Source: an uncultured Roseovarius sp. | GTDB taxonomy: Bacteria; Pseudomonadota; Alphaproteobacteria; Rhodobacterales; Rhodobacteraceae | Direction of reading: 5' to 3' | Length of the DNA stretch: 64,000 nucleotides | Assembly (NCBI GenBank): GCA_947497295.1 | Contig: CANMFU010000004.1 | Span: forward strand, 25,916 to 89,915 | Part shown: positions 1 through 64,000 of the stretch, one piece after another | Numbering within the stretch: the first letter of the stretch is position 1 | Layout of the letters: every line of letters starts with the position of its first letter | The notes under the pieces: generated by a model | Told to the model about the DNA's origin: nothing | What the model saw: the letters and a program-made list of their open reading frames with translations, nothing else | Database searches by the model: none | Translations under genes and position numbers: made by a program

Positions 1-2
1 CT

Positions 3-881
3 GTCGGAGCCATGGCACGTCTCAACATCATCGACACGATTTATCCCAATGGCGTGGCGGAAGAGCCGATCGAGTACGAAAAACGGCCCGACTGGATCCG
101 CAATTGGGAAGTCACCGGCCTCATCACCTATGAGGATAAGAACGGCGACGGACAAATCGAGTTCTATGATGACACCGAGGAAGCCTTTGCCGAAGAGGCC
201 GCAGCACGCGGTTGGAAGGGCAGCGAGCTGACGGTCAACCGTGACATTCTGGTTCTGGCCAACCCCGAGATCGCGCAACTGCCCAGCTGGGTGATCGCGC
301 TGATTGCGGCGGGCGGTCTGGCGGCGGCGCTGTCAACGGCGGCGGGTCTGCTGCTGGCCATCTCGTCGGCGATCAGTCACGATCTGATCAAGGCGACGAT
401 CAATCCGGGTATCTCTGAAAAGGGTGAACTGCTATCGGCCCGGATTTCCATGGGCGTTGCGATCGCGGTTGCGACCTATCTCGGCCTCAATCCTCCGGGC
501 TTTGCGGCGCAGACGGTGGCGCTCGCCTTTGGTATTGCGGCTGCGTCGATCTTTCCTGCGCTGATGATGGGTATCTTCTCCAAATCCATCAACGACAAGG
601 GTGCGGTCGCGGGGATGCTGACCGGTCTGATCTTCACTCTGGTCTATATCTTCATGCACAAGGGCTGGTTCTTTATCCCCGACACCAACCAGTTCCCGGA
701 TACGATTTCCGGCTCGCTGTTTGGAATCCAGTCCACGGCGATCGGTGCTGTGGGTGCTGTGCTGAACTTCCTCGTGGCCTGGCTTGTGTCGCGCAGCACT
801 GCACCGACACCCCAGCATATCCGGGATCTGGTCGAAAGCGTTCGCGTTCCGCGCGGCGCCGGTGCAGCCACCGACCATTGA
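3..881 (+). CDS. Sodium:solute symporter (ActP-like acetate/cation symporter family), C-terminal part; 5' end lies outside the window
   Basis: The frame is open from the window edge. SSS motifs include LIAAGGLAAALSTAAGLLLAISSAISHD and AFGIAAASIFPALMMGIF, with many TM helices. The C-terminus VESVRVPRGAG is typical of the family. Confidence 0.9.
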   Translation, partial: VGAMARLNIIDTIYPNGVAEEPIEYEKRPDWIRNWEVTGLITYEDKNGDGQIEFYDDTEEAFAEEAAARGWKGSELTVNRDILVLANPEIAQLPSWVIALIAAGGLAAALSTAAGLLLAISSAISHDLIKATINPGISEKGELLSARISMGVAIAVATYLGLNPPGFAAQTVALAFGIAAASIFPALMMGIFSKSINDKGAVAGMLTGLIFTLVYIFMHKGWFFIPDTNQFPDTISGSLFGIQSTAIGAVGAVLNFLVAWLVSRSTAPTPQHIRDLVESVRVPRGAGAATDH

Positions 882-888
882 CCCTGGC

Positions 889-955
889 GTCGGGCATCCC
901 CGGTGGTGCCCGACCCGAATATGCCACCTCCCTGTCCGCCTTTCGGCGGACAGGG
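889..955. terminator. Two GC-rich hairpins after the symporter (intercistronic stem-loops or terminator)
   Basis: GTCGGGCA...TGCCCGAC at 889-914 and CCCTGTCCGCC-TTTC-GGCGGACAGGG at 930-955. There is no strong U-tract. Confidence 0.5.
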
Positions 956-978
956 CACTTTCATAAGGGCCGCCAATC

Positions 979-2784
979 GTGAGTATCGCAGATTTTCTTG
1001 CCGGCGTTCATCCCTGGACCCGGCTATCGATGACGGATCTAAGCGCAGTGTCTGCAGTGATCGAACCGCACAGCATTGCTGCGGGCGCTGCAATCTACCA
1101 CGCCGGTGAGCCGCTTCAGGGACTTTACATCATTCGCTCGGGCGAGGTCGAAGTGACCGATGCGGATGGCGCCCCGCTGTCATCGCTGGGGCCTCGCAAC
1201 GTCTTTGGCGAACGCGGGCTGATGCGCGATGGAACCGCCCTGACCAATGCCCGCGCTGTCACCGCAACCGACGTGCTGGTGCTGCCTGCGGTATATTTTC
1301 GCGCCATGATCGACGACGACGCAGCCCTGCGTGACTTTTTCGCCAGATCGCGGCCGCCGCGCGCGCTTCAGCGCAGTCTGACCCAGACGCCGGTCGCCGA
1401 CTTGATGTCCAGGACTCCGAAATCGGTCAGCCCGGACACGACACTGGCCGAAGCCGCGATGATGATGCGCGATGCCCGGATATCGTCACTCATGGTGGTC
1501 GAGGATGGCGCGCTATGCGGTATTCTGACGATCCGCGATATTTCCGCCCGTGTGGTGGCCGAGCGGCTGGACCCGGGCGCGCCTGTCAGCCGGGTCATGA
1601 CCGTCGATCCCGTCACCCTGTCCCCCGATGCCATCGGCTCGGACGTGCTGCATCTGATGATGGAGCGTGGCATCGGCCATATTCCCATCGTCGGCGACGC
1701 CGGGCTGGCCGGGGTCATCACCCAGACCGACCTCACAAGGTTTCAGGCCGAAAGCTCGTCCGAGATCATCAGGGATGCCGCCCGTGCGCCGGATGCGGAC
1801 GCGCTGGCCGATATCACCCGGCGGATCCCGAAACTGCTGGCGCAGCTGGTGGGCGCCGGGCAGCGGCACGACGTGGCCACGCGCCTTGTGACCGACATTG
1901 CCGATGCCGTGACCCGCCGCCTGCTGGCCTTGGGCGAAGCGCATCTGGGCCCGGCGCCGGTTCCCTATCTGTGGCTTGCCTGTGGCAGTCAGGGCCGCCG
2001 TGAACAGACCGGCGTGTCGGATCAGGACAATGTCCTGATGCTGTCGGACGACGCCACCGCAGACCACGACACCTATTTCGGGAACCTCGCCCGTTTCGTT
2101 TCGGATGGGCTGGACCATTGCGGCTATGTCTTCTGTCCCGGCGACATGATGGCCACCAATCCGCGCTGGCGCCAGCCGGTCCGCGTCTGGCGCAGGTACT
2201 TCCAGGGCTGGATCGCGCGCCCCGACAAGGAGGCGCAGATGCTGGCCTCGGTCATGTTCGATTTGCGGCCCATCGGCGGCGACCACAGCCTTTATGCAGG
2301 ATTGCAAGCCGAAACGCTTGCGGCGGCGGCGCGAAACTCGATCTTCGTGGCGCATATGGTGGCCAATTCGCTGACCCATTCACCCCCTCTCAGCCTTTGG
2401 CGGGGGCTGTCCACCGTGCGTTCAGGCGAACACCGCGACCGCATCGACCTGAAGCTGAACGGCGTCGTCCCGATCGTCGATCTGGGGCGCATCTACGCCC
2501 TGCGCGGGCAATTGACGGCGGTAAACACAAGGGCGCGGATCGAGGCAGCGCAGACGGCGGGGATCATCTCGGCCAGCGGTGCGCGCGACCTTCTGGATGC
2601 CTATGATCTGATAGCCCAGACCAGACTGGACCATCAGGCAATTCAGGTGCGCGGCGGCGAGGCCCCCGATAACTTCATGGCGCCGGCAACCCTCAGCGAT
2701 TTCGAGCGCAGCCATCTGCGCAATGCCTTCGTGGTCGTGCGAACGATGCAATCGGCGCTGGCACAGGGCCGCGGCCTGCCATAA
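979..2784 (+). CDS. cNMP-binding + CBS pair + DUF294 nucleotidyltransferase-like + DUF294_C protein
   Basis: N-terminal cNMP-binding fold (LYIIRSGEVEV...FGERGL) and tandem CBS domains. Pol-beta-type NTase motif GSQGRREQ...SDQDN. DGLxxCGY..CPGDMMATNPRW and DLKLNG motifs are typical of DUF294. Confidence 0.9.
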   Translation: MSIADFLAGVHPWTRLSMTDLSAVSAVIEPHSIAAGAAIYHAGEPLQGLYIIRSGEVEVTDADGAPLSSLGPRNVFGERGLMRDGTALTNARAVTATDVLVLPAVYFRAMIDDDAALRDFFARSRPPRALQRSLTQTPVADLMSRTPKSVSPDTTLAEAAMMMRDARISSLMVVEDGALCGILTIRDISARVVAERLDPGAPVSRVMTVDPVTLSPDAIGSDVLHLMMERGIGHIPIVGDAGLAGVITQTDLTRFQAESSSEIIRDAARAPDADALADITRRIPKLLAQLVGAGQRHDVATRLVTDIADAVTRRLLALGEAHLGPAPVPYLWLACGSQGRREQTGVSDQDNVLMLSDDATADHDTYFGNLARFVSDGLDHCGYVFCPGDMMATNPRWRQPVRVWRRYFQGWIARPDKEAQMLASVMFDLRPIGGDHSLYAGLQAETLAAAARNSIFVAHMVANSLTHSPPLSLWRGLSTVRSGEHRDRIDLKLNGVVPIVDLGRIYALRGQLTAVNTRARIEAAQTAGIISASGARDLLDAYDLIAQTRLDHQAIQVRGGEAPDNFMAPATLSDFERSHLRNAFVVVRTMQSALAQGRGLP

Positions 2785-2814
2785 CCGCGCGTCGGCGCGC
2801 GCGAAGGAGAAGCG

Positions 2815-3333
2815 ATGTTATTCGAACTCATTGCCGTAATCGTGGCCGGTGTCGCCGGCGGGGGCGTGACGCTGATCGTGCGGCGCATCATCCCTGCCCT
2901 GCCCCGCTGGCTGGTCCCGGTGGTCGCCGGCGCGACGATGCTGGCCGTGTCGATATCGCTGGAATATTCGTGGTTCGCGCGTCATTCCGCCGCGCTGCCC
3001 GACGGCGTCGAGGTGGCGACCGTTCATGAAAACAAAGCGTTCTGGCGTCCTTGGACCTATGCGTTCCCCTATGTTGACCGGTTCATCGCCGTGGCCCAGG
3101 TTGGCGCGTTGCAAAATGAGGCAGCCAAGGATCAGAGGCTGACCAGTCTCTATATCTTTGGCCGCTGGACCCCGACGCAGCGCCTGCGGGCTGTTTTCGA
3201 TTGCGAACTGGGGCGCAGGGCCGATCTGCTGCCCGGCGTCGTTCTGGCCGAGGATGGATCCGTGCCCGAAACGGCATGGATCGACACCGGGCGCGACGAT
3301 CCTGTCACCCGCACCGCCTGCGCGGAGGCATAG
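2815..3333 (+). CDS. Hypothetical membrane-anchored protein
   Basis: RBS GAAGGA before the ATG. Two N-terminal hydrophobic segments are followed by a soluble domain. It is co-oriented and tightly packed, with a 3-bp gap to the next gene. Confidence 0.75.
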   Translation: MLFELIAVIVAGVAGGGVTLIVRRIIPALPRWLVPVVAGATMLAVSISLEYSWFARHSAALPDGVEVATVHENKAFWRPWTYAFPYVDRFIAVAQVGALQNEAAKDQRLTSLYIFGRWTPTQRLRAVFDCELGRRADLLPGVVLAEDGSVPETAWIDTGRDDPVTRTACAEA

Positions 3334-3336
3334 CAC

Positions 3337-4737
3337 GTGCGCAACAACCTTCGCCTTCGCATCCTGCTTTTCTTTGCGCTGATCGGCGCGGGCAATATCG
3401 CGGCCATCGCCGCGGGCGCCCTTCTTGCCTCGCGCCGGGCACCCGATGCGTTGCCGGCCCTGACCGTTGCCGGGCTGGTCGCAGGTTTCGGCACGATCTT
3501 GATCACCGCCCTGATATGGCTGCTGTTCGATGAACACGTGGCCCGCGCGATCAACCGTTTCGCCGCGGCGTTGCGCGCACGGGCCCATGGCGGCGTGACC
3601 ACCGATCTTGACGTCACCTGCGTGAGTCACCTGGGTGATCTGGGCCCTGCCTCGGGGGCGCTCTGCCGGGAGTTGGCCGAAATGCACGCAAGTTTCGAGT
3701 CTCGCGTGAGCAGCGCCACCAGCAAGATGGAGGAGGAAAACGCGCATCTTGCCGCGCTGCTGTCGGAAATTCCCGTCGCCGTCATGCTGGTGGACGAGGC
3801 ACATCGGATCATTCTCTATGACCGTCAATGCGTCCACGCTCTGGGTCAGGTTGCCTCGCTCGGGCTTGGCAGGTCGGTGTTTGACTACCTTGATCGGGAT
3901 GCGCTGAAACGCGCGATGGCCGATCTTGCGGCGGATGCCGGGCGTCACTTCATTGATGTCGACCTTGCGACGGCGGACGGGCAGGACACGGTCAGCACAC
4001 GGCTGCGGCCCGCCTTGCAGGGAGGTGGGTTCATGCTCTCGATGGAGATCGAAGATGACATCATGGCCGAGCGCCCGCTGGTCTTTGACTTTAGCCTGAC
4101 CGACCGGGCGATGGACCAGCACATTGCCCAGACGCCGCTTTCGGCGCTGTCCTATGTGGTGTTCGATACCGAGACCACCGGGCTTGATATCGCGCGCGAT
4201 GAAATCGTTCAGGTCGGCGCGGTCCGGGTGCTGAGCAACCGCATCGTACGGGGTGAAACATGCGACACCTTCGTCAATCCCGGTCGCCCCATCCCCGGAG
4301 ACTCGTCCCGCATCCACGGCATCACCGATGAAATGGTTGATGGTGCGCCAGACCCCGTCACCGCCCTGCGCCAGTTTCATGGCTTTGCACAGGATGCGGT
4401 GCTGGTCGCGCATAATGCGCCCTTTGACCTGGCGTTTCTGAAACGGCACGAGGCCGGGCTTGGCCTTGCCTTCGACCATCCCGTTCTGGACACGGTGCTG
4501 CTCTCGGCGGTCATCTTTGGCGAGGCCGAGACCCACACGCTGGACGCCATTGCGGACCGCCTTGATATTCACATCGACGGATCGGCGCGCCATACCGCGC
4601 TGGGGGATGCGATTGCCACAGCGCAGGTTCTGGTGCGCCTCTTGCCGATGCTGGAGGCCCACGGCATCCACACCTTTGGCGATGCGACCACGGCAATGCG
4701 CCGACATGCGCGGCTATTGCCTGACCTCAATCGATAG
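3337..4737 (+). CDS. TM-HAMP-like-PAS-like protein with C-terminal DEDDh 3'-5' exonuclease (DnaQ-like) domain
   Basis: Two TM helices, a helical linker and a PAS-like segment (LLSEIPVAVMLVD). ExoI is VVFDTETTG, ExoII is LVAHNAPFD and ExoIII is HTALGDA. Confidence 0.88.
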   Translation: MRNNLRLRILLFFALIGAGNIAAIAAGALLASRRAPDALPALTVAGLVAGFGTILITALIWLLFDEHVARAINRFAAALRARAHGGVTTDLDVTCVSHLGDLGPASGALCRELAEMHASFESRVSSATSKMEEENAHLAALLSEIPVAVMLVDEAHRIILYDRQCVHALGQVASLGLGRSVFDYLDRDALKRAMADLAADAGRHFIDVDLATADGQDTVSTRLRPALQGGGFMLSMEIEDDIMAERPLVFDFSLTDRAMDQHIAQTPLSALSYVVFDTETTGLDIARDEIVQVGAVRVLSNRIVRGETCDTFVNPGRPIPGDSSRIHGITDEMVDGAPDPVTALRQFHGFAQDAVLVAHNAPFDLAFLKRHEAGLGLAFDHPVLDTVLLSAVIFGEAETHTLDAIADRLDIHIDGSARHTALGDAIATAQVLVRLLPMLEAHGIHTFGDATTAMRRHARLLPDLNR

Positions 4738-4813
4738 AGTGATCAGCAAACCCCACTAAAGGTGTCTTTAAAAATTGGCCGGACGGGCCTGTCGCTGGTA
4801 GTTAATTGGGTTC

Positions 4814-5136
4814 TGCGATCTTGCCCCCGCTTCATCGGACACTCGGGCGGGTGCAATTTAAGCAGCGATGAACGCGCGTGGTGAGCACATCTTCAGCCCT
4901 GAATGCGGGTGGTTTTCATTGTAATTTTCGAACCATTCGGCAATCAATCCACGAACGTTGACGGCGTCTGGCAGCGGCGTGACGTTCACGTAATCCCGCT
5001 TCAGAGTGTTGACGAACGCCTCTGATATTCTGTTACTCTACCGGCTCTCACCGCGGTCAAGCATGGTTTCAAGCCGAATTGGCGGGCGAAGATGCAGGTG
5101 CCCTTGGCGATGTAGGGTGATCCATTTATCACTTAG
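4814..5136 (-). mobile_element. IS3-family (IS2-group-like) transposase C-terminal remnant with right end
   Basis: Frameshifted minus-strand translation reads SD/NGSPYIAK..FARQFGLKPC / SEAFVNTLKRDYV...WFENYNENHPHSGLKM. An IS3-type terminus (GCCCCC...CGGACAC) lies at about 4814-4843. Confidence 0.8.
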
Positions 5137-5627
5137 CACTTAACTGTAAGAGTGCGGCGGTCTTTAAAATGACTCGTCTTTAATTACGCGACTCGGTTGG
5201 TTCCAGATCTCAAATCAAATGATTTCTGTTTGGCAAGAATGGTTTCAAGATCGGGGATAACCACGCGGCAAGCAAAGCTCCCAGGCCGACTGGCTATATC
5301 AGGGCGGGCCGCTTGAGGGCTTTGCGATCCGACAAGCGGGTCAAAATCAACTGCTGAAGCCGGGTCAACTTTGAACGCTTATTGATAACTGGAGCCATGG
5401 ATCGGCGCCAAACGACATCGGTACGCGGAAGCGCATCAGCATGGATGGTTCAGGCTGCATGCAGAAACCAACGGCTGCGATTTGCGTTTCATCCGACCTC
5501 AACACTTGGCGTGCAGCGTGTAGCAGGTCGCGTCAGCAGTGCCCGAATGAAGGCAAATCGATTAGAGGTTGACACCAAATACGCCGAGCCAGGAATCACG
5601 CATGGCAAGGTATGACATTGGTATTAA

Positions 5628-5942
5628 GTGAAGGCGCGAGCCTATTTTGTCCGCAAAACCGACGAGGCGGCTGCGCGCTTGCCATGGGTCAACCAAGCGC
5701 CGCCGTTCTGGCTCCTCGAGATGAGTAAGCAATGGCGCAGTTGTTCGCCCGTCGGCCAGATCATTTTGAACCCGCACCTGATCAAGCCCCCGCGCGCTTG
5801 CATCGAATACGTCGTCCTGCACGAGATGGCCCATCTATAATATCATGATTATGGACCGGAGTTTTGGCGACTACTGGACAAATGCCTGCCGCAGTGGCGT
5901 ATTGCCAAGCGAACGCTGGATGATATGGCGAAATTTTGTTGA
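5628..5942 (+). pseudogene. M48/YgjP-like (SprT-type) zinc metallopeptidase fragment
   Basis: Reads IILNPHLIKPPRACIEYVVLHEMAHL*YHDYGPEFWRLLDKCLPQWR. The HExxH motif is followed by an in-frame TAA (5838-5840), and the N-terminal half is missing. Confidence 0.8.
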
Positions 5943-6094
5943 TTAAGTAGCGCCACACTCTTCGGCGCAGAGAACCCGTAATCTGCGCTCGCTCGCCAAG
6001 CATCACGGTTCCATTTGACATCAAGGGAATATCTGGGGGATCAAATTCGCCCCTCACAGTAGGTATTTTTTAAACAATTATTTTCAAAATCAAG

Positions 6095-6178
6095 TGGTGC
6101 GGGTGAAGGGACTCGAACCCCCACGCCAAAGGCGCCAGAACCTAAATCTGGTGCGTCTACCAGTTCCGCCACACCCGC
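6095..6178 (-). tRNA. tRNA-Leu(TAG)
   Basis: The reverse complement folds as a class II tRNA: GCGGGTG acceptor stem, anticodon arm CCAGA-TTTAGGT-TCTGG, TTCGAGT T-loop and encoded CCA. Confidence 0.97.
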
Positions 6179-6354
6179 ACTGCCCCACACGACCATCAGA
6201 CATGCGGTGCCAGCCTGTCCTAGCGCAGCCCGAGTGCCGATGCGAGAGGGAAAATGAACCCTCCCTTACTGTGCTTGCGAAAAATTGCGGCATTCATGGA
6301 ATATTGAGATATTATTACAATAACAATGAGCAGATAAGAACACGGGCATAAGCC

Positions 6355-6853
6355 ATGACGCCGAAAACGACCGGGCACAATCACGGGCAAACCACCCTTG
6401 AGGCCGATTTTAAACCTGCCAGTATGATATCCGGCAGCATCGCTCTTACGCTTGACGGTGAAATACCGGTTTGAGCATCTTTTGTCGGGAGACCGGATCG
6501 TATCCCGCGATAGTGGGTTGGCAGTGCTTGGAGCGGTGCATCGTTAATAGTTGCGCGCACGGACTGTGCGTGCCGTGGCCGGGTTGTTGGGCGATACGCG
6601 GCCAGATCGCGATGTGCTGCTCCCCGAAGATCAGCACATACTGGTTCGGGATTGGCGCGCGCATGCTTTGTTTGGCACATGGCAGGCTACTGTACCCGTT
6701 CAGGCGCTGCTGGGTGGTAAATTTGTCATCTCGGAGGGTCTAGTGACCATGACGCTGCATGAGATTTGCTTTGATGCGCAGCATGTCATCTTTGCTGGTG
6801 GGCTCGAAATCGTCACGGCCGTAACCCGGCGCACGCGCGCCTTGGCCGCCTGA
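6355..6853 (+). pseudogene. Hint (Hedgehog/intein-like, Hint_2) domain protein, disrupted
   Basis: LTLDGEIPV, then a frameshift near 6470, then EHLLSGDRIVSRDSG, tandem TAA TAG stops at 6545-6550, and RPDRDVLLPEDQHILVRDWRAHALFG...HVIFAGGL. These are Rhodobacterales Hint-domain motifs. Confidence 0.75.
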
Positions 6854-6973
6854 GGCTTAGCTACCTGTTCCGGCAAATAACGTGTGGTAAAAGTGCTCAC
6901 TGTCACTAGATGCCGATGAGTTTCGAACGCACGATGAGCCGCAAACCAAGTTTGAAACACTTCGGCAGGTAAA

Positions 6974-7849
6974 TCAGACACCCAGTCCAGCCATAACGGA
7001 CGGCAACGCTTCTGGCAGATCTTCTGCGATCAGGCCTGCACCGACATGTCGCGCGCATGCTGCATGCAGGCAGACTGCAGATTGAGATGCGTCCATTGGC
7101 GCAAGGCCGCGAGCCATTAGTCCGGCTACGAATCCGGCCAACACATCGCCGGATCCGGCGGTCGCCAACCACGGGGCCGCTTCGCGACCTTGCGCTGCGT
7201 GTATGGCGCACCTGCCGTCCGGATCAGCTATTACCGTATCCGCGCCTTTCAGCAGAACTGTGCAACCGGCCCGCTGGGATGCCGCACGAACGACCTCCGC
7301 CCGAGAATAGCTGCCCGCCGGGCACCAGCGTTCTGCCAGATCGGGAAAGAGACGGGCGAATTCACCGGCATGTGGGGTCAGCACGCAGGCTGGGTGCAGA
7401 AGCTTGAACAAGGCCGCGTCACGGCTCAGCGCTGTGAGTGCATCCGCATCCAGCACGGTTGGACGCGCCTGCGCCGCGCTGCCGCCCAGCGCGGATTTGG
7501 TCAGCGCGGCGGCCCTGTCAACGCCCATACCCGGCCCAAAACACAGCGCGTTCACGCGCGCGTCGCACAACACAGCCTCTAACGCGGCAGAATTTGAAAT
7601 GCGCGTCAGCATGATGGCTGTGATGTGCATCGACACCTCCATCTGTGCAGCCGGCGGCACACCCAACGTGACAAGCCCTGCCCCGATCCTTAGCGCCCCG
7701 CGTGCGGCCAATCGCGCCGCCCCGGTCTGCCCAGCGCCGCCCGACAGTACCAACAGATGACCGTGATCGTATTTGTGGGCGTCCGATGACTTTCGCAGCG
7801 CGTCGATACGCTCGGGTGTCATGGTTATTTTGTATGGCATTGCGGACAT
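6974..7849 (-). CDS. nnrD: ADP-dependent NAD(P)H-hydrate dehydratase (YjeF C-terminal domain only)
   Basis: HKYDHGHLLVLSGG, GAGLVTL, VLDADAL, LTPHAGEFARLF and LATAGSGDVLAG motifs. The start codon is uncertain. Confidence 0.88.
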   Translation of the reverse strand: MSAMPYKITMTPERIDALRKSSDAHKYDHGHLLVLSGGAGQTGAARLAARGALRIGAGLVTLGVPPAAQMEVSMHITAIMLTRISNSAALEAVLCDARVNALCFGPGMGVDRAAALTKSALGGSAAQARPTVLDADALTALSRDAALFKLLHPACVLTPHAGEFARLFPDLAERWCPAGSYSRAEVVRAASQRAGCTVLLKGADTVIADPDGRCAIHAAQGREAAPWLATAGSGDVLAGFVAGLMARGLAPMDASQSAVCLHAACARHVGAGLIAEDLPEALPSVMAGLGV

Positions 7850-7930
7850 GCGCGCCTCCAGAGCGAGTGTAATGAAAACAAGTGGACAGCTATCACGCAT
7901 ATTGCGGCGCCACGACCGGGAACACGGATC

Positions 7931-8419
<489 letters not shown>

Positions 8420-8448
8420 CAGACACCAACCCAAGAGGAATTCAGACC

Positions 8449-9855
8449 ATGAGTGCAGCAGACCTGCTGAATACCATCAAGGAAGAGGGCGTCGAATATG
8501 TCGACATCCGCTTTACCGATCCACGCGGCACCTTGCAGCATGTGACCATCGCCGTCGATCTGGTCGATGAGGATTTCATCGAAGAAGGCTTCATGTTCGA
8601 CGGATCGTCGATCGCAGGATGGAAGTCGATCGAGGCGTCGGACATGAAGCTGATGATGGACACCGATACTGCCTATATCGACCCGTTTTACGCTGAAAAG
8701 ACGCTCTGCGTGCATTGCAGCGTGGTCGAGCCTGACACAGGCGAGCCCTATGACCGCGACCCGCGCGGCACCGCCGAAAAGGCCGAAGCCTATCTGAAAT
8801 CGTCGGGCATCGGCGACACCGCCTTCATGGGCCCCGAAGCCGAGTTTTTCCTGTTTGACGATGTGCGGTTTTCCAACACCGTCAACAAGGTATCCTACGA
8901 GGTCGACGCGCAGGATGGATCGTGGAATTCCGACACCGTCTATGAAATGGGTAACATGGGCCATCGCCCCGGCCTGAAGGGCGGCTATTTTCCCGTCAAT
9001 CCCACCGATGACGCCCATGACATCCGCAGTGAAATGTTGTCGACGATGAAGCGCCTCGGCATGAAGGTGGACAAGCATCACCACGAAGTTGGCAGCTGTC
9101 AGCACGAACTGGGCCTGATCTTTGGCACGCTGACCGCGCAGGCCGATGAGATCATGAAATACAAGTATGTGATCCACAACGTCGCGCAGGCTTACGGCAA
9201 ATCGGCCACCTTCATGCCCAAGCCGATCTATGGCGACAACGGCAGCGGCATGCATGTCAACATGTCGATCTGGAAGGACGGCAAGCCGCTGTTCGCGGGC
9301 GATAAATACGCTGACCTCAGCCAGGAAGCGCTGTGGTTCATCGGCGGCATTCTGAAGCACGCCAAATCGCTGAACGGCTTCACCAACCCCACCACCAACA
9401 GCTACAAGCGGCTGGTTCCGGGGTTCGAGGCGCCCGTTCTGTTGGCCTATTCGGCGCGCAACCGTTCGGGCTGCGTCCGTATCCCATGGACCGAATCGCC
9501 CAAGGCCAAGCGCGTCGAGGCGCGTTTTCCCGATCCGGCGGCCAACCCGTACTTGTGCTTCTCGGCGCTGCTGATGGCCGGGCTGGACGGCATCAAGAAC
9601 AAGATCGACCCCGGCGAGGCGATGGATAAAAACCTCTATGATCTGCCCGCCGAGGAGCTGAAAGGCATCCCCACCGTCTGCGGCAGCCTGCGCGAGGCGA
9701 TGGAAGCGTTGCAGGCCGACCACGATTACCTGCTGGCCGGCGATGTGTTCACCAAAAGCCAGATCGAGGGCTATATCGCCCTGAAAATGGCCGAGGCGCT
9801 GAAATACGATCAGACACCGCACCCGGTGGAATTCCAGATGTATTACAGCTGCTGA
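8449..9855 (+). CDS. glnA: Glutamine synthetase type I
   Basis: [19 protein letters not shown] and NLYDLP (adenylylation Tyr) motifs. Confidence 0.99.
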
Positions 9856-9878
9856 TTTGCACGGCTTTAGAAAATTGG

Positions 9879-9907
9879 AAGGAGCGGGCCACAGCGCCCG
9901 CTCTTTT
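9879..9907 (+). terminator. Intrinsic terminator after glnA
   Basis: GAGCGGGC-loop-GCCCGCTC followed by TTTT. Confidence 0.75.
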
Positions 9908-10005
9908 CATAGGCGCGGCTTGACGTAACGAACGCGTTGCAGGGGGTGCATCCGGCGCCTGAAATCGCTTATCTAAGGGGGTGTGAGCCAAAAAGGAGCG
10001 CCCCC

Positions 10006-11217
10006 ATGCCGACCGAACGCCTGACATTCACCGGACATGACGGTGCCAGCCTCGCCGCGCGGCTGGATCTGCCCGAAGGGCCGCATCTGGCCACGGCTCT
10101 CTTTGCGCACTGTTTCACTTGCTCCAAGGATATCCACGCCGCCCGCCGCATCGCGGCGCGGCTGGCGGGCGCGGGCATCGCCGTCTTGCGCTTTGATTTC
10201 ACCGGGCTGGGCCATTCAGAGGGCGAGTTTGAGAACACCACTTTCACCAGCAATGTCGAGGATCTGGAGCTGGCAGCCAAGGCGCTGGAGGCACGCGATA
10301 TGGCCCCTGCCCTGCTGATCGGCCATTCGCTGGGCGGTGCAGCGGCGCTGCGCGTAGCGCGGCGGCTGGCATCGGTGCGCGCGGTCGTCACCATCGGCGC
10401 GCCGTTCGATCCGGGCCATGTCACGCATAATTTCGCGGGCGCGCTGGACGAAATCGCCAGCAAAGGCGCCGCCGAGGTCAATCTGGGCGGACGTCCCGTG
10501 CGCATTGGCCGCGCTTTTGTCGAGGATGTCAGCGCCGAGGCGCTGGCGCCTGAGATCGCGAACCTCAGACGCGCGCTACTGGTCATGCACGCCCCGCGCG
10601 ACGAGGTTGTGAGCATCGACAACGCCGGCGCCATATTCAGCGCCGCGAAACATCCCAAAAGCTTTGTCACCCTATGCGATGCCGATCATCTGATCACCCG
10701 ACCCGAAGACGCGGAATACGTCGCCGAAGTTATCGCCGCATGGGCGACCCGCTATCTGGACTTGCGCGCCCCTGTCCCGCCCCCCGGCGCGCCCGAAGGC
10801 GTGGTGCGCGTGTCCGAGGCGGACCCGGACGGCTTCTTGCAGGATATCAACTCCGGCCCGCGCCATCACGCCGTCGCGGACGAGCCGCTGGCCTATGGCG
10901 GCACCGATCGCGGCATGTCGCCCTACGGATTTCTGGCCGCCGGCCTTGGTGCCTGCACGTCGATGACGATCCGCATGTATGCGCGGCGCAAGGAATGGCC
11001 GCTGGACCATGTGCGGGTCGATGTCTGCCATGACAAGGTTCACGCACAGGACGCCGGTACCGCCGGTCCGGCAAAAATCGACCAGTTCACGCGTGTCGTC
11101 TATCTGGAGGGTGATCTGACCGACGAACAGCGCGACCGCCTGCTGGAAATCGCGGATCGCTGCCCGGTCCACCGCACGATGGAAGCGACATCACATATCA
11201 TCACCAAGGCCGGTTAG
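10006..11217 (+). CDS. Alpha/beta hydrolase-OsmC fusion protein
   Basis: AHCFTCSKD and the GHSLGG nucleophile elbow. The C-terminal OsmC domain has LGACTSMT...RCPVH. RBS AAGGAG before ATG 10006. Confidence 0.9.
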   Translation: MPTERLTFTGHDGASLAARLDLPEGPHLATALFAHCFTCSKDIHAARRIAARLAGAGIAVLRFDFTGLGHSEGEFENTTFTSNVEDLELAAKALEARDMAPALLIGHSLGGAAALRVARRLASVRAVVTIGAPFDPGHVTHNFAGALDEIASKGAAEVNLGGRPVRIGRAFVEDVSAEALAPEIANLRRALLVMHAPRDEVVSIDNAGAIFSAAKHPKSFVTLCDADHLITRPEDAEYVAEVIAAWATRYLDLRAPVPPPGAPEGVVRVSEADPDGFLQDINSGPRHHAVADEPLAYGGTDRGMSPYGFLAAGLGACTSMTIRMYARRKEWPLDHVRVDVCHDKVHAQDAGTAGPAKIDQFTRVVYLEGDLTDEQRDRLLEIADRCPVHRTMEATSHIITKAG

Positions 11218-11290
11218 ACCCACCCGCCTTGGCATCGGGCGCAGCGCGGGATAAACCCCGCGCAACCCACGCAAACCAGAGGCCCTGCAT

Positions 11291-12595
11291 ATGATTCCCC
11301 GTTATTCCCGCCCCGAAATGGTCGCCATCTGGTCGCCCCAGACCAAATTCCGCATCTGGTACGAGATCGAGGCGCATGCCTGCGACGCCATGGCCGATCT
11401 GGGCGTGATCCCGCGCGAGAATGCCGAGGCCGTGTGGAAGGCCAAGGACGTAGAATTCGACATCGCGCGCATTGACGAAATCGAGGCCGTAACCAAGCAT
11501 GACGTCATCGCCTTTCTTACCCATCTGGCCGAGCATGTCGGCAGCGATGCCGCGCGTTTCGTCCATCAGGGCATGACATCCTCGGACGTGCTCGACACTT
11601 GCTTCAACGTGCAACTGGTGCGCGCGAGCGACATCCTTATCGAAGATATGAAGGCGCTGCTGGCCGCCCTCAAACGCCGCGCTTACGAGCACAAGGATAC
11701 GATCCGCATCGGGCGCAGCCACGGCATCCATGCAGAACCCACCACGATGGGGCTGACTTTCGCGCGTTTCTACGCGGAAATGGATCGCAACCTGAACCGT
11801 CTCGAAAAGGCCCGTTACGAGATCGCCACCGGCGCCATCTCGGGCGCGGTCGGCACGTTCGCCAATATCGACCCGGCGGTCGAGGAGCACGTCTGCAAGC
11901 AGATGGGACTGGAGCCTGAGCCGATCAGCACGCAAGTGATTCCACGCGACCGGCATGCCGCATTTTTCGCCGCGCTCGGCGTCGTGGCCAGCAGCATCGA
12001 GAACATCTCGATTGAGATCCGCCATATGCAGCGCACAGAGGTGCTGGAGGCCGAGGAATTCTTCAGCGCCGGCCAAAAGGGCTCGTCAGCCATGCCGCAC
12101 AAGCGCAACCCGGTGCTGTCGGAAAACCTGACCGGTCTTGCCCGCCTCGTGCGCATGGCTGTGGTCCCTGCAATGGAAAACGTGGCGCTGTGGCACGAGC
12201 GCGATATTTCGCACTCCTCGGTCGAACGCAACATCGGCCCCGACACCACCATCACGCTGGATTTCGCGCTGGCGCGGCTGACCGGGCTAGTGGACAAACT
12301 GGTGATCTATCCCGACAACATGCTGGCCAATATGAATAAATTCCGCGGCCTCGTGATGTCGCAGCGGGTTCTTCTGGCCCTGACACAGGCCGGCGTCAGC
12401 CGCGAGGATTCGTACAAACTCGTTCAGCGCAACGCGATGAAAGTCTGGGAAGAAGGCAAGGATTTCAAGACCGAGCTGTTGGCAGATGCAGACGTTCTAA
12501 AGGCTCTGACAGCCGAAGAGATCGAAGATAAATTCGATCTGGCCTATCATACCAAACATGTCGATACGATCTTTGCCCGCGTCTTTGGCGACTGA
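11291..12595 (+). CDS. purB: Adenylosuccinate lyase
   Basis: GRSHGIHAEPTT and the signature GSSAMPHKRNP. Confidence 0.99.
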   Translation: MIPRYSRPEMVAIWSPQTKFRIWYEIEAHACDAMADLGVIPRENAEAVWKAKDVEFDIARIDEIEAVTKHDVIAFLTHLAEHVGSDAARFVHQGMTSSDVLDTCFNVQLVRASDILIEDMKALLAALKRRAYEHKDTIRIGRSHGIHAEPTTMGLTFARFYAEMDRNLNRLEKARYEIATGAISGAVGTFANIDPAVEEHVCKQMGLEPEPISTQVIPRDRHAAFFAALGVVASSIENISIEIRHMQRTEVLEAEEFFSAGQKGSSAMPHKRNPVLSENLTGLARLVRMAVVPAMENVALWHERDISHSSVERNIGPDTTITLDFALARLTGLVDKLVIYPDNMLANMNKFRGLVMSQRVLLALTQAGVSREDSYKLVQRNAMKVWEEGKDFKTELLADADVLKALTAEEIEDKFDLAYHTKHVDTIFARVFGD

Positions 12596-12632
12596 TCCGC
12601 GCTCCGATTAATCTGCGCCGTCACATACCAGC

Positions 12633-12670
12633 CGGCCCGCCCGATAACGTGGCGGGCCGATTTCGTTTCT
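12633..12670 (+). terminator. Terminator after purB
   Basis: CGGCCCGCC...GGCGGGCCG hairpin followed by ATTTCGTTTCT. Confidence 0.6.
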
Positions 12671-12773
12671 CAGCATTTATAAAGCCTGCGCAGGTGGGAC
12701 AAAGCAATAACATCTTAGATAATTCTTCATTATTGCGGGCCTATGGTTGTCAAAACCCTGAATGAGGGACGCA

Positions 12774-13835
12774 ATGAGTCACCCCACACCGCTCGCACGG
12801 ATCGCTCCGCCGACACAGACTGCCGCACGGCTAACTCGCCGACAAAAAGCGGCAATTATCGTGCGTTTCCTTATAAACGAAGGTGCGGAAGTGCCGCTGT
12901 CGGACCTGCCCGATGCTTTGCAGGGCACATTGACCACACAGATGGGGTCAATGCGTTATGTTGACCGCGCAACCCTGATTTCTGTCGTCACCGAATTTGC
13001 AGCCGAGCTTGAGGGGATGGGCCTGACCTTTCCCCACGGAATGGCCGGTGCACTGACCGCATTGGATGGGCGCATCAGCCCCCAAACGGCTGCGCGCTTG
13101 CGCAAAGAGGCCGGCGTACGGCAGTTTGGCGACCCTTGGGAGCAGGTCCGCGCCGCTGACGTGGACGATCTGGTGCCCATCATCTTGGCCGAAAGCACAG
13201 AGGTCGCCGCAGTCATGCTGTCCAAACTTGACGTCACACGCGCCGCCGACCTCCTCAGCCGCCTGCCCGGCGACAAGGCGCGTCGCATAACATTCGCCGT
13301 ATCGCAAACAGAAGCCGTCACACCCGGCGCGGTGGACCGGATCGGTCTGTCTTTGGCCGCGCAATTGAACGACAAGCCGCAAACAGCCTTCACCGACGGC
13401 CCCGCTAATCGCATAGGAGCTATCCTGAACTCTACCCCGTCAGCCCTGCGCGACGACGTTCTGACCGGCCTGGATGCCGAGGATCAGGAGTTTGCCACGC
13501 AGGTCCGCCGTGCAATTTTCACATTCGCCAACGTTCCAGCCCGCGTGAACCCAATCGACATCCCCAAAGTCACGCGCGAGGTGGACAATGCCACGCTTGT
13601 TACCGCCTTGGCCGCAGCTTCTACCGGCGATCTGGCCGTGGTAGCAGAGTTTATCCTGGAAAATCTCTCTCGTCGAATGGCGGATGCTCTGCGCGAAGAG
13701 ATGGAGGAGTCGGGCCGAATAAAGCCCAAGGAAGGTGAAGAGGCCATGACGCAGGTCGTGAACGCCATACGCCGACTTGCTGCCTCTGGTGACATCACCC
13801 TGATCCAGCCGGGTGAGGACGATGACGAGGACTAA
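12774..13835 (+). CDS. fliG: Flagellar motor switch protein FliG
   Basis: LTRRQKAAIIV N-terminus, FTFxxVP, and a C-terminal LS.RMADALREEMEE torque-helix region. Confidence 0.88.
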   Translation: MSHPTPLARIAPPTQTAARLTRRQKAAIIVRFLINEGAEVPLSDLPDALQGTLTTQMGSMRYVDRATLISVVTEFAAELEGMGLTFPHGMAGALTALDGRISPQTAARLRKEAGVRQFGDPWEQVRAADVDDLVPIILAESTEVAAVMLSKLDVTRAADLLSRLPGDKARRITFAVSQTEAVTPGAVDRIGLSLAAQLNDKPQTAFTDGPANRIGAILNSTPSALRDDVLTGLDAEDQEFATQVRRAIFTFANVPARVNPIDIPKVTREVDNATLVTALAAASTGDLAVVAEFILENLSRRMADALREEMEESGRIKPKEGEEAMTQVVNAIRRLAASGDITLIQPGEDDDED

Positions 13836-13955
13836 ATGACAAGTGCGATGCTCTTCATTCGGTTGTCGACAAACTGTGCCTCCGGCCGCGTGACTTGTGA
13901 TCACGGCACACGCGCTTTATGTCTGCGTAACCATGGTAACTTGGCGGGGACATCT

Positions 13956-14918
13956 ATGAGCGAACAGAACGATCCTGCCATCGCACGTTTTGGCGAATAT
14001 CTTGTTAATTTGCTTTTGCGCGGACTGATCGGACTGGCCGGCCTCATGCCGTATCGCTGGCGGATACCGGCCCTTGGCTGGATGACCGCGCGCATTGTCG
14101 CACCCTTGGCCGGATATACCAGACGCGTGCGCGAAAACCTGGAATTTGTCCTGCCAGATCTTCCCAAGCCAGAAATTCGCCGTCTGATGCGCGCCGTTCC
14201 CGATAATGCTGGACGCAACATGATGGAGATGTATTCAGCTGCCGATTTTTCCGCACGCGCTCGGCATTCGGCCGTCACCGGCCCTGGCCTGCCGGTAATA
14301 GAGCAGGCGCGCGCGGAGGGGCGCCCTGTCATCTTCGTCACCGGTCATCTGGGCAGCTTCAACGCCGCACGTGTTGCAATGGTCGAGCAGGGCTTTGAAA
14401 TGGGCGTTTTCTATCGACCGATGAAAAACCGCTATTTCAACGCCCATTACACCAACGCCATGGGCGCCCTCAGTCAGCCAATGTTCGAGCAAGGCCGCCG
14501 CGGCATGATCCAGATGACGAAACATCTGCGCGCGGGCGGCGTTCTGGCCATACTGAACGATCTCAACGCGCATGGCGGCATACCGCTGGACTTTTTCGGC
14601 CAACCTGCGCTCACGTCTTTGGTAACGGCTGAGTTGGCTCTGAAATTTGATGCGCCACTGGTTCCAGTCTGGGGCATCCGCCGCGATAACGGCCTCGATT
14701 TTGACATTCATGTGGAGGAGCCAATTCCTCCCGGTGATCCCGTCGACATGACCCGCGAATTTAACGCCCGACTCGAGGCTCAGGTGCGTCAGCACATGGA
14801 TCAATGGTTCTGGATACATCGTCGGTGGAAAGACGGGACAGGCGCAATGGCGGACTCGGGCGCCGCCCGTGTTGCGGCACAGGCTGCCGACGCGCCGCAG
14901 GATAAATCGCTACCGTAG
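13956..14918 (+). CDS. Lipid A biosynthesis (lauroyl/myristoyl) acyltransferase family
   Basis: TGHLGSFN (the H..GxW/F motif), FYRPMKNRY, ILNDL, LDFFGQPA and WFWIHRRWK. Confidence 0.85.
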   Translation: MSEQNDPAIARFGEYLVNLLLRGLIGLAGLMPYRWRIPALGWMTARIVAPLAGYTRRVRENLEFVLPDLPKPEIRRLMRAVPDNAGRNMMEMYSAADFSARARHSAVTGPGLPVIEQARAEGRPVIFVTGHLGSFNAARVAMVEQGFEMGVFYRPMKNRYFNAHYTNAMGALSQPMFEQGRRGMIQMTKHLRAGGVLAILNDLNAHGGIPLDFFGQPALTSLVTAELALKFDAPLVPVWGIRRDNGLDFDIHVEEPIPPGDPVDMTREFNARLEAQVRQHMDQWFWIHRRWKDGTGAMADSGAARVAAQAADAPQDKSLP

Positions 14919-15617
14919 TATCGCGGCGGCTTCGACTGTGCCAAAGCCGGGTCGCTGCAGTATAACAACGATTGGCTCGGCTCCACTTGCCGGCACGCGC
15001 ACCGACAATGGCTCCGCGGTATCCCACCGAACCAATTCCTGAATATCAGTTACGATGTTAGCATATGTGTATACATGCCCGGCATTCTCGCCGTCCGTTA
15101 TCGCTACGTCTTGGCTTGGGATGAAGCGAGCTATCAGTACGGCAAATGGACGGCGATTGCCTGTCAAATCCTCAGCGCTTATTTCAATCTGGCCGTTCTC
15201 GCGGTGGACATTCAGTGCAACTGTTTGCGGCGCTGCAAGGCGGCGCGCGATAAGCGCGTTGACGTCTTCTGGACGGTTGCCGACGACATCATCAATACCA
15301 TCGATAATCATTTGTGGCGTGTAAACCATCCTGCGCCCGGCCGCTTCGGCGTACCCGTACTGGCGTTCGGTGTGCGCGGGTTTACCAAAAACATCGTCAA
15401 AAATATAATCCCAATAATCAACATGCAAAGCGAGCGCGATAACATCATCACGCGCGGATAATTCATGCATGAATGCATCGGCGGGCGGGCAGGATGAACA
15501 ACCCTGCGATGTAAAGAGCTCCACTAAAACCGGCTGCGCAGGAGGGGATTCGGCCCATGCTGAGAAGGGCAGGATCGCAGTAACCATCGCAAAGACTTTT
15601 GTGCGCATAGATACCAC
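14910..15617 (-). CDS. DUF1223 family secreted thioredoxin-like protein
   Basis: Signal peptide, VELFTSQGCSSCPPAD, LHVDYWDY and YTPQM. Confidence 0.9.
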   Translation of the reverse strand: MVSMRTKVFAMVTAILPFSAWAESPPAQPVLVELFTSQGCSSCPPADAFMHELSARDDVIALALHVDYWDYIFDDVFGKPAHTERQYGYAEAAGRRMVYTPQMIIDGIDDVVGNRPEDVNALIARRLAAPQTVALNVHRENGQIEISAEDLTGNRRPFAVLIARFIPSQDVAITDGENAGHVYTYANIVTDIQELVRWDTAEPLSVRVPASGAEPIVVILQRPGFGTVEAAAILR

Positions 15618-15925
15618 TCTGCACTCCTCATCTAATGAGTGAACGCTAGGCAGGTGCGGCTTGAAACACCAATCAAGGTTTCGTCAGTAGCCTCTTCGTC
15701 CTCGCTCTCGCATTTTTTGGTGTGCCGTGGTATACAAATATTGCGACGCCCCTTGATAGCTGGTTTGAAATGGTTCAAAGCTAGGCAACAGCGACATGGG
15801 ACCTCAGCAAACGGTTTCAAACGGAACGTACCGGGCAGGTTGCACGAATAGCCCGACAGTAACGTTTGTTCATGATATCGTACCTTCACCCTAGCAAAAC
15901 GCCAGTGACCCGAAAGGACAGCCAG

Positions 15926-18706
<2,781 letters not shown>

Positions 18707-18740
18707 TCCGCGCCGGATAAGGCACCGATGATGAATTGAG

Positions 18741-18775
18741 AAACGCCCGCGGCCTTGGCCAGCGGGCGTTTTTTT
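18741..18775. terminator. Terminator between convergent acnA and ccmG
   Basis: AAACGCCCGC...GCGGGCGTTTTTTT. Confidence 0.8.
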
Positions 18776-18784
18776 GTCTGTGTT

Positions 18785-19324
18785 CTACTGGCCCAGCGCC
18801 TTTTCCAGCTCGGGACGAAAACGCTGCTCGTAATCGCTGCCGATCAGCGGTCCGGCAAAGCGGAACAGCACCGTGCCGTCACCATCTATGATAAACGTCT
18901 CGGGCGGCGCGGTAACACCCCAATCAATCGCAGAGCTTCCCTTGGGGTCGAACCCAAGGGCAAAGAACGGATCGCCTTCGTCCTGGAGATAGCGATTGGC
19001 CTGCACGGCATCGTCCTTGAAATTTACGCCGGCAACCCGCAGGCCAGAGGCGCTCATCGCCTCAAGCGTGGGATGCTCAACCCGGCATGGTGGGCACCAA
19101 CTGGCCCAGAAGTTGACAATAGTCACGTCACCGCCGCGCAAATCGCTATCGGTCAGCAGCGTGCGCCCGGCGAGGGTCTTCTCCGGAACCGGCGGGGCTG
19201 GCTGGCCGATGAACACGGATGGCAATAGATTGGGATTGCCACGCTGCACCCCAACGTAAAATAGTGCTGCCAGACATGCAAAAAGGACCGGTGGTGCAAT
19301 CATGAAAGGTGAAATTTTAGCCAT
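18785..19324 (-). CDS. ccmG: Thiol:disulfide interchange protein DsbE/CcmG
   Basis: VNFWASWCPPCRVEHP and WGVTAPPETF; last gene of the ccm operon. Confidence 0.95.
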   Translation of the reverse strand: MAKISPFMIAPPVLFACLAALFYVGVQRGNPNLLPSVFIGQPAPPVPEKTLAGRTLLTDSDLRGGDVTIVNFWASWCPPCRVEHPTLEAMSASGLRVAGVNFKDDAVQANRYLQDEGDPFFALGFDPKGSSAIDWGVTAPPETFIIDGDGTVLFRFAGPLIGSDYEQRFRPELEKALGQ

Positions 19325-19475
19325 CTCGCCGCATCCTTTGCTCAATCGCCGCCAGATCGCGCCGCATCTTGCGTGCGCGCATCAGGCTGAGCGTGCACAG
19401 CACGACAAGCATCGCCACCGAGATCCCGTAGGACCCCAGTACAGCGAACACATATTTCCCTAGCTCGGGCATCAT
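19317..19475 (-). CDS. ccmD: Heme exporter protein D
   Basis: 52-aa ORF MMPELGKYVFAVLGSYGIS...RRDLAAIE. Its start overlaps the ccmC stop and its stop overlaps the ccmG start. Confidence 0.9.
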   Translation of the reverse strand: MMPELGKYVFAVLGSYGISVAMLVVLCTLSLMRARKMRRDLAAIEQRMRRDG

Positions 19476-20203
19476 CCCATCCTTTCGCGTGCCAGCAGAA
19501 CGCGCATCCGCCGCGCCCTGATTTCCGTCTGCGTGCGCAGCAATACCAGCGCCACGAACAGCAAGACGAAACCTGCAATGCAGACCAGAAGGGGCAGATA
19601 GAATACGTCGGCCACGTTTTCCTCTTTGTCCAAACTTAGCGATGCGCCCTGATGCAAGCCTTGGTTCCAGAAAAGTACTGCGTAGCGGCTGAGCAAAGCA
19701 AAGACTGATCCGACAAGGCACAGAACCGATGTCAGATCGGCGGCGGTATCGTCGTTTTCTATCGCGGCCCAAAGGGCGATATAGCCCAGATAAAACAGCA
19801 GAAGGATCAGAAAGGACGTCAGGCGTGGGTCCCAGACCCACCAGGTGCCCCAGATCGGTTGACCCCAAAGCGCCCCGGTTACCAGTGCAATCAGCGTCAT
19901 TACCGCACCTACCGGTGCTGCGGCGCGGGCCGCAAGCGCGCTGACGTGGTGGCGCCGGACGATCCAGACCAGCGACGCGACCAGCATCATCAGCCACGCA
20001 TTGATCGCCATCAGTGCCGCGGGCACGTGAAGGTAGATGATCTTGACGCTGGCGCCCTGGCGGTAATCTTCGGGCGTGAAGAAAAATCCCCAGACAAGAC
20101 CCACAACAAGGCACACCAGCGCCAGCCCGCCTACCCACGGCAGAACGAGATCCGACGTGGCGATAAACTTGCGTGGATTGGCGTATTCCCAGAGCGAGGC
20201 CAT
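19472..20203 (-). CDS. ccmC: Heme exporter protein C
   Basis: YLHVPAA and the WWD motif WGQPIWGTWWVWDPRLTS. Confidence 0.97.
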   Translation of the reverse strand: MASLWEYANPRKFIATSDLVLPWVGGLALVCLVVGLVWGFFFTPEDYRQGASVKIIYLHVPAALMAINAWLMMLVASLVWIVRRHHVSALAARAAAPVGAVMTLIALVTGALWGQPIWGTWWVWDPRLTSFLILLLFYLGYIALWAAIENDDTAADLTSVLCLVGSVFALLSRYAVLFWNQGLHQGASLSLDKEENVADVFYLPLLVCIAGFVLLFVALVLLRTQTEIRARRMRVLLARERMG

Positions 20204-20225
20204 GGATAGTCCTTTAAAACTGTGT

Positions 20226-20882
20226 TTACCGCAGGTTGACCCTTACTACCGCAGCCGAAGCGAAGGGCAAGAGCGCGATAGTGCCGCAGGTAATGCCCGC
20301 CAGCATTGCCAGCGGCATGGCATAGCCCAGCCCCTCTGCGCCGCGCCTTGCTGCCTCGGCACCGAAAATTAACGTCGGCACATAAAGCGGCAGCACCAGC
20401 AGCGACAGCAGCAAACCGCCACGTTTGACACCGACCGTCAGCGCCGCACCAAACGTGCCGATGACGCTGAGCGCCGGCGTGCCCAGCGCCAGCGATATCA
20501 GCAACGGTGCATATCCGTCGATCGGCAGGTTCAGCAAAACTGCCAGAAACGGCGCTGCCAGCACCAGCGGCAAGCCCGTTGTCAGCCAATGGGCCAACGC
20601 CTTGAGGCTGACCAGCGCCTCCATCGGCAGGGGCGCGGTGGCCAGCAGGTCAAGCGATCCGTCCTCGTGATCCAGCGCAAAAACGCGGTCCAGCGACAAA
20701 AGGCATGCCAGCAACGCGCCCAGCCACAGGATGCCCGGTGCGATGACCTGATGCAGGTCCGCGCGCGGGCCAACGGCAAACGGCACCAGAACCACAACGA
20801 TCAGGAAAAACGCCAGGCCAAGGCCGAACCCGCCGCCCGCCCGCATAGCGAGGCGCAGATCGCGGATCAGGACGGCCCTCAC
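20226..20882 (-). CDS. ccmB: Heme exporter protein B
   Basis: [17 protein letters not shown] and [14 protein letters not shown]. Confidence 0.97.
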
Positions 20883-21496
20883 AGGAATGCCTCGTCAAAG
20901 CTATCCAGCGCGGCGGCACGCGCCTTGAACGGGGCCACGTCGAATGTTTCAGCCTCGTCCAGACCAAGATCGATATGCGTGGCCATGATGGCCGCCCCCC
21001 CGCATCTCAGATGGGCGCGCACGGCGTCTGCGAACAGTTTGGTGGCGTGTGTATCCAGAGACACAGTCGGCTCGTCCAGCAGCCAGACACTGCGCTGCGC
21101 TACGATCAGGCGTGCAAGGCCAAGGCGCCGTTTTTGCCCCGCCGAAAGCGCGCCGGCAGGACGGTCTGCCAAACCCTCCAATTCATACGCGGCCATGGCC
21201 GCATCCACATCCCCGCCGCCGAAGATGGCGGACCAGAAAGTCAGGTTCTCATGGGCGGTCAGCGCGCTTTTTATGCCGTCGGCGTGGCCGGCATAAACCC
21301 GCGTTTCAGGCGCAGCCTCAACCCTGCCACGCAGGGGTGGCTGCAGACCGGCCAGCGTGCGCAGCAACGTCGTCTTGCCCGAGCCGTTAGGCCCCCGCAA
21401 AATCAGCGCGCGGCCGGGGGCGAGCGTAAAATTCAGGCCCTCCAGCACGGAAATTCCACCGCGCGAGACGCTCAGATTATGGGCAGATAGCAACAT
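20879..21496 (-). CDS. ccmA: Heme ABC exporter ATP-binding protein
   Basis: Walker [19 protein letters not shown] and WLLDEP. Confidence 0.97.
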
Positions 21497-21544
21497 GTGA
21501 AACGCTTAGCGCAAACCGTGCGGGGGGGGAAGACGCATCGGATA

Positions 21545-21898
21545 TCACACCGGTAGGACCGCCGCGGCAACACGCCGCCCCTCGGATAGCAGAACGTTAT
21601 AGGTACGGCAGGCTGCTGGCGAATTCATTATCTCCACTCCCAGTCCAGCCGCCTCCAGCGTATTGCGCAGGGATACCGGAATATGGGCAACCTCGGCGCC
21701 CGTCCCGACAAAGAGCACGTCGATATCCTCTACCAGATCCAGCAGCGGCTGCGTATCATCCAGACCGCCCCAACCACGCGCGCCGTTTTCCGTCACCAGC
21801 GCAGCGCCATTGATGACAACACCCCCGACCCGAAAAAAACCGGGGCCGTAGCCGTCAATCGGCGTCGCTTCATCAAAGGTGACTTCATAAAGCTGCAT
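21545..21898 (-). CDS. Mth938-like (DUF498) protein
   Basis: IDGYGPGFFR, VGTG and EIMNSPAACRTYNVLLSEGRRVAAA. It occupies the conserved position between secF and ccmA. Confidence 0.9.
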   Translation of the reverse strand: MQLYEVTFDEATPIDGYGPGFFRVGGVVINGAALVTENGARGWGGLDDTQPLLDLVEDIDVLFVGTGAEVAHIPVSLRNTLEAAGLGVEIMNSPAACRTYNVLLSEGRRVAAAVLPV

Positions 21899-21922
21899 GT
21901 CAGCACTCCTTTTATCAGTGGA

Positions 21923-22675
21923 TCACGCCCAGATCGGCAGACCGGTGAGCACGGCCAATGCGATGACCGCCATCGCCGCGCGGCGGTATAAACGCTCATA
22001 TGCCGGATGAAACATGGCCTGCCCCGCGATCATACTGAGGAAATAGGGCACTGCCATTACCGCGCCCAGAAACAGGATCGAAATATCGGTAAAACCGCGC
22101 AGCAGAAGGTTGGCTGCGATCACCAGATCAAGGGCGCCCAGAAACAGGATCGTGTTGGCACGCACCGTTTGCGCCGCCCGCCCGCCTGCGAGGTAGAACA
22201 GCACCACGACCGGTCCGGTCAGCCCGGTCATGCCGCCCAGAAATCCCGCAGCGGCGCCTATCGCCAGCACCATGGGAAAGGTAATTCTGCGTCTAAAATG
22301 CCAGCCCGAGATCAGCGCGATCAGCGTGCCACCTGCGAAAATAGCGACGATCCAGCGCACCGCAATCGCATCCAGCGCCTCCATCACCATAAGTCCCAAG
22401 GGAACAGTGGGCAGCGCGGCAAGGACAAGCAGGCCAACCTGACTGCGATCAGCGTGATTCCACGCGCGTGGCACCAGCGCGGCAATACTGGCAACCTCGA
22501 CCAATGCAATGATCGCGATGACATGGACCGGCGGCAAAAAGATCCCCGCCACCGGTACGAATATCAGGGCCGACCCGAAGCCGGTGAACCCGCGTACGAC
22601 CCCAGCCACCGCAAGTGTTCCGGCCAGCCACCAGAAACCCGGCAGCGCCAACGCCGCCAGGGCGGCGTCAGGCAT
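21923..22675 (-). CDS. TauE/SafE (TSUP) family membrane protein
   Basis: AGVVRGFTGFGSALI repeated as GFLGGMTGLTGP; hydrophobic throughout. Confidence 0.85.
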   Translation of the reverse strand: MPDAALAALALPGFWWLAGTLAVAGVVRGFTGFGSALIFVPVAGIFLPPVHVIAIIALVEVASIAALVPRAWNHADRSQVGLLVLAALPTVPLGLMVMEALDAIAVRWIVAIFAGGTLIALISGWHFRRRITFPMVLAIGAAAGFLGGMTGLTGPVVVLFYLAGGRAAQTVRANTILFLGALDLVIAANLLLRGFTDISILFLGAVMAVPYFLSMIAGQAMFHPAYERLYRRAAMAVIALAVLTGLPIWA

Positions 22676-25301
22676 CGACGTTTGCGAATTGGGTCCCTGC
22701 GTTGGAATCCGGCTTGTTCCAGTCGCGCTTTACACCCATCCACAGCAGGCAGGTCGATGCCACGAAGATCGAACTATACGTTCCCACGACGATGCCCCAC
22801 ATCATGGCAAAGACAAAGCCGCGGATGACATCCCCGCCAAGGAAGTAAAGCGCCAGAAGCGCCAGCATGGTGGTAAAGGACGTCATGATCGTGCGGCTGA
22901 GCGTTTCGTTGATCGACAGGTTCAGCACCTCGGCCAGCGGCATCGTCTTGTATTTGCGCAGGTTTTCGCGAACACGATCAAACACGATGACCGTATCGTT
23001 CAGCGAATAGCCGACAATCGTCAAAAGCGCCGCGATGGTCGCCAGATCGAACTGCAACTGAACCTCGGAAAAGACGCCGATGGTCAGGATCACGTCATGC
23101 ACCAAGGCCACGACCGCGCCGACCGCGAATTGCCATTCGAAACGCAGCCAAATGTAGATCAGCACCGCTGCCATGGCCAGAATCACCGCTATGGCCGCCG
23201 TCATTATCAACTCGCCCGACACCTTCGGCCCAACGCTTTCGACCGATTTGAATTCGATGTCCGGCACGGCCAACTTCAGCGCGGCCTCGACAGCAGCGAT
23301 GGTTTCGGGCGTCACCGATTCGACATCCCCCTGCGCCTGAATACGGATCATCGACACGTTTTCATCTGGCCCAAACGTGGGATCGAATACTTCGGTGATG
23401 CTAATATCGCCCAGCCCCAGATCCTGCATCGCGCCGCGATAGTCGCCAATATCGACGGTTTGCGCGCTTTGGGTGCGGATCGTCGTGCCGCCCTTGAAAT
23501 CAATGCCGAAATTCAGCCCTTGCGCAAAGAACGACGCACCTGCGACGACGATCAGCAGGACCGAGACGCCGATGGACAGCTTCCAGCGGCGGAAGAAATT
23601 CACGCTTGTTTCCTGCTTGACTAGCTTGAGGTATCTGCCCTGCAACACCGTCTTGGGGCGCTTGCGCTCGAACCACATGACGGTGATCAGGCGGGTGACA
23701 AAGATGGCGGTAAATACCGAAGTCAGGATACCAAGGCCCAATGTGATCGCAAAACCGCGCACGGGTCCGCTGCCCATCGCAAAGAGGATCACGGCCGTAA
23801 TCAGCGTGGTGATGTTGGCGTCCACGATCGCGCTCAGCGCCTTTTCATAGCCGAGCTCAATAGCACGGGCCGCGCCCCTCGCCGTCTTCATTTCTTCGCG
23901 GATACGCTCGAAAATCAGAACGTTAGCGTCCACCGCCATACCGATGGTCAGTACGATACCGGCAATACCCGGCAGCGTCAGCGTGGCGCCGATCAGGCTG
24001 AGCAGGCCGAACACCATGGCCACGTTGACGATCAATGCGATGTTCGCAAACAGGCCAAACAGGCCATAGCTGGCGAACATGAACACCAGCACCAACGCAA
24101 AGGCGACGATGCTGGCCACTTTGCCCGCCTCAATGCTGTCAGCGCCCAGTTCGGGGCCGATTGTGCGCTCTTCAAGGAATTCCAGACCCGCAGGCAGGGC
24201 ACCGGCACGCAAAAGCACGGCAAGGTTCGTGCTTTCCTCGACGCTGAAACGACCGGTGATGATGCCCGATCCACCGGGGATATGGCTCTGGATCGTTGGG
24301 GCGCTGATCACCTCGTTATCCAGCACGATGGCAAACGGACTACCGATATTGGCTGCCGTATAGTCGCCAAAGGCGCGTGCGCCTGTCGGGTTGAATCGGA
24401 AGGACACCGCCGGACGGCCGTTCTGGTCGAAATCGGGTTGCGCATCGACCAGTTCATCACCGGTGACGACCGGCGCGCGCTCCAGCACGTAGAACACGCC
24501 TTCCTCGTCCAGTGACGGAAGAATCTCATTTCCGGCACCGGCGCGCTCGTCCGCCGAGGATGTGCGGCCGACCACGGGCTGAAACGTCAGCTGGGCGGTG
24601 GTGCCGATAATGTCCTTCAGTTCGGTCGCGCTGCCGATGCCGGGAACCTGGATCAGGATGCGGTCGCTGCCCTGACGCTGGATCGTCGGCTCGCGGGTGC
24701 CGACCTCGTCGATGCGGCGGCGAATGATTTCCAGTGACTGGCGCACCGTGCGCTCATCCGTCGCGCGCTGCTCGGCCTCGGACAGGCGCACGACAATGCT
24801 GCCGCCGCGGGTCGTCACGTCGATATCGCTGGCGCCCGCACTTGTCAGGCTTGCGACAGGGCTGGCCAGAGTGCGCACCAGCTCTGCCGCGCGCGCCGCC
24901 TGTTCGGGACGCTCGTTCAGGCGCACCACCAGTTCGGGGCCGTCGGTCGGCTCCAGCCGTATCGTGCCGACCTCATCGCGTTTATCGCGCAGAAGATCGC
25001 GCACGGTGGGCCACATGCCCTCGATCCGGGACTGATAGACATCCGCAACCTTGACCTCGGCCAGAAGATGCGCGCCGCCGCGCAGATCGAGGCCCAGATT
25101 GACCAGGCCGCTGGGCATCCATGACGGCCAGTTGTCCAGCGCGTCCTGCACCTCAGCGGGGTCCGTACCCATCTCGACGGCCTTGACCGCGTCATTATGC
25201 GCCTCGACCCGACCGTAAAAGCCGTTCGGCAACGCCAAAAGGATGCCCAAGGCGACGACGGCCCAGATACAAATACGTTTCCACAGATCGATCTGAAGCA
25301 T
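22668..25301 (-). CDS. secDF: Fused protein translocase subunit SecD/SecF
   Basis: One 877-aa frame contains SecD motifs (LGLDLRGG, GMAVDANVLIFERIREE) and SecF motifs (NFGIDFKGG, GYSLNDTVIVFDRVREN). Confidence 0.95.
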   Translation of the reverse strand: MLQIDLWKRICIWAVVALGILLALPNGFYGRVEAHNDAVKAVEMGTDPAEVQDALDNWPSWMPSGLVNLGLDLRGGAHLLAEVKVADVYQSRIEGMWPTVRDLLRDKRDEVGTIRLEPTDGPELVVRLNERPEQAARAAELVRTLASPVASLTSAGASDIDVTTRGGSIVVRLSEAEQRATDERTVRQSLEIIRRRIDEVGTREPTIQRQGSDRILIQVPGIGSATELKDIIGTTAQLTFQPVVGRTSSADERAGAGNEILPSLDEEGVFYVLERAPVVTGDELVDAQPDFDQNGRPAVSFRFNPTGARAFGDYTAANIGSPFAIVLDNEVISAPTIQSHIPGGSGIITGRFSVEESTNLAVLLRAGALPAGLEFLEERTIGPELGADSIEAGKVASIVAFALVLVFMFASYGLFGLFANIALIVNVAMVFGLLSLIGATLTLPGIAGIVLTIGMAVDANVLIFERIREEMKTARGAARAIELGYEKALSAIVDANITTLITAVILFAMGSGPVRGFAITLGLGILTSVFTAIFVTRLITVMWFERKRPKTVLQGRYLKLVKQETSVNFFRRWKLSIGVSVLLIVVAGASFFAQGLNFGIDFKGGTTIRTQSAQTVDIGDYRGAMQDLGLGDISITEVFDPTFGPDENVSMIRIQAQGDVESVTPETIAAVEAALKLAVPDIEFKSVESVGPKVSGELIMTAAIAVILAMAAVLIYIWLRFEWQFAVGAVVALVHDVILTIGVFSEVQLQFDLATIAALLTIVGYSLNDTVIVFDRVRENLRKYKTMPLAEVLNLSINETLSRTIMTSFTTMLALLALYFLGGDVIRGFVFAMMWGIVVGTYSSIFVASTCLLWMGVKRDWNKPDSNAGTQFANVDA

Positions 25302-25353
25302 GTCGGCGCCTTTTGTGCAGTGCTGGCGTTATGTTAGGTGCGCAAGGCCCGGA

Positions 25354-25656
25354 TCAGGCCTTGGGGGTGTCAACCGCAGGCTCGGTCTTGGACACGACCT
25401 GCGCGATGGTTGATTTTACAACGCGCACCTTGATGTTTGCGGCCACTTCGACCTCAATCTCGTCGTCATCCTTGACCTTGGACACCTTGCCGATCAGGCC
25501 GCCTTGCGTGACTACCTGATCGCCGCGGCGCAGGTTTTCCACCATGGCACGATGCGCCTTGAGCTTGCGCTGCTGTGGGCGGATCAGAAGGAAATACATG
25601 ATCGCAAAGATCAGAATGAGGGGAATGAACTGCGCGAACGCGGATCCACCTTCCAT
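25354..25656 (-). CDS. yajC: Preprotein translocase subunit YajC
   Basis: IMYFLLIRPQQ...LRRGDQVVTQGGLIGKV. Confidence 0.97.
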   Translation of the reverse strand: MEGGSAFAQFIPLILIFAIMYFLLIRPQQRKLKAHRAMVENLRRGDQVVTQGGLIGKVSKVKDDDEIEVEVAANIKVRVVKSTIAQVVSKTEPAVDTPKA

Positions 25657-25869
25657 GTGGGATACTCCTGTTGACAGCGGGGCCGTTCCCGCGATTTTTG
25701 CGGAACCTAGGGGCGCGCCGCCCTATTTGCAAGGCGCGAAAATACGCGACAGGCGGCAGCTGTCGCACAGAACGGCGCGCATCTTGTGATCAAGCTCTGC
25801 GCGCTGTGCCTTTTGGTTGACCATGCTGGCTGCGACGTGTCTAGCCAGCCCCGGTTTCTGCGCCTGTTA

Positions 25870-26910
25870 TCAACGCATAAAGTCAATGCAAAGCCGCCCG
25901 GCTACCTCACCCGCCTTTAACGCATCCAGCGCGGCGTTCACATCGCCCAACCCGATGGACTGCACCTCCACGTTCAGCGGGCGCGCGGCGGCAAAGCCGA
26001 GAAAATCGGCCAGCTCCTGCCGACTGCCAACGGACGAGCCGAGCACGCGGTGCCCGCCATCAATCAGCCACATCATCGACAGCGGAATAGGATCATGAAC
26101 CGTGGCGATAAAAACGATCTCGCTCATCGGGTTAGCCGCCGTCTGGATTGTGTCCCAGACCGCCGGGCTGGGCGCGAAATTCAGGGTGACATCGGCGCCG
26201 CCCGCCTGCTGTATCGTCGCACCGGCGTCTGCCCCGGCTGGCACAATCACGTCGGCGCCCAGCCGTTTTGCGGTCTGCAACTTGGCCGGATCGCGGTCCA
26301 CGACCATGACATGCGCACCGCGTGCTTTGGCGATGAGGATCGCGTATTGGCCCAGACCCCCTGCCCCGAGGATCAGAACCTTTGTGCCCGCCTCTACCTG
26401 CGTTTTGCGCAACGCCGACCATGCCGTGAGGCCCGCACATAATAGCGGAGCGCCCTTCAGCGGATCGATACCATCCGGAATCTCCACAGCAAAATCGGCC
26501 GGGCACAGGGCATATTCGGCGAAGGCACCGTGTTTTTGCACCCCGCGTGCGGTGTTATCCGCGCACAGCACCTCATGGCCGGTCCGGCATGGTTTGCACG
26601 ACAGGCAAGTATCATAGATCCACGGCAGGCCAACGCGCGTTCCAAGCGGTGGTGCGTTTTTTGTACCGGGTCCGATTTGCACCACGCGGCCAATCCCTTC
26701 ATGGCCAAGGATCAGGGGATAAAGGGCGTCGGGCAAATTTTCCTGTCCATCGCGCAAATGCAGATCGGAATGGCAGACGCCGCATGTCTCCAGCCGCACC
26801 AGGACCTGCCCGGCGCCGGGGCTGGGCGTTGCCACCTCGCGAATTTCCAGCGGCGCGCCGGGGCCCGGACAGATGGCGGCCTGCATCGTAAGAGGGGGCG
26901 TTTCGGTCAT
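25870..26910 (-). CDS. Zinc-dependent alcohol dehydrogenase (MDR family)
   Basis: CGVCHSD, GHEGIG, structural Zn Cys cluster CLSCKPC...C, PLLCAG and GAGGLG. RBS GGAG before ATG 26910. Confidence 0.93.
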   Translation of the reverse strand: MTETPPLTMQAAICPGPGAPLEIREVATPSPGAGQVLVRLETCGVCHSDLHLRDGQENLPDALYPLILGHEGIGRVVQIGPGTKNAPPLGTRVGLPWIYDTCLSCKPCRTGHEVLCADNTARGVQKHGAFAEYALCPADFAVEIPDGIDPLKGAPLLCAGLTAWSALRKTQVEAGTKVLILGAGGLGQYAILIAKARGAHVMVVDRDPAKLQTAKRLGADVIVPAGADAGATIQQAGGADVTLNFAPSPAVWDTIQTAANPMSEIVFIATVHDPIPLSMMWLIDGGHRVLGSSVGSRQELADFLGFAAARPLNVEVQSIGLGDVNAALDALKAGEVAGRLCIDFMR

Positions 26911-27075
26911 GCGTGTTCTCCTGTGGTGGGGCCGATACCCAACCATGCTATGCTCTGGCCGATCTGAGCGAAAGGAGTGGATTGCCGCAACAAAAATCCG
27001 CCTCCGGATATACATATTTGCCGCGCAATGCCTTAACGTGCCGCACCAAAGCCCTTTGCGCCAGAGGAATCACCC

Positions 27076-28029
27076 ATGAGCAACGCGAACCAGTTCAATC
27101 AGCCGCTGGGCGGCAACGATATGCCCCGTTTTGCCGGTGCAGGCACCATGATGCGCCTGCCGCAGCAGGCAACTGCCGAAGGGCTGGACGCCTGTTTCGT
27201 CGGCATCCCGATGGATATCGGCACATCCAACCGCACCGGCACGCGCCACGGCCCTCGTGCAATCCGCGCCGAAAGCGCGATGATGCGGCCCTATAATATG
27301 GCCACCGGTGCCGGCCCGTTTGCCAAAATGCAGGTGGCCGATATTGGTGATGTGGCGATCAACACGTTCGATCTGAAAAAGACAGTCGATATTATCACTG
27401 CCGCCTATGACGAGATCCTGAAACATGACGTCGTGCCGCTGACGCTGGGCGGCGATCACACTCTCAGCTATCCGGTCCTGCGCAGCATTGCGAAAAAACA
27501 CGGGCCAGTTGCGCTGATCCACGTTGACGCCCATTCCGACACCAATGACGAGATGTTCGGCGAAAAGATCGCCCATGGCACACCGTTTCGCCGCGCGGTC
27601 GAGGAGGGTTTGCTGATCAATGACAAGGTGTTCCAGATCGGCCTGCGCGGCACCGGGTACGAGCCCGGCGATTTCGACTGGGGCCGCAGCCAAGGCTTTA
27701 CCGTCATTCAGGCCGAGGACTGCTGGCACAAGTCCCTGACGCCGCTGATGGAGCAGATCCGCAGCCAGATTGGTGGTGCGCCCTGCTATCTGACCTATGA
27801 TATCGACAGTCTGGACCCGTCGATCGCGCCCGGCACCGGCACGATGGAAATTGGCGGTTTGACCACCATTCAGGCGCTGGAAATCGTGCGCGGCTGCAAG
27901 GGGCTGAACCTTGTCGGTGGCGATCTGGTGGAGGTGTCACCGCAATATGACACGACCGGCGCAACCGCCATGATCGGCGCGAACCTGCTCTATGAAATGC
28001 TGTGCGTGCTGCCCAAGGTCTGGGTCTGA
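27076..28029 (+). CDS. gbuA: Ureohydrolase (agmatinase family), most similar by recall to guanidinobutyrase GbuA
   Basis: GGDH, DAHSD and YDIDSLDP metal ligands. QPLGGNDMPRF, FGEKIAHGTPFRRA and ANLLYEMLCVLP resemble Pseudomonas GbuA. The substrate is not proven. Confidence 0.75.
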   Translation: MSNANQFNQPLGGNDMPRFAGAGTMMRLPQQATAEGLDACFVGIPMDIGTSNRTGTRHGPRAIRAESAMMRPYNMATGAGPFAKMQVADIGDVAINTFDLKKTVDIITAAYDEILKHDVVPLTLGGDHTLSYPVLRSIAKKHGPVALIHVDAHSDTNDEMFGEKIAHGTPFRRAVEEGLLINDKVFQIGLRGTGYEPGDFDWGRSQGFTVIQAEDCWHKSLTPLMEQIRSQIGGAPCYLTYDIDSLDPSIAPGTGTMEIGGLTTIQALEIVRGCKGLNLVGGDLVEVSPQYDTTGATAMIGANLLYEMLCVLPKVWV

Positions 28030-28132
28030 TTTGCGCGCATTACGGCGGGGCGACAGATAGTTTTCTGCCCCGCCTGTTGCCTTGACGCGAAATGCCCTAC
28101 TTATCCCGGACCGAGGCAGGGACACCCGAACC

Positions 28133-28876
28133 ATGACGCAACAGCCCGTCATCGAGGCGCATCATATCTCCAAGCATTTCGATGGCTTTCAGGCGCTGAA
28201 CGACGTCAGCCTGACAGTCCATCATGGCGAGCGCGTGGTTGTGTGTGGCCCCTCCGGGTCCGGCAAATCGACACTGATCCGCTGCTTTAACGGGCTTGAG
28301 GCGTATGATGGCGGCACACTGATTGTCGAGGGGCGCGCGCTATCGGCAGATGCGCCGCATATCCGCCAGCTGCGCCAGGATGTCGGCATGGTGTTTCAAC
28401 AATTCAACCTGTTTCCGCATCTGAGCGTACTGGAAAACCTGACAATCGGCCCACGCCGCGTGCGCGGCCTGCCCCGGGCCAAGGCCGAAGCGCTGGCGCG
28501 CAAATATCTGGAGCGGGTGCGCATTCCCGAGCAGGCGGATAAACGCCCCGACCAGCTGTCGGGCGGCCAGCAACAGCGCGTCGCCATCGCCCGCGCGCTG
28601 TGCATGGAGCCGCGCGTGATGTTGTTTGACGAACCGACATCGGCGCTGGACCCTGAGATGATCGGCGAGGTGCTGGATGTCATGGTTGATCTGGCGGAAA
28701 GCGGCATGACCATGGTCGTCGTTACCCATGAGATGGGCTTTGCGCGCAAAGTGGCCGACCGCATGGTGTTCATGGAGGCGGGACGCATTGTGGAAATCTC
28801 GCCGCCCGAAATATTCTTTACCAACCCCGAAACAGACCGCGCGAAACTGTTTCTTAACCAGATTCTGGGGCATTGA
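28133..28876 (+). CDS. Polar amino-acid ABC transporter ATP-binding protein
   Basis: [24 protein letters not shown] and [11 protein letters not shown]. Confidence 0.95.
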
Positions 28877-29664
28877 GACGCCTGCGCCGCATCCTGAACG
28901 TGCCGGTGGTTGCCGTCGCGCTCTATCTGGCGGCCATGGCGGGGATCGTCTGGGCGTCCTATGCGGGCGCGCAAGGCATGGGATATAACTGGCAATGGTA
29001 TCGCGTGCCGAAATATCTGTATACGCTGACCGAAGACGGTTTTCAGCCGGGCGAACTTCTGATCGGGCTGTGGGCGTCCGTACGGTTATCGGCGGCGGCC
29101 TTTGTGCTCGCCACTCTGCTAGGCGCGCTGATTGCGTCCCTGCGTCTGTCGGGGCTGATCGCGGGCAAGGGCGTCTCAGTGATCTACCTGGAACTGATCC
29201 GCAATATCCCGCTTCTGGTGCTGCTGTATCTGTTCTACTACGTCCTCGGTCCGATCTTCGAGCTGACCCGTTGGAGCGCGGCGATCCTGACGCTGGCTGT
29301 GTTTCATTCGGCGCTCATCTCCGAAATCTTCCGCGCCGGTATCAACTCGGTCGCGAACGGCCAGTGGGAGGCAGCGGACGCCATCGGCATGAGCCGCGCG
29401 CAGGCGCTGCTCTACATCATCTTTCCGCAATCGGTGCGCTTCATGTTACCCCCCCTGACCGGCGAGGCGGTGCATCTTATCAAATCCTCGGCCATCGTCA
29501 GCGTGATCGCCGTCGCAGAATTGACCACCGTGGGCCGCAACATTATCTCGGACACCTACATGAGTTTTGAGATCTGGTTTACCGTGGCCGCCGTATATCT
29601 TGTAGTGACCCTCATCCTGTCCTTCGGCGTCTCGGCGCTGGAGAGGCGGTTCAATCCCAACTGA
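28873..29664 (+). CDS. Polar amino-acid ABC transporter permease
   Basis: [12 protein letters not shown] and the EAA loop [11 protein letters not shown]. Confidence 0.93.
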
Positions 29665-29688
29665 TACGGATCTCAGGAGTTTTCCCCC

Positions 29689-30528
29689 ATGTCGACCACC
29701 CGTAGAAAGGCCCTGCTGCTGGGCCTGGCGTTTGCCGCGACCACTAGCACCATCGCGCAGCCCGCTTTGGCGCAATCTGCAACGCAATCGCTGTCGCAGG
29801 AATCCGTGATCGAAACGATCAAGCAGGACGGCGTTCTGCGCGTTGGCCTGTCGGTGTTCACCCCTTGGTCCATGCGCGACAAGAATGGCGAGCTGATCGG
29901 GTTCGAACTGGACGTGGGCCGCGCGCTGGCCGAGGACATGGGCGTCGATGTCGAATTCATCCCGACCGCGTGGGATGGCATCATCCCGCAGCTGGTTTCG
30001 GGCAATTTTGACGTGATCATTTCGGGCATGTCCATCACACCCGAACGCAACCTGACCGTCAATTTCAGCGATCCCTACGCATTTTCCGGCCAAACCATTC
30101 TGGCCAACAAGGAATTGACCGAAGGCTTCGCGCTGGAGGACTATAACAGCCCTGATGTCACCTTCTCGGCCCGCCGCGGCGCCACGCCCGCGACCGTGAT
30201 CGCGACGCTTTTCCCCGAGGCCAAGCTGCTGCTGTTTGATGAGGAAGCCGCCGGCGTTCAGGAGGTTCTGAACGGCAATGCCCATGCAACCATGTTCGCC
30301 GAGCCGTCACCGTCGATCGAGGCGCGCCGTTATCCTGAGAAGCTGCACGTTCCGTTCGACCGGACCTTCCTTGCCACCGGCGAAGGATTTGCGCTGCGCA
30401 AGGGAGATCCCGATGCGCTGAACTTCTTTAACAATTGGATCGCCACGCGCACTGCCTCCGGTTGGCTGAAAGAGCGTAACGATTACTGGTTCAAGGGCGA
30501 CGACTGGCAGTCCGAAGTCGCCGAATAA
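29689..30528 (+). CDS. Polar amino-acid ABC transporter substrate-binding protein (family 3)
   Basis: Tat-like signal (RRKALL), GELIGFELDV, AWDGIIP and SITPERNLTVNFSDPY. Confidence 0.93.
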   Translation: MSTTRRKALLLGLAFAATTSTIAQPALAQSATQSLSQESVIETIKQDGVLRVGLSVFTPWSMRDKNGELIGFELDVGRALAEDMGVDVEFIPTAWDGIIPQLVSGNFDVIISGMSITPERNLTVNFSDPYAFSGQTILANKELTEGFALEDYNSPDVTFSARRGATPATVIATLFPEAKLLLFDEEAAGVQEVLNGNAHATMFAEPSPSIEARRYPEKLHVPFDRTFLATGEGFALRKGDPDALNFFNNWIATRTASGWLKERNDYWFKGDDWQSEVAE

Positions 30529-30539
30529 GGCGACGCTTC

Positions 30540-31412
30540 GTGGCCTCTGTCCTGCGAAATCTGCGCTGGCCCGACCTGTTGATTCTCGCCGTTACAGCGG
30601 CGGGGATCGGCTATGTCGCGCTGACGGTTCAGGGTACGCTCAGCTATGAATGGCGCTGGCATCTGATCCCCGATTACTTCCTGCGCTGGCGCGAGGATCG
30701 GGGCGAATGGTTTGCCAACCTGCTACTTCAGGGCCTGTTCACCACCATCCGCATCAGTATCTACGCCAGCGTCCTTGCGCTGGTCTTGGGCGTGGCGTTG
30801 GGCATCGCGCGCTGCGCGCGGAACCTGACGGTACAGCTTCTGGCGCGTACCTACATGGAATTGCTGCGCAATATACCGCCTGTCGTCATCATCTTCATCT
30901 TCTTTTTCTTCCTGTCACAGCAACTGATCGACGCGCTCAACCTGAACGCATGGGCGCGCGGCATCGCACGCGGCGAAAACGCCGCCATCTGGGAATTCTT
31001 CTTCGGCGACATGCGTCGCTTTCCGTCGCTGATTTCAGGTGTCATCGTCCTGGCGCTATTCGAAAGCGCCTTTGTCGGTGAAATCGTCCGCGCTGGCATC
31101 CAATCAACGCCCAAGGGCCAGCGCGAAGCGGCGCGCGCCATCGGCATGGGCCCTGTGCAAGAGATGCGCCATATCGTCCTGCCGCAAGCGATGCGCAAGG
31201 TAACACCGCCCATGGCGAACCAATTCATCAGCCTTATCAAGGACAGCTCGATCATCTCGCTCATTTCTGTGCAGGATCTGACCTATAAAACGGTAGAGCT
31301 GGTCGCCTCTACCCGGCTGATATTCGAGGCTTGGATTACAACAGCAGCGCTGTATTTTCTGCTGTGCTTTGGTCTGTCGCTGGTGTTCAGGCGTTTGGAG
31401 CGCCGCCGCTGA
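30540..31412 (+). CDS. Polar amino-acid ABC transporter permease
   Basis: YMELLRNIPP, GQREAARAIGM and LIKDSS. Confidence 0.93.
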   Translation: MASVLRNLRWPDLLILAVTAAGIGYVALTVQGTLSYEWRWHLIPDYFLRWREDRGEWFANLLLQGLFTTIRISIYASVLALVLGVALGIARCARNLTVQLLARTYMELLRNIPPVVIIFIFFFFLSQQLIDALNLNAWARGIARGENAAIWEFFFGDMRRFPSLISGVIVLALFESAFVGEIVRAGIQSTPKGQREAARAIGMGPVQEMRHIVLPQAMRKVTPPMANQFISLIKDSSIISLISVQDLTYKTVELVASTRLIFEAWITTAALYFLLCFGLSLVFRRLERRR

Positions 31413-31485
31413 CGACGTCCGCGTAAAATTGCGGCAATAGTTCTTTAGTCACAAACGCAATGTGTGTGGCGATCCATTGAGTTAA

Positions 31486-31562
31486 TGGTGACCCCGATTG
31501 GATTCGAACCAATAACCTGCCCCTTAGGAGGGGGCTGCTCTATCCAGTTGAGCCACGGGGCC
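31486..31562 (-). tRNA. tRNA-Arg(CCT)
   Basis: Reverse complement GGCCCCG...CGGGGTC-A-CCA, anticodon arm GCCCC-CTCCTAA-GGGGC and TTCGAAT T-loop. Confidence 0.97.
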
Positions 31563-31650
31563 ACGGGCGCCTGAATAGCGTGGGCAGAGACGTTTGTCAT
31601 GCAGAATACACACCACAAGCTGATCGCGCAGGACGCTTGATCCGGCGGCG

Positions 31651-31666
31651 ATGTTCGCGGTAACAT
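31651..31666. promoter_or_regulatory. Candidate GntR(LacI-family)-type operator
   Basis: ATGTTC-GCGG-TAACAT resembles the gluconate GntR box ATGTTA-N4-TAACAT and lies 25 bp upstream of the LacI gene. Confidence 0.55.
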
Positions 31667-31691
31667 CTGAAAAAATCAGCAGGACTCGCAA

Positions 31692-32717
31692 ATGACCTCC
31701 AACTACGACCGCCCCCTGACTTTGCGTGATGTGTCCGAAGCTTCGGGCGTGTCTGAAATGACCGTCAGCCGCGTGCTTCGAAACCGCGGAGATGTATCCG
31801 AATCAACCCGCGAGCGGGTTTTGGCCAGCGCCAAGGCGCTGGGGTATGTCCCTAACAAGATTGCAGGAGCGCTGGCATCCAGTCGGGTCAACTTGGTGGC
31901 CGTCATCATTCCGTCGATGTCAAACATGGTTTTTCCTGAGGTGATGACCGGAATCAACGAGGTTCTGGAACAGACAGATTTGCAGCCCGTGATGGGCCTG
32001 ACCGACTACACCCGCGAGAAAGAAGAGAAAGTTCTCTACGAGATGCTGTCGTGGCGGCCCTCTGGCGTGATCATTGCGGGGCTAGAGCATTCCGAGGCTT
32101 CGCGCGCGATGTTGAGGGCCTCTGGAATTCCTGTGGTCGAGATCATGGATGTCGACGGCACCCCGGTCGATTCGGTTGTTGGAATTTCGCACCGCCGCGC
32201 GGGCGAACAGATGGGGCGTGCAATCCTGAAGGGGGGCTATCGGCGCATTGGATTCATGGGAACGACGATGCCGCGCGATCATCGCGCGCGCAAACGGTAT
32301 GAAGGCCTGACCGATGTTCTGGCCAAGGCCGGTGTCGAAATTGCCGAACGCGAGTTTTATTCGGGCGGCTCGGCACTGCTGAAAGGGCGCGAAATGACCC
32401 AAACGTTGCTGGAGCGGGACCCGGAGCTGGATTTTCTGTATTACTCTAATGACATGATTGGCGCTGGAGGATTGCTGTGGCTGCTGGAGCATGGCTATGA
32501 CATTCCCAATCAGATCGGACTGGCCGGCTTCAACGGGCTGAATATGCTCAAGGGGCTACCGTGCGAACTGGCGACAATGGATGCCTGTCGCCACGAAATC
32601 GGCAGGCGCGCAGCCCAGATCATTGCAGACCGCTCGCAGCCAAATGCAGACCAGGCGCCGGTCCATATCGCGTTGGAGCCGACGATCAGCTATGGGGACA
32701 CGCTGCGCAGACCATGA
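31692..32717 (+). CDS. LacI-family transcriptional regulator (GntR/gluconate-type)
   Basis: HTH TLRDVSEASGVSEMTVSRVL, YVPNKIAGALAS and a sugar-binding domain. Confidence 0.92.
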   Translation: MTSNYDRPLTLRDVSEASGVSEMTVSRVLRNRGDVSESTRERVLASAKALGYVPNKIAGALASSRVNLVAVIIPSMSNMVFPEVMTGINEVLEQTDLQPVMGLTDYTREKEEKVLYEMLSWRPSGVIIAGLEHSEASRAMLRASGIPVVEIMDVDGTPVDSVVGISHRRAGEQMGRAILKGGYRRIGFMGTTMPRDHRARKRYEGLTDVLAKAGVEIAEREFYSGGSALLKGREMTQTLLERDPELDFLYYSNDMIGAGGLLWLLEHGYDIPNQIGLAGFNGLNMLKGLPCELATMDACRHEIGRRAAQIIADRSQPNADQAPVHIALEPTISYGDTLRRP

Positions 32718-32732
32718 CGACATACGGCCTTG

Positions 32733-33476
32733 TCAGGTCAGCAACATCCAAAAGCCCATTGCGAGCATCATCAGGTTTTCGGTCAGCGATACAAACCCCA
32801 GCGGCACATCACTGTCGCCGCCCGCGCAAGCGCATTTCAATTCACGACGGTCAATATAGACCGCCTTGAACACAGACACCGCGCCGATGCCCCCGATAAT
32901 TATGGCAACTGGTGACGCCAGCCATATCAGGGCACCCGATAACATCAAAATACCTGCAAACGCTTCACCAAAAGGGTATAGATACGCGTAGCGAACCCAG
33001 CGACGGGCCAGCAGGTCGTAGTTCAGAAACATGGTCGAAAAACTTTCAACGTCCTGCAGCTTTTGAATTGCCAGTACGGTCATTGACAGCGCGATGAACC
33101 ACTCAAATGTCCGAACACTGAGCAGCGTGCCAAACGCAGCCCATGACAGCGCCAGCGCCATCAAAGCGGTTGCGACGAAAATAGCGATGATCGGCGTATA
33201 GCTTGTCTCGCCCTCTTCGCGCACATCTTGGCCAAAATGTCGGCGCAGCGCATCGTGGCCACCGATTCGCTCTCCTTCCAAATATGTCTGAGGCGTTGTA
33301 TCGACGCCCGCCTGCTTCATGAAATCGTCGGTTTCGCTGCGTGTCTTCAGCAGATGATCTTCAACTTCATATCCTTCACGCTCCAGCAGCGCCTTGGACT
33401 TCAGGCCGAACGGGCATAGATGCCCCGGCATGGCCATTCGGTACAATTTAGCGGTTTTCTTTGCTGTACTGGGCAT
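32733..33476 (-). CDS. Glutaredoxin-like domain fused to MauE/DoxX-like membrane domain
   Basis: HLCPFG, TTPQ and RIGGHD (Grx fold), then TM helices with FLNYDLLA and KCACAGG. Confidence 0.85.
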   Translation of the reverse strand: MPSTAKKTAKLYRMAMPGHLCPFGLKSKALLEREGYEVEDHLLKTRSETDDFMKQAGVDTTPQTYLEGERIGGHDALRRHFGQDVREEGETSYTPIIAIFVATALMALALSWAAFGTLLSVRTFEWFIALSMTVLAIQKLQDVESFSTMFLNYDLLARRWVRYAYLYPFGEAFAGILMLSGALIWLASPVAIIIGGIGAVSVFKAVYIDRRELKCACAGGDSDVPLGFVSLTENLMMLAMGFWMLLT

Positions 33477-33552
33477 TGCTCCATCCTCTGTTTGCATAGA
33501 GTGGTAACGACCCTCCCGCGCTGGAAAGTTCCAGAATCGGTGCAGAATAACG

Positions 33553-33584
33553 AAAACCCCCGCTTGCCGAGGGCAAACGGGGGT
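33553..33584 (-). terminator. Terminator after petC
   Basis: ACCCCCG...CGGGGGT stem with an AAAA tract on the + strand, i.e. a U-tract on the minus-strand transcript. Confidence 0.7.
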
Positions 33585-33611
33585 CCATCTGGTACCAGAG
33601 ATGCGCTGCTA

Positions 33612-34484
33612 TCAGTGCTTTCTTTTCTTGCCCTTGATCGGCGCCCAGAGACGCTTGTTCGTCAGGTAGAGAAGGACGGACAGGATTGTCAGGAACAACA
33701 CCCCTGTCAGGCCTGCATTTTTACGCGCCATCAGCTTTGGCTCGGCAGTCCACATCAAGAATGCAGCAACGTCCTTGGACTGCGACTCGATCGTGGCCTC
33801 GTGGCCATCGTCAAATTCGACATCATCGCCCCAGAGAGGCTGACCCATCGAACTCCAGCTGCCGGGAGTTGTATGATTCCCGTTCTCATCCTTGCACTCG
33901 TCCGGATAGCCACCGACTGAGAACGCCGCGTTATAGCTGCCCTCGAAATCCTCGGGCGCGCATTCGGGAGGATCTTCGTAGGAGGTCAGCAGATTATAGA
34001 TGTACTCTGGACCGCCGATGCCCTTGACCAGCTGGTTGATGCCGGTGCCGTAGGGGCCGTGGAACGCGGCCCGCTTTTTCGCCATAAGCGACAGGTCAGG
34101 CGCAGTATCCAACCCCGACATGGGGAAGTGATCCGACGGCTTCGCTTCGCGGTAATCGTCCAGCTCGGCATCGAAGATCTCGAACTGGGACGCATACGCG
34201 CGCACCTGATCTTCGGGCAGTTGCGGGCCGCCATCGTCATGCAGCGTGCGGATCGGTACATATTGCAAGCCATGGCAGGCTGCGCAGACCTCGGTATATA
34301 CCTTGAGCCCGCGTTGCAGCTGAAGCGTGTCGAATTTGCCAAACGGCCCCTCGAAGGAGAAATCGACATCCTCCATGTGCGCCGCTGCGCCGGCGGCATT
34401 TGCCATACCGCCAGAAAACGCAGCAAGCGAGAGGGTCGCAGCGACCGCCAGAGGTGCGCCAATTTTACTGAACATTGTTTTCAT
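33612..34484 (-). CDS. petC: Cytochrome c1 of the bc1 complex
   Basis: Signal peptide, CAACH heme motif, PDLSLMAK and a C-terminal TM anchor. RBS GAGAGGA before ATG 34484. Confidence 0.97.
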
Positions 34485-34492
34485 GTCCTCTC

Positions 34493-35836
34493 TCATTCGG
34501 CTGGTTTGACGATGGTATGGGTGCCACCGGTCTGCGCGTCGTAATGCGCATTGAAGTCGTCCTCGATGGTCGCAGGCTGCGGCAGTGGTTTTTCGATCAC
34601 ACCCAACAGCGGCAGGATGACCAGGAAATACGCGAACCAGTAAGCCGAGGCGATCAGCGAGATGACACTGTAGATGCCTTCGGCCGGCATCGCGCCTGCC
34701 CACATCAGCACCATGAAATCAAGGCACAGCAGGCCAAACCACCATTTGAACATCGGGCGATACCGGCCCGAGCGCACGCTGGACGTGTCCAGCCAGGGCG
34801 CCAGCGCCATGACAGCGATCGCACCGAACATCGCAAGAACACCAAAGAACTTGGCATCGATGATGCCGCCTGTGATCCAGCTGGCCGCAATCACGACCCA
34901 GACATCGCCGGTGAAGGCACGCAGGATCGCGTAGAATGGCAGGAAATACCATTCAGGCACGATATGCGCGGGCGTGACGAGCGAGTTAGCCTCGATGTAG
35001 TTGTCCGGGTGACCCAGATAGTTAGGCATGAAACCGACGATCGCAAAGAACACGACCAGAATAACCGCCAGTGCAAAAAGGTCCTTCATCACGAAGTAGG
35101 GCCAGAACGGAACAGTGTCCTTTTCCGCTTCGGCCTTGGACGTGCGGCGCACTTCGACACCTGTGGGGTTGTTGTTGCCCGTGGTGTGGAAGGCCCAGAT
35201 ATGGACCGCAACCAGCGCCGCAATGACGAACGGCAGCAGGTAATGCAGGCTGAAGAAACGGTTCAGCGTGGCGTTATCCACCGCAGGTCCGCCCAGCAGC
35301 CATGTCTGGATCGGCTCTCCGATGAACGGGATCGCGCCAAACAGGCCGGTAATAACCGTGGCGCCCCAGAACGACATCTGACCCCAGGGCAGAACGTACC
35401 CCATAAAGGCCGTCGCCATCATCGCCAGATAGATCAGCATGCCAATGATCCACGTCACCTCGCGCGGGGCCTTGTAGGAGCCATAGTAAAGGCCGCGGAA
35501 GATGTGCAGGTAGACGGCGACAAAGAACAGCGAGGCGCCGTTCATGTGCAGATAGCGGATGAAATGCCCGCCCCGCACGTTGCGCATGATATGCTCGACC
35601 GACGCGAATGCAAAATCGATATGCGGCGTGTAATGCATCGCCAAAACGATGCCGGTGATGATTTGCAGCGCCAGACAGAACGTCAGGACGATGCCCCAGA
35701 TCCACATCCAGTTAAGGTTCCTGGGTGTCGGAAGCATCAGTGTGTCATATAACAGCCCAACAACGGGCAAACGGCTGTGAAGCCACTTTTCGCCCCGCGT
35801 GCCGGGTTCGTAATGATCGTGCGGAATACCAGCCAT
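34493..35836 (-). CDS. petB: Cytochrome b of the bc1 complex
   Basis: [27 protein letters not shown] and [12 protein letters not shown]. Confidence 0.99.
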
Positions 35837-35849
35837 CTATTTCGTGTCC

Positions 35850-36434
35850 TTATCCCAATTTGATCGTTGATTCGTCGACGAATTCGGCAACGGGAATCCA
35901 CAGGTTCTCGGGCGCGGGCCCTTTGCGGATGCGTCCGGCCGTGTCGTAATGCGAGCCGTGGCAGGGGCAGAACCAACCGCCGAAGTCACCCGCGCCGTCA
36001 CCAATAGGGACGCAGCCCAGATGGGTGCACACGCCGATCATCACCAGCCACTCTTCAGCGGCATCGCCTTCGGCGCCGGGCATGGCCAGCGTGCGGTTCG
36101 CGTCTTCCGCGGACTGAATGCCATCCAAGTTCGGGTTTTGCGATGTAGGATCAATCAGGTCCTTCATTTCGACATCGCGCGCGGCCTCAATCTCGGCCTG
36201 GTTGCGGCGGCGGATAAATACGGGCTTGCCCAGATACTTGACCGTGATCTGGGTGCCAACTTCGACATCCGCGATATCGACCCGGATCGAGCTGAGCGCC
36301 TGAACGTCCGCCGATGGGTTCATCTGGTTGACCAGCGGCCACACGGCCGCGCCGGTCGCGACGACGCCTGCGCCTGCGGTGGCATAATAGAGGAAGTCCC
36401 TCCGGGTGCCTTCGTGATCGTCTGCGTGGGACAC
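35850..36434 (-). CDS. petA: Ubiquinol-cytochrome c reductase Rieske subunit
   Basis: Tat motif RRDFL, CTHLGC and CPCHGS. Confidence 0.99.
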
Positions 36435-36574
36435 GAGGTTTACTCCATTCTAGAGGGTCCAGAAGCAGACCCGTTCGGTTTCCCGGGCCGCAGTAGACCC
36501 GCGACCTTTACGGTCTGGGTTTTAGCGGGGCTTTGCCAGCCCGTCCAGTGTGCAATACCCGCTATGAGGCAGCA

Positions 36575-36589
36575 GCGCCGATGTGTCGC
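36575..36589. promoter_or_regulatory. Candidate RegA/PrrA site upstream of petA
   Basis: GCGCCGATGTGTCGC fits GCG-N7-GNCGC. petABC is a known RegA target in Rhodobacter capsulatus. Confidence 0.45.
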
Positions 36590-36655
36590 GCTTGAGGCAC
36601 TCGCCCGCGCGGTGTAAGAGATACTGAAATCTCGTCCCATCAGAAAGCGTCCGAC

Positions 36656-37336
36656 ATGCTTAAAGTTCTTCAGACCGCCGCCGCAGTGACCCTGCTTCTG
36701 GCCTCCCCCGCCGCCGCAGAGTTCGAACTGAGCCTCTATCTGGGCACCCAGACTGCCAGCGATAGCGATGCGTCCGGCTATATGCCGAACACCGGCGCAC
36801 CAATCAGCCGAAACGTGAACTGGGAGGGAAAATCCTTTGACGCGCCCATATATTATGGTGGCCGCGCAATGTGGTGGACCAATAGCAATCTGGGCTTCGG
36901 CATCGAAGGCACCCACACCAAGGCCTATGCCAGCACCGCTGACAAGGCCGCCATGGGCTTTAGTCGGCTTGAATTCACCGATGGCCACAACATCATCACC
37001 GCCAACGTCATGAAACGTTTTCCCGGCGCGTTTGAAGGCAGCAACTTCACACCCTACGGTGGCGCAGGCATCGGTGTTGCCATTCCGCATGCCGATATTC
37101 TGGCCGTTGGCGCAACGAACCGCACCTATGACTACGAGATGACGGGCCTTGCTCTGCGCGGGATTGCAGGCATGAAATACGCGCTGACCGATAATTGGGC
37201 GCTATTTGGTGAATACCAGATCACATGGTCGGACAATGATGTGACGATCGATGGCGATCTCGGCGGGGCGAACGGCAAACTGCGCACCGAATTGGTGACA
37301 CATGCCGTCAACGTCGGTGTCAGCTACAGTTTCTGA
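36656..37336 (+). CDS. Outer-membrane beta-barrel protein, LpxQ (lipid A oxidase)-like
   Basis: Signal peptide, PIYYGGRAMWW, EFTDGHNIITAN, PYGGAGIGVAIPH and terminal VGVSYSF. Confidence 0.7.
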   Translation: MLKVLQTAAAVTLLLASPAAAEFELSLYLGTQTASDSDASGYMPNTGAPISRNVNWEGKSFDAPIYYGGRAMWWTNSNLGFGIEGTHTKAYASTADKAAMGFSRLEFTDGHNIITANVMKRFPGAFEGSNFTPYGGAGIGVAIPHADILAVGATNRTYDYEMTGLALRGIAGMKYALTDNWALFGEYQITWSDNDVTIDGDLGGANGKLRTELVTHAVNVGVSYSF

Positions 37337-37361
37337 TCTGCCGCCACTACCGTTCCAGATC

Positions 37362-37391
37362 AAAGCCCGGCCTATTCAGGCCGGGTTTTTT
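37362..37391. terminator. Bidirectional terminator between convergent genes
   Basis: AAAGCCCGGCCT-ATTC-AGGCCGGGTTTTTT. Confidence 0.8.
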
Positions 37392-37974
37392 GCATGCTGG
37401 CGCGCTGTGAAAAGACGTCCAGCCACGCCGCCAATTGCGGGCGATGCGTGCGCCAGCCGCGGTGCCCCTGCCGAAAGTCGATATAGCTTAGCGCACAGGC
37501 AACCGCGATCTGCCCCATGTCCAATGGTCCGGCCAGATGGCTCATCCAGCGCGTCTCCAAAGCGTCCATGGCGCTGGTAATCTTGGCCCATTGCGCATCA
37601 AGCCAGCCGTCCCATTGCTTGTCTTCGGGGCGCATCCGGATTTCGTAGATCATCGACACGCCTGCATCCATGATTGCATCGCCCATCGCCTCCAACGTCA
37701 GCGTCTCCCACACACGGGTCTGCGGGTAGAGGGCGCCGCCGGCCTGCGAATCGAGGTATCTGCAAATCACACGACTGTCGTACAAGGCCGGACCGTCGGC
37801 GCGAATCAGCACCGGAACCTTTCCCAGCGGATTCGCGGCAACCACCGCGGGATCGCTATTGATCGGAGTCGTCGTCACGTTTTCCTGCTCGACAGCTTCT
37901 GTCATGTCCAATTCGTGCAATACGGCAGCGACCTTGCGGGCAAAAGGCGATGTCGGCCCCATCAACAGTTTCAT
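37372..37974 (-). CDS. Glutathione S-transferase family protein
   Basis: SPFARKV, NPLGKVPVL and LYDSRVICRYLD. Confidence 0.93.
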   Translation of the reverse strand: MKLLMGPTSPFARKVAAVLHELDMTEAVEQENVTTTPINSDPAVVAANPLGKVPVLIRADGPALYDSRVICRYLDSQAGGALYPQTRVWETLTLEAMGDAIMDAGVSMIYEIRMRPEDKQWDGWLDAQWAKITSAMDALETRWMSHLAGPLDMGQIAVACALSYIDFRQGHRGWRTHRPQLAAWLDVFSQRASMQKTRPE

Positions 37975-38039
37975 TGGGTGCTCCATTTTCTGGTGTCATG
38001 TCGTGCAGCGTAGAAGGACGGCCAATAGCTGTCCAGCGC

Positions 38040-38651
38040 TCAGGCGCCGCGCATCAGCGCGGCCAGAAGCCGGGTCTCCTGCCCCATACCATAGGCATCC
38101 ACGTGGTCTGCTGCCGATTGCCGCACCGGACCGGGCTTGTTCTGGTTCAGCTTCCAAGTGCCCAGCACCTCGGTGATATTCATACGGCACGGCACGATCT
38201 GGCGCATCATCCGGTCCAGCACGTCCGGCGTCATCTTGGCCGTGGTCCAGGGCGCTTTCGGCGCCAGCCTGTCCTCGAACACGACCGATTGCCGGTCCAG
38301 CAGATCGCACAGCTCCGCCTGGGGCCGTAGCGCGATTTTGCCGATCAGATGCACGGCGACGTAATTCCACGTCGGCACCTGATCCGCCGCGCCGTACCAA
38401 TCAGGCGAAATGTAGGAATGCGGGCCTTGCACGGCCAGCCGCGCAGCGGTGCTGCCACCCATTCGCGCAATTGGGTTCGAGCGGACAAGGTGGAAATCCG
38501 CCACGTCCCCAGCCGCGTTCAGGATGAACGGAATATGACTGACCAGCGGCGCACCATCTGCCGCAACCGCCAACATGCCAAAGCCCTGATGCCGCGCGAA
38601 ATCGAGGTTAAAGGCGGATGTCGCACTGCGATATATCGTGTTCGGATGCAT
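38040..38651 (-). CDS. FMN-binding negative transcriptional regulator (PaiB family)
   Basis: SHIPF, HLVRSNP, YISPDWY, VPTWNYVAVH and WKLNQNK. Confidence 0.9.
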   Translation of the reverse strand: MHPNTIYRSATSAFNLDFARHQGFGMLAVAADGAPLVSHIPFILNAAGDVADFHLVRSNPIARMGGSTAARLAVQGPHSYISPDWYGAADQVPTWNYVAVHLIGKIALRPQAELCDLLDRQSVVFEDRLAPKAPWTTAKMTPDVLDRMMRQIVPCRMNITEVLGTWKLNQNKPGPVRQSAADHVDAYGMGQETRLLAALMRGA

Positions 38652-39901
38652 CAGGCCGCGATCAGCCGGGCGCCGCACGCGCCGGTGATATGCGCCGCTA
38701 CGATCTGCCCCTCGGCACGGGGGGTGTCAAAATGCACCTCGGTAAACTGCTCGGTCCGGCCCATCAGCGGGCTTTCCATCAGGACAGCATGAGCGCGCCC
38801 CACCTGCTGCGCCAGATGCCGCGCGACCTGCGCGTCGCCAGCGGCACGCAGCCGCGCGGCGCGCTTCTTGATCGCTGTGCCATTCACCTGCGGCATCCGC
38901 GCGGCAGGCGTGCCGGGGCGGGGCGAGTAGGGAAAGACATGCAGCCATGTCAGATCGCACTCAGCGACCAGCGCGAGGGAGTTTTCAAAATGCGCCTCCG
39001 TTTCGGTCGGGAAACCGGCGATGATGTCGGCGCCAAAGGTCATGTCAGGGCGCAGGCGGCGCGCCTCCTGGGTAAATGCAATCGCGTCATCGCGCAAATG
39101 CCGCCGTTTCATCCGCTTGAGAATCAGATCGTCGCCATGTTGCAGGCTCAGATGCAGATGCGGCATCAGCCGTGGTTCGGTCGCGATGGCCTGCATCAGA
39201 TTGTCATCCACCTCGATCGAATCGATCGAACTGATGCGCAGGCGCGGCAGATCCGGCACCAGCCGCAGGATGCGCATCACCAGATCGCCCAGCTTTGGCA
39301 GTCCGGGCAGATCAGCGCCCCAGCTGGTCAGGTCAACGCCGGTCAGCACCACCTCGTTATAGCCGCGCTGCACCAGCCGCTTGATCTGGTCCACCACAAC
39401 ACCCACCGGAACGCTGCGCGAATTGCCCCGGCCATAAGGGATAATGCAGAACGTGCAGCGATGATCGCAGCCGTTCTGCACCTGCACATAGGCGCGGCTG
39501 CGCGTGCCGAAGCCGTCGATCAGATGCCCGGCGGTTTCGGTGACTGACATGATGTCATCGACCTGCACCGGCTCGGTCCCGAAATTGCCCGCCAGCCCGG
39601 CCCAGGTGCCTGCCTGCATCTTTTCGGTGTTGCCGATCACGGCGTCGACCTCGGGCATGGCCGAAAACGTTGCCGGTTCGGTCTGGGCCGCGCAGCCGGT
39701 GACGATGATCCGCGCATCCGGGTTGTCGCGGCGCAGGCGGCGAATGTCCTGGCGCGCCTTGCGCACAGCCTCCGATGTCACGGCGCAGGTGTTGACCACC
39801 ACGGCGCCCTCCAGCCCGGCGGCGGTGGCCAACTCCTTCATCGCTTCCGTCTCGTAGGCGTTCAGGCGGCAGCCGTGGTTGGAAAAGATCGGCGCGTTCA
39901 T
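38651..39901 (-). CDS. mtaB: tRNA t6A37 methylthiotransferase
   Basis: [15 protein letters not shown] and radical SAM motif [14 protein letters not shown]; follows dapF. Confidence 0.95.
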
Positions 39902-40731
39902 TGCAGGCTCTCCAGAAACTGCGGCGTCAGGGTGCCGCTGGCCACGTGCATGGTCGGGCCGGTCATCCACACGCCATCGTCACGCCAGTCGATCATCAGC
40001 GTGCCGCCGTCCAGATCCATCCGCACCGCGCGCCCCGTCAGTCCGCGCCGCGCCGCCGCGACCGCCACCGCGCAGGAGGATGACCCCGAGGCCAGCGTCA
40101 GGCCCGCCCCCCGCTCCCACACCCGCATGCGGATGTGGTCGGGGCCGATGATGCTGGCCACCTGCACATTCGTGCGCTGGGGAAACAGCGGGTGATGCTC
40201 ATAGCGGGGGCCGAACTGCTCCAGCGGAATCGCCTCGGCATGGGGGACGAAAAACGTGCAATGTGGGTTGCCCATGCCGGTGGCAACCGGGCCGCCCTCA
40301 ATGGGCAATTCCAGCGTATCCATTGCCTCCGCCAGCGGGATGTCCTGCCATTCCAATTGCGGCGCGCCCATGTTCACCGCCGTCAGCCCGCCGCCCGCGT
40401 CGCGCGCATGCAGATCGCCCCGCACAGTGGTGAGGTGCAAGGCATCCTTGTCGCCCTCATCCATCAGATAGCGCGCAATGCAGCGAGTGGCGTTGCCGCA
40501 AGCGCCTGCAATGCTGCCATCGGTGTTCCAAAAGGTCAGATGTGCATCCGCGGCGCCCTTCGTGATGACCGCCAGCTGATCAAACCCGATCCCGCGCCGC
40601 CGGTCCCCCAAGGCCCGCGCCAGCGCCGCATTCATTGGGACGCCGCGCACACGCGCGTCGAAAACGACAAAGTCGTTTCCCAGCCCGTGCATCTTCATGA
40701 AGGGCAGACCGATCTGCGCGCGCGTGTCCAT
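39898..40731 (-). CDS. dapF: Diaminopimelate epimerase
   Basis: [26 protein letters not shown] and TLASGS. Confidence 0.97.
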
Positions 40732-40839
40732 GCGGCGGCATATAGACCCCTGCCGGAAATGAATCCAGAGATTGCGTATGATTAGCGGCAGAATTGGGGT
40801 TGACCCCCGGCCCATGTCTTTCTAATTACGCCAACTAGT

Positions 40840-40915
40840 GGGCCGGTAGCTCAGTTGGTAGAGCAACTGACTTTTAATCAGTAGGTCCCGGGTTCGGATC
40901 CCGGCCGGCTCACCA
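40840..40915 (+). tRNA. tRNA-Lys(TTT)
   Basis: GGGCCGG acceptor stem, CTGA-CTTTTAA-TCAG anticodon arm and encoded CCA. The T-loop reads TTCGGAT (G at position 58). Confidence 0.95.
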
Positions 40916-40946
40916 CTTTTCAACATTCGTGACGCGTCACGCGAGT

Positions 40947-40969
40947 CTGCCACAAGTGGCAGCTTTTTT
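40947..40969 (+). terminator. Terminator-like hairpin after tRNA-Lys
   Basis: CTGCCAC-AA-GTGGCAG followed by CTTTTTT; the loop is very short. Confidence 0.5.
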
Positions 40970-41249
40970 GCCACATATGTCTCTTAGAACTTCTACAAAT
41001 TCATGTGTTGCAAGTGATTGTTGGTGTAACGGTTCATCGTCAATCAGGGACGATCATAGTTAGCCACATTGCGCACCTTTTCGTCCCCTTTGATTCGAAA
41101 CGGTTTCCGCGGCTAAATTATCCTGAGAACGCTCTCGACTCCGATCAGACTGGTCCACGCCAGTTGCCCTATCGAAAGACGAGCAAAAGAGAGTGAAAGC
41201 ATCGTGGTGCACTGAGGCGTCAGAAAGCCGCTTGGCATCGGGTGAGGCG

Positions 41250-41475
41250 AAGAAGGCACGGCGGTTCACGCGATGCGCCATACCTTCCGTTAACCAGGAG
41301 TTGCTTGCGCAGCAATCTGCCGAGAGAGGCCAGACACATGACAAAATAATCGCATCCTATTGGCAAACCACTCGTTGCTGGGCCGTCTTGACGCCGCAAC
41401 CGAAACCTTCGCCGAGCATTTCAGTCATCAGCGCTACCGTGTGGGCCTGAACAGCCTAATGCTCTCCGACGTCTA
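41250..41475 (+). pseudogene. Possible tyrosine-recombinase C-terminal relic
   Basis: One frame reads HAMRHTFR*...*...LLGRLDAATETFAEHFSH, resembling HxxRH...LLGH...T..Y with stops. It lies just downstream of a tRNA. Confidence 0.35.
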
Positions 41476-41684
41476 ACGCGGAGGGGACCAAATCTTTCTG
41501 AAGTAAAGAGAAAGGATCATACGAAAGACACCCGAAACGCAGCGCTTGCATCACAGACAACGCGCCGCATAATGCAAACAACCAGATAAGCCAGTCTCTT
41601 TCTGAGTTTAGGTTGTCGTTGGCACAAAAAACCCTGACGACGGACACTTGGTCAAATGCTCTGAACCGCTAGGGATGACCTGAT

Positions 41685-42572
41685 ATGCTTGAAAAGCTTG
41701 AAATGTTTATCGCCCTTTCCAAAGCCAAGCACTTTGGAAAGGCGGCCGAGGATCTGGGCATCACGCAGCCGACCCTGTCGACTGGAATCAAGAACCTCGA
41801 AGAGCATCTGGGCGTCAAGCTGGTCTTTCGCGGCTCACGATATGGTGGGCTGACGCCCGAGGGGCATAGCGCCCTTGATTGGGCGCGCAGGATCGTTGGC
41901 GATGCGCGACAACTCAAGGACGAGATGCGCTTCAAGAAGAATGGCCTGACAGGCCAACTGCGGGTCGCCGTCATCCCCACGGCACTGACCTGGGCGGCGC
42001 AGTTATCGGCCAGATTCAGCGAAAAGAACCCCAGGGTGCGGCTGACCTTGCTGTCGCGCACGTCGATCGAAATTCTGTCGATGATTGAGAATTTGGACGT
42101 CGATGCGGGCATCACATATCTGGACAACGAGCCGACGGGCCGGGTCAGTACTGAACCGCTTTATCGCGAGCGATATATGCTGATTTGCAGCGAAAATTCG
42201 CGCTTTTCAGAGCGCGACATGATTGGCTGGAAGGAGTTGGAGGGCGAAAGGCTGGCCTTGCTGACGCCCGAAAACCAGAACCGGCGAATCATAAACCGCC
42301 ATTTTCAGGACGCCGGAGCGACGCCTGATGCCTGGATTGAATCAGATTCGCCAATTGTTCTGGTGGCAAATGTCGAAAAAGGCGACTGGCTGACCATCCT
42401 CGCCGCCGATATCGCAGTGTTTCTGACCCAAGGAAAGGCGCTGCGTCTGATTCCACTGGCGGGCACAACGGCGGCCCCCAGCGTCGGGCTGGTCGCCCCA
42501 TATCGCGAACCGCACACGCCAACATTGAAGGCCTTGTTGAACGAGGCACGGCTGATGTCCGATATAGATTGA
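41685..42572 (+). CDS. LysR-family regulator of the fds operon (FdsR-like)
   Basis: HFGKAAEDLGITQPTLSTGIKNLE HTH; directly upstream of fdsG. Confidence 0.92.
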   Translation: MLEKLEMFIALSKAKHFGKAAEDLGITQPTLSTGIKNLEEHLGVKLVFRGSRYGGLTPEGHSALDWARRIVGDARQLKDEMRFKKNGLTGQLRVAVIPTALTWAAQLSARFSEKNPRVRLTLLSRTSIEILSMIENLDVDAGITYLDNEPTGRVSTEPLYRERYMLICSENSRFSERDMIGWKELEGERLALLTPENQNRRIINRHFQDAGATPDAWIESDSPIVLVANVEKGDWLTILAADIAVFLTQGKALRLIPLAGTTAAPSVGLVAPYREPHTPTLKALLNEARLMSDID

Positions 42573-42618
42573 TTGAAAATCCCTATCGGTAGACGAATAT
42601 TCGATATTGATTGAAAAT
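42568..42618. promoter_or_regulatory. 13-bp direct repeat in the fdsG promoter region
   Basis: ATTGATTGAAAAT at 42568 and 42606, with TATCG-N13-CGATA (42584-42606) between them. Candidate LysR operator. Confidence 0.45.
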
Positions 42619-42664
42619 GATACGGCTCATTACGTTGCAGGCAGCACAGCAGAGAAGGCCAGCC

Positions 42665-43141
42665 ATGCAACACCCGACGCCACCCCCGACAGACCTTGAG
42701 ATCGAGGCATTGATTGCCGATCACCGGCACCTCGAAGGACCATTGCTGCCGATCCTGCACGCCATTCAGCGCGCGTTCGGCCACATCCCCCAGACAGCCG
42801 TGCCGCTGATCGCCGTGGCGCTGAACATCACCAAGGCCGAAGTGCATGGCGTGATGTCCTTCTACCACGACTTCCGCGAGGTTCCCGCCGGGCGTCACGT
42901 CGTCAAGATCTGCCGCGCCGAGGCGTGTCAGTCCATGGGCGGCACCGCACTGGCCGAAGGTGTGCTGGCTGAGCTGGGCGTCGCATGGCACGGCACCACC
43001 CCCAACGGCAATGTCACGATCGAGCCGGTCTACTGCCTTGGCCTGTGCGCCTGCGCACCCGCCGCGATGATCGACGGCAAGGTGGTCGGCCGCCTGGACG
43101 CCACCCGCATGAGCAAGCTTTTGAAGGAGGCAGGCGCATGA
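42665..43141 (+). CDS. fdsG: NAD-dependent formate dehydrogenase gamma subunit (NuoE-like)
   Basis: GVMSFYHDF, ICRAEACQSMG and VYCLGLCACAP. Confidence 0.95.
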   Translation: MQHPTPPPTDLEIEALIADHRHLEGPLLPILHAIQRAFGHIPQTAVPLIAVALNITKAEVHGVMSFYHDFREVPAGRHVVKICRAEACQSMGGTALAEGVLAELGVAWHGTTPNGNVTIEPVYCLGLCACAPAAMIDGKVVGRLDATRMSKLLKEAGA

Positions 43142-44655
43142 AAATCTATATCCCCCTCGACAGCGCGGCCAAGGCACTGGGCGCCGATGATGTGGCCGCC
43201 GCGATCCGGACCGAGACCGCCGCCCGCGGCATCGACGCGACCATCATCCGCAACGGCACCCGCGGCATGATCTGGCTGGAGCCGCTGGTGGAAATCGACA
43301 CCGGCGAAGGCCGACGCGCCTTCGGCCCCGTCACAGTGGACGATGTGCCGGCCCTGCTGGATGGCAAGCTGGACAGCCTCGGCAAGGTCGAGGATATCCC
43401 GTTCTTCGCCCGCCAGACCCGCCTGACCTTTGCCCGCTGCGGCGTGATCGACCCGCTGGATGTGGCCGATTACGAGGCGCATGGCGGCCTCGCTGGCCTG
43501 CGCCGCGCGATTGCGATGACCCCCGGCGACATCGTGACCGAGGTCACCGATAGCGGCCTGCGCGGACGCGGCGGCGCGGGCTTCCCCACCGGGATCAAGT
43601 GGAAGACGGTGATGGAGGCCGAGGCGACCCAGAAATACATCGTCTGCAACGCCGACGAGGGCGACAGCGGCACCTTTGCCGACCGCATGATCATGGAAGG
43701 CGACCCCTTTACCCTGATCGAAGGCATGGTAATTGCCGGGCTCGCGGTCGGCGCAACCAAGGGCTATGTTTACCTGCGCTCGGAATACCCCGATGCAATC
43801 AACGTGATGAATGCCGCCGTCGCGCTGGCGCAGAAAAACGGCATCCTTGGCGCCGATATTCTGGGCTCTGGCCGCGCCTTTGACATGGAAATCCGCGTCG
43901 GCGCCGGCGCCTATGTCTGCGGCGAGGAAACATCGCTGCTGAACTCGCTGGAGGGCAAACGCGGCGTGGTCCGGGCCAAGCCGCCCCTGCCTGCATTGGA
44001 GGGGTTTCTGGGCAAGCCGACGGTGGTGAATAACGTCATCAGTCTGGCGACCGTTCCGGTCATCTTCGAGCGCGGCGCGCAGCATTACGCCGATTTCGGC
44101 ACCGGTCGGTCGCGCGGCACCGCCACCTTGCAGATCGCCGGTAATATCGCGCGCGGCGGGCTGTTCGAGACGGCCTTCGGCATCACGCTGGACGAGATCA
44201 TCAACGATCTGGGCGGCGGCACGGCCTCGGGTCGGCCGGTCAAGGCGGCGCAGGTCGGTGGCCCGCTGGGTGCCTATATCCCTGTGTCCAACTTCGACGC
44301 CCCTCTGGGATATGAGGAGCTGGACGCCAGGGGCGGTCTGCTGGGCCATGCCGGGATCGTGGTGTTTGACGACACCGCCGATATGCTGCGAATGGCGCGG
44401 TTTGCGATGGAATTCTGCGCGGTGGAAAGCTGTGGTAAATGCACGCCCTGCCGTATCGGATCGGTGCGCGGGGTCGAAACCATCGATCGCATCGCGCGCG
44501 GTGATGCCGCCGCGATCCCGCTGCTGACGGACCTTTGCGAGACGATGACCGAAGGCTCGCTTTGCGCGCTTGGCGGCTTTACGCCCTACCCTGTCATGTC
44601 CGCCCTCACCCATTTCCCCGACGATTTCGCGCGTCAGCAGGAGGCTGCAGAATGA
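43138..44655 (+). CDS. fdsB: NAD-dependent formate dehydrogenase beta subunit (NuoF-like)
   Basis: GLRGRGGAGFPTG, CNADEGD, AYVCGEETSL and ESCGKCTPCRIG. ATGA overlap with fdsG. Confidence 0.97.
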   Translation: MKIYIPLDSAAKALGADDVAAAIRTETAARGIDATIIRNGTRGMIWLEPLVEIDTGEGRRAFGPVTVDDVPALLDGKLDSLGKVEDIPFFARQTRLTFARCGVIDPLDVADYEAHGGLAGLRRAIAMTPGDIVTEVTDSGLRGRGGAGFPTGIKWKTVMEAEATQKYIVCNADEGDSGTFADRMIMEGDPFTLIEGMVIAGLAVGATKGYVYLRSEYPDAINVMNAAVALAQKNGILGADILGSGRAFDMEIRVGAGAYVCGEETSLLNSLEGKRGVVRAKPPLPALEGFLGKPTVVNNVISLATVPVIFERGAQHYADFGTGRSRGTATLQIAGNIARGGLFETAFGITLDEIINDLGGGTASGRPVKAAQVGGPLGAYIPVSNFDAPLGYEELDARGGLLGHAGIVVFDDTADMLRMARFAMEFCAVESCGKCTPCRIGSVRGVETIDRIARGDAAAIPLLTDLCETMTEGSLCALGGFTPYPVMSALTHFPDDFARQQEAAE

Positions 44656-47585
44656 AAGATTTCATCCTACCCACATCCATCCATGACGACCGCGACATGG
44701 GCACCCCGGCCAAGATCGGCGCGCCTGTCACCCTGACCATTGACGGGTTTTCGATCACGGTGCCCGAGGGCACGTCCGTCATGCGCGCCGCCGCCGAGGC
44801 TGGCATGCAGATCCCGAAACTTTGCGCCTCCGACAACATGGAGGCGTTCGGATCATGCCGCCTCTGCGTGGTGGAGATCGAAGGCCGCCGCGGCACGCCC
44901 GCCTCCTGCACCACCCCGGTCGCCGAGGGCATGGCAGTCAAGACCCAGACATCCAAGGTCAAGAAGATCCGCAAGGGCGTGATGGAGCTCTATATCTCCG
45001 ACCACCCGCTGGATTGCCTGACATGTAGCGCCAATGGCGATTGCGAATTGCAGGACATGGCCGGTGCCGTTGGCCTGCGCGATCAGCGTTACACGTCGGG
45101 GCGTAACCACTACGACCCACTTGGCATCGGCACGCTGGCACAGGGCGATGCCCGCGCCCGCGCACCTGTGGGCGATCTGGGCAACCCCGATTACATCCCC
45201 GCCGACACCAGCAACCCCTATTTCACCTATGACCCCAGCAAGTGCATCGTCTGTTCCCGCTGCGTGCGCGCCTGCGAAGAGGTTCAGGGCACCTTTGCGC
45301 TGACCATCGAGGGGATGGGCTTTGACAGCCGCGTTTCCGCCGGCATGACGGGCGATGATTTCATGGCCTCCGATTGCGTCAGCTGCGGCGCCTGCGTGCA
45401 GGCTTGCCCGACAGCTTCGCTTCAGGAAAAATCCATCATTGAGCTGGGCACGCCCGAGCGGTCCGTGATCACCACCTGCGCCTATTGCGGCGTCGGCTGC
45501 TCGTTCAAGGCCGAACTGAATGGCGACGAACTGGTGCGCATGGTCCCTTACAAGCACGGCAAGGCCAATCGCGGCCATTCCTGCGTCAAGGGCCGGTTCG
45601 CCTATGGTTATGCCAACCACAAGGACCGCATCCTGAACCCGATGATCCGCGACAGCATAGATCAGCCGTGGCAGGAGGTCAGCTGGGACGAGGCGCTGAC
45701 ATTTGCCGCTGACCGCATGCGCGGTCTTCAGGACACGTACGGCAAGAAATCCATCGGCGTCATCACCTCCAGCCGCTGCACCAACGAGGAAACCTATCTG
45801 GTGCAGAAACTGACGCGCGCGGTTTTTGGCAACAACAACACCGATACTTGCGCGCGCGTCTGCCATTCGCCCACCGGCTATGGCTTGGGCCAGACCTTTG
45901 GCACCTCCGCCGGCACGCAGGATTTCGACTCGGTCGAGGATACCGACGTCATGATCCTGATCGGCGCCAATCCGACGGACGCGCACCCCGTCTTTGCCAG
46001 CCGCATGAAGAAACGCCTGCGCGCGGGCGCCAAGATCATCGTGATCGATCCGCGCAAGATCGATCTGGTCCGCTCCGCCCATGTGGAGGCATCGCATCAC
46101 CTGCCCCTGCGCCCCGGCACCAATGTGGCCGTCGTTTCTGCATTGTCGCATGTGATCGTGACCGAAGGATTGATGGATCAGGACTTTATCCGCGAGCGGT
46201 GCGACTGGGACGAATTCAGCGAATACGCCGAGTTCATCAGCGATCCGCGCCACAGCCCCGAGGCAACCGAGATGCTGACCGGCGTGCCCGCCGCCGACTT
46301 GCGCGCCGCTGCGCGCCTTTTTGCAACGGGCGGCAATGGCGCCATCTACTACGGCCTCGGCGTGACCGAGCACAGCCAGGGCTCGACCACCGTTATCGGC
46401 ATCGCCAACCTTGCCATGCTGACCGGCAATATTGGCCGCCGCGGCGTGGGCGTGAACCCGCTGCGCGGCCAGAACAACGTGCAGGGATCCTGCGATATGG
46501 GATCCTTCCCGCACGAGCTGCCCGGCTATCGCCACGTCAAAAATCAGGACGTGCGCGACATCTACGAGGATCTCTGGGGCGTCGAAATCGACTCCGAGCC
46601 GGGCCTGCGCATCCCCAACATGCTGGATGCCGCGGTCGAGGGCACGTTCAAGGGCCTTTACTGCCAGGGCGAGGATATCCTGCAATCGGACCCGGACACC
46701 AAACACGTCGCCGCCGGCCTTGCGGCCATGGAATGCGTCATCGTGCATGATCTGTTCCTGAACGAGACGGCGAATTACGCGCATGTCTTCCTGCCCGGCT
46801 CGACCTTTTTGGAAAAGGACGGCACGTTCACCAATGCCGAGCGCCGCATAAACCGCGTGCGCGAGGTGATGAAGCCGCTGAACGGCTATGCCGACTGGGA
46901 GGTGACGCAAGCCTTGGCCAATGCGATGGGCGCGGGCTGGACCTATACCCACCCGACCCAGATCATGGACGAGATTGCCCTGACCACCCCCAGCTTTGCC
47001 GGAGTATCCTATGACGTGCTGGAGGAAAAAGGCTCGGTCCAGTGGCCCTGCAACGAGGATCATCCCGATGGCACGCCGCTCATGCATGTCGATGGCTTCA
47101 TGCGCGGCAAGGGGCGGTTCATCGTCACCGAATATGTCGCGACCGAGGAGAAATCCGGCCCGCGCTTCCCGCTCTTGCTGACCACCGGGCGCATCCTGTC
47201 GCAATATAACGTCGGCGCGCAGACACGGCGCACCGATAACAGCCTGTGGCATGACGAAGACCTGCTGGAGATCCATCCGCATGACGCCGAACTGCGCGGC
47301 CTGAAGGACGGTCAATGGATCAAGCTGGCCTCGCGTTCGGGCGAAACCACTCTGCGCGCCAAGGTCTCGGACCGGATGTCGCCGGGTGTTGTTTATACCA
47401 CATTCCACCATCCCGATACGCAGGCCAACGTCATCACCACCGATTTTTCCGACTGGGCCACCAACTGCCCCGAATACAAGGTGACGGCGGTGCAGGTCTC
47501 GCATTCCAACGGCCCCACAGACTGGCAGGAGGAGTATAACGCCCAGGCCGAGAGGTCGCGCCGCATCCTGCCTGCGGCGGAATAA
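44652..47585 (+). CDS. fdsA: NAD-dependent formate dehydrogenase alpha subunit (Mo-bisPGD, Cys ligand)
   Basis: NuoG-like Fe-S motifs, CAYCGVGC, catalytic DTCARVCHS, LRGQNNVQG and LTTGRILSQYN. Confidence 0.98.
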   Translation: MKDFILPTSIHDDRDMGTPAKIGAPVTLTIDGFSITVPEGTSVMRAAAEAGMQIPKLCASDNMEAFGSCRLCVVEIEGRRGTPASCTTPVAEGMAVKTQTSKVKKIRKGVMELYISDHPLDCLTCSANGDCELQDMAGAVGLRDQRYTSGRNHYDPLGIGTLAQGDARARAPVGDLGNPDYIPADTSNPYFTYDPSKCIVCSRCVRACEEVQGTFALTIEGMGFDSRVSAGMTGDDFMASDCVSCGACVQACPTASLQEKSIIELGTPERSVITTCAYCGVGCSFKAELNGDELVRMVPYKHGKANRGHSCVKGRFAYGYANHKDRILNPMIRDSIDQPWQEVSWDEALTFAADRMRGLQDTYGKKSIGVITSSRCTNEETYLVQKLTRAVFGNNNTDTCARVCHSPTGYGLGQTFGTSAGTQDFDSVEDTDVMILIGANPTDAHPVFASRMKKRLRAGAKIIVIDPRKIDLVRSAHVEASHHLPLRPGTNVAVVSALSHVIVTEGLMDQDFIRERCDWDEFSEYAEFISDPRHSPEATEMLTGVPAADLRAAARLFATGGNGAIYYGLGVTEHSQGSTTVIGIANLAMLTGNIGRRGVGVNPLRGQNNVQGSCDMGSFPHELPGYRHVKNQDVRDIYEDLWGVEIDSEPGLRIPNMLDAAVEGTFKGLYCQGEDILQSDPDTKHVAAGLAAMECVIVHDLFLNETANYAHVFLPGSTFLEKDGTFTNAERRINRVREVMKPLNGYADWEVTQALANAMGAGWTYTHPTQIMDEIALTTPSFAGVSYDVLEEKGSVQWPCNEDHPDGTPLMHVDGFMRGKGRFIVTEYVATEEKSGPRFPLLLTTGRILSQYNVGAQTRRTDNSLWHDEDLLEIHPHDAELRGLKDGQWIKLASRSGETTLRAKVSDRMSPGVVYTTFHHPDTQANVITTDFSDWATNCPEYKVTAVQVSHSNGPTDWQEEYNAQAERSRRILPAAE

Positions 47586-47588
47586 GCC

Positions 47589-48413
47589 ATGATTTCCCCG
47601 TGGGTTACACATAGCGCGGCCGGCGTTTCCGTCCGGCGGGACGGCGTGCGCGACATCGTGCGCTCCCTGCCCGAAGAAACGCCCATCGCCTTGGTCTTTG
47701 ACGGGACCACAGCGGCGGTGATGATGGCAACGCCGGATGACATCGCCGATTTCGCGCTGGGGTTCGCGCTGACCGAGGGGTTCATCAGCGCCCCCAGCGA
47801 CGTGGCCGAGTTCGAGATCGTCCCGCACGAGCAAGGCATCGAGGCGCGGTTCTGGTTGAAGGGCGAGCGGGCCGAAGCGGTAAAAGCCCGTCGCCGCAAT
47901 ATGCTCGGACCGGTGGGCTGCGGGCTGTGCGGTATCGACAGCCTGGAGCAGGCCATCCGGTCCCTGCCCGTGCTGGCACAGGGCCAAAGTGCGATCAGCC
48001 AATGCGACGTGGCGCGCGCAACCGATGCACTTTGCGCGCACCAGCCGCTGCATGACCTCACCCGCGCGGTTCATGCCGCCGGGTTCATGCGGCCCGGCGG
48101 CCAGATCGCGCTGGCCCGCGAGGATGTGGGCCGACACAACGCGCTGGACAAGCTGATCGGCGCGATGGCCCATCAGGGTATCGACCCGCGCGAGGGCGCA
48201 ATCGTGCTGACCTCGCGCGTGTCAGTTGAAATGGTGCAAAAGACGGTGATTGCGGGCTGCCCCGTTCTGATCGCCGTGTCCGCCCCGACGGCCCATGCGC
48301 TGCGCCTTGCCGAACGTGCCGGGCTGGCGCTGGCGGCCTTTGCGCGCGACGGCCGCTTTGATGTCTATTCCCATGCCAAACGTATTCAGACAGGAGCCTG
48401 CAATGCAGCCTGA
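47589..48413 (+). CDS. fdsC: Formate dehydrogenase accessory sulfurtransferase FdhD/FdsC
   Basis: PEETP, GFALTEG, GCGLCG and REDVGRHNALDKLIG. Confidence 0.95.
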   Translation: MISPWVTHSAAGVSVRRDGVRDIVRSLPEETPIALVFDGTTAAVMMATPDDIADFALGFALTEGFISAPSDVAEFEIVPHEQGIEARFWLKGERAEAVKARRRNMLGPVGCGLCGIDSLEQAIRSLPVLAQGQSAISQCDVARATDALCAHQPLHDLTRAVHAAGFMRPGGQIALAREDVGRHNALDKLIGAMAHQGIDPREGAIVLTSRVSVEMVQKTVIAGCPVLIAVSAPTAHALRLAERAGLALAAFARDGRFDVYSHAKRIQTGACNAA

Positions 48414-48621
48414 CAAATTGATCATGATGGCCAATCAGATCGCCACATACTTCAAAACGCAGCCCGGCACCGGTCAGGCCGAAAGCGTCGCCGCCCATAT
48501 CAACGATTTCTGGGATCCACGGATGCGCGCCAAACTGTCGACCTATGTCGAGACTGACGGGACAGGAATGTCAGAACTTGCCATCGAGGCGATGGCATTC
48601 ATACGCGTGCCCAAGGACTGA
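48403..48621 (+). CDS. fdsD: Formate dehydrogenase delta subunit
   Basis: MQPDKLIMMANQIATYF...HINDFWDPRMR; RBS AGGAG. Confidence 0.93.
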   Translation: MQPDKLIMMANQIATYFKTQPGTGQAESVAAHINDFWDPRMRAKLSTYVETDGTGMSELAIEAMAFIRVPKD

Positions 48622-48659
48622 TTTGCAAGACTTCGACGTGCAGCCCGATCACTATGGTG

Positions 48660-48960
48660 TCAATTTTTGGTGCAATGGATCTTCCGTCTTTCAGTGATGA
48701 TTTGGCTCTCGCGCACCGAATAAAAGATGCCGCCGTGCCGCAATTCCATCAAGCATCCGTCCGTCACAGCGTTAGCAGTAACCGCTGTTATAGGGCGACC
48801 CGGGCGCGATGCATGCCGTCTTGGCGACCTTGGCAATGAACCTGGGTCCATTATCTGACCGGATGTATGCTAGCGCGCATTCCAGGATGATCAGGTCTGC
48901 CAGCGCATCAATGACTTCGGTCGAATATAGCCTTCGCTTCACACGGATTGCCAGACACTC
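48660..48960 (-). mobile_element. IS3-family (IS407-group-like) transposase remnant
   Basis: RRLYSTEVIDALADLIIL...IRSDNGP..AKTACIAPGSP...GYC and GIFYSVRESQIITE, with deletions and frameshifts. Confidence 0.8.
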
Positions 48961-48989
48961 CCGGCTGTGATCGTCCTGGATGGCGGGCA

Positions 48990-49410
48990 TTCTGAACGCT
49001 CTGCCCCCCTTGGTTCTGTGATGCATGACGTCATCCGATCCAGCCACGCGAGTTCGGGCGATGTCGACTTTGTCATGTCGAAATCCGTCGACCAGCTCGA
49101 CCGCGACCAAACAGATGTGGCGACCCTGTTCAAGCGGCTCAGGCTGTATTGGGCCAGTATCATTACCCCCTCCCAACGCGGCAATAATGAGCTGGATGGT
49201 CGTTTCGGAGGTTGCAATGACTATGATGTCGCGCGGCGCTGTGACGATGACAGCCGGCCCTGGCCACTGAATCCTTGGGAACCGGCACTCTCAACAACGA
49301 ACTCTATACCTGGACCCTCGTCAGGAACCGCCTGCGCCATGTCTGAAATCCGGGCACCGGGCGACGCGCCTCATTTCCCACCAAGGAATGGATTACGAGC
49401 GACGCGCCTC
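48990..49410 (+). pseudogene. Large serine recombinase relic
   Basis: DFVMSKSVDQLDRDQTDVATLFKRLR (catalytic domain, cf. AEALDRxSRDQxDxAxLxKRL). In another frame, GTGTLNNELYT...RNRLRHV*NPGTGRR...EWI (recombinase domain). Confidence 0.75.
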
Positions 49411-49413
49411 AAT

Positions 49414-50625
49414 TGTGGAGCTGTCGCGGTTTGGTGCCGCTTCTTCGATGGCATTTACTGCAACGAAGGAGGCCAACCATGGGACTGAAACGGACGGACG
49501 AATTCCGAGCAGATGCGGTGCGGATCGCGCTGACCAACGGGCTAACGCGCAAGCAAGTTGCTGATGATCTGGGCGTTGGCATGCCGACGCTGAACAAAGG
49601 GATCATGGCACATCGAGATACTGACGTGGTGTCGAAAGAGGATTTGAGCCTCGCCAAATAGAATAATCGACTTCGGCGCGAGAACCGCATCTTCAAGGAG
49701 GAAAGCGATATCCTAAAGATGGCCACCTGTTTTACGGCAGCCGATTACGCAGTAATCTGCCGGAAGGCAGGCCTTTGCAGGCCAGAAATCATGAGGTTCA
49801 GGGTTGTCGAAAAACACACCGCCAGCTAACCGGCTGTGCCGTGTCGTCGGTGTCAGCGCGCGAGCTTTGCGGGCTTTTTGCAACCGCCCGGCCAGCCGCA
49901 GACAGCGGTCTGATCTGGTCACGTTGGCGCACATCAAAGAACAGTCGCGTCTTAGCCTTGGCAGTTACGGCAGTCCACGGAAGACCGAAAAGTCGAAGAA
50001 GATCGGCCCGGATGTCGGTCACCGCCGGGTCGGTCGCTTGATGGCGATCCCAAGTTCAACATCGCGCCAAACCTTCCGGGCCGAGACTTCTCAGCTGATC
50101 AGCCGAACCGGAAATGGGCTGGCTGCATCATCTATGTCTGGATATGCGAGGGGTGGCTTGATCTGGCTGTGATCCTGGGCCTGCATTCCCGGCGTGTCAT
50201 CGGTTAGGCTGTCAGCGGCCGGATGAAGCGCGACGTGGCGATCAGGCCGCTGAATAATGCGATTGCATTCCGGTCGCCATCTAAAGGCTGCAGTCACCAT
50301 ACGGACCGTGGGTCGCAATATTGTTCGCACGACTATCAGAAGGTCGTGCGACACCACGGGTTCAGCGTATCGATGAGCGGCAAGGGTTATTGTCACGATA
50401 ATGCCGCTGCCGAGACGTTCTTTAACATGATCAAGGCAGAAATGAACTGGCGACGGTGATGGGAAACGCGGCGACAGGCCGAGATGGCGATCTTTGAATA
50501 CATCAACGGCTTGTACAATCCACGCCGCCGCCACTCAGCATCAGGCTGGAAAAGCCCGGTCGCATTCGGACGGACGGTGTCTTGAACGAGCACCGGGCGC
50601 GGCACGAAAGCGTGACAGATCCACT
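49414..50625 (+). mobile_element. IS3-family insertion sequence, full length but inactivated
   Basis: 25-bp imperfect terminal inverted repeats (49414-49438 and 50601-50625, 20/25 match). orfA is MGLKRTDEFRADAVRIAL with a TAG at 49659. orfB fragments include HHTDRGSQYCS and DNAAAETFF with stops and frameshifts. Confidence 0.9.
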
Positions 50626-50898
50626 CCGCAATGGCGCGATTGCAGACCAGGAACAATTTGCAACCAAGGTGTTTTGAGAGAAGAATAATGAGCGTTAGAA
50701 AAATCCTGGATCTCCAGCGAAATCGCGCCTGAAACCTTTGCAAATGCACGCGCATTGTTGCGCCTGTCGAAGCCAGAATTCGATCCAAGAGGACGCTCTG
50801 CGCCAGCGTTTCACGTGGGTTCAACGCCCAGTGATCAAGGTCGCCTTGCGCCGCCTTCTGAGCATTGTCGGAAAACCGCACAGATAGAGCGCGGTTCC

Positions 50899-52078
50899 TT
50901 AGTTTTCTTTAGCGTTACCTCTATTTAGCAGCGCGCTCAGCGGTTTGCGCAGCAGGCGCATGGCATTGAGGATAACGACCAGCACCGACAACTGGTGCTT
51001 CGTCATACTGGCGGCCATATGGATCGTGCCGGTATAGACCCCGGACAGCAGCCCGATGACTGTCACCACAGCGATGACGAGGTTCTGGCGCATGTTGGCG
51101 GGCGTCGCGCGCGCGATTTCCATCGCCTCGGCGATCTTGGCTCGCGCTCGCTTCGGCTGCCGGGTGTTGATCACCGATCAGCATCACCACGCGGCGCCAG
51201 CGCGTGCAGGCGGTCGATCATCGGCCTGCTGGCGCGTGCCATGTCGGCCTGCCCCAGCAGGCCGAAGACTTCGCCGTTGCGCGCTACGATCACCAGCGTG
51301 TGGCCCAGCCCGTGCAGGCTGGCAACGCCGCCTTTCGCTTCGGCGTTGAACTCGATCTGGAGATGATCGAAAAGGCGGTGGCTGCCGACGGCGATGTCAT
51401 CACGGTCATGGCGTGCAATCAGGCCCGTGCCGGCAATTTCGTCCCTTCGGTCAGCGTGCCGGTCCTGTCCGGCGCGAGCGCGCTGAGGCGTCCGGCGTTT
51501 TCCAGATGCTCGCCGCCCTTGATCAGGATGCCAGACCGGGCCGCACGCCCGATCCCCGCGACCACCGACACCGGGGTCGAGATGGCCAGCACGCCGGGGC
51601 AACTGACCACCAGCAGCGTCAGCGCCAGTTCGGCGTTGCGCGTGACGATATAGCTGACGATCGCCATCACAAACACGCCGAGCGTTTACCAGCGCCCAAA
51701 ATTTTCGATCATTCGCTGGTCCGGGGCCTTGGCCTTCTGCGCCTCTTCAACGCGGTTGATGATCCGCGCCAGCGTAGTGTCGGCGCCGACGCCAGTGGCG
51801 CGCAGATCCAGCAGGCCGTTTTCGGCCAGTGTTCCGGCAAAGACCATAAAGCCGGGGGCCTTTTCGGCTGACGCAGGCGCCGCGAACTCCCGGCCCGCAG
51901 GGCGATGTCATAGCCCGCAAGCACGGCGGCAATTGTCATCAGCGGTGCCCAAGGGCGTGACCTGCCCAAAGCCATACAAGGCGACAAGTGCCACAGTGAT
52001 GAATACTCCACGGGAAATGGTCAGCCATTTACGCCGACTGGCGGGGTGCCTCACGATGTCCATGATCCCGGAAAACAT
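50899..52078 (-). pseudogene. Heavy-metal P1B-type ATPase, fragmented
   Basis: Pieces in several frames: VFAGTLAENG...[42 protein letters not shown] (degenerate DKTGT), MRQNL and VILNAMRLL. The GDGxND region is absent. Confidence 0.85.
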
Positions 52079-52146
52079 AAGCCCACGCCTTTCGTGGTAA
52101 ACCCCACCGCCTGGGAGCGGTGGGCTGGGGCGGCGCGACAATGCGG

Positions 52147-52377
52147 TCAGAAAGCCGACGGTTTGCCGGTATAGCCGAACTTGGCGATGATGTTGACCAA
52201 GGCAGCCACGTCCGTAAGCCCCGGATCGTGGTCTACCTCGATCCGTCCGGTGGCAAACTTCACTTCGGCCTTTTGCATGCGGGGCAATGCCTTCAAAGCT
52301 GGGTCGATTTTCGGCACGCAGGATGGGCAAGTCAGTTCGTTGCTGCGCTGTTTGGTACAGATTATGGTGTTGGCCAC
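52147..52377 (-). CDS. Heavy-metal-associated (HMA) domain chaperone
   Basis: ELTCPSCVPKI...AEVKFATGRIEVDHD...GY. GTG start after GGAAG; upstream of the ATPase relic. Confidence 0.75.
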   Translation of the reverse strand: MANTIICTKQRSNELTCPSCVPKIDPALKALPRMQKAEVKFATGRIEVDHDPGLTDVAALVNIIAKFGYTGKPSAF

Positions 52378-52473
52378 GGTGAAACACTTCCATGAGATTG
52401 CTGTTGGTTCTGGCCTAAATACGGCCACTCATCTGACGCAAAGGAAGTAGTCAAAGCGGAAAGATGGTATTGC

Positions 52474-52760
52474 ATGAATACACAGCTTGCCAATTGGGAC
52501 GATCGGCGGGTGTTTCTGACCGTGGCGCGCGCGGGCAGCCTTTGGGGGGCGGCGCGCAGCCTCGGTGTCAACCATTCCACGGTGTTCTGCCGGATTGCCG
52601 GGCTGCAGGACGTGCTGGGGGTGCGATTGTTCGACAGACTGGCGACCGGTTATGTGCTGACCGCAACGCGCGAGGAGACGCTGGGCATCGTCGAGCGCAT
52701 CGAGGCAGATGTCATCACGCTGGACCGTACCGTCACCGGACAGGATCTGCGCCATGCTGG
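52474..52760 (+). pseudogene. LysR regulator N-terminal fragment
   Basis: WDDRRVFLTVARAGSL..AARSLGVNHSTV..RI...LGVRLFDR. Similarity ends at GQDLR and the effector domain is absent. Confidence 0.8.
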
Positions 52761-53520
52761 AGTTCCTGACACCCGCGCCGGCCGAAAGCCTGAAGGTCGG
52801 CACCGTGCATCCCGATTTGTGATCGGATCAGCCATTAGATCCAAGGTGATTGCAATGCACGCCATACGCGAGTGTCGTGAGACTTGGGAAAGGCAAGGAT
52901 TACGCGACGATCAAAGGTCGCGCAAAATTGAACGGCTTTCAGATGATACTCCGGGATCGGGCCGGGCAGCCCCCATTTTATCACGCGTCCAGACCTTGTC
53001 GCAGATCGTTCAACCATTAGAACTCCGCACCATTTTCGCCTTGTCTATGATCGACCGAACACCAAATTTTTCAGGACAACAGTCTGCGTGAAAGTTAACG
53101 AGGCGCAAGGGCACCGACCCAAGTTCGATTGCATCAGGCGTGCATTACATGGACCATCACCGCCGCTGAAGCGGTCGCAGAAACAACGCGCGTGACGCAT
53201 CAAATACTTGGACCCTCCGCTATGAAAAAATCGGAGCACCTACCAGCGCGTCAGAGCCGCATCGGCACAACCCATCACCGGGCGTTGTTACGCAGTACCA
53301 TTGCCGGTAGCAGGTCCATTGAAAACGTGCGGGCAACGCTTCATGACGCGCGGTCTTGACCGTCAGACCACTTTGGTTTCAATCCGCAAGGCTGGCGTGA
53401 TCGGTGACACGGCGTTTGAGATGCCTTGCAAAAAATGCAAGAATAACGGCAAGCGGCTTTTTGTTCTGGAAACGCTCGGGTCGATACCGACGCGCGGCAG
53501 GCGATCAACCTCGCTTGATG

Positions 53521-54258
53521 TCACCGCAACATGGTTCCCCCGCCATCCGCCATCAGCGTTTGACCGGTCATATATTGGCTGCTGTCGCCCAAAAGGAACA
53601 CGACGACTGGTGCGATATCCTTCTGAGGATCTCCGAACCGACCAAGCGGGACTTTCGCCGCGACTTCATCATATTGATCGCCGTGGCTCTGTTTCCATTT
53701 TTCAACGCCCTCGGTCAGGGCCAAGGGACACACAATATTGACCCGGATACCGTCTTTGGCCCATTCATTGGCCGCAACGCGGGTCAATCCGCGTATCGCC
53801 TCTTTGGCGGCGGCATAGCTTGCCTGATTTTTCTGTCCGTTCAATGCGGCCCCGGACCCAAAATTGACGATGGATCCTTTGGTCTTGGCAAGTTCCGGAT
53901 GCGCGGCCTTCATGAAGTTCAACGTCCCCGAAAAACCTGTGTCAAATGACAGCGCCCAATCTTCGGGAGTGTGATCCAGCAAAGGTTTTTGGCGCGACGC
54001 GTGGGCATTGTTCACCAATCCGGTAAGTTTGCCGAATTTCGATACCGCCATTTCAACGGCGTCCTTGGCCACCTGTTCCTTGGAAATATCCCCTTTCATA
54101 AACGCGACGTGATCAGGGTTGGCCTTGGCGATGTCCTGACCGGCCTCCTCATTCAGATCGACAGCGACGACATGCGCGCCAAGCTCCACCAGCTCGGCGG
54201 TGATTGCGCCGCCAATCCCCGCCGCACCGCCGGTTACGATAACAACCTGATTTTCCAT
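53521..54258 (-). CDS. Classical short-chain dehydrogenase/reductase
   Basis: TGGAAGIG, VDLN (NAD-type Asp), VNNAH, YAAAK, IRVN and TGQTLMADGG; RBS AAGGA. Confidence 0.93.
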   Translation of the reverse strand: MENQVVIVTGGAAGIGGAITAELVELGAHVVAVDLNEEAGQDIAKANPDHVAFMKGDISKEQVAKDAVEMAVSKFGKLTGLVNNAHASRQKPLLDHTPEDWALSFDTGFSGTLNFMKAAHPELAKTKGSIVNFGSGAALNGQKNQASYAAAKEAIRGLTRVAANEWAKDGIRVNIVCPLALTEGVEKWKQSHGDQYDEVAAKVPLGRFGDPQKDIAPVVVFLLGDSSQYMTGQTLMADGGGTMLR

Positions 54259-54431
54259 TCTGCTATTCCTTTTCTGCTGCGTTGGTCGACGTCCAATTAA
54301 AAGTCGCTCGTTGCAATCAACGGATCTTGTGTAGCGCTCAAATTCCGCCACTCAGGTCATCCAAACAGGCTTTCGTTTGCCGCCTCAGTGAACTTAAACA
54401 TCCCGTTGGTGTAATTAAACACCATGCCTGC

Positions 54432-55100
54432 GACCAGGCCCGGTGCTCATAGCAAAAGCGCCACGGTTGCATCTAGAGCGATTGCAAAGAGGACTACTTT
54501 TGGGCATCGATCGTAACGGCTGGCCACGCGCCGCCGGTTTTTCGAGATCCCAAAAAATGATCTGGATCCGATTGCATTTCCTGAAACGGCGCTTGTCAAA
54601 TTCAATGGGTTTGTCGCGTGACTTTCGTCCAAGAAGGCGAGGCTTTGTTCCAATAACAACAAGAGCGTTTCTGAAGCCGCCGGCATCATACCTTCCATCT
54701 CCCGGCAGTGAGTAAGCCGCTGAGAGGCTATTCACTCAAGCCCCTGCACCGGCTTGGTCGCTGGCCCGACCGGCAATAAAAAAAACCGGATCGTACGACC
54801 GATTGCATCGGTGACAGCATGCAACCTGATCTCACTCGTCGATTGTTCCAATCGCCTGCCGGGCAACGTTTCATGCTGCCTTTCGCCGATCCTATCAGAC
54901 GTCCACGCCTTCTCTTTTCATCCGCAAGCTTGGGGCCGCATGGGGGATCTTGAGATAGATAGCGCCAATCTAAATCGACTTGTTTTCGGCTACCCGGGCA
55001 GACCGAACGCCACTTTGATAATCAGACAGGCTTTTGCTGTGAGCCTGCGGACCTCCGGGGTCGTCCGCCAAAGCCGCCTCCGAGGCCATAGAGCGCGCAC
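54432..55100 (-). mobile_element. IS5-family two-ORF transposase remnant
   Basis: Frameshifted pieces: IYLKIPHAAPSLR, GRLIGSAKGSM, LHAVTDAIGR.IRFF, DGRYDA, FDKRRFRKCNRI and RRVASRYDRCPKV. Confidence 0.82.
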
Positions 55101-55307
55101 CATATTGATGGCGCACCCTTCGGCTCAAGGTTTAGCCGCGGTCTGATGGACTCCGATTTCGTAAGTCGACAGGGTTCAAAGCTTACGACGACCGGCGGAC
55201 AAACCGAATTTAACCCATAAACCTCTCAGGCTGTTCCGTGCCGCACAGCCCCATTGCGCGCCAAATCCGCCTATCCCGGTGGTTTTGGCGTCCAGAAGCA
55301 ATTCCGA

Positions 55308-55859
55308 TCAGAACGGATCGGGTTCTCCATCCGGAAGGGGCACGCTGAATGCGTTTATCGTCATTGAAATCAACGTATAATAGCCAAGTATTCCAACCAG
55401 CTCGACCGCGCCCTCGACTCCGTAATGCGCGACCACTGCGGCATAGGTCGCATCTGAAACCTGATGGGTTCGATGCAGTTCGTCGGCAAAAGAATAAACA
55501 GCCGCTTCATCATCGGCGGTAAAAGTAGGTGTTTTTCCGCAACGGATATCTTCGACGATATTTGCCGCCAGCCCGTGCTGCAGGGCGATAGGCGCATGAA
55601 CGGCCCATTCGAACCCTGAGGCCCAAAACGCGCCTGTCACCAGAATTGCCAGCTCTGACACGCGTGGCGGCAGGCGCGTATCATACCGGCAAAACGCGCC
55701 CAACGCCTGCGCGCGGTCCGCCAGCTTTGGCGATTGCAGCCAGACCCGCAGCGGACCCTGCACCAGGCCGCGCTTGCCGCCGGCGATGGCGTCAAAGACA
55801 GTCTGCTGCTCGGATGTGAGCGCGTTTTCGTCCAAGATAGGGTGGCGGTTGTCGGACAT
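55308..55859 (-). CDS. Carboxymuconolactone decarboxylase/AhpD-like family protein
   Basis: GPLRVWLQSP, ELAILVTG, FEWAVHAP and GYYTLISMTIN; no CxxC. Confidence 0.85.
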   Translation of the reverse strand: MSDNRHPILDENALTSEQQTVFDAIAGGKRGLVQGPLRVWLQSPKLADRAQALGAFCRYDTRLPPRVSELAILVTGAFWASGFEWAVHAPIALQHGLAANIVEDIRCGKTPTFTADDEAAVYSFADELHRTHQVSDATYAAVVAHYGVEGAVELVGILGYYTLISMTINAFSVPLPDGEPDPF

Positions 55860-56033
55860 GAGGTAGCCTTTCTGGTTTGGTACGGGGCGCACCGCAAAAT
55901 GCCTGCTGAAAGCGGCCGATAAGCGATACGCAACGCATGCCGGAGCGTTGAGCAGCGCAATGATACGGCCGTCAGACTGACGGTCGTATCGCAGGTTGAA
56001 GGGCACGGGACGCCGCGTCGGATACGATCGGCA

Positions 56034-57371
56034 TCATACGGCGATTGCCCGATCTATCGCGCCCGAAAGCTTGTCGACCAGTTCGCCGATCTGGTCGTCG
56101 GTGATGATGAAAGGCGGGGCCAGCAGAACGTGATCGCCCCGTTGCCCGTCGATGGTACCCGACATCGGATAGCAGATCAGACCGGCGGCAAAGGCTTCCT
56201 TTTTGATCCGCGCGGCTATGCCGCGACTTGGCTCGAACGCCGCCTTGGTCGCCCGGTCGGCGACAAGTTCGACCCCGCGAAACAGACCGCGCCCACGAAT
56301 GTCACCGACATGGGCGTGCTGTCCCAGCGCAGAGCGCAGCGCGGACTCCAGCTGCAGACCCTGCGTTTGCACGCGGCCTAACAGATCGCGGTCCAGTATT
56401 TCGTCCAGAACGGCATTGGCGGCGGTCGCGGCAAGCGCATGACCCATGTAGGTATGTCCGTGTTGGAAAAAGCCTGTCCCGGACGCGATCGCGTCATAGA
56501 TCGCCGCGGTTGTCATAAGCGCACCTATCGGCTGATACCCAGCGCCAAGACCCTTTGCGATTGTAATCATGTCCGGCGCGACGCCGTCCTCAGCGCAGGC
56601 GAACAGATGGCCCGTGCGCCCCATGCCGCACATCACCTCGTCAAAGATCAGCAGCACGCCGTAGCGGTCACATATCTCGCGGATGCGCCGCAGGTACCCG
56701 GGCACCGCGGGCACAGCCCCGCTGGTGGCCCCCACCACAGGCTCGGCTATGAAAGCCATGACTGTTTCGGCGCCCACCCGCTGGATCTCGGACTCCAGTT
56801 CGTTCGCCACACGCAGACCGTAGGCTTCGGGCGTCTCATCCTCGCGGCGGTCGCGATATTCATAGCACGGGCTGATATGGGTGGTATCCGCCAGAAGCGG
56901 GGCAAATTGCGCGCGGCGCCATGCGTTGCCACCGGCAGCAAGCGCGCCCAGCGTATTGCCATGATAGCTTTGCCGACGCGCGATAACGCGATGCCGCTCC
57001 GGCTGGCCGATTTCCAGAAAGTACTGTCGCGCCAGTTTTATGGCGGCCTCGACAGCCTCTGATCCGCCTGAAACCAGATACACCCGATCGATTTCGCCCG
57101 GCGCATAGGACACCAGACGATCGGCCAGCCGTTCGGCGGGTTCTGAGGTGAAAAAGCCCGTATGCGCAAAGGCAAGTTGATCAATCTGCGCATGAAGAGC
57201 TGTTCGCACGGCTGCGTTGGAATGTCCCAGGCACGATACGGCCGCGCCCCCCGACCCGTCCAGATACCGCTTGCCATCGGCATCGATCAGATAGCACCCG
57301 TCGCCGGTCACTGCTGTGGGTAGGGCGCCCTTTGTTGATCGCCCAAAGATATGTCCCGCCATGCGATTCAA
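56034..57371 (-). CDS. Class III PLP-dependent aminotransferase
   Basis: YLDGSGGAAV..LGH, YHGNT, FIAEPVVGA, DEVMCG and IAKGLGAGY (PLP Lys). The start is either 57371 (overlapping the USP stop) or 57362. Confidence 0.93.
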   Translation of the reverse strand: MNRMAGHIFGRSTKGALPTAVTGDGCYLIDADGKRYLDGSGGAAVSCLGHSNAAVRTALHAQIDQLAFAHTGFFTSEPAERLADRLVSYAPGEIDRVYLVSGGSEAVEAAIKLARQYFLEIGQPERHRVIARRQSYHGNTLGALAAGGNAWRRAQFAPLLADTTHISPCYEYRDRREDETPEAYGLRVANELESEIQRVGAETVMAFIAEPVVGATSGAVPAVPGYLRRIREICDRYGVLLIFDEVMCGMGRTGHLFACAEDGVAPDMITIAKGLGAGYQPIGALMTTAAIYDAIASGTGFFQHGHTYMGHALAATAANAVLDEILDRDLLGRVQTQGLQLESALRSALGQHAHVGDIRGRGLFRGVELVADRATKAAFEPSRGIAARIKKEAFAAGLICYPMSGTIDGQRGDHVLLAPPFIITDDQIGELVDKLSGAIDRAIAV

Positions 57372-57799
57372 TACCTGACGACAAGCACAGAGACAGGCGA
57401 ACGGCGCACGATACGGTCGGCGTTCGACCCCACCAGAAATTCGCGCACGCGGTCGGGCTTGTGCGACGCCATGACCACCAGATCGCAGGCGATCTCTTCG
57501 ATCACGTGCAAGACCCTGCGGTGGATCTTGCCGAATGCCAGATGCTGCTTGACTCGTACATCGCTTGGGACGTTCTCCTCGACAAGCTTGTCGAGCGCCT
57601 TGCTGGCGGCCTCGACGGCCAATTTCTCGTAATCGGGCGGAAAGAACCCATCGACCAATGGCATACCCATATCAGGTACGACCGACATGATATGCAGCTT
57701 GCCGCCAGAGGTGCGAACCAGCTCGATCGCTGCCGGCAGCGCCTTTTCCCATGATGCTTTGGCGTTCAGGTCGATGGTCAGAAGAACCGTGTTGAACAT
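57368..57799 (-). CDS. Universal stress protein (TRAP-associated)
   Basis: DLVVMASHKP...FLVGSNADRIVRRSPVSVLVVR. Confidence 0.93.
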   Translation of the reverse strand: MFNTVLLTIDLNAKASWEKALPAAIELVRTSGGKLHIMSVVPDMGMPLVDGFFPPDYEKLAVEAASKALDKLVEENVPSDVRVKQHLAFGKIHRRVLHVIEEIACDLVVMASHKPDRVREFLVGSNADRIVRRSPVSVLVVRY

Positions 57800-57810
57800 C
57801 GTCTCTCTCC

Positions 57811-60582
57811 TCAGGCGTGTGCGGTTTTGCGTGGCGCGCGCGTGTTGCGGCCCCGCTGCAGGAAGACGATCAGCGCCAGCAAAAGCAGCGCCGGAATGAA
57901 CATCCAGTATTTGCTGGGTTGCGGCATGGGTTTCAGAACGCGCAGCACCTCTTGGTCCCAGTCCAGCCCGGCCTCTGCCGCCGCGCTGCCAAAGGCGACG
58001 TCGTCGATGAACATCTTGTCGCCCTCGTCCCGGAAGGTCAGGCCGGCATTCTCCAGTTTTTCTTCGCCTGTCGCACCTTCGGTGATCGGGACCAGCGCGA
58101 CGAACTCGATCGGGTCGCCCAGATCGTTCACGCCTGCCACGCGCAGCCGCAGCCTTTGGCCGGTGTCGGTGTCGGCGGCGGCCTGTGTGATCGCAGACGG
58201 GTCCTCCTCGAGATACGGCGCGCTGACCATGTCCATCCAGAAACCGGGGCGGAACAGGGTGAACGCGATCAGCAGCAGGACGATGGTTTCATAGAACCGG
58301 TTCCTGGCAAGAAACCAGCCTTGCGTGGCCGCCGCGAACAGCAGCATCGCCACCGTCGCGACAATGAAGACAAAGATCCCCTGCACCATCGTCACGTTGA
58401 TCAGCAGCAGTTCGGTATTGAAGATGAACAGGAACGGCAGCGCCGCCGTCCGTAAGCTGTAGAAGAACGCGATCACGCCTGTCTTGATCGGATCCCCGCC
58501 CGAAACGGCGGCAGCGGCGAAGGAGGCAAGCCCGACGGGCGGCGTCACATCGGCCATGATGCCGAAGTAGAACACGAACAAGTGCACCGCGATCAGCGGC
58601 ACGATCAGCCCGTTTTGCTGCCCCAGCGTCACGATCACCGGCGCCAGCAGCGCGGAGACGACGATGTAGTTTGCCGTCGTCGGCAGGCCCATGCCAAGGA
58701 TCAGCGACAGGATTGCCGTGAGGAACAGGATCGCAAGGATATTGCCGCCCGACAGGACTTCGACCACATCGGCAAGGGCCGATCCCACGCCGGTCTGGCT
58801 GACCACGCCGACGATGATACCGGCCGTGGCGGTGGCAATGCCGATGCCGATCATGTTCCGGGCACCGACGACCAGACCTTCCAACAGATCTATCGCGCCT
58901 TCCTTTACGCGGGCGCCCATTTCGCCTTCGCCGCGCAGCATCGCCATCAGCGGGCGCTGCGTGATCAGGATAAAGATCATGTACATCGTCGCCCAGAATG
59001 CCGACAGGCCCGGCGACAGGCGATCCACCATCAACGCCCAGACCAGCACGACGACCGGCAGGATAAAGTGCAGACCCGACCGCACGGTTGGTCCGGGCAG
59101 CGGCAGTTTCGTCACCTCTGCGTCCGGATCGTCCATCTTCAGCGGTGCTTCTTTCGAGGCAACGTAGAGCAGCCCGACATAGGCAGCCGTCAGGACGACG
59201 AAGATGATGTAAGGTGCTGCGACGGGAAAGGCGGGGCGGATCCAGCCCATGCCGTAATAAACCAGGAACGACAGCCCGCAGATGAACGCGACGCCGAACA
59301 CGAAACCGATCAGGCGCTGGATGATCGGCTTGGGCTCATAGGGGCGCTCAAGACCCTCCATCCCGGCCTTCAACGCCTCCAGATGGACGATATAGACCAG
59401 CGCTATGTAAGAAATCAAGGCGGGCAGGAACGCGTGTTTGACCACGTCAAAATAGGGGATACCGACATATTCCACCATCAGAAAAGCGGCGGCGCCCATG
59501 ACCGGCGGCATGATCTGACCGTTGACGGATGAGGCCACCTCGACCGCGCCGGCCTTCTCAGAGCTGAAGCCGACCTTTTTCATCAAGGGGATGGTGAACG
59601 TGCCGGTGGTCACGACGTTCGCGATGCTTGAGCCCGAGATCAGGCCGGTCATGGCGGATGACACCACAGCAGCCTTGGCCGGGCCGCCTTTCATGTGACC
59701 CATCAGCGAAAACGCTACCTGAATGAAATAGTTACCGGCCCCCGCGCGATCCAGCAGCGAGCCGAACAGCACGAACAGGAACACGAAACTTGTCGACACG
59801 CCCAGGGCGATGCCAAAGACGCCTTCTGTCGTGATCCACTGATGGTTCACGATCTCCGACAGGTTGTTGCCCTTGTGCGCTATGATGCTGGGCATCTGAG
59901 GACCAAGCACGGTGTAGACCAGAAACACGGTCGCCACGATCATCAGGGCCGGTCCCAATGCGCGGCGGGTGGCCTCCAGCAGCAGTATGATACCGATGAC
60001 GGACACCACGAAATCCTGCATGATCGGCGCGCCGACGCGACCGGAAATATCGCGATAGTAGACGAAAAGGTAAAGCGCAGCGGCGGCACCAACGATGGCC
60101 AGCGCCCATTCCCAGAAAGGCACGCGGTCCTTTGGGCTGCCCAGAACGATCGCGGCGACGACGGCCAGACCGACGACAGGGATCCACCAGACGGCGGTGC
60201 CGTCCTTGGAGCTGACCACGAACAGATAGGACAGCAGAAGCGGGATCACGATGCCCAGACCCAACTGGAATTTTGACCGCGTCGCGGGAAAGGCGGCAAA
60301 GGCCAGGAAAATGGCGAAGGCAAGGTGGATCGACCGGCTTTCGGTATCGTTGAATACGCCCCATCCAACGATGAACGGGATCGGCGAAGCGATCCAGAGC
60401 TGGAAGAGGGACCACGCCAGCGCGACAAGCATCAGGAAGGTTCCAACCGGGCCTGCGATATTGCGGCCACCAGTGTCGGCTGAGGCGACAAGCGCGTCCA
60501 GTTCGGACTGGTCCAGACCGCCGCGACCAGCCGCCTCGTTTTCAACGCGCGCAGCCTGATGCTGGTTTGGGTCGTCGGTCAT
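57811..60582 (-). CDS. TAXI-type TRAP transporter fused 4TM/12TM permease with C-terminal DUF3394-like domain
   Basis: LLEATRRALG, GGPAKAAV, ANVVTTG, PPVMGAAAF, LGMGLPTTANY and DVTPPV. Confidence 0.95.
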   Translation of the reverse strand: MTDDPNQHQAARVENEAAGRGGLDQSELDALVASADTGGRNIAGPVGTFLMLVALAWSLFQLWIASPIPFIVGWGVFNDTESRSIHLAFAIFLAFAAFPATRSKFQLGLGIVIPLLLSYLFVVSSKDGTAVWWIPVVGLAVVAAIVLGSPKDRVPFWEWALAIVGAAAALYLFVYYRDISGRVGAPIMQDFVVSVIGIILLLEATRRALGPALMIVATVFLVYTVLGPQMPSIIAHKGNNLSEIVNHQWITTEGVFGIALGVSTSFVFLFVLFGSLLDRAGAGNYFIQVAFSLMGHMKGGPAKAAVVSSAMTGLISGSSIANVVTTGTFTIPLMKKVGFSSEKAGAVEVASSVNGQIMPPVMGAAAFLMVEYVGIPYFDVVKHAFLPALISYIALVYIVHLEALKAGMEGLERPYEPKPIIQRLIGFVFGVAFICGLSFLVYYGMGWIRPAFPVAAPYIIFVVLTAAYVGLLYVASKEAPLKMDDPDAEVTKLPLPGPTVRSGLHFILPVVVLVWALMVDRLSPGLSAFWATMYMIFILITQRPLMAMLRGEGEMGARVKEGAIDLLEGLVVGARNMIGIGIATATAGIIVGVVSQTGVGSALADVVEVLSGGNILAILFLTAILSLILGMGLPTTANYIVVSALLAPVIVTLGQQNGLIVPLIAVHLFVFYFGIMADVTPPVGLASFAAAAVSGGDPIKTGVIAFFYSLRTAALPFLFIFNTELLLINVTMVQGIFVFIVATVAMLLFAAATQGWFLARNRFYETIVLLLIAFTLFRPGFWMDMVSAPYLEEDPSAITQAAADTDTGQRLRLRVAGVNDLGDPIEFVALVPITEGATGEEKLENAGLTFRDEGDKMFIDDVAFGSAAAEAGLDWDQEVLRVLKPMPQPSKYWMFIPALLLLALIVFLQRGRNTRAPRKTAHA

Positions 60583-60667
60583 GTCTGTCCCCCGGTAACC
60601 CGCAAAAAGGCGGGCAAGATTTTTATGATTATTGTCAGGCCTGTCTTATCTGAACGATCTTTCAGAA

Positions 60668-60693
60668 GGTGGCAGCCAGTGAAGGCTGCCACC
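60668..60693. other. Intercistronic stem-loop between TAXI binding protein and permease
   Basis: GGTGGCAGCC-AGTGAA-GGCTGCCACC, a perfect 10-bp stem. Confidence 0.6.
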
Positions 60694-60712
60694 CGTGTCA
60701 ATCCGCCGGAAA

Positions 60713-61669
60713 TTACATCCAGCCCATTTCCTTGTAGTACCGCTCGGCACCCGGATGCAGAGGTGCCGACAGACCATCCTTGATCATCTCTTCTTCGGTC
60801 AGGTTGCCAAAGGCCGGATGAAGTTTCTTGAAGCGGTCAAAGTTGTCGAACACGGCCTTGACCACTTGATAGACTGTTTCTTCGGGCACATCGGCCGAGG
60901 TCACGAATGTCGCCTTCACACCGAATGTCTGGGTGTCGTCGGGTGATCCTTCATACATGCCGCCCGGAATGGTCGCGGTGGCATAATAGGGGTTGTCGGC
61001 GACCAACGCTTCGATCTCGGGCCCGGTGACGGGCACAAGGACTGTCTCGACTGTCGAGGCCGCTTCCTGAACCGATCCGTTCGGGTGACCGACCGTATAG
61101 ATGATCGCATCGACCTTGTTGTCGCCCAAGGCTGCGGCCTGCTCGGCCGGTTTCAGCTCGGACGCCAGCGCAAAGTCGTCCATCGTCCAGCCCAATGCCT
61201 CCATGACGACCTGCATGGTCGCATACTGGCCGGAACCGGGATTGCCGATGTTGACGCGCTTGCCCTTGAGATCGGCAAACTCCGTGATGCCGGCATCGGC
61301 GCGCGCAACCACGGTGAACGGTTCGGAATGAACAGAAAAGACAGCGCGCTCCTTGTCGAACTTGTTGCCTTCGAAGTCGGATGTGCCGTTATAGGCGTGG
61401 TACTGCCAGTCCGATTGCGCGACGCCCATCGTCATGTCACCCGCCATGATGGCGTTGATGTTTGCGATGGACCCACCGGTCGACGGGGCGGTGCATTTCA
61501 GGTTTGTCTCGGCTGTGGTGCGGTTCACCAGACGACAGATTGATTGCCCGACAACAAAGTAGACGCCGGTCTGCCCGCCCGTCCCGATCGTGATGAACTG
61601 TTCCTGAGCGTGCGCTCCGGTTCCTGCGATCATCGCGCCCACTAGGGCCATTTGCTTAAGTATCTTCAC
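60713..61669 (-). CDS. TAXI-family TRAP solute-binding protein
   Basis: Signal peptide, ITIGTGGQTGVY, STGGSIANI, GNPGSG and PLHPGAERYYKE. GTG start after GGGAGA. Confidence 0.95.
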   Translation of the reverse strand: MKILKQMALVGAMIAGTGAHAQEQFITIGTGGQTGVYFVVGQSICRLVNRTTAETNLKCTAPSTGGSIANINAIMAGDMTMGVAQSDWQYHAYNGTSDFEGNKFDKERAVFSVHSEPFTVVARADAGITEFADLKGKRVNIGNPGSGQYATMQVVMEALGWTMDDFALASELKPAEQAAALGDNKVDAIIYTVGHPNGSVQEAASTVETVLVPVTGPEIEALVADNPYYATATIPGGMYEGSPDDTQTFGVKATFVTSADVPEETVYQVVKAVFDNFDRFKKLHPAFGNLTEEEMIKDGLSAPLHPGAERYYKEMGWM

Positions 61670-61871
61670 GTATTTCTCCCGGTTAATAATGCAACTTTAC
61701 CGTGCTTTGCGGTAGGTTGCGTTTTTAGCAATGGCGTTCATCAGTCTCTTCTGAACGCCCTCGCGAGCGAGACCCAAGTATTCTTTTTCGGTACTCGATG
61801 ACACGGACACACTGCGTTTTAATGTGGAAATGCCTACCGATGGTCCAACTTGCTTCTCGATTGTCCAGATT

Positions 61872-61900
61872 AGTATGATGTAGCGGATTTAACGTGTCAA
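61872..61900 (-). promoter_or_regulatory. Sigma70-type promoter for the TAXI operon
   Basis: The minus strand reads TTGACA-17 nt-CATACT. Confidence 0.6.
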
Positions 61901-62289
61901 CGTAGCATGCTGGCATCGCCACATCGCGCAGTTGGTGGTCGTCGCCCGCACAGACATGTCTTATATTCATACATAAAAATACATTATATATCAATTATTT
62001 AACCAAGTTACGCATTGCGATTGGGGCGGGTTGTGTGACCCAGATCTCACTAGGGAGCATGTTCTTTTCCGGCTCACATGTTCGTGGAAATCAACATTCC
62101 GCGAAATGCGTCAAGTTGCGAGCGGGCACTTTCTGGAGATGATCGCGTAAGCTGCGGATATATATACGGTCTGCCCAATCAGACCGCGCCAGACCAACAA
62201 ATCGCTCGCGCTTTGGGGCCTCGCATGGATGTGGGGATGCGCTGGCGGGCCGTGGGGGGCGCCTATCCACCTCGCGACCTCAGCTAGGA

Positions 62290-62968
62290 CAGGATGTCGA
62301 ACGCGCCCAACTCTCAGGACCGGTCTGCAACCTTTTTTAACGGGGCGTAGCTATTGGCGCTTGGCCGAGAAACCGGGGCAACGCGTCGAAGGCCCGCCAG
62401 GTCATGGGCATGTTGCACGGTGCGCCCTATCGCTGCGAGTTGGCGGTGTCGAGGACGGCGATGGCGAGGCGATGTCTGAACACGCAAGGCCCAAGTCCAA
62501 TCTGGCGGACCGGGTGAATGATCGCGTACTGATGTTCAATGCAGCACATAACTTTGCGCTGCTGCGAATTCCGACAGCTCGGGGCGCGAAATCGTGCGGT
62601 CGGGTCGCCGAGGGTGACTTTCGGCTCTTTTCTGACACTCAATAACATCGCCCGGTACCAAGACGCTCCCTATACAAGCGGTATCTGTGAGCGGCTCCAC
62701 AAGAGCGTCCCGCAGGAGATTTATCAAGTCGCGTTCCGAAAGAAGCTTTACGACAGTAAAATTGCGCTGCGGGTCGATCTGGACAACTGGCTACGTCACT
62801 AAAAATACGCGCACACCCATCCGGGCCAACTGTGTTGCGGCAGAACGCCCATCGAAACTATCGTAGACAGCACGGAACCATGGCGTGAAAAGCGCGCCAA
62901 AGGAACGTTGACTGACAGACGCCGCGGGAAACGCGGCCACCTGTCAGATTGCGTCTGGCCCATTATGA
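62290..62968 (+). mobile_element. IS481-family transposase remnant
   Basis: NDRVL...LLRIPTARG..SCGRV, GICERLHKSV.QEIYQVAFRKKLYDS and G.LCCGRTP.ET, with frameshifts and stops. Confidence 0.85.
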
Positions 62969-63127
62969 AAGATGCATGGAGTAGCAACGAATTTATGCAA
63001 TTCGCATAACTCTTAACCACAGATTTTCCATCGCAAAACCGGCAGGTTTTCATCTGCCACACATCCTTCGATGGTCACTTGGACATTCTGTGCACAACGG
63101 GCAGATCCTTCGGGCCCGACACGCAGA

Positions 63128-63865
63128 TTACATCTTGCGGAGCAGGTAGGTGTCCATAATCCAGCCATGTTCGGCACGGGCAGCCCGGCGGATGGCATCT
63201 ATACGGTCAGCAGCATCCGCGAGGGGCCCGTGACACAGTACCTGTTCGGCCATCCCCAGAAATGCCCCCCACCAGATACTGATATCTTCGGGGTCCAATT
63301 TTCGGAAGCTGCATTCGCCGTCCAGCATGACCACGACCGTCTCGGCGCCCGTGGGCCAGCCGTGATCGCGCAGGCGCCGACCGGTGGTGATCTGCACCGG
63401 GCCATTTACGGTGTTCACAGGAATGGCATGGGCCGCCGTCAGGGCCTGAATCGCGGTGATCCCAGGCACGACGCGGATCTTTGGCGTCACAGGCAGACGC
63501 GCAGCAATACGCATGGTGCTGTCATAGAGCGATGGATCGCCCCATACCATCAACGCAACAGGGCCGGGCGCGTCGGCACTGCCCAAGGCTGCCTGCCACC
63601 GCTCGGCAATCTGGTCATGCCATGCGGCGACCCGCGCGACATAGGGCAGGCCCGGATCGCGCACCGGATAATCAAAGAGAACGACGCGCGCCGCCGTGCC
63701 GCTGGCGGCAATGATGCGATGTCGTAATTCGGCCAGATCGTCTTTGCCCGCGCCCTTTTGCGGCACAAGGATAGTTGCCGCATCGCGCAGCGCCTGCATC
63801 CCCTCGCCCGTCACATGGCCGGGGCTGCCTGTGCCGATCCCGATCAGCCACAGATCCTGAATCAC
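63128..63865 (-). CDS. cobF: Precorrin-6A synthase (deacetylating)
   Basis: LIGIGTGSP, VWGDPSLYDST, VPGITAIQAL, ITTGRRL, WWGAFLG and GWIMDTYLLR. Confidence 0.95.
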   Translation of the reverse strand: MIQDLWLIGIGTGSPGHVTGEGMQALRDAATILVPQKGAGKDDLAELRHRIIAASGTAARVVLFDYPVRDPGLPYVARVAAWHDQIAERWQAALGSADAPGPVALMVWGDPSLYDSTMRIAARLPVTPKIRVVPGITAIQALTAAHAIPVNTVNGPVQITTGRRLRDHGWPTGAETVVVMLDGECSFRKLDPEDISIWWGAFLGMAEQVLCHGPLADAADRIDAIRRAARAEHGWIMDTYLLRKM

Positions 63866-63922
63866 AGCGTCATCCCGCGAGGTTCCGGGCCCGTCGCCGG
63901 GCCCGGCGATACCGGCCTGCAC

Positions 63923-64000
63923 TCAGCCTGCGCTATACAGACGATGCGTGAACAGACCGCGAACACCGCCGCCGCGCAGCGCCTTGGCGCCTGCCAGAAC
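63923..64000 (-). CDS. 3' end of a CbiM-like ECF transporter permease (partial)
   Basis: VLAGAKALRGGGVRGLFTHRLYSAG* resembles, by recall, the C-terminus of the CbiM-like permease found before cobF in Roseobacters. Only 25 codons are visible. Confidence 0.5.
   Translation of the reverse strand, partial: VLAGAKALRGGGVRGLFTHRLYSAG

Follow-up and report, generated by a model that had tools for sequence, protein, structure and literature searches.

Positions 1-4737 of the window (the whole stretch of DNA analyzed, 64,000 nucleotides) make up the downstream portion of an operon-like module that is conserved and in which a nucleotidyltransferase (NTase) that, by motif and modelled fold, looks like a protein-nucleotidylating enzyme is encoded between a symporter and a membrane-anchored DEDDh hydrolase. 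We tentatively propose, as a possible reading and not yet a probable one, that the module tunes a two-subunit (DUF4212 plus VC_2705-family) Na+/monocarboxylate symporter post-translationally, where the NTase would write NMP and the DEDDh protein would antagonize it.

Gene content of the locus

Four genes were found within positions 1-4737, all encoded on the + strand and separated by intergenic gaps of 97, 30, and 3 bp, which agrees with the co-oriented, tightly spaced genes of the initial annotation. The features identified were as follows.

1..881, +, 3' part (about 292 codons, 5' end cut) of a VC_2705-family Na+/solute (monocarboxylate-type) symporter large subunit (Pfam SSF, TIGR03648)
882..978, +, structured spacer between the symporter and NTase genes, with two GC-rich hairpins (MFE, shuffles, hairpin survey)
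979..2784, +, sensor NTase of the DUF294/COG2905 type, 601 aa (Pfam, homologues, alignment A1)
1072..1317, +, cyclic-nucleotide-binding-like domain, residues 32-113 (Pfam cNMP_binding, 2e-19)
1393..1746, +, CBS pair, residues ~139-256 (Pfam CBS, 9.5e-28, two stretches; PDB CBS proteins)
1819..2229, +, Pol-beta-type NTase domain (DUF294), residues 281-417 (Pfam, 5.7e-45; Foldseek)
1984..2028, +, catalytic motif G336-X11-D348-X-D350 (alignment A1)
2341..2766, +, DUF294_C helical "substrate-binding" domain, residues 455-596 (Pfam, 6.8e-44)
2815..3333, +, 172-aa protein of no known family, with two hydrophobic helices (AF2, alignment A2, hydrophobicity)
3202..3204 and 3319..3321, +, invariant Cys130 and invariant Cys169 (alignment A2)
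3337..4737, +, membrane-anchored sensor-hydrolase, 466 aa, with two TM helices, a HAMP-like linker, a PAS-like domain, and a DEDDh domain (Pfam, profiles, alignment)
3349..3534, +, TM helical hairpin, residues 5-66 (Kyte-Doolittle segments 5-32 and 38-66)
3709..4050, +, PAS-like domain, residues ~125-238 (below curated thresholds)
4156..4632, +, DEDDh (DnaQ/PolC-exo-like) domain, residues 274-432 (Pfam RNase_T, 6.1e-35, 121.6 bits)

Three of the four gene assignments made initially were borne out: a cNMP-CBS-CBS-DUF294 protein with an intact Pol-beta motif, an unidentified membrane protein, and a membrane sensor-like protein ending in a DEDDh domain. The fourth, an SSS symporter, held as to family, but the gene is incomplete, as the window edge truncates it on the 5' side. 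Both the DUF4212 gene and the promoter region of the array fall outside the window.

Conservation of the gene order

Gene neighborhoods were surveyed in 80 alphaproteobacterial species with DUF294 proteins 58-88% identical. The 172-aa gene came after the DUF294 gene in 80/80 loci, with the DEDDh gene next in 73/73, while the DUF4212 and symporter genes lay upstream of the NTase gene in 67/67 related loci. The linkage of DUF294, DEDDh, and symporter genes, for which the initial annotation had asked for such a survey, was hence very strong. The five-gene core was also present in Agrobacterium and Rhodovibrio, where the flanks were unrelated. Because the gene order is kept in 80 species while the flanking genes differ, the array is not a product of chance.

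The DUF294-exonuclease core was kept among distant Alpha- and Gammaproteobacteria. For example, in Methylocella and Microvirga the DUF294 gene is directly followed by a short exonuclease gene and adjoins ActP/DUF485, and in Vibrio and Halomonas the pair occurs without the symporter. The distant DUF294 homologues compared (Vibrio, Photobacterium, and Halomonas) were 28-33% identical, and at some loci the stop and start codons of the DUF294 and exonuclease genes abut or overlap. The pair is widespread, with at least 3,526 NTase homologues found at E<=1e-10 among 8,000 scored candidates.

The nucleotidyltransferase

The NTase was reportedly predicted in 1999. All of its Pfam matches exceeded the gathering cutoffs (cNMP_binding, 69.8 bits; CBS, 96.7 bits; DUF294, 153 bits; DUF294_C, 149.6 bits), and the CBS region matched CBS proteins in the PDB with E-values down to 8e-15. 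In the cNMP-like domain the FGE motif was conserved but the phosphate-binding Arg was not: the position of CRP R82 is variable or Leu88 (alignment A1 and an alignment to E. coli CRP).

The residues G336-S337...D348-Q-D350 and D428 were invariant among 15 homologues, and the G-X11-D-X-D motif was also invariant in 38. The motif common to GS-ATase and SidM is G-X11-[D/E]-X-[D/E] (PMC12409994). The AF2 model of the NTase was of moderate quality (pLDDT 66), with a poorly modelled C-terminal domain. Its top four Foldseek matches, 6yx5_B, 3k7d_B, 1v4a, and 3k7d_A (E 1.9e-7 to 7.7e-7, TMq 0.51-0.66), correspond to DrrA/SidM bound to Rab8a (6yx5), the GlnE AT domain (3k7d), and the GlnE AR domain (1v4a). 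DrrA/SidM and the two GlnE domains were the only significant fold matches, the next ones having E-values above 0.03. At the level of sequence, no GlnE or GlnD match was found in Pfam/NCBIfam at E<=0.01, and no GlnE or DrrA match was found in the PDB sequence search. The catalytic motif and a fold match limited to GlnE and DrrA support the idea of a "writer", and with it the protein-nucleotidylating NTase proposed initially.

The membrane-anchored DEDDh protein and the 172-aa protein

The catalytic residues D277, E279, D364, H419, and D424 of the DEDDh domain, which make up the D-x-E, D, and H-x4-D motifs (Exo I, II, and III), were invariant in 34 homologues, and over 100 homologues, each of ~465-475 aa, keep the full-length architecture. 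The closest PDB entries were the PolC exonuclease (2p1j, 1.4e-29) and DnaQ (1e-13). An assignment to DnaQ proper (Pol III epsilon) was rejected (TIGR01406, 100.8 bits vs. 222.7; NF004316, 103.1 vs. 196). Upstream of the catalytic domain, the outer loop between the two TM helices measures ~10 aa. HAMP was undetected by Pfam, and the putative HAMP-like linker was recognized from its position and pattern only. The PAS-like region gave only below-threshold matches, to PAS (E 0.01) and PAS_4 (E 0.12) in Pfam and, by profile, to the VicK PAS (0.0035) and DhaR PAS (0.014) domains in the PDB.

The AF2 model of the 172-aa protein (pLDDT 92.6) consists of a TM helical hairpin (residues 2-59), a beta-sheet domain of ~110 aa that is probably periplasmic, and a C-terminal helix. 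The protein had no sequence match in Pfam, NCBIfam, or the PDB and no significant fold match in the PDB. Its family comprises 428 clusters at 50% identity, all of ~172 aa. While the gene lies 3 bp upstream of the gene for the anchored DEDDh protein here, it was missing at five loci with a soluble short exonuclease. In Skermanella, the gene after that of the 172-aa homologue encodes a chemoreceptor, and no exonuclease gene lies within 6 kb. As a variant of the pair, the exonuclease anchored in the membrane and accompanied by the 172-aa protein is apparently undescribed.

Published genetics

The cluster has already appeared in the literature as P. putida PP_0354/PP_0353, through the CrbS/R regulon (PMC5715377) and RB-TnSeq cofitness (bioRxiv 10.1101/072470), and nucleotidylation by the DUF294 protein has also been put forward there as a speculation (PMC5715377; bioRxiv 10.64898/2026.09.07.749794). 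In agreement with the earlier statement that such a pair lacks biochemical characterization, the literature search returned no demonstration of NMP transfer, a target, or hydrolysis for any member.

On pyruvate, the P. putida deletion mutant of PP_0353 (exonuclease) phenocopies that of actP-I, whereas a pyruvate phenotype is absent in the deletion mutant of PP_0354 (NTase) (PMC9927547). Propionate growth is reduced in both mutants (bioRxiv 10.64898/2026.09.07.749794). Additionally, in Shewanella amazonensis and P. stutzeri the DUF4212 symporter shows cofitness with an RNase-T-domain gene, although the label of that gene, "COG2905 (RNase T domain protein)", is ambiguous between the two genes (bioRxiv 10.1101/072470). 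A tie of the exonuclease gene to transporter function is supported by published genetics (PMC9927547; bioRxiv 10.1101/072470).

Proposed mechanism

In the proposed mechanism, the cytoplasmic NTase would use its CBS pair to read adenine-nucleotide or energy status and its cNMP-like domain to read a second, probably non-canonical, ligand, and would transfer NMP (AMP or UMP) to a hydroxyl group on a protein, most likely the symporter or its small subunit, with the effect that uptake is damped. The DEDDh protein, held at the membrane by its TM hairpin and gated by the HAMP-like and PAS-like modules, would antagonize the NTase, most economically by two-metal hydrolysis of the target-O-P-5'-nucleoside phosphodiester, a chemistry that would equal the release of a 3'-terminal 5'-NMP from nucleic acid. 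The 172-aa protein, with its TM hairpin and a beta domain that is probably periplasmic and disulfide-bonded, could provide a sensing surface that faces outward, which is missing from the DEDDh protein, and may signal through helix-helix contacts in the membrane. The P. putida phenotypes form the pattern expected if a target without its eraser stayed locked in the off state and one without its writer could never be turned off. The architecture of the DEDDh protein, in which a TM-HAMP-PAS module precedes a DnaQ-like domain, would also suit a target in the membrane better than a housekeeping role on nucleic acids.

That the DEDDh protein acts as the "eraser" is the more conjectural half. We know of no DEDDh enzyme that cleaves protein-NMP. 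The de-AMPylases so far known have ATase, Fic, or PP2C-like folds (GlnE AR, Fic/FICD, and SidD, respectively) (PMC12409994), and the DEDDh protein had no Pfam/NCBIfam match to any of these. It seems unlikely, though conceivable, that the DEDDh fold represents a fourth type of protein de-nucleotidylase, in that a membrane-tethered enzyme, gated by HAMP/PAS modules and cued by a new 172-aa periplasmic co-sensor, strips AMP or UMP placed by a GlnE/DrrA-type NTase on an SSS symporter subunit. Several further points count against a writer and eraser: GlnE-type domains can themselves remove AMP, and a separate eraser is then not required; the exonuclease domain is closest to true DNA proofreading nucleases (PolC and DnaQ); the published phenotypes are mild and equally compatible with an exonuclease needed for transporter expression; the NTase model is of moderate quality; the PAS matches are below threshold and HAMP is undetected by Pfam; and the Skermanella homologue of the 172-aa protein has no exonuclease gene nearby.

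Alternative explanations

One alternative is control at the RNA level, which we consider somewhat less likely than the writer and eraser. The DEDDh protein, whose domain is closest to the PolC and DnaQ exonucleases and has all DEDDh residues, would be a genuine 3'-5' exoribonuclease or DNase that shortens or breaks down an mRNA or small RNA on which expression of the symporter or of acetate/pyruvate-pathway genes depends, and the NTase would modulate it or tail the same RNA; a conceivable processing site is the structured spacer that precedes the NTase gene. However, the NTase fold matched protein AMPylases and not poly(A), CCA, or TUTase enzymes, TM-HAMP-PAS anchoring is unusual in an RNA-processing nuclease, and the DUF294-exonuclease pair also occurs far from symporter genes.

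Messenger synthases are found among the Pol-beta-fold enzymes, and short oligonucleotides are among the substrates that DEDDh enzymes degrade. The NTase, which carries ligand-sensing domains, might accordingly make a linear or cyclic oligonucleotide (cf. OAS and CD-NTase) that acts on the transporter and is degraded by the DEDDh protein (cf. oligoribonuclease and pGpG). This is improbable: in Foldseek, the CD-NTase CdnG was not significant (E 0.76) and matches to OAS and cGAS were absent, and Orn and RNase T were absent from the PDB matches of the PolC/DnaQ-like domain at E<=1e-5. Moreover, no receptor or effector gene was conserved in the array, and a PADLOC search for CBASS, Pycsar, and other anti-phage systems returned generic matches only (the DEDDh domain, and the cNMP-like region vs. 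PycC at 1e-4), with no system-specific model.

Just as improbable is an NTase that is the whole reversible switch (adding and removing NMP like GlnE, or adenylylating a small molecule like ANT) beside a DEDDh protein that has a separate job and is adjacent through co-regulation only: the removing N-terminal domain of GlnE matched as well as the adding domain, aminoglycoside ANTs were the next Foldseek matches (E 0.03-0.2, about five orders of magnitude weaker), and the P. putida mutants of the two genes differ in phenotype (PMC9927547), but an adjacency held in 73/73 loci and in distant Alpha- and Gammaproteobacteria, with abutting or overlapping codons at some loci and differing flanks, is rarely preserved by mere co-regulation.

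Relation to known systems

The closest counterpart is the MxtR/ErdR (CrbS/CrbR) regulon pair PP_0354/PP_0353 of P. putida KT2440 (PA3233/PA3232 in P. aeruginosa; Pflu5625 in P. fluorescens), where a cNMP-CBS-NTase gene is likewise followed by an RNase_T-type exonuclease gene in one operon (PMC9927547, PMC5715377, PMC9765439, bioRxiv 10.64898/2026.09.07.749794). That pair is also tied to acetate/pyruvate/propionate use and to the SSS symporter ActP, and in PAO1 it directly adjoins actP-yjcH. Compared by published descriptions, the Pseudomonas symporter is of the ActP/DUF485 type, whereas that of the window is of the VC_2705/DUF4212 type, and the window exonuclease carries a 270-aa TM-HAMP-PAS front end, with the 172-aa gene inserted between the pair. 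The ACTU inverted repeat that marks promoters of the CrbS/CrbR regulon was defined for Gammaproteobacteria (PMC5715377).

GlnE and GlnD share with the window NTase the G-X11-D-X-D motif and a Pol-beta NTase domain followed by a helical domain, and the GlnE halves matched at E of about 3e-7 to 8e-7 (TM 0.5-0.66). Their metabolite-gated, reversible protein nucleotidylation is the logic proposed here. In contrast, the window NTase belongs to DUF294 and has a single NTase domain, with no HD or ACT domain and no PII partner. Removal is carried out in GlnD by an HD domain, not DEDDh. In GlnE it is phosphorolytic and also carried out by an NTase-fold domain instead of DEDDh (PMC12409994). Since a PII-like intermediary is absent, GlnE-GS or SidM/SidD is a closer analogy than the GlnD-PII-AmtB one drawn initially. 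In Legionella, the ATase-fold AMPylase SidM (DrrA; 6yx5_B, E 1.9e-7) is encoded beside SidD, a two-metal-centre hydrolase that removes AMP and whose function was hinted at by this adjacency (PMC12409994). However, SidD has a PP2C-like phosphatase fold, and the two proteins are effectors that are secreted and target a host GTPase, with no housekeeping role in transporter regulation.

The DEDDh domain shares all five catalytic residues with the proofreading domains of DnaQ (Pol III epsilon) and PolC, but the protein lacks any polymerase or theta/alpha-binding context, is anchored in the membrane, carries sensor modules, and is always encoded after the NTase. BceS-BceAB and LiaS-LiaF include histidine kinases of the intramembrane-sensing type, which need an accessory membrane protein or transporter. 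As a lead only, BceS and LiaS resemble the sensor-hydrolase in having two TM helices, a near-absent outer loop, and a neighboring gene for a membrane protein or transporter that presumably informs the sensor; the output here is a DEDDh hydrolase and not a kinase.

The Pseudomonas pair belongs to an acetate/pyruvate/propionate regulon governing short-chain fatty-acid use. If the writer and eraser are real, protein AMPylation would gain a new eraser fold; the pair would also provide the first transporter controlled by nucleotidylation and a bacterial reversible switch on monocarboxylate uptake, and would explain the puzzling mutant phenotypes. If the exonuclease acts on RNA instead, it would be an unusual membrane-anchored, signal-gated RNase.

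The symporter and the structured spacer

The symporter fragment matched Pfam SSF (6.6e-15) and passed TIGR03648 (VC_2705 family; 325.2 bits vs. a cutoff of 320.75) although truncated. The full gene encodes 592 aa in related loci and is preceded by the DUF4212 small subunit gene. The symporters Sama_1522/1523 and Psest_0346/0347 share the TIGR03648 match, the upstream DUF4212 gene, and a nearby RNase-T-domain gene; D,L-lactate and D-alanine are the substrates shown there, and are not established for the window symporter. Acetate is suggested as a substrate by acs-adk, which lies upstream of the array in most Rhodobacterales loci. No acs gene was found within the window, nor adjoining the cluster in the closest relative (88% identical). 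In the Jannaschia locus, an unrelated HAMP-HisKA kinase and an OmpR-type regulator are encoded upstream of acs.

The spacer at 882-978 contains a perfect 11-bp stem at 930-955 and folds with an MFE of -51.5 kcal/mol (z = -4.5), which was equalled by 0/200 shuffles. It is a possible attenuator or terminator-like element, and perfect hairpins of at least 7 bp, with differing sequences, were found in the same spacer of 47/81 related loci.

Organization of the gene array

The module at window positions 1-4737 comprised four genes on the forward strand:

1-881, + strand, C-terminal ~292 residues of a VC_2705-family sodium:solute symporter (TIGR03648), 5' end cut by the window edge
979-2784, + strand, nucleotidyltransferase (NTase) of 601 aa with cNMP_binding, two CBS, DUF294, and DUF294_C domains, all well above Pfam thresholds
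2815-3333, + strand, ORF of 172 aa without a Pfam or NCBIfam match
3337-4737, + strand, DEDDh exonuclease protein of 466 aa, the RNase_T/DEDDh domain being its C-terminal 160 residues (6.1e-35)

Even truncated, the symporter passed the curated cutoff of TIGR03648 (325.2 bits versus 320.75). Successive genes were separated by 97 bp (symporter to NTase), 30 bp (NTase to the 172-aa gene), and 3 bp (to the DEDDh gene), and both overall and third-position G+C were even over all four. Catalytic residues were intact and invariant among homologues in the NTase (G336-S337...D348-Q-D350 and D428) as well as in the DEDDh protein (D277, E279, D364, H419, and D424). Hence, the gene calls, the Pfam and NCBIfam scores, and the invariant residues bore out throughout the four co-oriented genes, domains, and motifs described in the initial annotation. 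A large antisense ORF (2818-4707, 629 aa) was discounted as an artefact of high GC, homology support being confined to the + strand, and membership in an anti-phage defence system was rejected with PADLOC.

Among sequencing runs, the sequence occurred in metagenome DNA only and in no RNA-seq run. Sigma-70 promoter sites were no more numerous than in shuffled sequence, terminator-like sites were absent from the spacers between genes, and no Rfam family was found in the region. The spacer between the symporter and NTase genes (882-978) folded very stably (-51.5 kcal/mol, z = -4.5), with hairpins at about 889-913 and 930-955 and a perfect 11-bp stem, CCCTGTCCGCC-TTTC-GGCGGACAGGG. Of 81 related loci, 47 had perfect GC-rich hairpins of differing sequence in the corresponding spacer, in some cases with T-runs behind them; these hairpins may act as intercistronic attenuators that lower the dose of the regulatory genes.

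Conservation of the array

The nearest relatives of the NTase were from Rhodobacterales, with a Roseovarius MAG as the top match (88% identity). As the NTase of the window itself was not found by exact look-up in the contig index, neighborhoods were compared through this relative and one of 75% identity in Jannaschia rubra. The two shared an identical DUF4212 - SSF - DUF294 - 172 aa - RNase_T block, and the genes flanking this block were wholly different between them.

The gene linkage that the initial annotation had suggested surveying was assessed by scanning one genome per species, with genes placed by tblastn. The scan yielded 80 loci whose DUF294 proteins were 58-88% identical, no relative below 58% identity being recovered, and the genes of the array were co-oriented in these loci. 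The linkage was upheld for every gene of the block.

Genes accompanying DUF294, among loci whose sequence extended far enough on the side concerned
172-aa gene after DUF294: 80/80
DEDDh gene after the 172-aa gene: 73/73
DUF4212 upstream of DUF294: 67/67
Symporter upstream of DUF294: 67/67 (three apparent absences were a distance-threshold artefact)
Adenylate kinase, further upstream: 53/59
Acetyl-CoA synthetase (acs), further upstream: 49/52

The five-gene core without acs was also found in Agrobacterium tumefaciens and Rhodovibrio sodomensis. In L002 and most of L004-L082, all related loci, the adenylate kinase gene lay between the acs and symporter genes, upstream of DUF4212; this gene was not present in the window. 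The kinase would recycle AMP formed by acetyl-CoA synthetase, acting on an adenylate pool that the CBS pair of the NTase could also read.

Remoter taxa were taken from the plasmid/chromid collection, where homologues of 27-41% identity were found:

Methylocella: DUF485 - ActP - DUF294 - short soluble exonuclease (~223 aa)
Microvirga: acs - DUF485 - ActP - DUF294 - short soluble exonuclease (~223 aa)
Two Vibrio species and one Halomonas: a short exonuclease directly after DUF294, no symporter lying within 7 kb
Paracoccus pantotrophus pPAN2 (L091, 5436-13848): MFS transporter - CBS/DUF294 - 81-aa ORF - kinase - response regulator - 704-aa exonuclease protein
Skermanella rosea pSR-2 (L087, 3803-10647): DUF4212 - SSS - DUF294 - 172-aa homologue - HAMP-containing chemoreceptor

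Over all these loci, the NTase and the exonuclease thus make up the invariant core. The pair is usually accompanied by an SSS symporter for monocarboxylates, which belongs to one or the other of two subfamilies that each have a small membrane subunit of their own. In Paracoccus, the DUF294 protein is without a cNMP domain, the 899-aa "ATP-binding protein" encoded between the NTase and the exonuclease is apparently a histidine kinase, and the response regulator is single-domain; this operon ties the pair to a two-component system. In the Skermanella locus, no exonuclease was found within 6 kb and the chemoreceptor gene took its place. Upstream of this locus were genes for a 3-hydroxybutyrate dehydrogenase and a patatin-like lipase, and a phasin gene lay upstream in the nearest Roseovarius relative, which together hint at a link of the module to hydroxybutyrate/PHB in some lineages.

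Structural affinity of the NTase

No solved structure in the PDB was matched by the DUF294 region at the sequence level. Residues 271-601 were modeled on a 38-sequence alignment (mean pLDDT 66), where the core had a pLDDT of roughly 60-95 per 10-residue block, mostly above 80, and the C-terminal helical domain was poor. A Foldseek search of the PDB with this model returned four significant matches and no others.

Significant Foldseek matches of the NTase model
DrrA/SidM AMPylation domain with Rab8a bound (6yx5_B): E 1.9e-7, TMq 0.64
GlnE adenylylating domain (3k7d_B): E 2.8e-7, TMq 0.59
GlnE adenylyl-removing domain (1v4a): E 4.8e-7, TMq 0.66
GlnE adenylylating domain, second chain (3k7d_A): E 7.7e-7, TMq 0.51

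The next matches were aminoglycoside adenylyltransferases (E 0.03-0.2) and the CD-NTase CdnG (0.76), and poly(A), CCA, OAS, and cGAS enzymes were absent from the PDB matches. The sequence motif was exactly G-X11-D-X-D, which a 2025 review describes as the catalytic signature common to GS-ATase and SidM (PMC12409994). By Pfam and NCBIfam, the NTase did not belong to the GlnE or GlnD families at the level of sequence. The model and the motif place the putative writer structurally with protein AMPylases, not with nucleic-acid tailing enzymes or messenger synthases, and constitute the main new evidence of the present analysis. The initial annotation had proposed that the NTase adds NMP to a target and the DEDDh protein removes it; this interpretation is partly supported, the fold and motif strengthening the writer, with the eraser role and the target still putative. 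GlnE-GS or SidM/SidD offers a closer parallel than the GlnD-PII-AmtB of the initial annotation.

The cNMP-like domain (window 1072-1317, NTase residues 32-113) retained the FGE motif. The position of the phosphate-binding arginine conserved in CRP/PKA-type domains (CRP R82) was variable across the whole NTase family and is Leu88 in the window protein. The ligand of this domain may therefore not be cAMP, cGMP, or another cyclic nucleotide.

Architecture of the exonuclease protein

Residues 5-66 of the DEDDh protein formed two hydrophobic helices joined by a ~10-residue loop, followed by a segment that is HAMP-like by pattern and was not detected by Pfam. Residues ~125-238 matched PAS domains consistently at sub-threshold levels, both in Pfam (PAS, E 0.01) and in a profile search of the PDB (VicK PAS, 0.0035; DhaR PAS, 0.014). 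The exonuclease domain was nearest in the PDB to the PolC proofreading domain (1.4e-29), followed by DnaQ (1e-13). As the DnaQ equivalog cutoffs were not reached, identity as a replicative DnaQ proofreader was rejected. These features argue for a membrane sensor of the signalling type that acts through a DnaQ-like hydrolase, a design that would be unexpected for the housekeeping of DNA or RNA.

The full-length architecture of ~470 aa was kept among homologues, and in 23 of the related loci the protein was ~690-730 aa long (for example, L018:12742-14838, L005:8222-10417, and L051:12681-14885). The additional ~230 residues of the long form sat between the PAS-like and DEDDh domains and weakly resembled a histidine-kinase DHp/CA core (E 0.07-0.7, with kinases as six of ten matches). 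On visual inspection, the phospho-accepting H-box histidine was apparently replaced (FDRVRRPAANL). These features suggest that the long form descends from a sensor kinase, which fits the Paracoccus locus, where kinase and receiver genes lie between the NTase and exonuclease genes.

The 172-aa protein

No match to the 172-aa protein was found in Pfam, NCBIfam, PADLOC, or PDB sequences. Its AlphaFold model was confident (pLDDT 92.6) and contained a helical hairpin (residues 2-25 and 33-59), a six-stranded beta domain, and a short C-terminal helix. Foldseek found no significant fold match in the PDB; H. influenzae protein E (E 0.09) was not significant and was not accepted as a homologue. The family is small, with 428 clusters at 50% identity, is always ~172 aa long, and has named members in Rhodobacterales, Hyphomicrobiales, and Rhodospirillales. 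Cys130, Cys169, and several Trp are invariant, and three arginines are found in the inter-helix loop. The predicted topology places both termini outside (N-out/C-out), with a periplasmic domain closed by a disulfide bond.

The gene accompanied every transmembrane-anchored exonuclease examined and was absent from all five loci with a short soluble exonuclease. The protein may serve as the extracytoplasmic sensing surface missing from the exonuclease protein. The homologue in Skermanella (33% identity, E 2e-14) can stand without an exonuclease, and the notion that the chemoreceptor there shares the N-terminal sensor of the window exonuclease protein was rejected (BLASTP E 0.75).

Published phenotypes and proposed mechanism

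The cluster already appears in the literature as a biochemically uncharacterized one, and the window form, with a membrane-anchored HAMP/PAS exonuclease and a 172-aa partner, appears to be undescribed. Pflu5625 (DUF294) is under CrbS/R regulation. In P. putida, the NTase PP_0354 and the exonuclease PP_0353 form an ErdR-dependent operon, and growth on pyruvate was impaired in delta-PP_0353 and delta-actP-I and not in delta-PP_0354; in PAO1, the pair adjoins actP-yjcH (PMC9927547). PA3232-PA3235 were co-induced by propionate (PMC9765439), and a 2026 preprint reported reduced growth on propionate in both PP_0354 and PP_0353 mutants and likened PP_0354 to PII uridylylation (bioRxiv 10.64898/2026.09.07.749794). 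By RB-TnSeq, the DUF4212 and symporter pair carries lactate or D-alanine, and a nearby "COG2905 (RNase T domain protein)" gene was cofit with it (bioRxiv 10.1101/072470); by gene numbering the cofit gene fits the exonuclease, the COG label being ambiguous. Literature searches found no biochemical assay of the NTase or exonuclease protein, in agreement with the initial annotation, and no proposal of the exonuclease as an eraser.

The mechanism we favor, with rather low confidence in its full writer/eraser version, is an antagonistic NTase and hydrolase that would control the symporter after translation. A role of the pair as a regulatory module linked to the uptake of monocarboxylates is much more secure. 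Loss of the eraser would lock the target off and mimic transporter loss, and loss of the writer would be silent on a non-toxic substrate; the resemblance of delta-exonuclease to delta-actP-I on pyruvate, with delta-NTase unaffected, fits these roles. On propionate, taken as toxic, loss of the writer could do harm because uptake would be unregulated. As a target, the transporter is more likely than Acs. Acs should be dispensable for growth on pyruvate, and by the P. putida phenotypes the exonuclease and ActP-I are needed there (PMC9927547); the symporter is also the commonest neighbor of the pair.

A DEDDh site frees 5'-NMP from R-O-P-O5'-N through two-metal hydrolysis. Exchanging the ribose 3'-O leaving group for a Tyr, Ser, or Thr oxygen would be a small step, so that removal of protein-linked NMP is, by analogy, chemically reasonable. 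SidD, a two-metal hydrolase whose gene adjoins that of its writer, offers a precedent in logic, not in fold (PMC12409994). Against the model, the closest relatives of the exonuclease domain are true nucleases, GlnE-type domains are able to reverse their own reaction, and the published phenotypes are mild and fit equally well an exonuclease required for expression. To our knowledge, a DEDDh eraser is also without precedent, and it seems unlikely overall that the module reveals a new de-nucleotidylase fold.

Among the rivals, control at the RNA level is unlikely, though less so than the other two; the predicted NTase fold is not that of a tailing enzyme. A switch operated by the NTase only, with an unrelated exonuclease, seems very unlikely, as the two genes also lie together in distant Alpha- and Gammaproteobacteria. 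A nucleotide-messenger pair is just as unlikely given the AMPylase-type model.

Remainder of the window

Synteny with the 88% Roseovarius relative stopped directly after the exonuclease gene. In the following stretch, 4738-6180, G+C was lower (about 0.53) and intact genes were absent; the stretch was read as a decayed mobile-element insertion at a tRNA:

4858-4989, - strand, C-terminal fragment of an IS3-type transposase, identity read by eye
5628-5840, + strand, fragment ending in the zinc-hydrolase motif HEMAHL, identity read by eye
6095-6178, - strand, tRNA-Leu, at the end of the stretch

Neither glnD nor glnE was found in 6974-64000. This region consisted of ordinary chromosomal housekeeping genes, including those for NAD(P)HX dehydratase, glnB-glnA, adenylosuccinate lyase, aconitase, SecDF, and cytochrome b, as well as a formate-dehydrogenase-like NuoF/NuoG-type pair, a fused TRAP DctM-DUF3394 transporter, and a class-III aminotransferase.

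Follow-up and report, generated by a model that had tools for sequence, protein, structure and literature searches.

A GluP-type TAXI-TRAP system joined to a class III aminotransferase in a chimeric gene block of Roseovarius

Gene content and limits of the block

The window analysed here, a stretch of 64,000 nt from an uncultured Roseovarius sp., carries five open reading frames on the minus strand at 55308-61669, so that the five co-directional genes described by the first-pass annotation are all present. These encode a TAXI-family SBP of the GluP type, here termed type I (318 aa, 60713-61669), a fused TRAP permease with a C-terminal DUF3394 "claw" (923 aa, 57811-60582), a universal stress protein (USP) of the type I lineage (143 aa, 57368-57799), a class III, omega-type aminotransferase (AT) of family NF005685/PRK07483 (442 aa, 56034-57362), and an AhpD/CMD-fold protein (183 aa, 55308-55859). 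The USP gene starts 11 nt past the permease gene. For the AT, ATG 57362 is the most likely start codon rather than 57371, as its orthologs are 442 aa long; this start lies 5 nt past the USP stop codon, in agreement with the earlier view that the two genes are nearly coupled. The most likely start codon of the CMD-like gene is ATG 55859, which is preceded by a GAAAGG ribosome-binding site, and a 232-aa reading of this gene (55308-56006) was dropped, its homologs having 183 aa.

In a comparison with three other Roseovarius genomes, synteny extends from about 61949 (61949/61907) to 55304 and takes in exactly the five genes. The block keeps the same extent in three different flanking contexts, with the CMD-like gene as the last shared gene. 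The gene maps of the relatives, for which genes were called by a GC3-GC2 score, are approximate. The five genes may be read as a single transcription unit. A promoter-like site, TTGACA-17-CATACT, was located by a consensus scan on the minus strand at 61872-61900, approximately 200 nt ahead of the SBP start codon, and may function as a promoter; by the same scan, such sites are no more numerous in the region than in shuffled sequence. The site falls within the stretch that is syntenic with the Roseovarius relatives. Between the SBP and permease genes, a strong G+C-rich stem-loop of 10 bp stands on the minus strand at 60668-60693, 20 nt past the SBP stop codon. The RNA fold of 60575-60720 has a z-score of -3.46, with none of 200 shuffles as stable, and the stem-loop is a probable partial terminator or attenuator. 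The 175-nt spacer between the AT and CMD-like genes (55860-56033, minus strand) is poorly conserved relative to R. nanhaiticus, and a search of it for terminators gave none that was convincing. A weak terminator-like hairpin at 55304-55321 (minus strand) overlaps the stop codon of the CMD-like gene, at the point where synteny with the relatives stops. An Rfam scan of 54300-63200 (E <= 0.1) placed no RNA family in the spacers.

The transporter module and its probable ligand

The SBP matches PF16868 at 302 bits and TIGR02122 at 353 bits (cut-off 84), and is approximately 58% identical to VcGluP of Vibrio cholerae (PDB 8S4J, E 1e-117), which is glutamate-specific, with Y45 and Q93 as key residues of the ligand site (PMC11574862). 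Every direct side-chain ligand contact of VcGluP is kept in the window protein. Across the Rhodobacteraceae, V44, Y45, S75, Q93, H123, E125, G156, and G203 are shared without exception by the 53 SBPs examined, while Y200, present in the window SBP, is kept in most of the 53 and is otherwise F or W. Relative to VcGluP, the window SBP carries four substitutions at second-shell, water-network, or peripheral positions (S40G, Y46F, D157Q, and M201T), and its specificity could therefore have shifted. The contact of M201 with the ligand in VcGluP is made by main-chain atoms alone. The ligand probably belongs to the glutamate class, with L-glutamate or L-glutamine as the most likely candidates and a close analogue as a possible one. 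Import of an "unusual amino acid or amine", as proposed earlier, is possible, yet the binding site gives no sign of such a substrate, because the SBP is so similar to a glutamate-specific protein and retains all of its ligand contacts.

The permease matches TIGR02123 at 652 bits (cut-off 321) and PF06808, and its residues 735-914 match PF11874 (DUF3394) at 229 bits. The USP, which matches PF00582 at 86 bits, shares 56-66% identity with USPs from several other type I loci vs. approximately 40% with those of type II loci (see below). The ATP-binding motif of TeaD-type USPs is G-2x-G-9x-G(S/T); in the window USP this motif is incomplete and reads ASHK...GS. Judged from these matches, the SBP, permease, and USP together are a VcGluPQM-UspA-type system.

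Linkage of the aminotransferase and chimeric origin of the unit

The AT matches NF005685 at 772 bits (cut-off 485) over model positions 2-440 of 444, and PF00202 at 331 bits. The NF005685 (PRK07483) family bears a generic name only, and the closest solved structure comes from structural genomics and carries no annotation (3I4J). Solved structures of amine and polyamine:pyruvate transaminases match the AT with E values of 1e-66 to 1e-86. The AT was found in 180 of 301 genera. A division into two paralog families was considered and rejected, as the AT is essentially single-copy and the range of identities is continuous. Among 60 sampled Rhodobacteraceae AT loci, each from a different genus, 43 place the AT ortholog within approximately 9 kb of a GluP-type TAXI-USP module, which upholds the first-pass suggestion that transporter and AT form a conserved unit; in 14 of these 43 the USP gene ends <=100 nt upstream of the AT, and the same AT-TAXI linkage recurs in 14/20 further relatives. 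The arrangements vary (co-directional, divergent, or 6 kb apart, in several gene orders), and the linkage has thus been kept through rearrangements, which argues for a functional link. It could be supposed that the genes are coincidental neighbors, a housekeeping glutamate importer beside a functionally unrelated AT and CMD-like gene, as V. cholerae possesses VcGluPQM-UspA without an AT and as a nearby TAXI is lacking at 17 of the 60 AT loci. However, this is highly improbable given that co-localization reaches 72% in the 60 genera against an expectation of <1% for a single locus in a genome of 4 Mb, that the linkage outlasts at least four gene orders and one AT replacement, and that the USP-AT gap is 5 nt. 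Literature searches gave no paper on the TAXI-AT gene pair.

Two types of module can be distinguished. Type II modules include an RpiR regulator and a BKACE enzyme, whereas type I modules, to which the window's transporter belongs, have neither. BKACE is the usual partner after the AT elsewhere; it lies directly before or after the AT in 22 of the 60 loci, never in type I loci, and is absent from the window locus. There, no BKACE (PF05853) gene or remnant was detected, and the two BKACE genes of the genome are on contigs C3 and C13. A search for an RpiR/SIS regulator or remnant gave no RpiR match in the window and only distant matches (24-27% identity) elsewhere in the genome. The window SBP falls within the type I clade (SBP tree, SH-aLRT 95), but the window AT is nested within the type II, BKACE-linked AT clade (AT tree, 97-99), and a tree constrained to hold all type I-linked ATs in a single clade is worse by 178 lnL units (AU test, p-AU 4e-73). 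The window therefore combines a transporter and USP of type I with an AT of type II descent, which sits directly after the USP gene, with the junction exactly at the USP/AT boundary. In this Roseovarius lineage the unit is a recombinant, its AT deriving from a type II operon (RpiR / SBP-QM-USP-AT-BKACE) whose BKACE and RpiR genes were lost.

The type I loci of other genera carry a PuuR-like regulator, GabT (TIGR00700, above cut-off), an aldehyde dehydrogenase, a CN-hydrolase, and a large Orn/Lys/Arg-type decarboxylase, and at the nearest relative outside the lineage (L061) the AT is followed by carboxynorspermidine-decarboxylase-like and saccharopine-dehydrogenase-like genes. Such neighbors, together with the similarity of the AT to amine and polyamine:pyruvate transaminases, would suit an amine or polyamine regulon in which the AT acts as a SpuC/PatA-like diamine or omega-amino-acid transaminase and the TAXI system imports a precursor or co-substrate resembling glutamate (e.g., glutamine, citrulline, or ornithine-type or gamma-glutamyl compounds). 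However, none of those genes lies within the window cassette, the CN-hydrolase/decarboxylase block of the window genome is on another contig (C1:1206369-1212688), and the window AT belongs to the BKACE-linked lineage rather than the PuuR/GabT-linked one, all of which makes a polyamine role very unlikely here.

The CMD-fold gene, readings of the pathway, and known systems

The CMD-like protein scores 18.7 bits against PF02627, under the cut-off of 23, although many of its homologs carry a precomputed PF02627 match, and a PDB sequence search returned chance-level matches only. Its AF2 model (pLDDT 91.7) is predicted to adopt an AhpD-like all-helical fold, with Foldseek TM scores of 0.76-0.80 to 6E8L and 3LVY at probability 1.00. 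The modeled fold and the similar length recall the hexameric AhpD-like proteins (S. pneumoniae AhpD, 6E8L; SMU.961, 3LVY; the debrominase Bmp8, 6OHJ; TM approximately 0.8), but identity to these is only approximately 15%. Invariant residues of the family are E69, G82-F83-E84-W85, and H88, preceded in the window protein by S81, and the sequence can be read as placing SxxExxxH at the CxxC position. With the redox CxxC replaced by SxxE, peroxidase or thiol chemistry is unlikely. The protein had been called "Cys-less", which holds insofar as there is no CxxC motif; however, two cysteines are present, of which C57, within C57-R58, is invariant in the family. Among 80 species with orthologs of this family, it stands beside the AT in only two Roseovarius MAGs, R. 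nanhaiticus being the sole other case observed, and no general linkage of the family (CMD1) to the AT was found outside Roseovarius. Its orthologs elsewhere occur with LysR, AtuA, and TAXI genes, near a group of Mo-hydroxylase, cyclase, and BKACE genes, or among unrelated neighbors. A second CMD subfamily, approximately 30% identical, also bears the SxxEWAxH signature. Its genes follow the AT at 5 of 15 type I loci and at one locus without TAXI, and at two of these loci the next gene encodes an aldehyde dehydrogenase.

These observations bear upon a three-step pathway in which an imported beta- or omega-amino acid (beta-glutamate and beta-alanine are examples) would be converted by the AT to a 3-oxo acid and then decarboxylated by the CMD-like protein, in replacement of the CoA-dependent BKACE cleavage of type II operons. 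Such a pathway is consistent with the adjacency of BKACE and AT outside type I loci, with the second subfamily and its aldehyde dehydrogenase neighbors, with a block that stops exactly after the CMD-like gene in three genomic contexts, and with a spacer that has no convincing terminator; further, as the window genome holds only three other PF02627 genes, chance adjacency of the AT and CMD-like genes is unlikely. However, the earlier assignment of the CMD-like protein to the following step is weakened by the 175-nt gap and its poor conservation, by an AT adjacency confined to the Roseovarius lineage, and by the missing canonical BKACE. In addition, polyamine-type genes take the position after the AT in L061, this CMD subfamily has no known decarboxylase activity, and the SBP site looks specific for alpha-amino acids. 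Taken together, we regard the three-step pathway as unlikely.

The reading that we favor, at a probability of roughly 0.6, is that the SBP, permease, USP, and AT constitute one conserved functional unit of recombinant origin. In this model, the VcGluPQM-type TAXI-TRAP system would import a glutamate-class amino acid, the USP may act on the transporter, by analogy with the role proposed for TeaD, and the translationally coupled omega-type AT would perform the first cytoplasmic step, either deaminating the imported compound or exchanging its amino group with the Glu/2-oxoglutarate pool. The gene of the 183-aa AhpD-fold protein would close the cassette in this lineage only, probably being transcribed by read-through from the AT, and any part of the protein in the pathway is putative.

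Several observations speak against this functional unit. If the ligand were plain L-glutamate, there would be no obvious reason for a class III AT as partner, nor for a beta-keto-acid cleavage enzyme as partner elsewhere. The 17 of 60 AT loci without TAXI, the four substitutions of the SBP relative to VcGluP, and the lack of a full TeaD-type ATP motif in the USP point the same way. A bolder possibility, which we consider distinctly unlikely, is that the Rhodobacteraceae GluP-type TAXI system and PRK07483-type AT form the entry module of an undescribed catabolism of an amino compound resembling glutamate, for instance beta-glutamate or an amino acid with a gamma substituent or a ureido group, rather than serving plain glutamate uptake, with two interchangeable downstream solutions: CoA-dependent BKACE cleavage or decarboxylation by a Cys-less AhpD-fold enzyme. 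If true, the latter would be a new catalytic function for the fold.

Few TAXI-TRAP substrates are known, and VcGluPQM, the sole close characterized relative, was studied without a metabolic partner. In approximately 70% of sampled Rhodobacteraceae genera a single uncharacterized AT accompanies this type of transporter, a pairing that has persisted through rearrangement and even through exchange of the AT. The function of this very common marine-bacterial gene pair could be assigned from the SBP ligand and the amino donor and acceptor of the AT, and may also explain the BKACE or CMD-fold gene that follows the AT. The locus would be an ordinary one if plain glutamate were the ligand and the AT acted as a general transaminase.

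Among known systems, the Kce/Kat pair of a variant lysine fermentation, a BKACE with a class III acyl-CoA beta-transaminase (PMC3149608), is a precedent for the combination of a class III AT with a beta-keto-acid cleavage enzyme seen in type II operons, although Kat resembles HemL, takes CoA thioesters as substrates, and belongs to an anaerobic pathway, and no BKACE stands beside the window AT. The TeaABC-TeaD system of Halomonas elongata, an ectoine TRAP transporter for which a regulatory USP role has been proposed (as cited in PMC11574862), likewise has a USP gene closing the TRAP transporter genes; however, TeaA is a DctP-type SBP, not TAXI, and the window USP departs from the full ATP motif. 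Type II operons, as in Cereibacter sphaeroides (RpiR / TAXI SBP-QM-USP-AT-BKACE), share with the window the order SBP-QM-USP-AT, a short USP-AT gap (approximately 10 nt in type II), and an AT that is 77-85% identical and among which the window AT nests. The window SBP, QM, and USP are instead of the type I clade, the QM being approximately 50% identical to type II QMs, and in place of BKACE, with RpiR also missing, a CMD-fold gene holds the position after the AT. The one close characterized relative is VcGluP-VcGluQM of V. cholerae (VC0430/VC0429; PDB 8S4J), in which the permease carries a DUF3394 claw domain and a UspA gene lies downstream of the transporter genes (PMC11574862). V. cholerae has no AT or CMD-like gene there, and the window SBP differs at S40G, Y46F, D157Q, and M201T; however, the two SBPs are approximately 58% identical, Y45, Q93, S75, E125, H123, and Y200 are kept, and the window permease is likewise fused, with a DUF3394 claw and a USP gene immediately downstream.

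The five-gene locus and the linkage of its aminotransferase

Five minus-strand ORFs occupy window positions 55308-61669, bearing out the five co-directional genes observed in the first-pass annotation. Assignment with Pfam and NCBIfam identifies them as a TAXI solute-binding protein (SBP; 60713-61669; TIGR02122, 353 bits), a fused TRAP permease (QM; 57811-60582; TIGR02123, 652 bits, with C-terminal DUF3394, 229 bits), a universal stress protein (USP; 57368-57799), a class III aminotransferase (AT; ORF 56034-57371; NF005685/PRK07483, 772 bits vs. a cut-off of 485) and a CMD-like protein (ORF 55308-56006; a sub-threshold CMD match, 18.7 bits vs. a cut-off of 23). Two starts require correction. 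As AT orthologs are 442 aa long and ATG 57362 lies 5 nt past the USP stop, the AT most likely begins at this codon; likewise, as CMD-like homologs are 182-190 aa long and a GAAAGG site precedes ATG 55859, the CMD-like protein most likely begins there, yielding 183 aa and a 175-nt spacer between the two genes. The closest database relatives are Roseovarius, the AT matching a Roseovarius MAG protein at 95% identity and that of R. nanhaiticus at 91%. The ~1.2 kb between the conserved cassette and cobF (63128-63922; TIGR02434), at 61950-63127, is not common to Roseovarius relatives and holds no ORF with a family match. Within the window, no dedicated regulator gene adjoins the operon, unlike in R. 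nanhaiticus, which carries a divergent AsnC-type gene there.

An AT ortholog, essentially single-copy, is present in 180 of the 301 genera of the family. When ~20 kb around the ortholog was searched in 60 genera, a GluP-type SBP-QM-USP module lay no more than ~9 kb away in 43, and the same linkage was found in 14 of 20 additional relatives; chance co-localization is expected in <1% (single locus, 4-Mb genome). Gene orders vary, from SBP-QM-USP-AT with an 8-12 nt gap, to divergent SBP and AT, to AT upstream, to a separation of ~6 kb. The AT is thus genuinely linked to the GluP-type TAXI module, and the first interpretation is partly supported, in that transporter and AT form a conserved pairing; evidence on the CMD-like step runs both ways. 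The AT family carries only a generic name in NCBIfam, the AT and TAXI unit is widespread, and the five-gene layout of the window is a lineage-specific variant of it; literature searches found no publication on the pairing.

Two module types and the origin of the window locus

The SBP tree splits AT-linked TAXI modules into two clades. [quoted passage not shown] At the 15 loci of type I, QM shares at least 70% identity with that of the window and neither BKACE nor RpiR occurs; the company of this type in other genera comprises a PuuR-like regulator, GabT, aldehyde dehydrogenase, CN-hydrolase, a large Orn/Lys/Arg-type decarboxylase, an ATP-grasp protein (NF005096) and a C45 hydrolase.

The window SBP falls in the type I clade (SH-aLRT 95), and its USP shares 56-66% identity with USPs of several type I loci vs. 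~40% with type II; SBP, QM and USP are accordingly classed, by sequence, as type I. The ATs of the window, R. nanhaiticus and G262 (the closest genus beyond the Roseovarius lineage) nest inside the type II BKACE-linked AT clade (support 97-99), and the remaining type I-linked ATs group apart in a clade of their own. Constraining all type I-linked ATs to one clade costs 178 log-likelihood units (p-AU 4e-73), for a group named only after tree inspection and defined by transporter, not by AT. The window locus is thus recombinant, joining a type I SBP-QM-USP to an AT of type II lineage, and because the change of lineage falls between USP and AT, the junction lies in the 5-nt spacer separating them. 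That an AT was kept in this place despite the exchange is further evidence that selection holds AT and TAXI together. Across 53500-57400, third-position G+C drops stepwise (QM 0.80, USP 0.74, AT 0.68, CMD-like 0.63, SDR 0.61), which fits a history of the AT and downstream genes other than that of the transporter.

The window locus has no BKACE gene, the genome's two copies sitting on other contigs. One adjoins an AT paralog 45% identical to the window's AT, this class III aminotransferase lying immediately upstream (contig C3:106706-108923), so that the AT-BKACE pair recurs even within the window's genome. The block of CN-hydrolase, 840-920-aa Orn/Lys/Arg-type decarboxylase, ATP-grasp protein and C45 autoproteolytic hydrolase that follows the USP in relatives (e.g., L032:3189-9263), and lies between TAXI USP and AT in several related genera, sits on contig C1 (1206369-1212688) in this genome; its ATP-grasp protein matches NF005096 “biotin carboxylase” (761 bits) and no Pfam family.

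The CMD-like gene

The AlphaFold model of the CMD-like protein (pLDDT 91.7) has an AhpD-like helical fold, resembling S. pneumoniae AhpD, SMU.961 and Bmp8 at TM ~0.8 with ~15% sequence identity. The CxxC motif of AhpD is missing; at what we take to be its expected position lies S81-x-x-E84-x-x-x-H88, with E69 twelve residues upstream, and E69, E84, H88 and C57-R58 do not vary within the family. That this protein acts catalytically right after the AT is unlikely, if well short of negligible. In favor of its belonging to the unit, synteny with three Roseovarius genomes, each with a differing flank, stops exactly at the CMD-like stop codon, no terminator was found in the 175-nt spacer, and only three further PF02627 genes occur in the genome. 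Moreover, at 5 of the 15 type I loci, all in other genomes, and at one TAXI-less locus, the AT has downstream of it a member of a second CMD subfamily that shares the SxxEWAxH signature, followed at two of these loci by aldehyde dehydrogenase. However, the spacer is little conserved, and across 80 species with orthologs the family neighbors the AT in only two Roseovarius MAGs. Further, in the closest outgroup, G262 (L061:6705-9135), the AT is instead followed by carboxynorspermidine-decarboxylase-like (PF00278) and saccharopine-dehydrogenase-like genes of polyamine biosynthesis. Elsewhere, CMD-like orthologs occur with Mo-hydroxylase, cyclase and BKACE, among unrelated neighbors, or after a LysR gene divergent from an AtuA, AtuA_ferredoxin and TAXI-TRAP cluster (L121, L122, L127-L130, L133, L138, L150), itself another, uncharacterised TAXI system.

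The proposed unit and its transporter

The best-supported model is a conserved unit that would take up and transaminate a glutamate-class compound, with the USP modulating the transporter; we infer both the substrate and the direction in which the AT works. In the window USP, the first two glycines of the ATP motif, G-2x-G-9x-G(S/T), are missing. The BKACE that accompanies the AT in type II operons suggests a 3-oxo acid as product, i.e., a beta-amino-acid substrate; GabT, aldehyde dehydrogenase and PuuR at type I loci point to amine or omega-amino-acid catabolism; and the SBP binding site suggests an alpha-amino dicarboxylate or the amide of one. We know of no pathway that reconciles these hints. 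A 10-bp G+C-rich hairpin at 60668-60693, 20 nt past the SBP stop and very stable by RNA folding (z -3.46), resembles the attenuator usual between binding-protein and permease genes, and together with a further hairpin (~60600-60615) immediately ahead of the permease start it likely sets the SBP:permease expression ratio.

The SBP matches V. cholerae VcGluP (PDB 8S4J/9IBO; E 1e-117) with ~58% identity across 294 residues, as counted from the alignment. VcGluP binds L-glutamate stereoselectively and with high affinity, and L-Gln and L-pyroglutamate more weakly (PMC11574862). When its published contact residues were mapped onto the window SBP and 52 further Rhodobacteraceae SBPs, V44, Y45, S75, Q93, H123, E125, G156 and G203 proved invariant in all 53, and Y200 was retained in most (elsewhere F or W). 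In contrast to VcGluP, nearly all have G in place of S40, Q in place of D157 and T in place of M201, and in the window's SBP clade Y46 has become F. The direct side-chain ligand contacts are thus preserved, and the water network at the distal carboxylate and alpha-carboxylate is altered. The ligand is most likely L-Glu or L-Gln, with a possible shift in specificity relative to VcGluP. As in V. cholerae, where the VcGluQM permease bears the DUF3394 “claw” and uspA lies downstream (PMC11574862), the window's QM carries DUF3394 and is followed by a USP gene; the transporter is a new member of the VcGluPQM kind.
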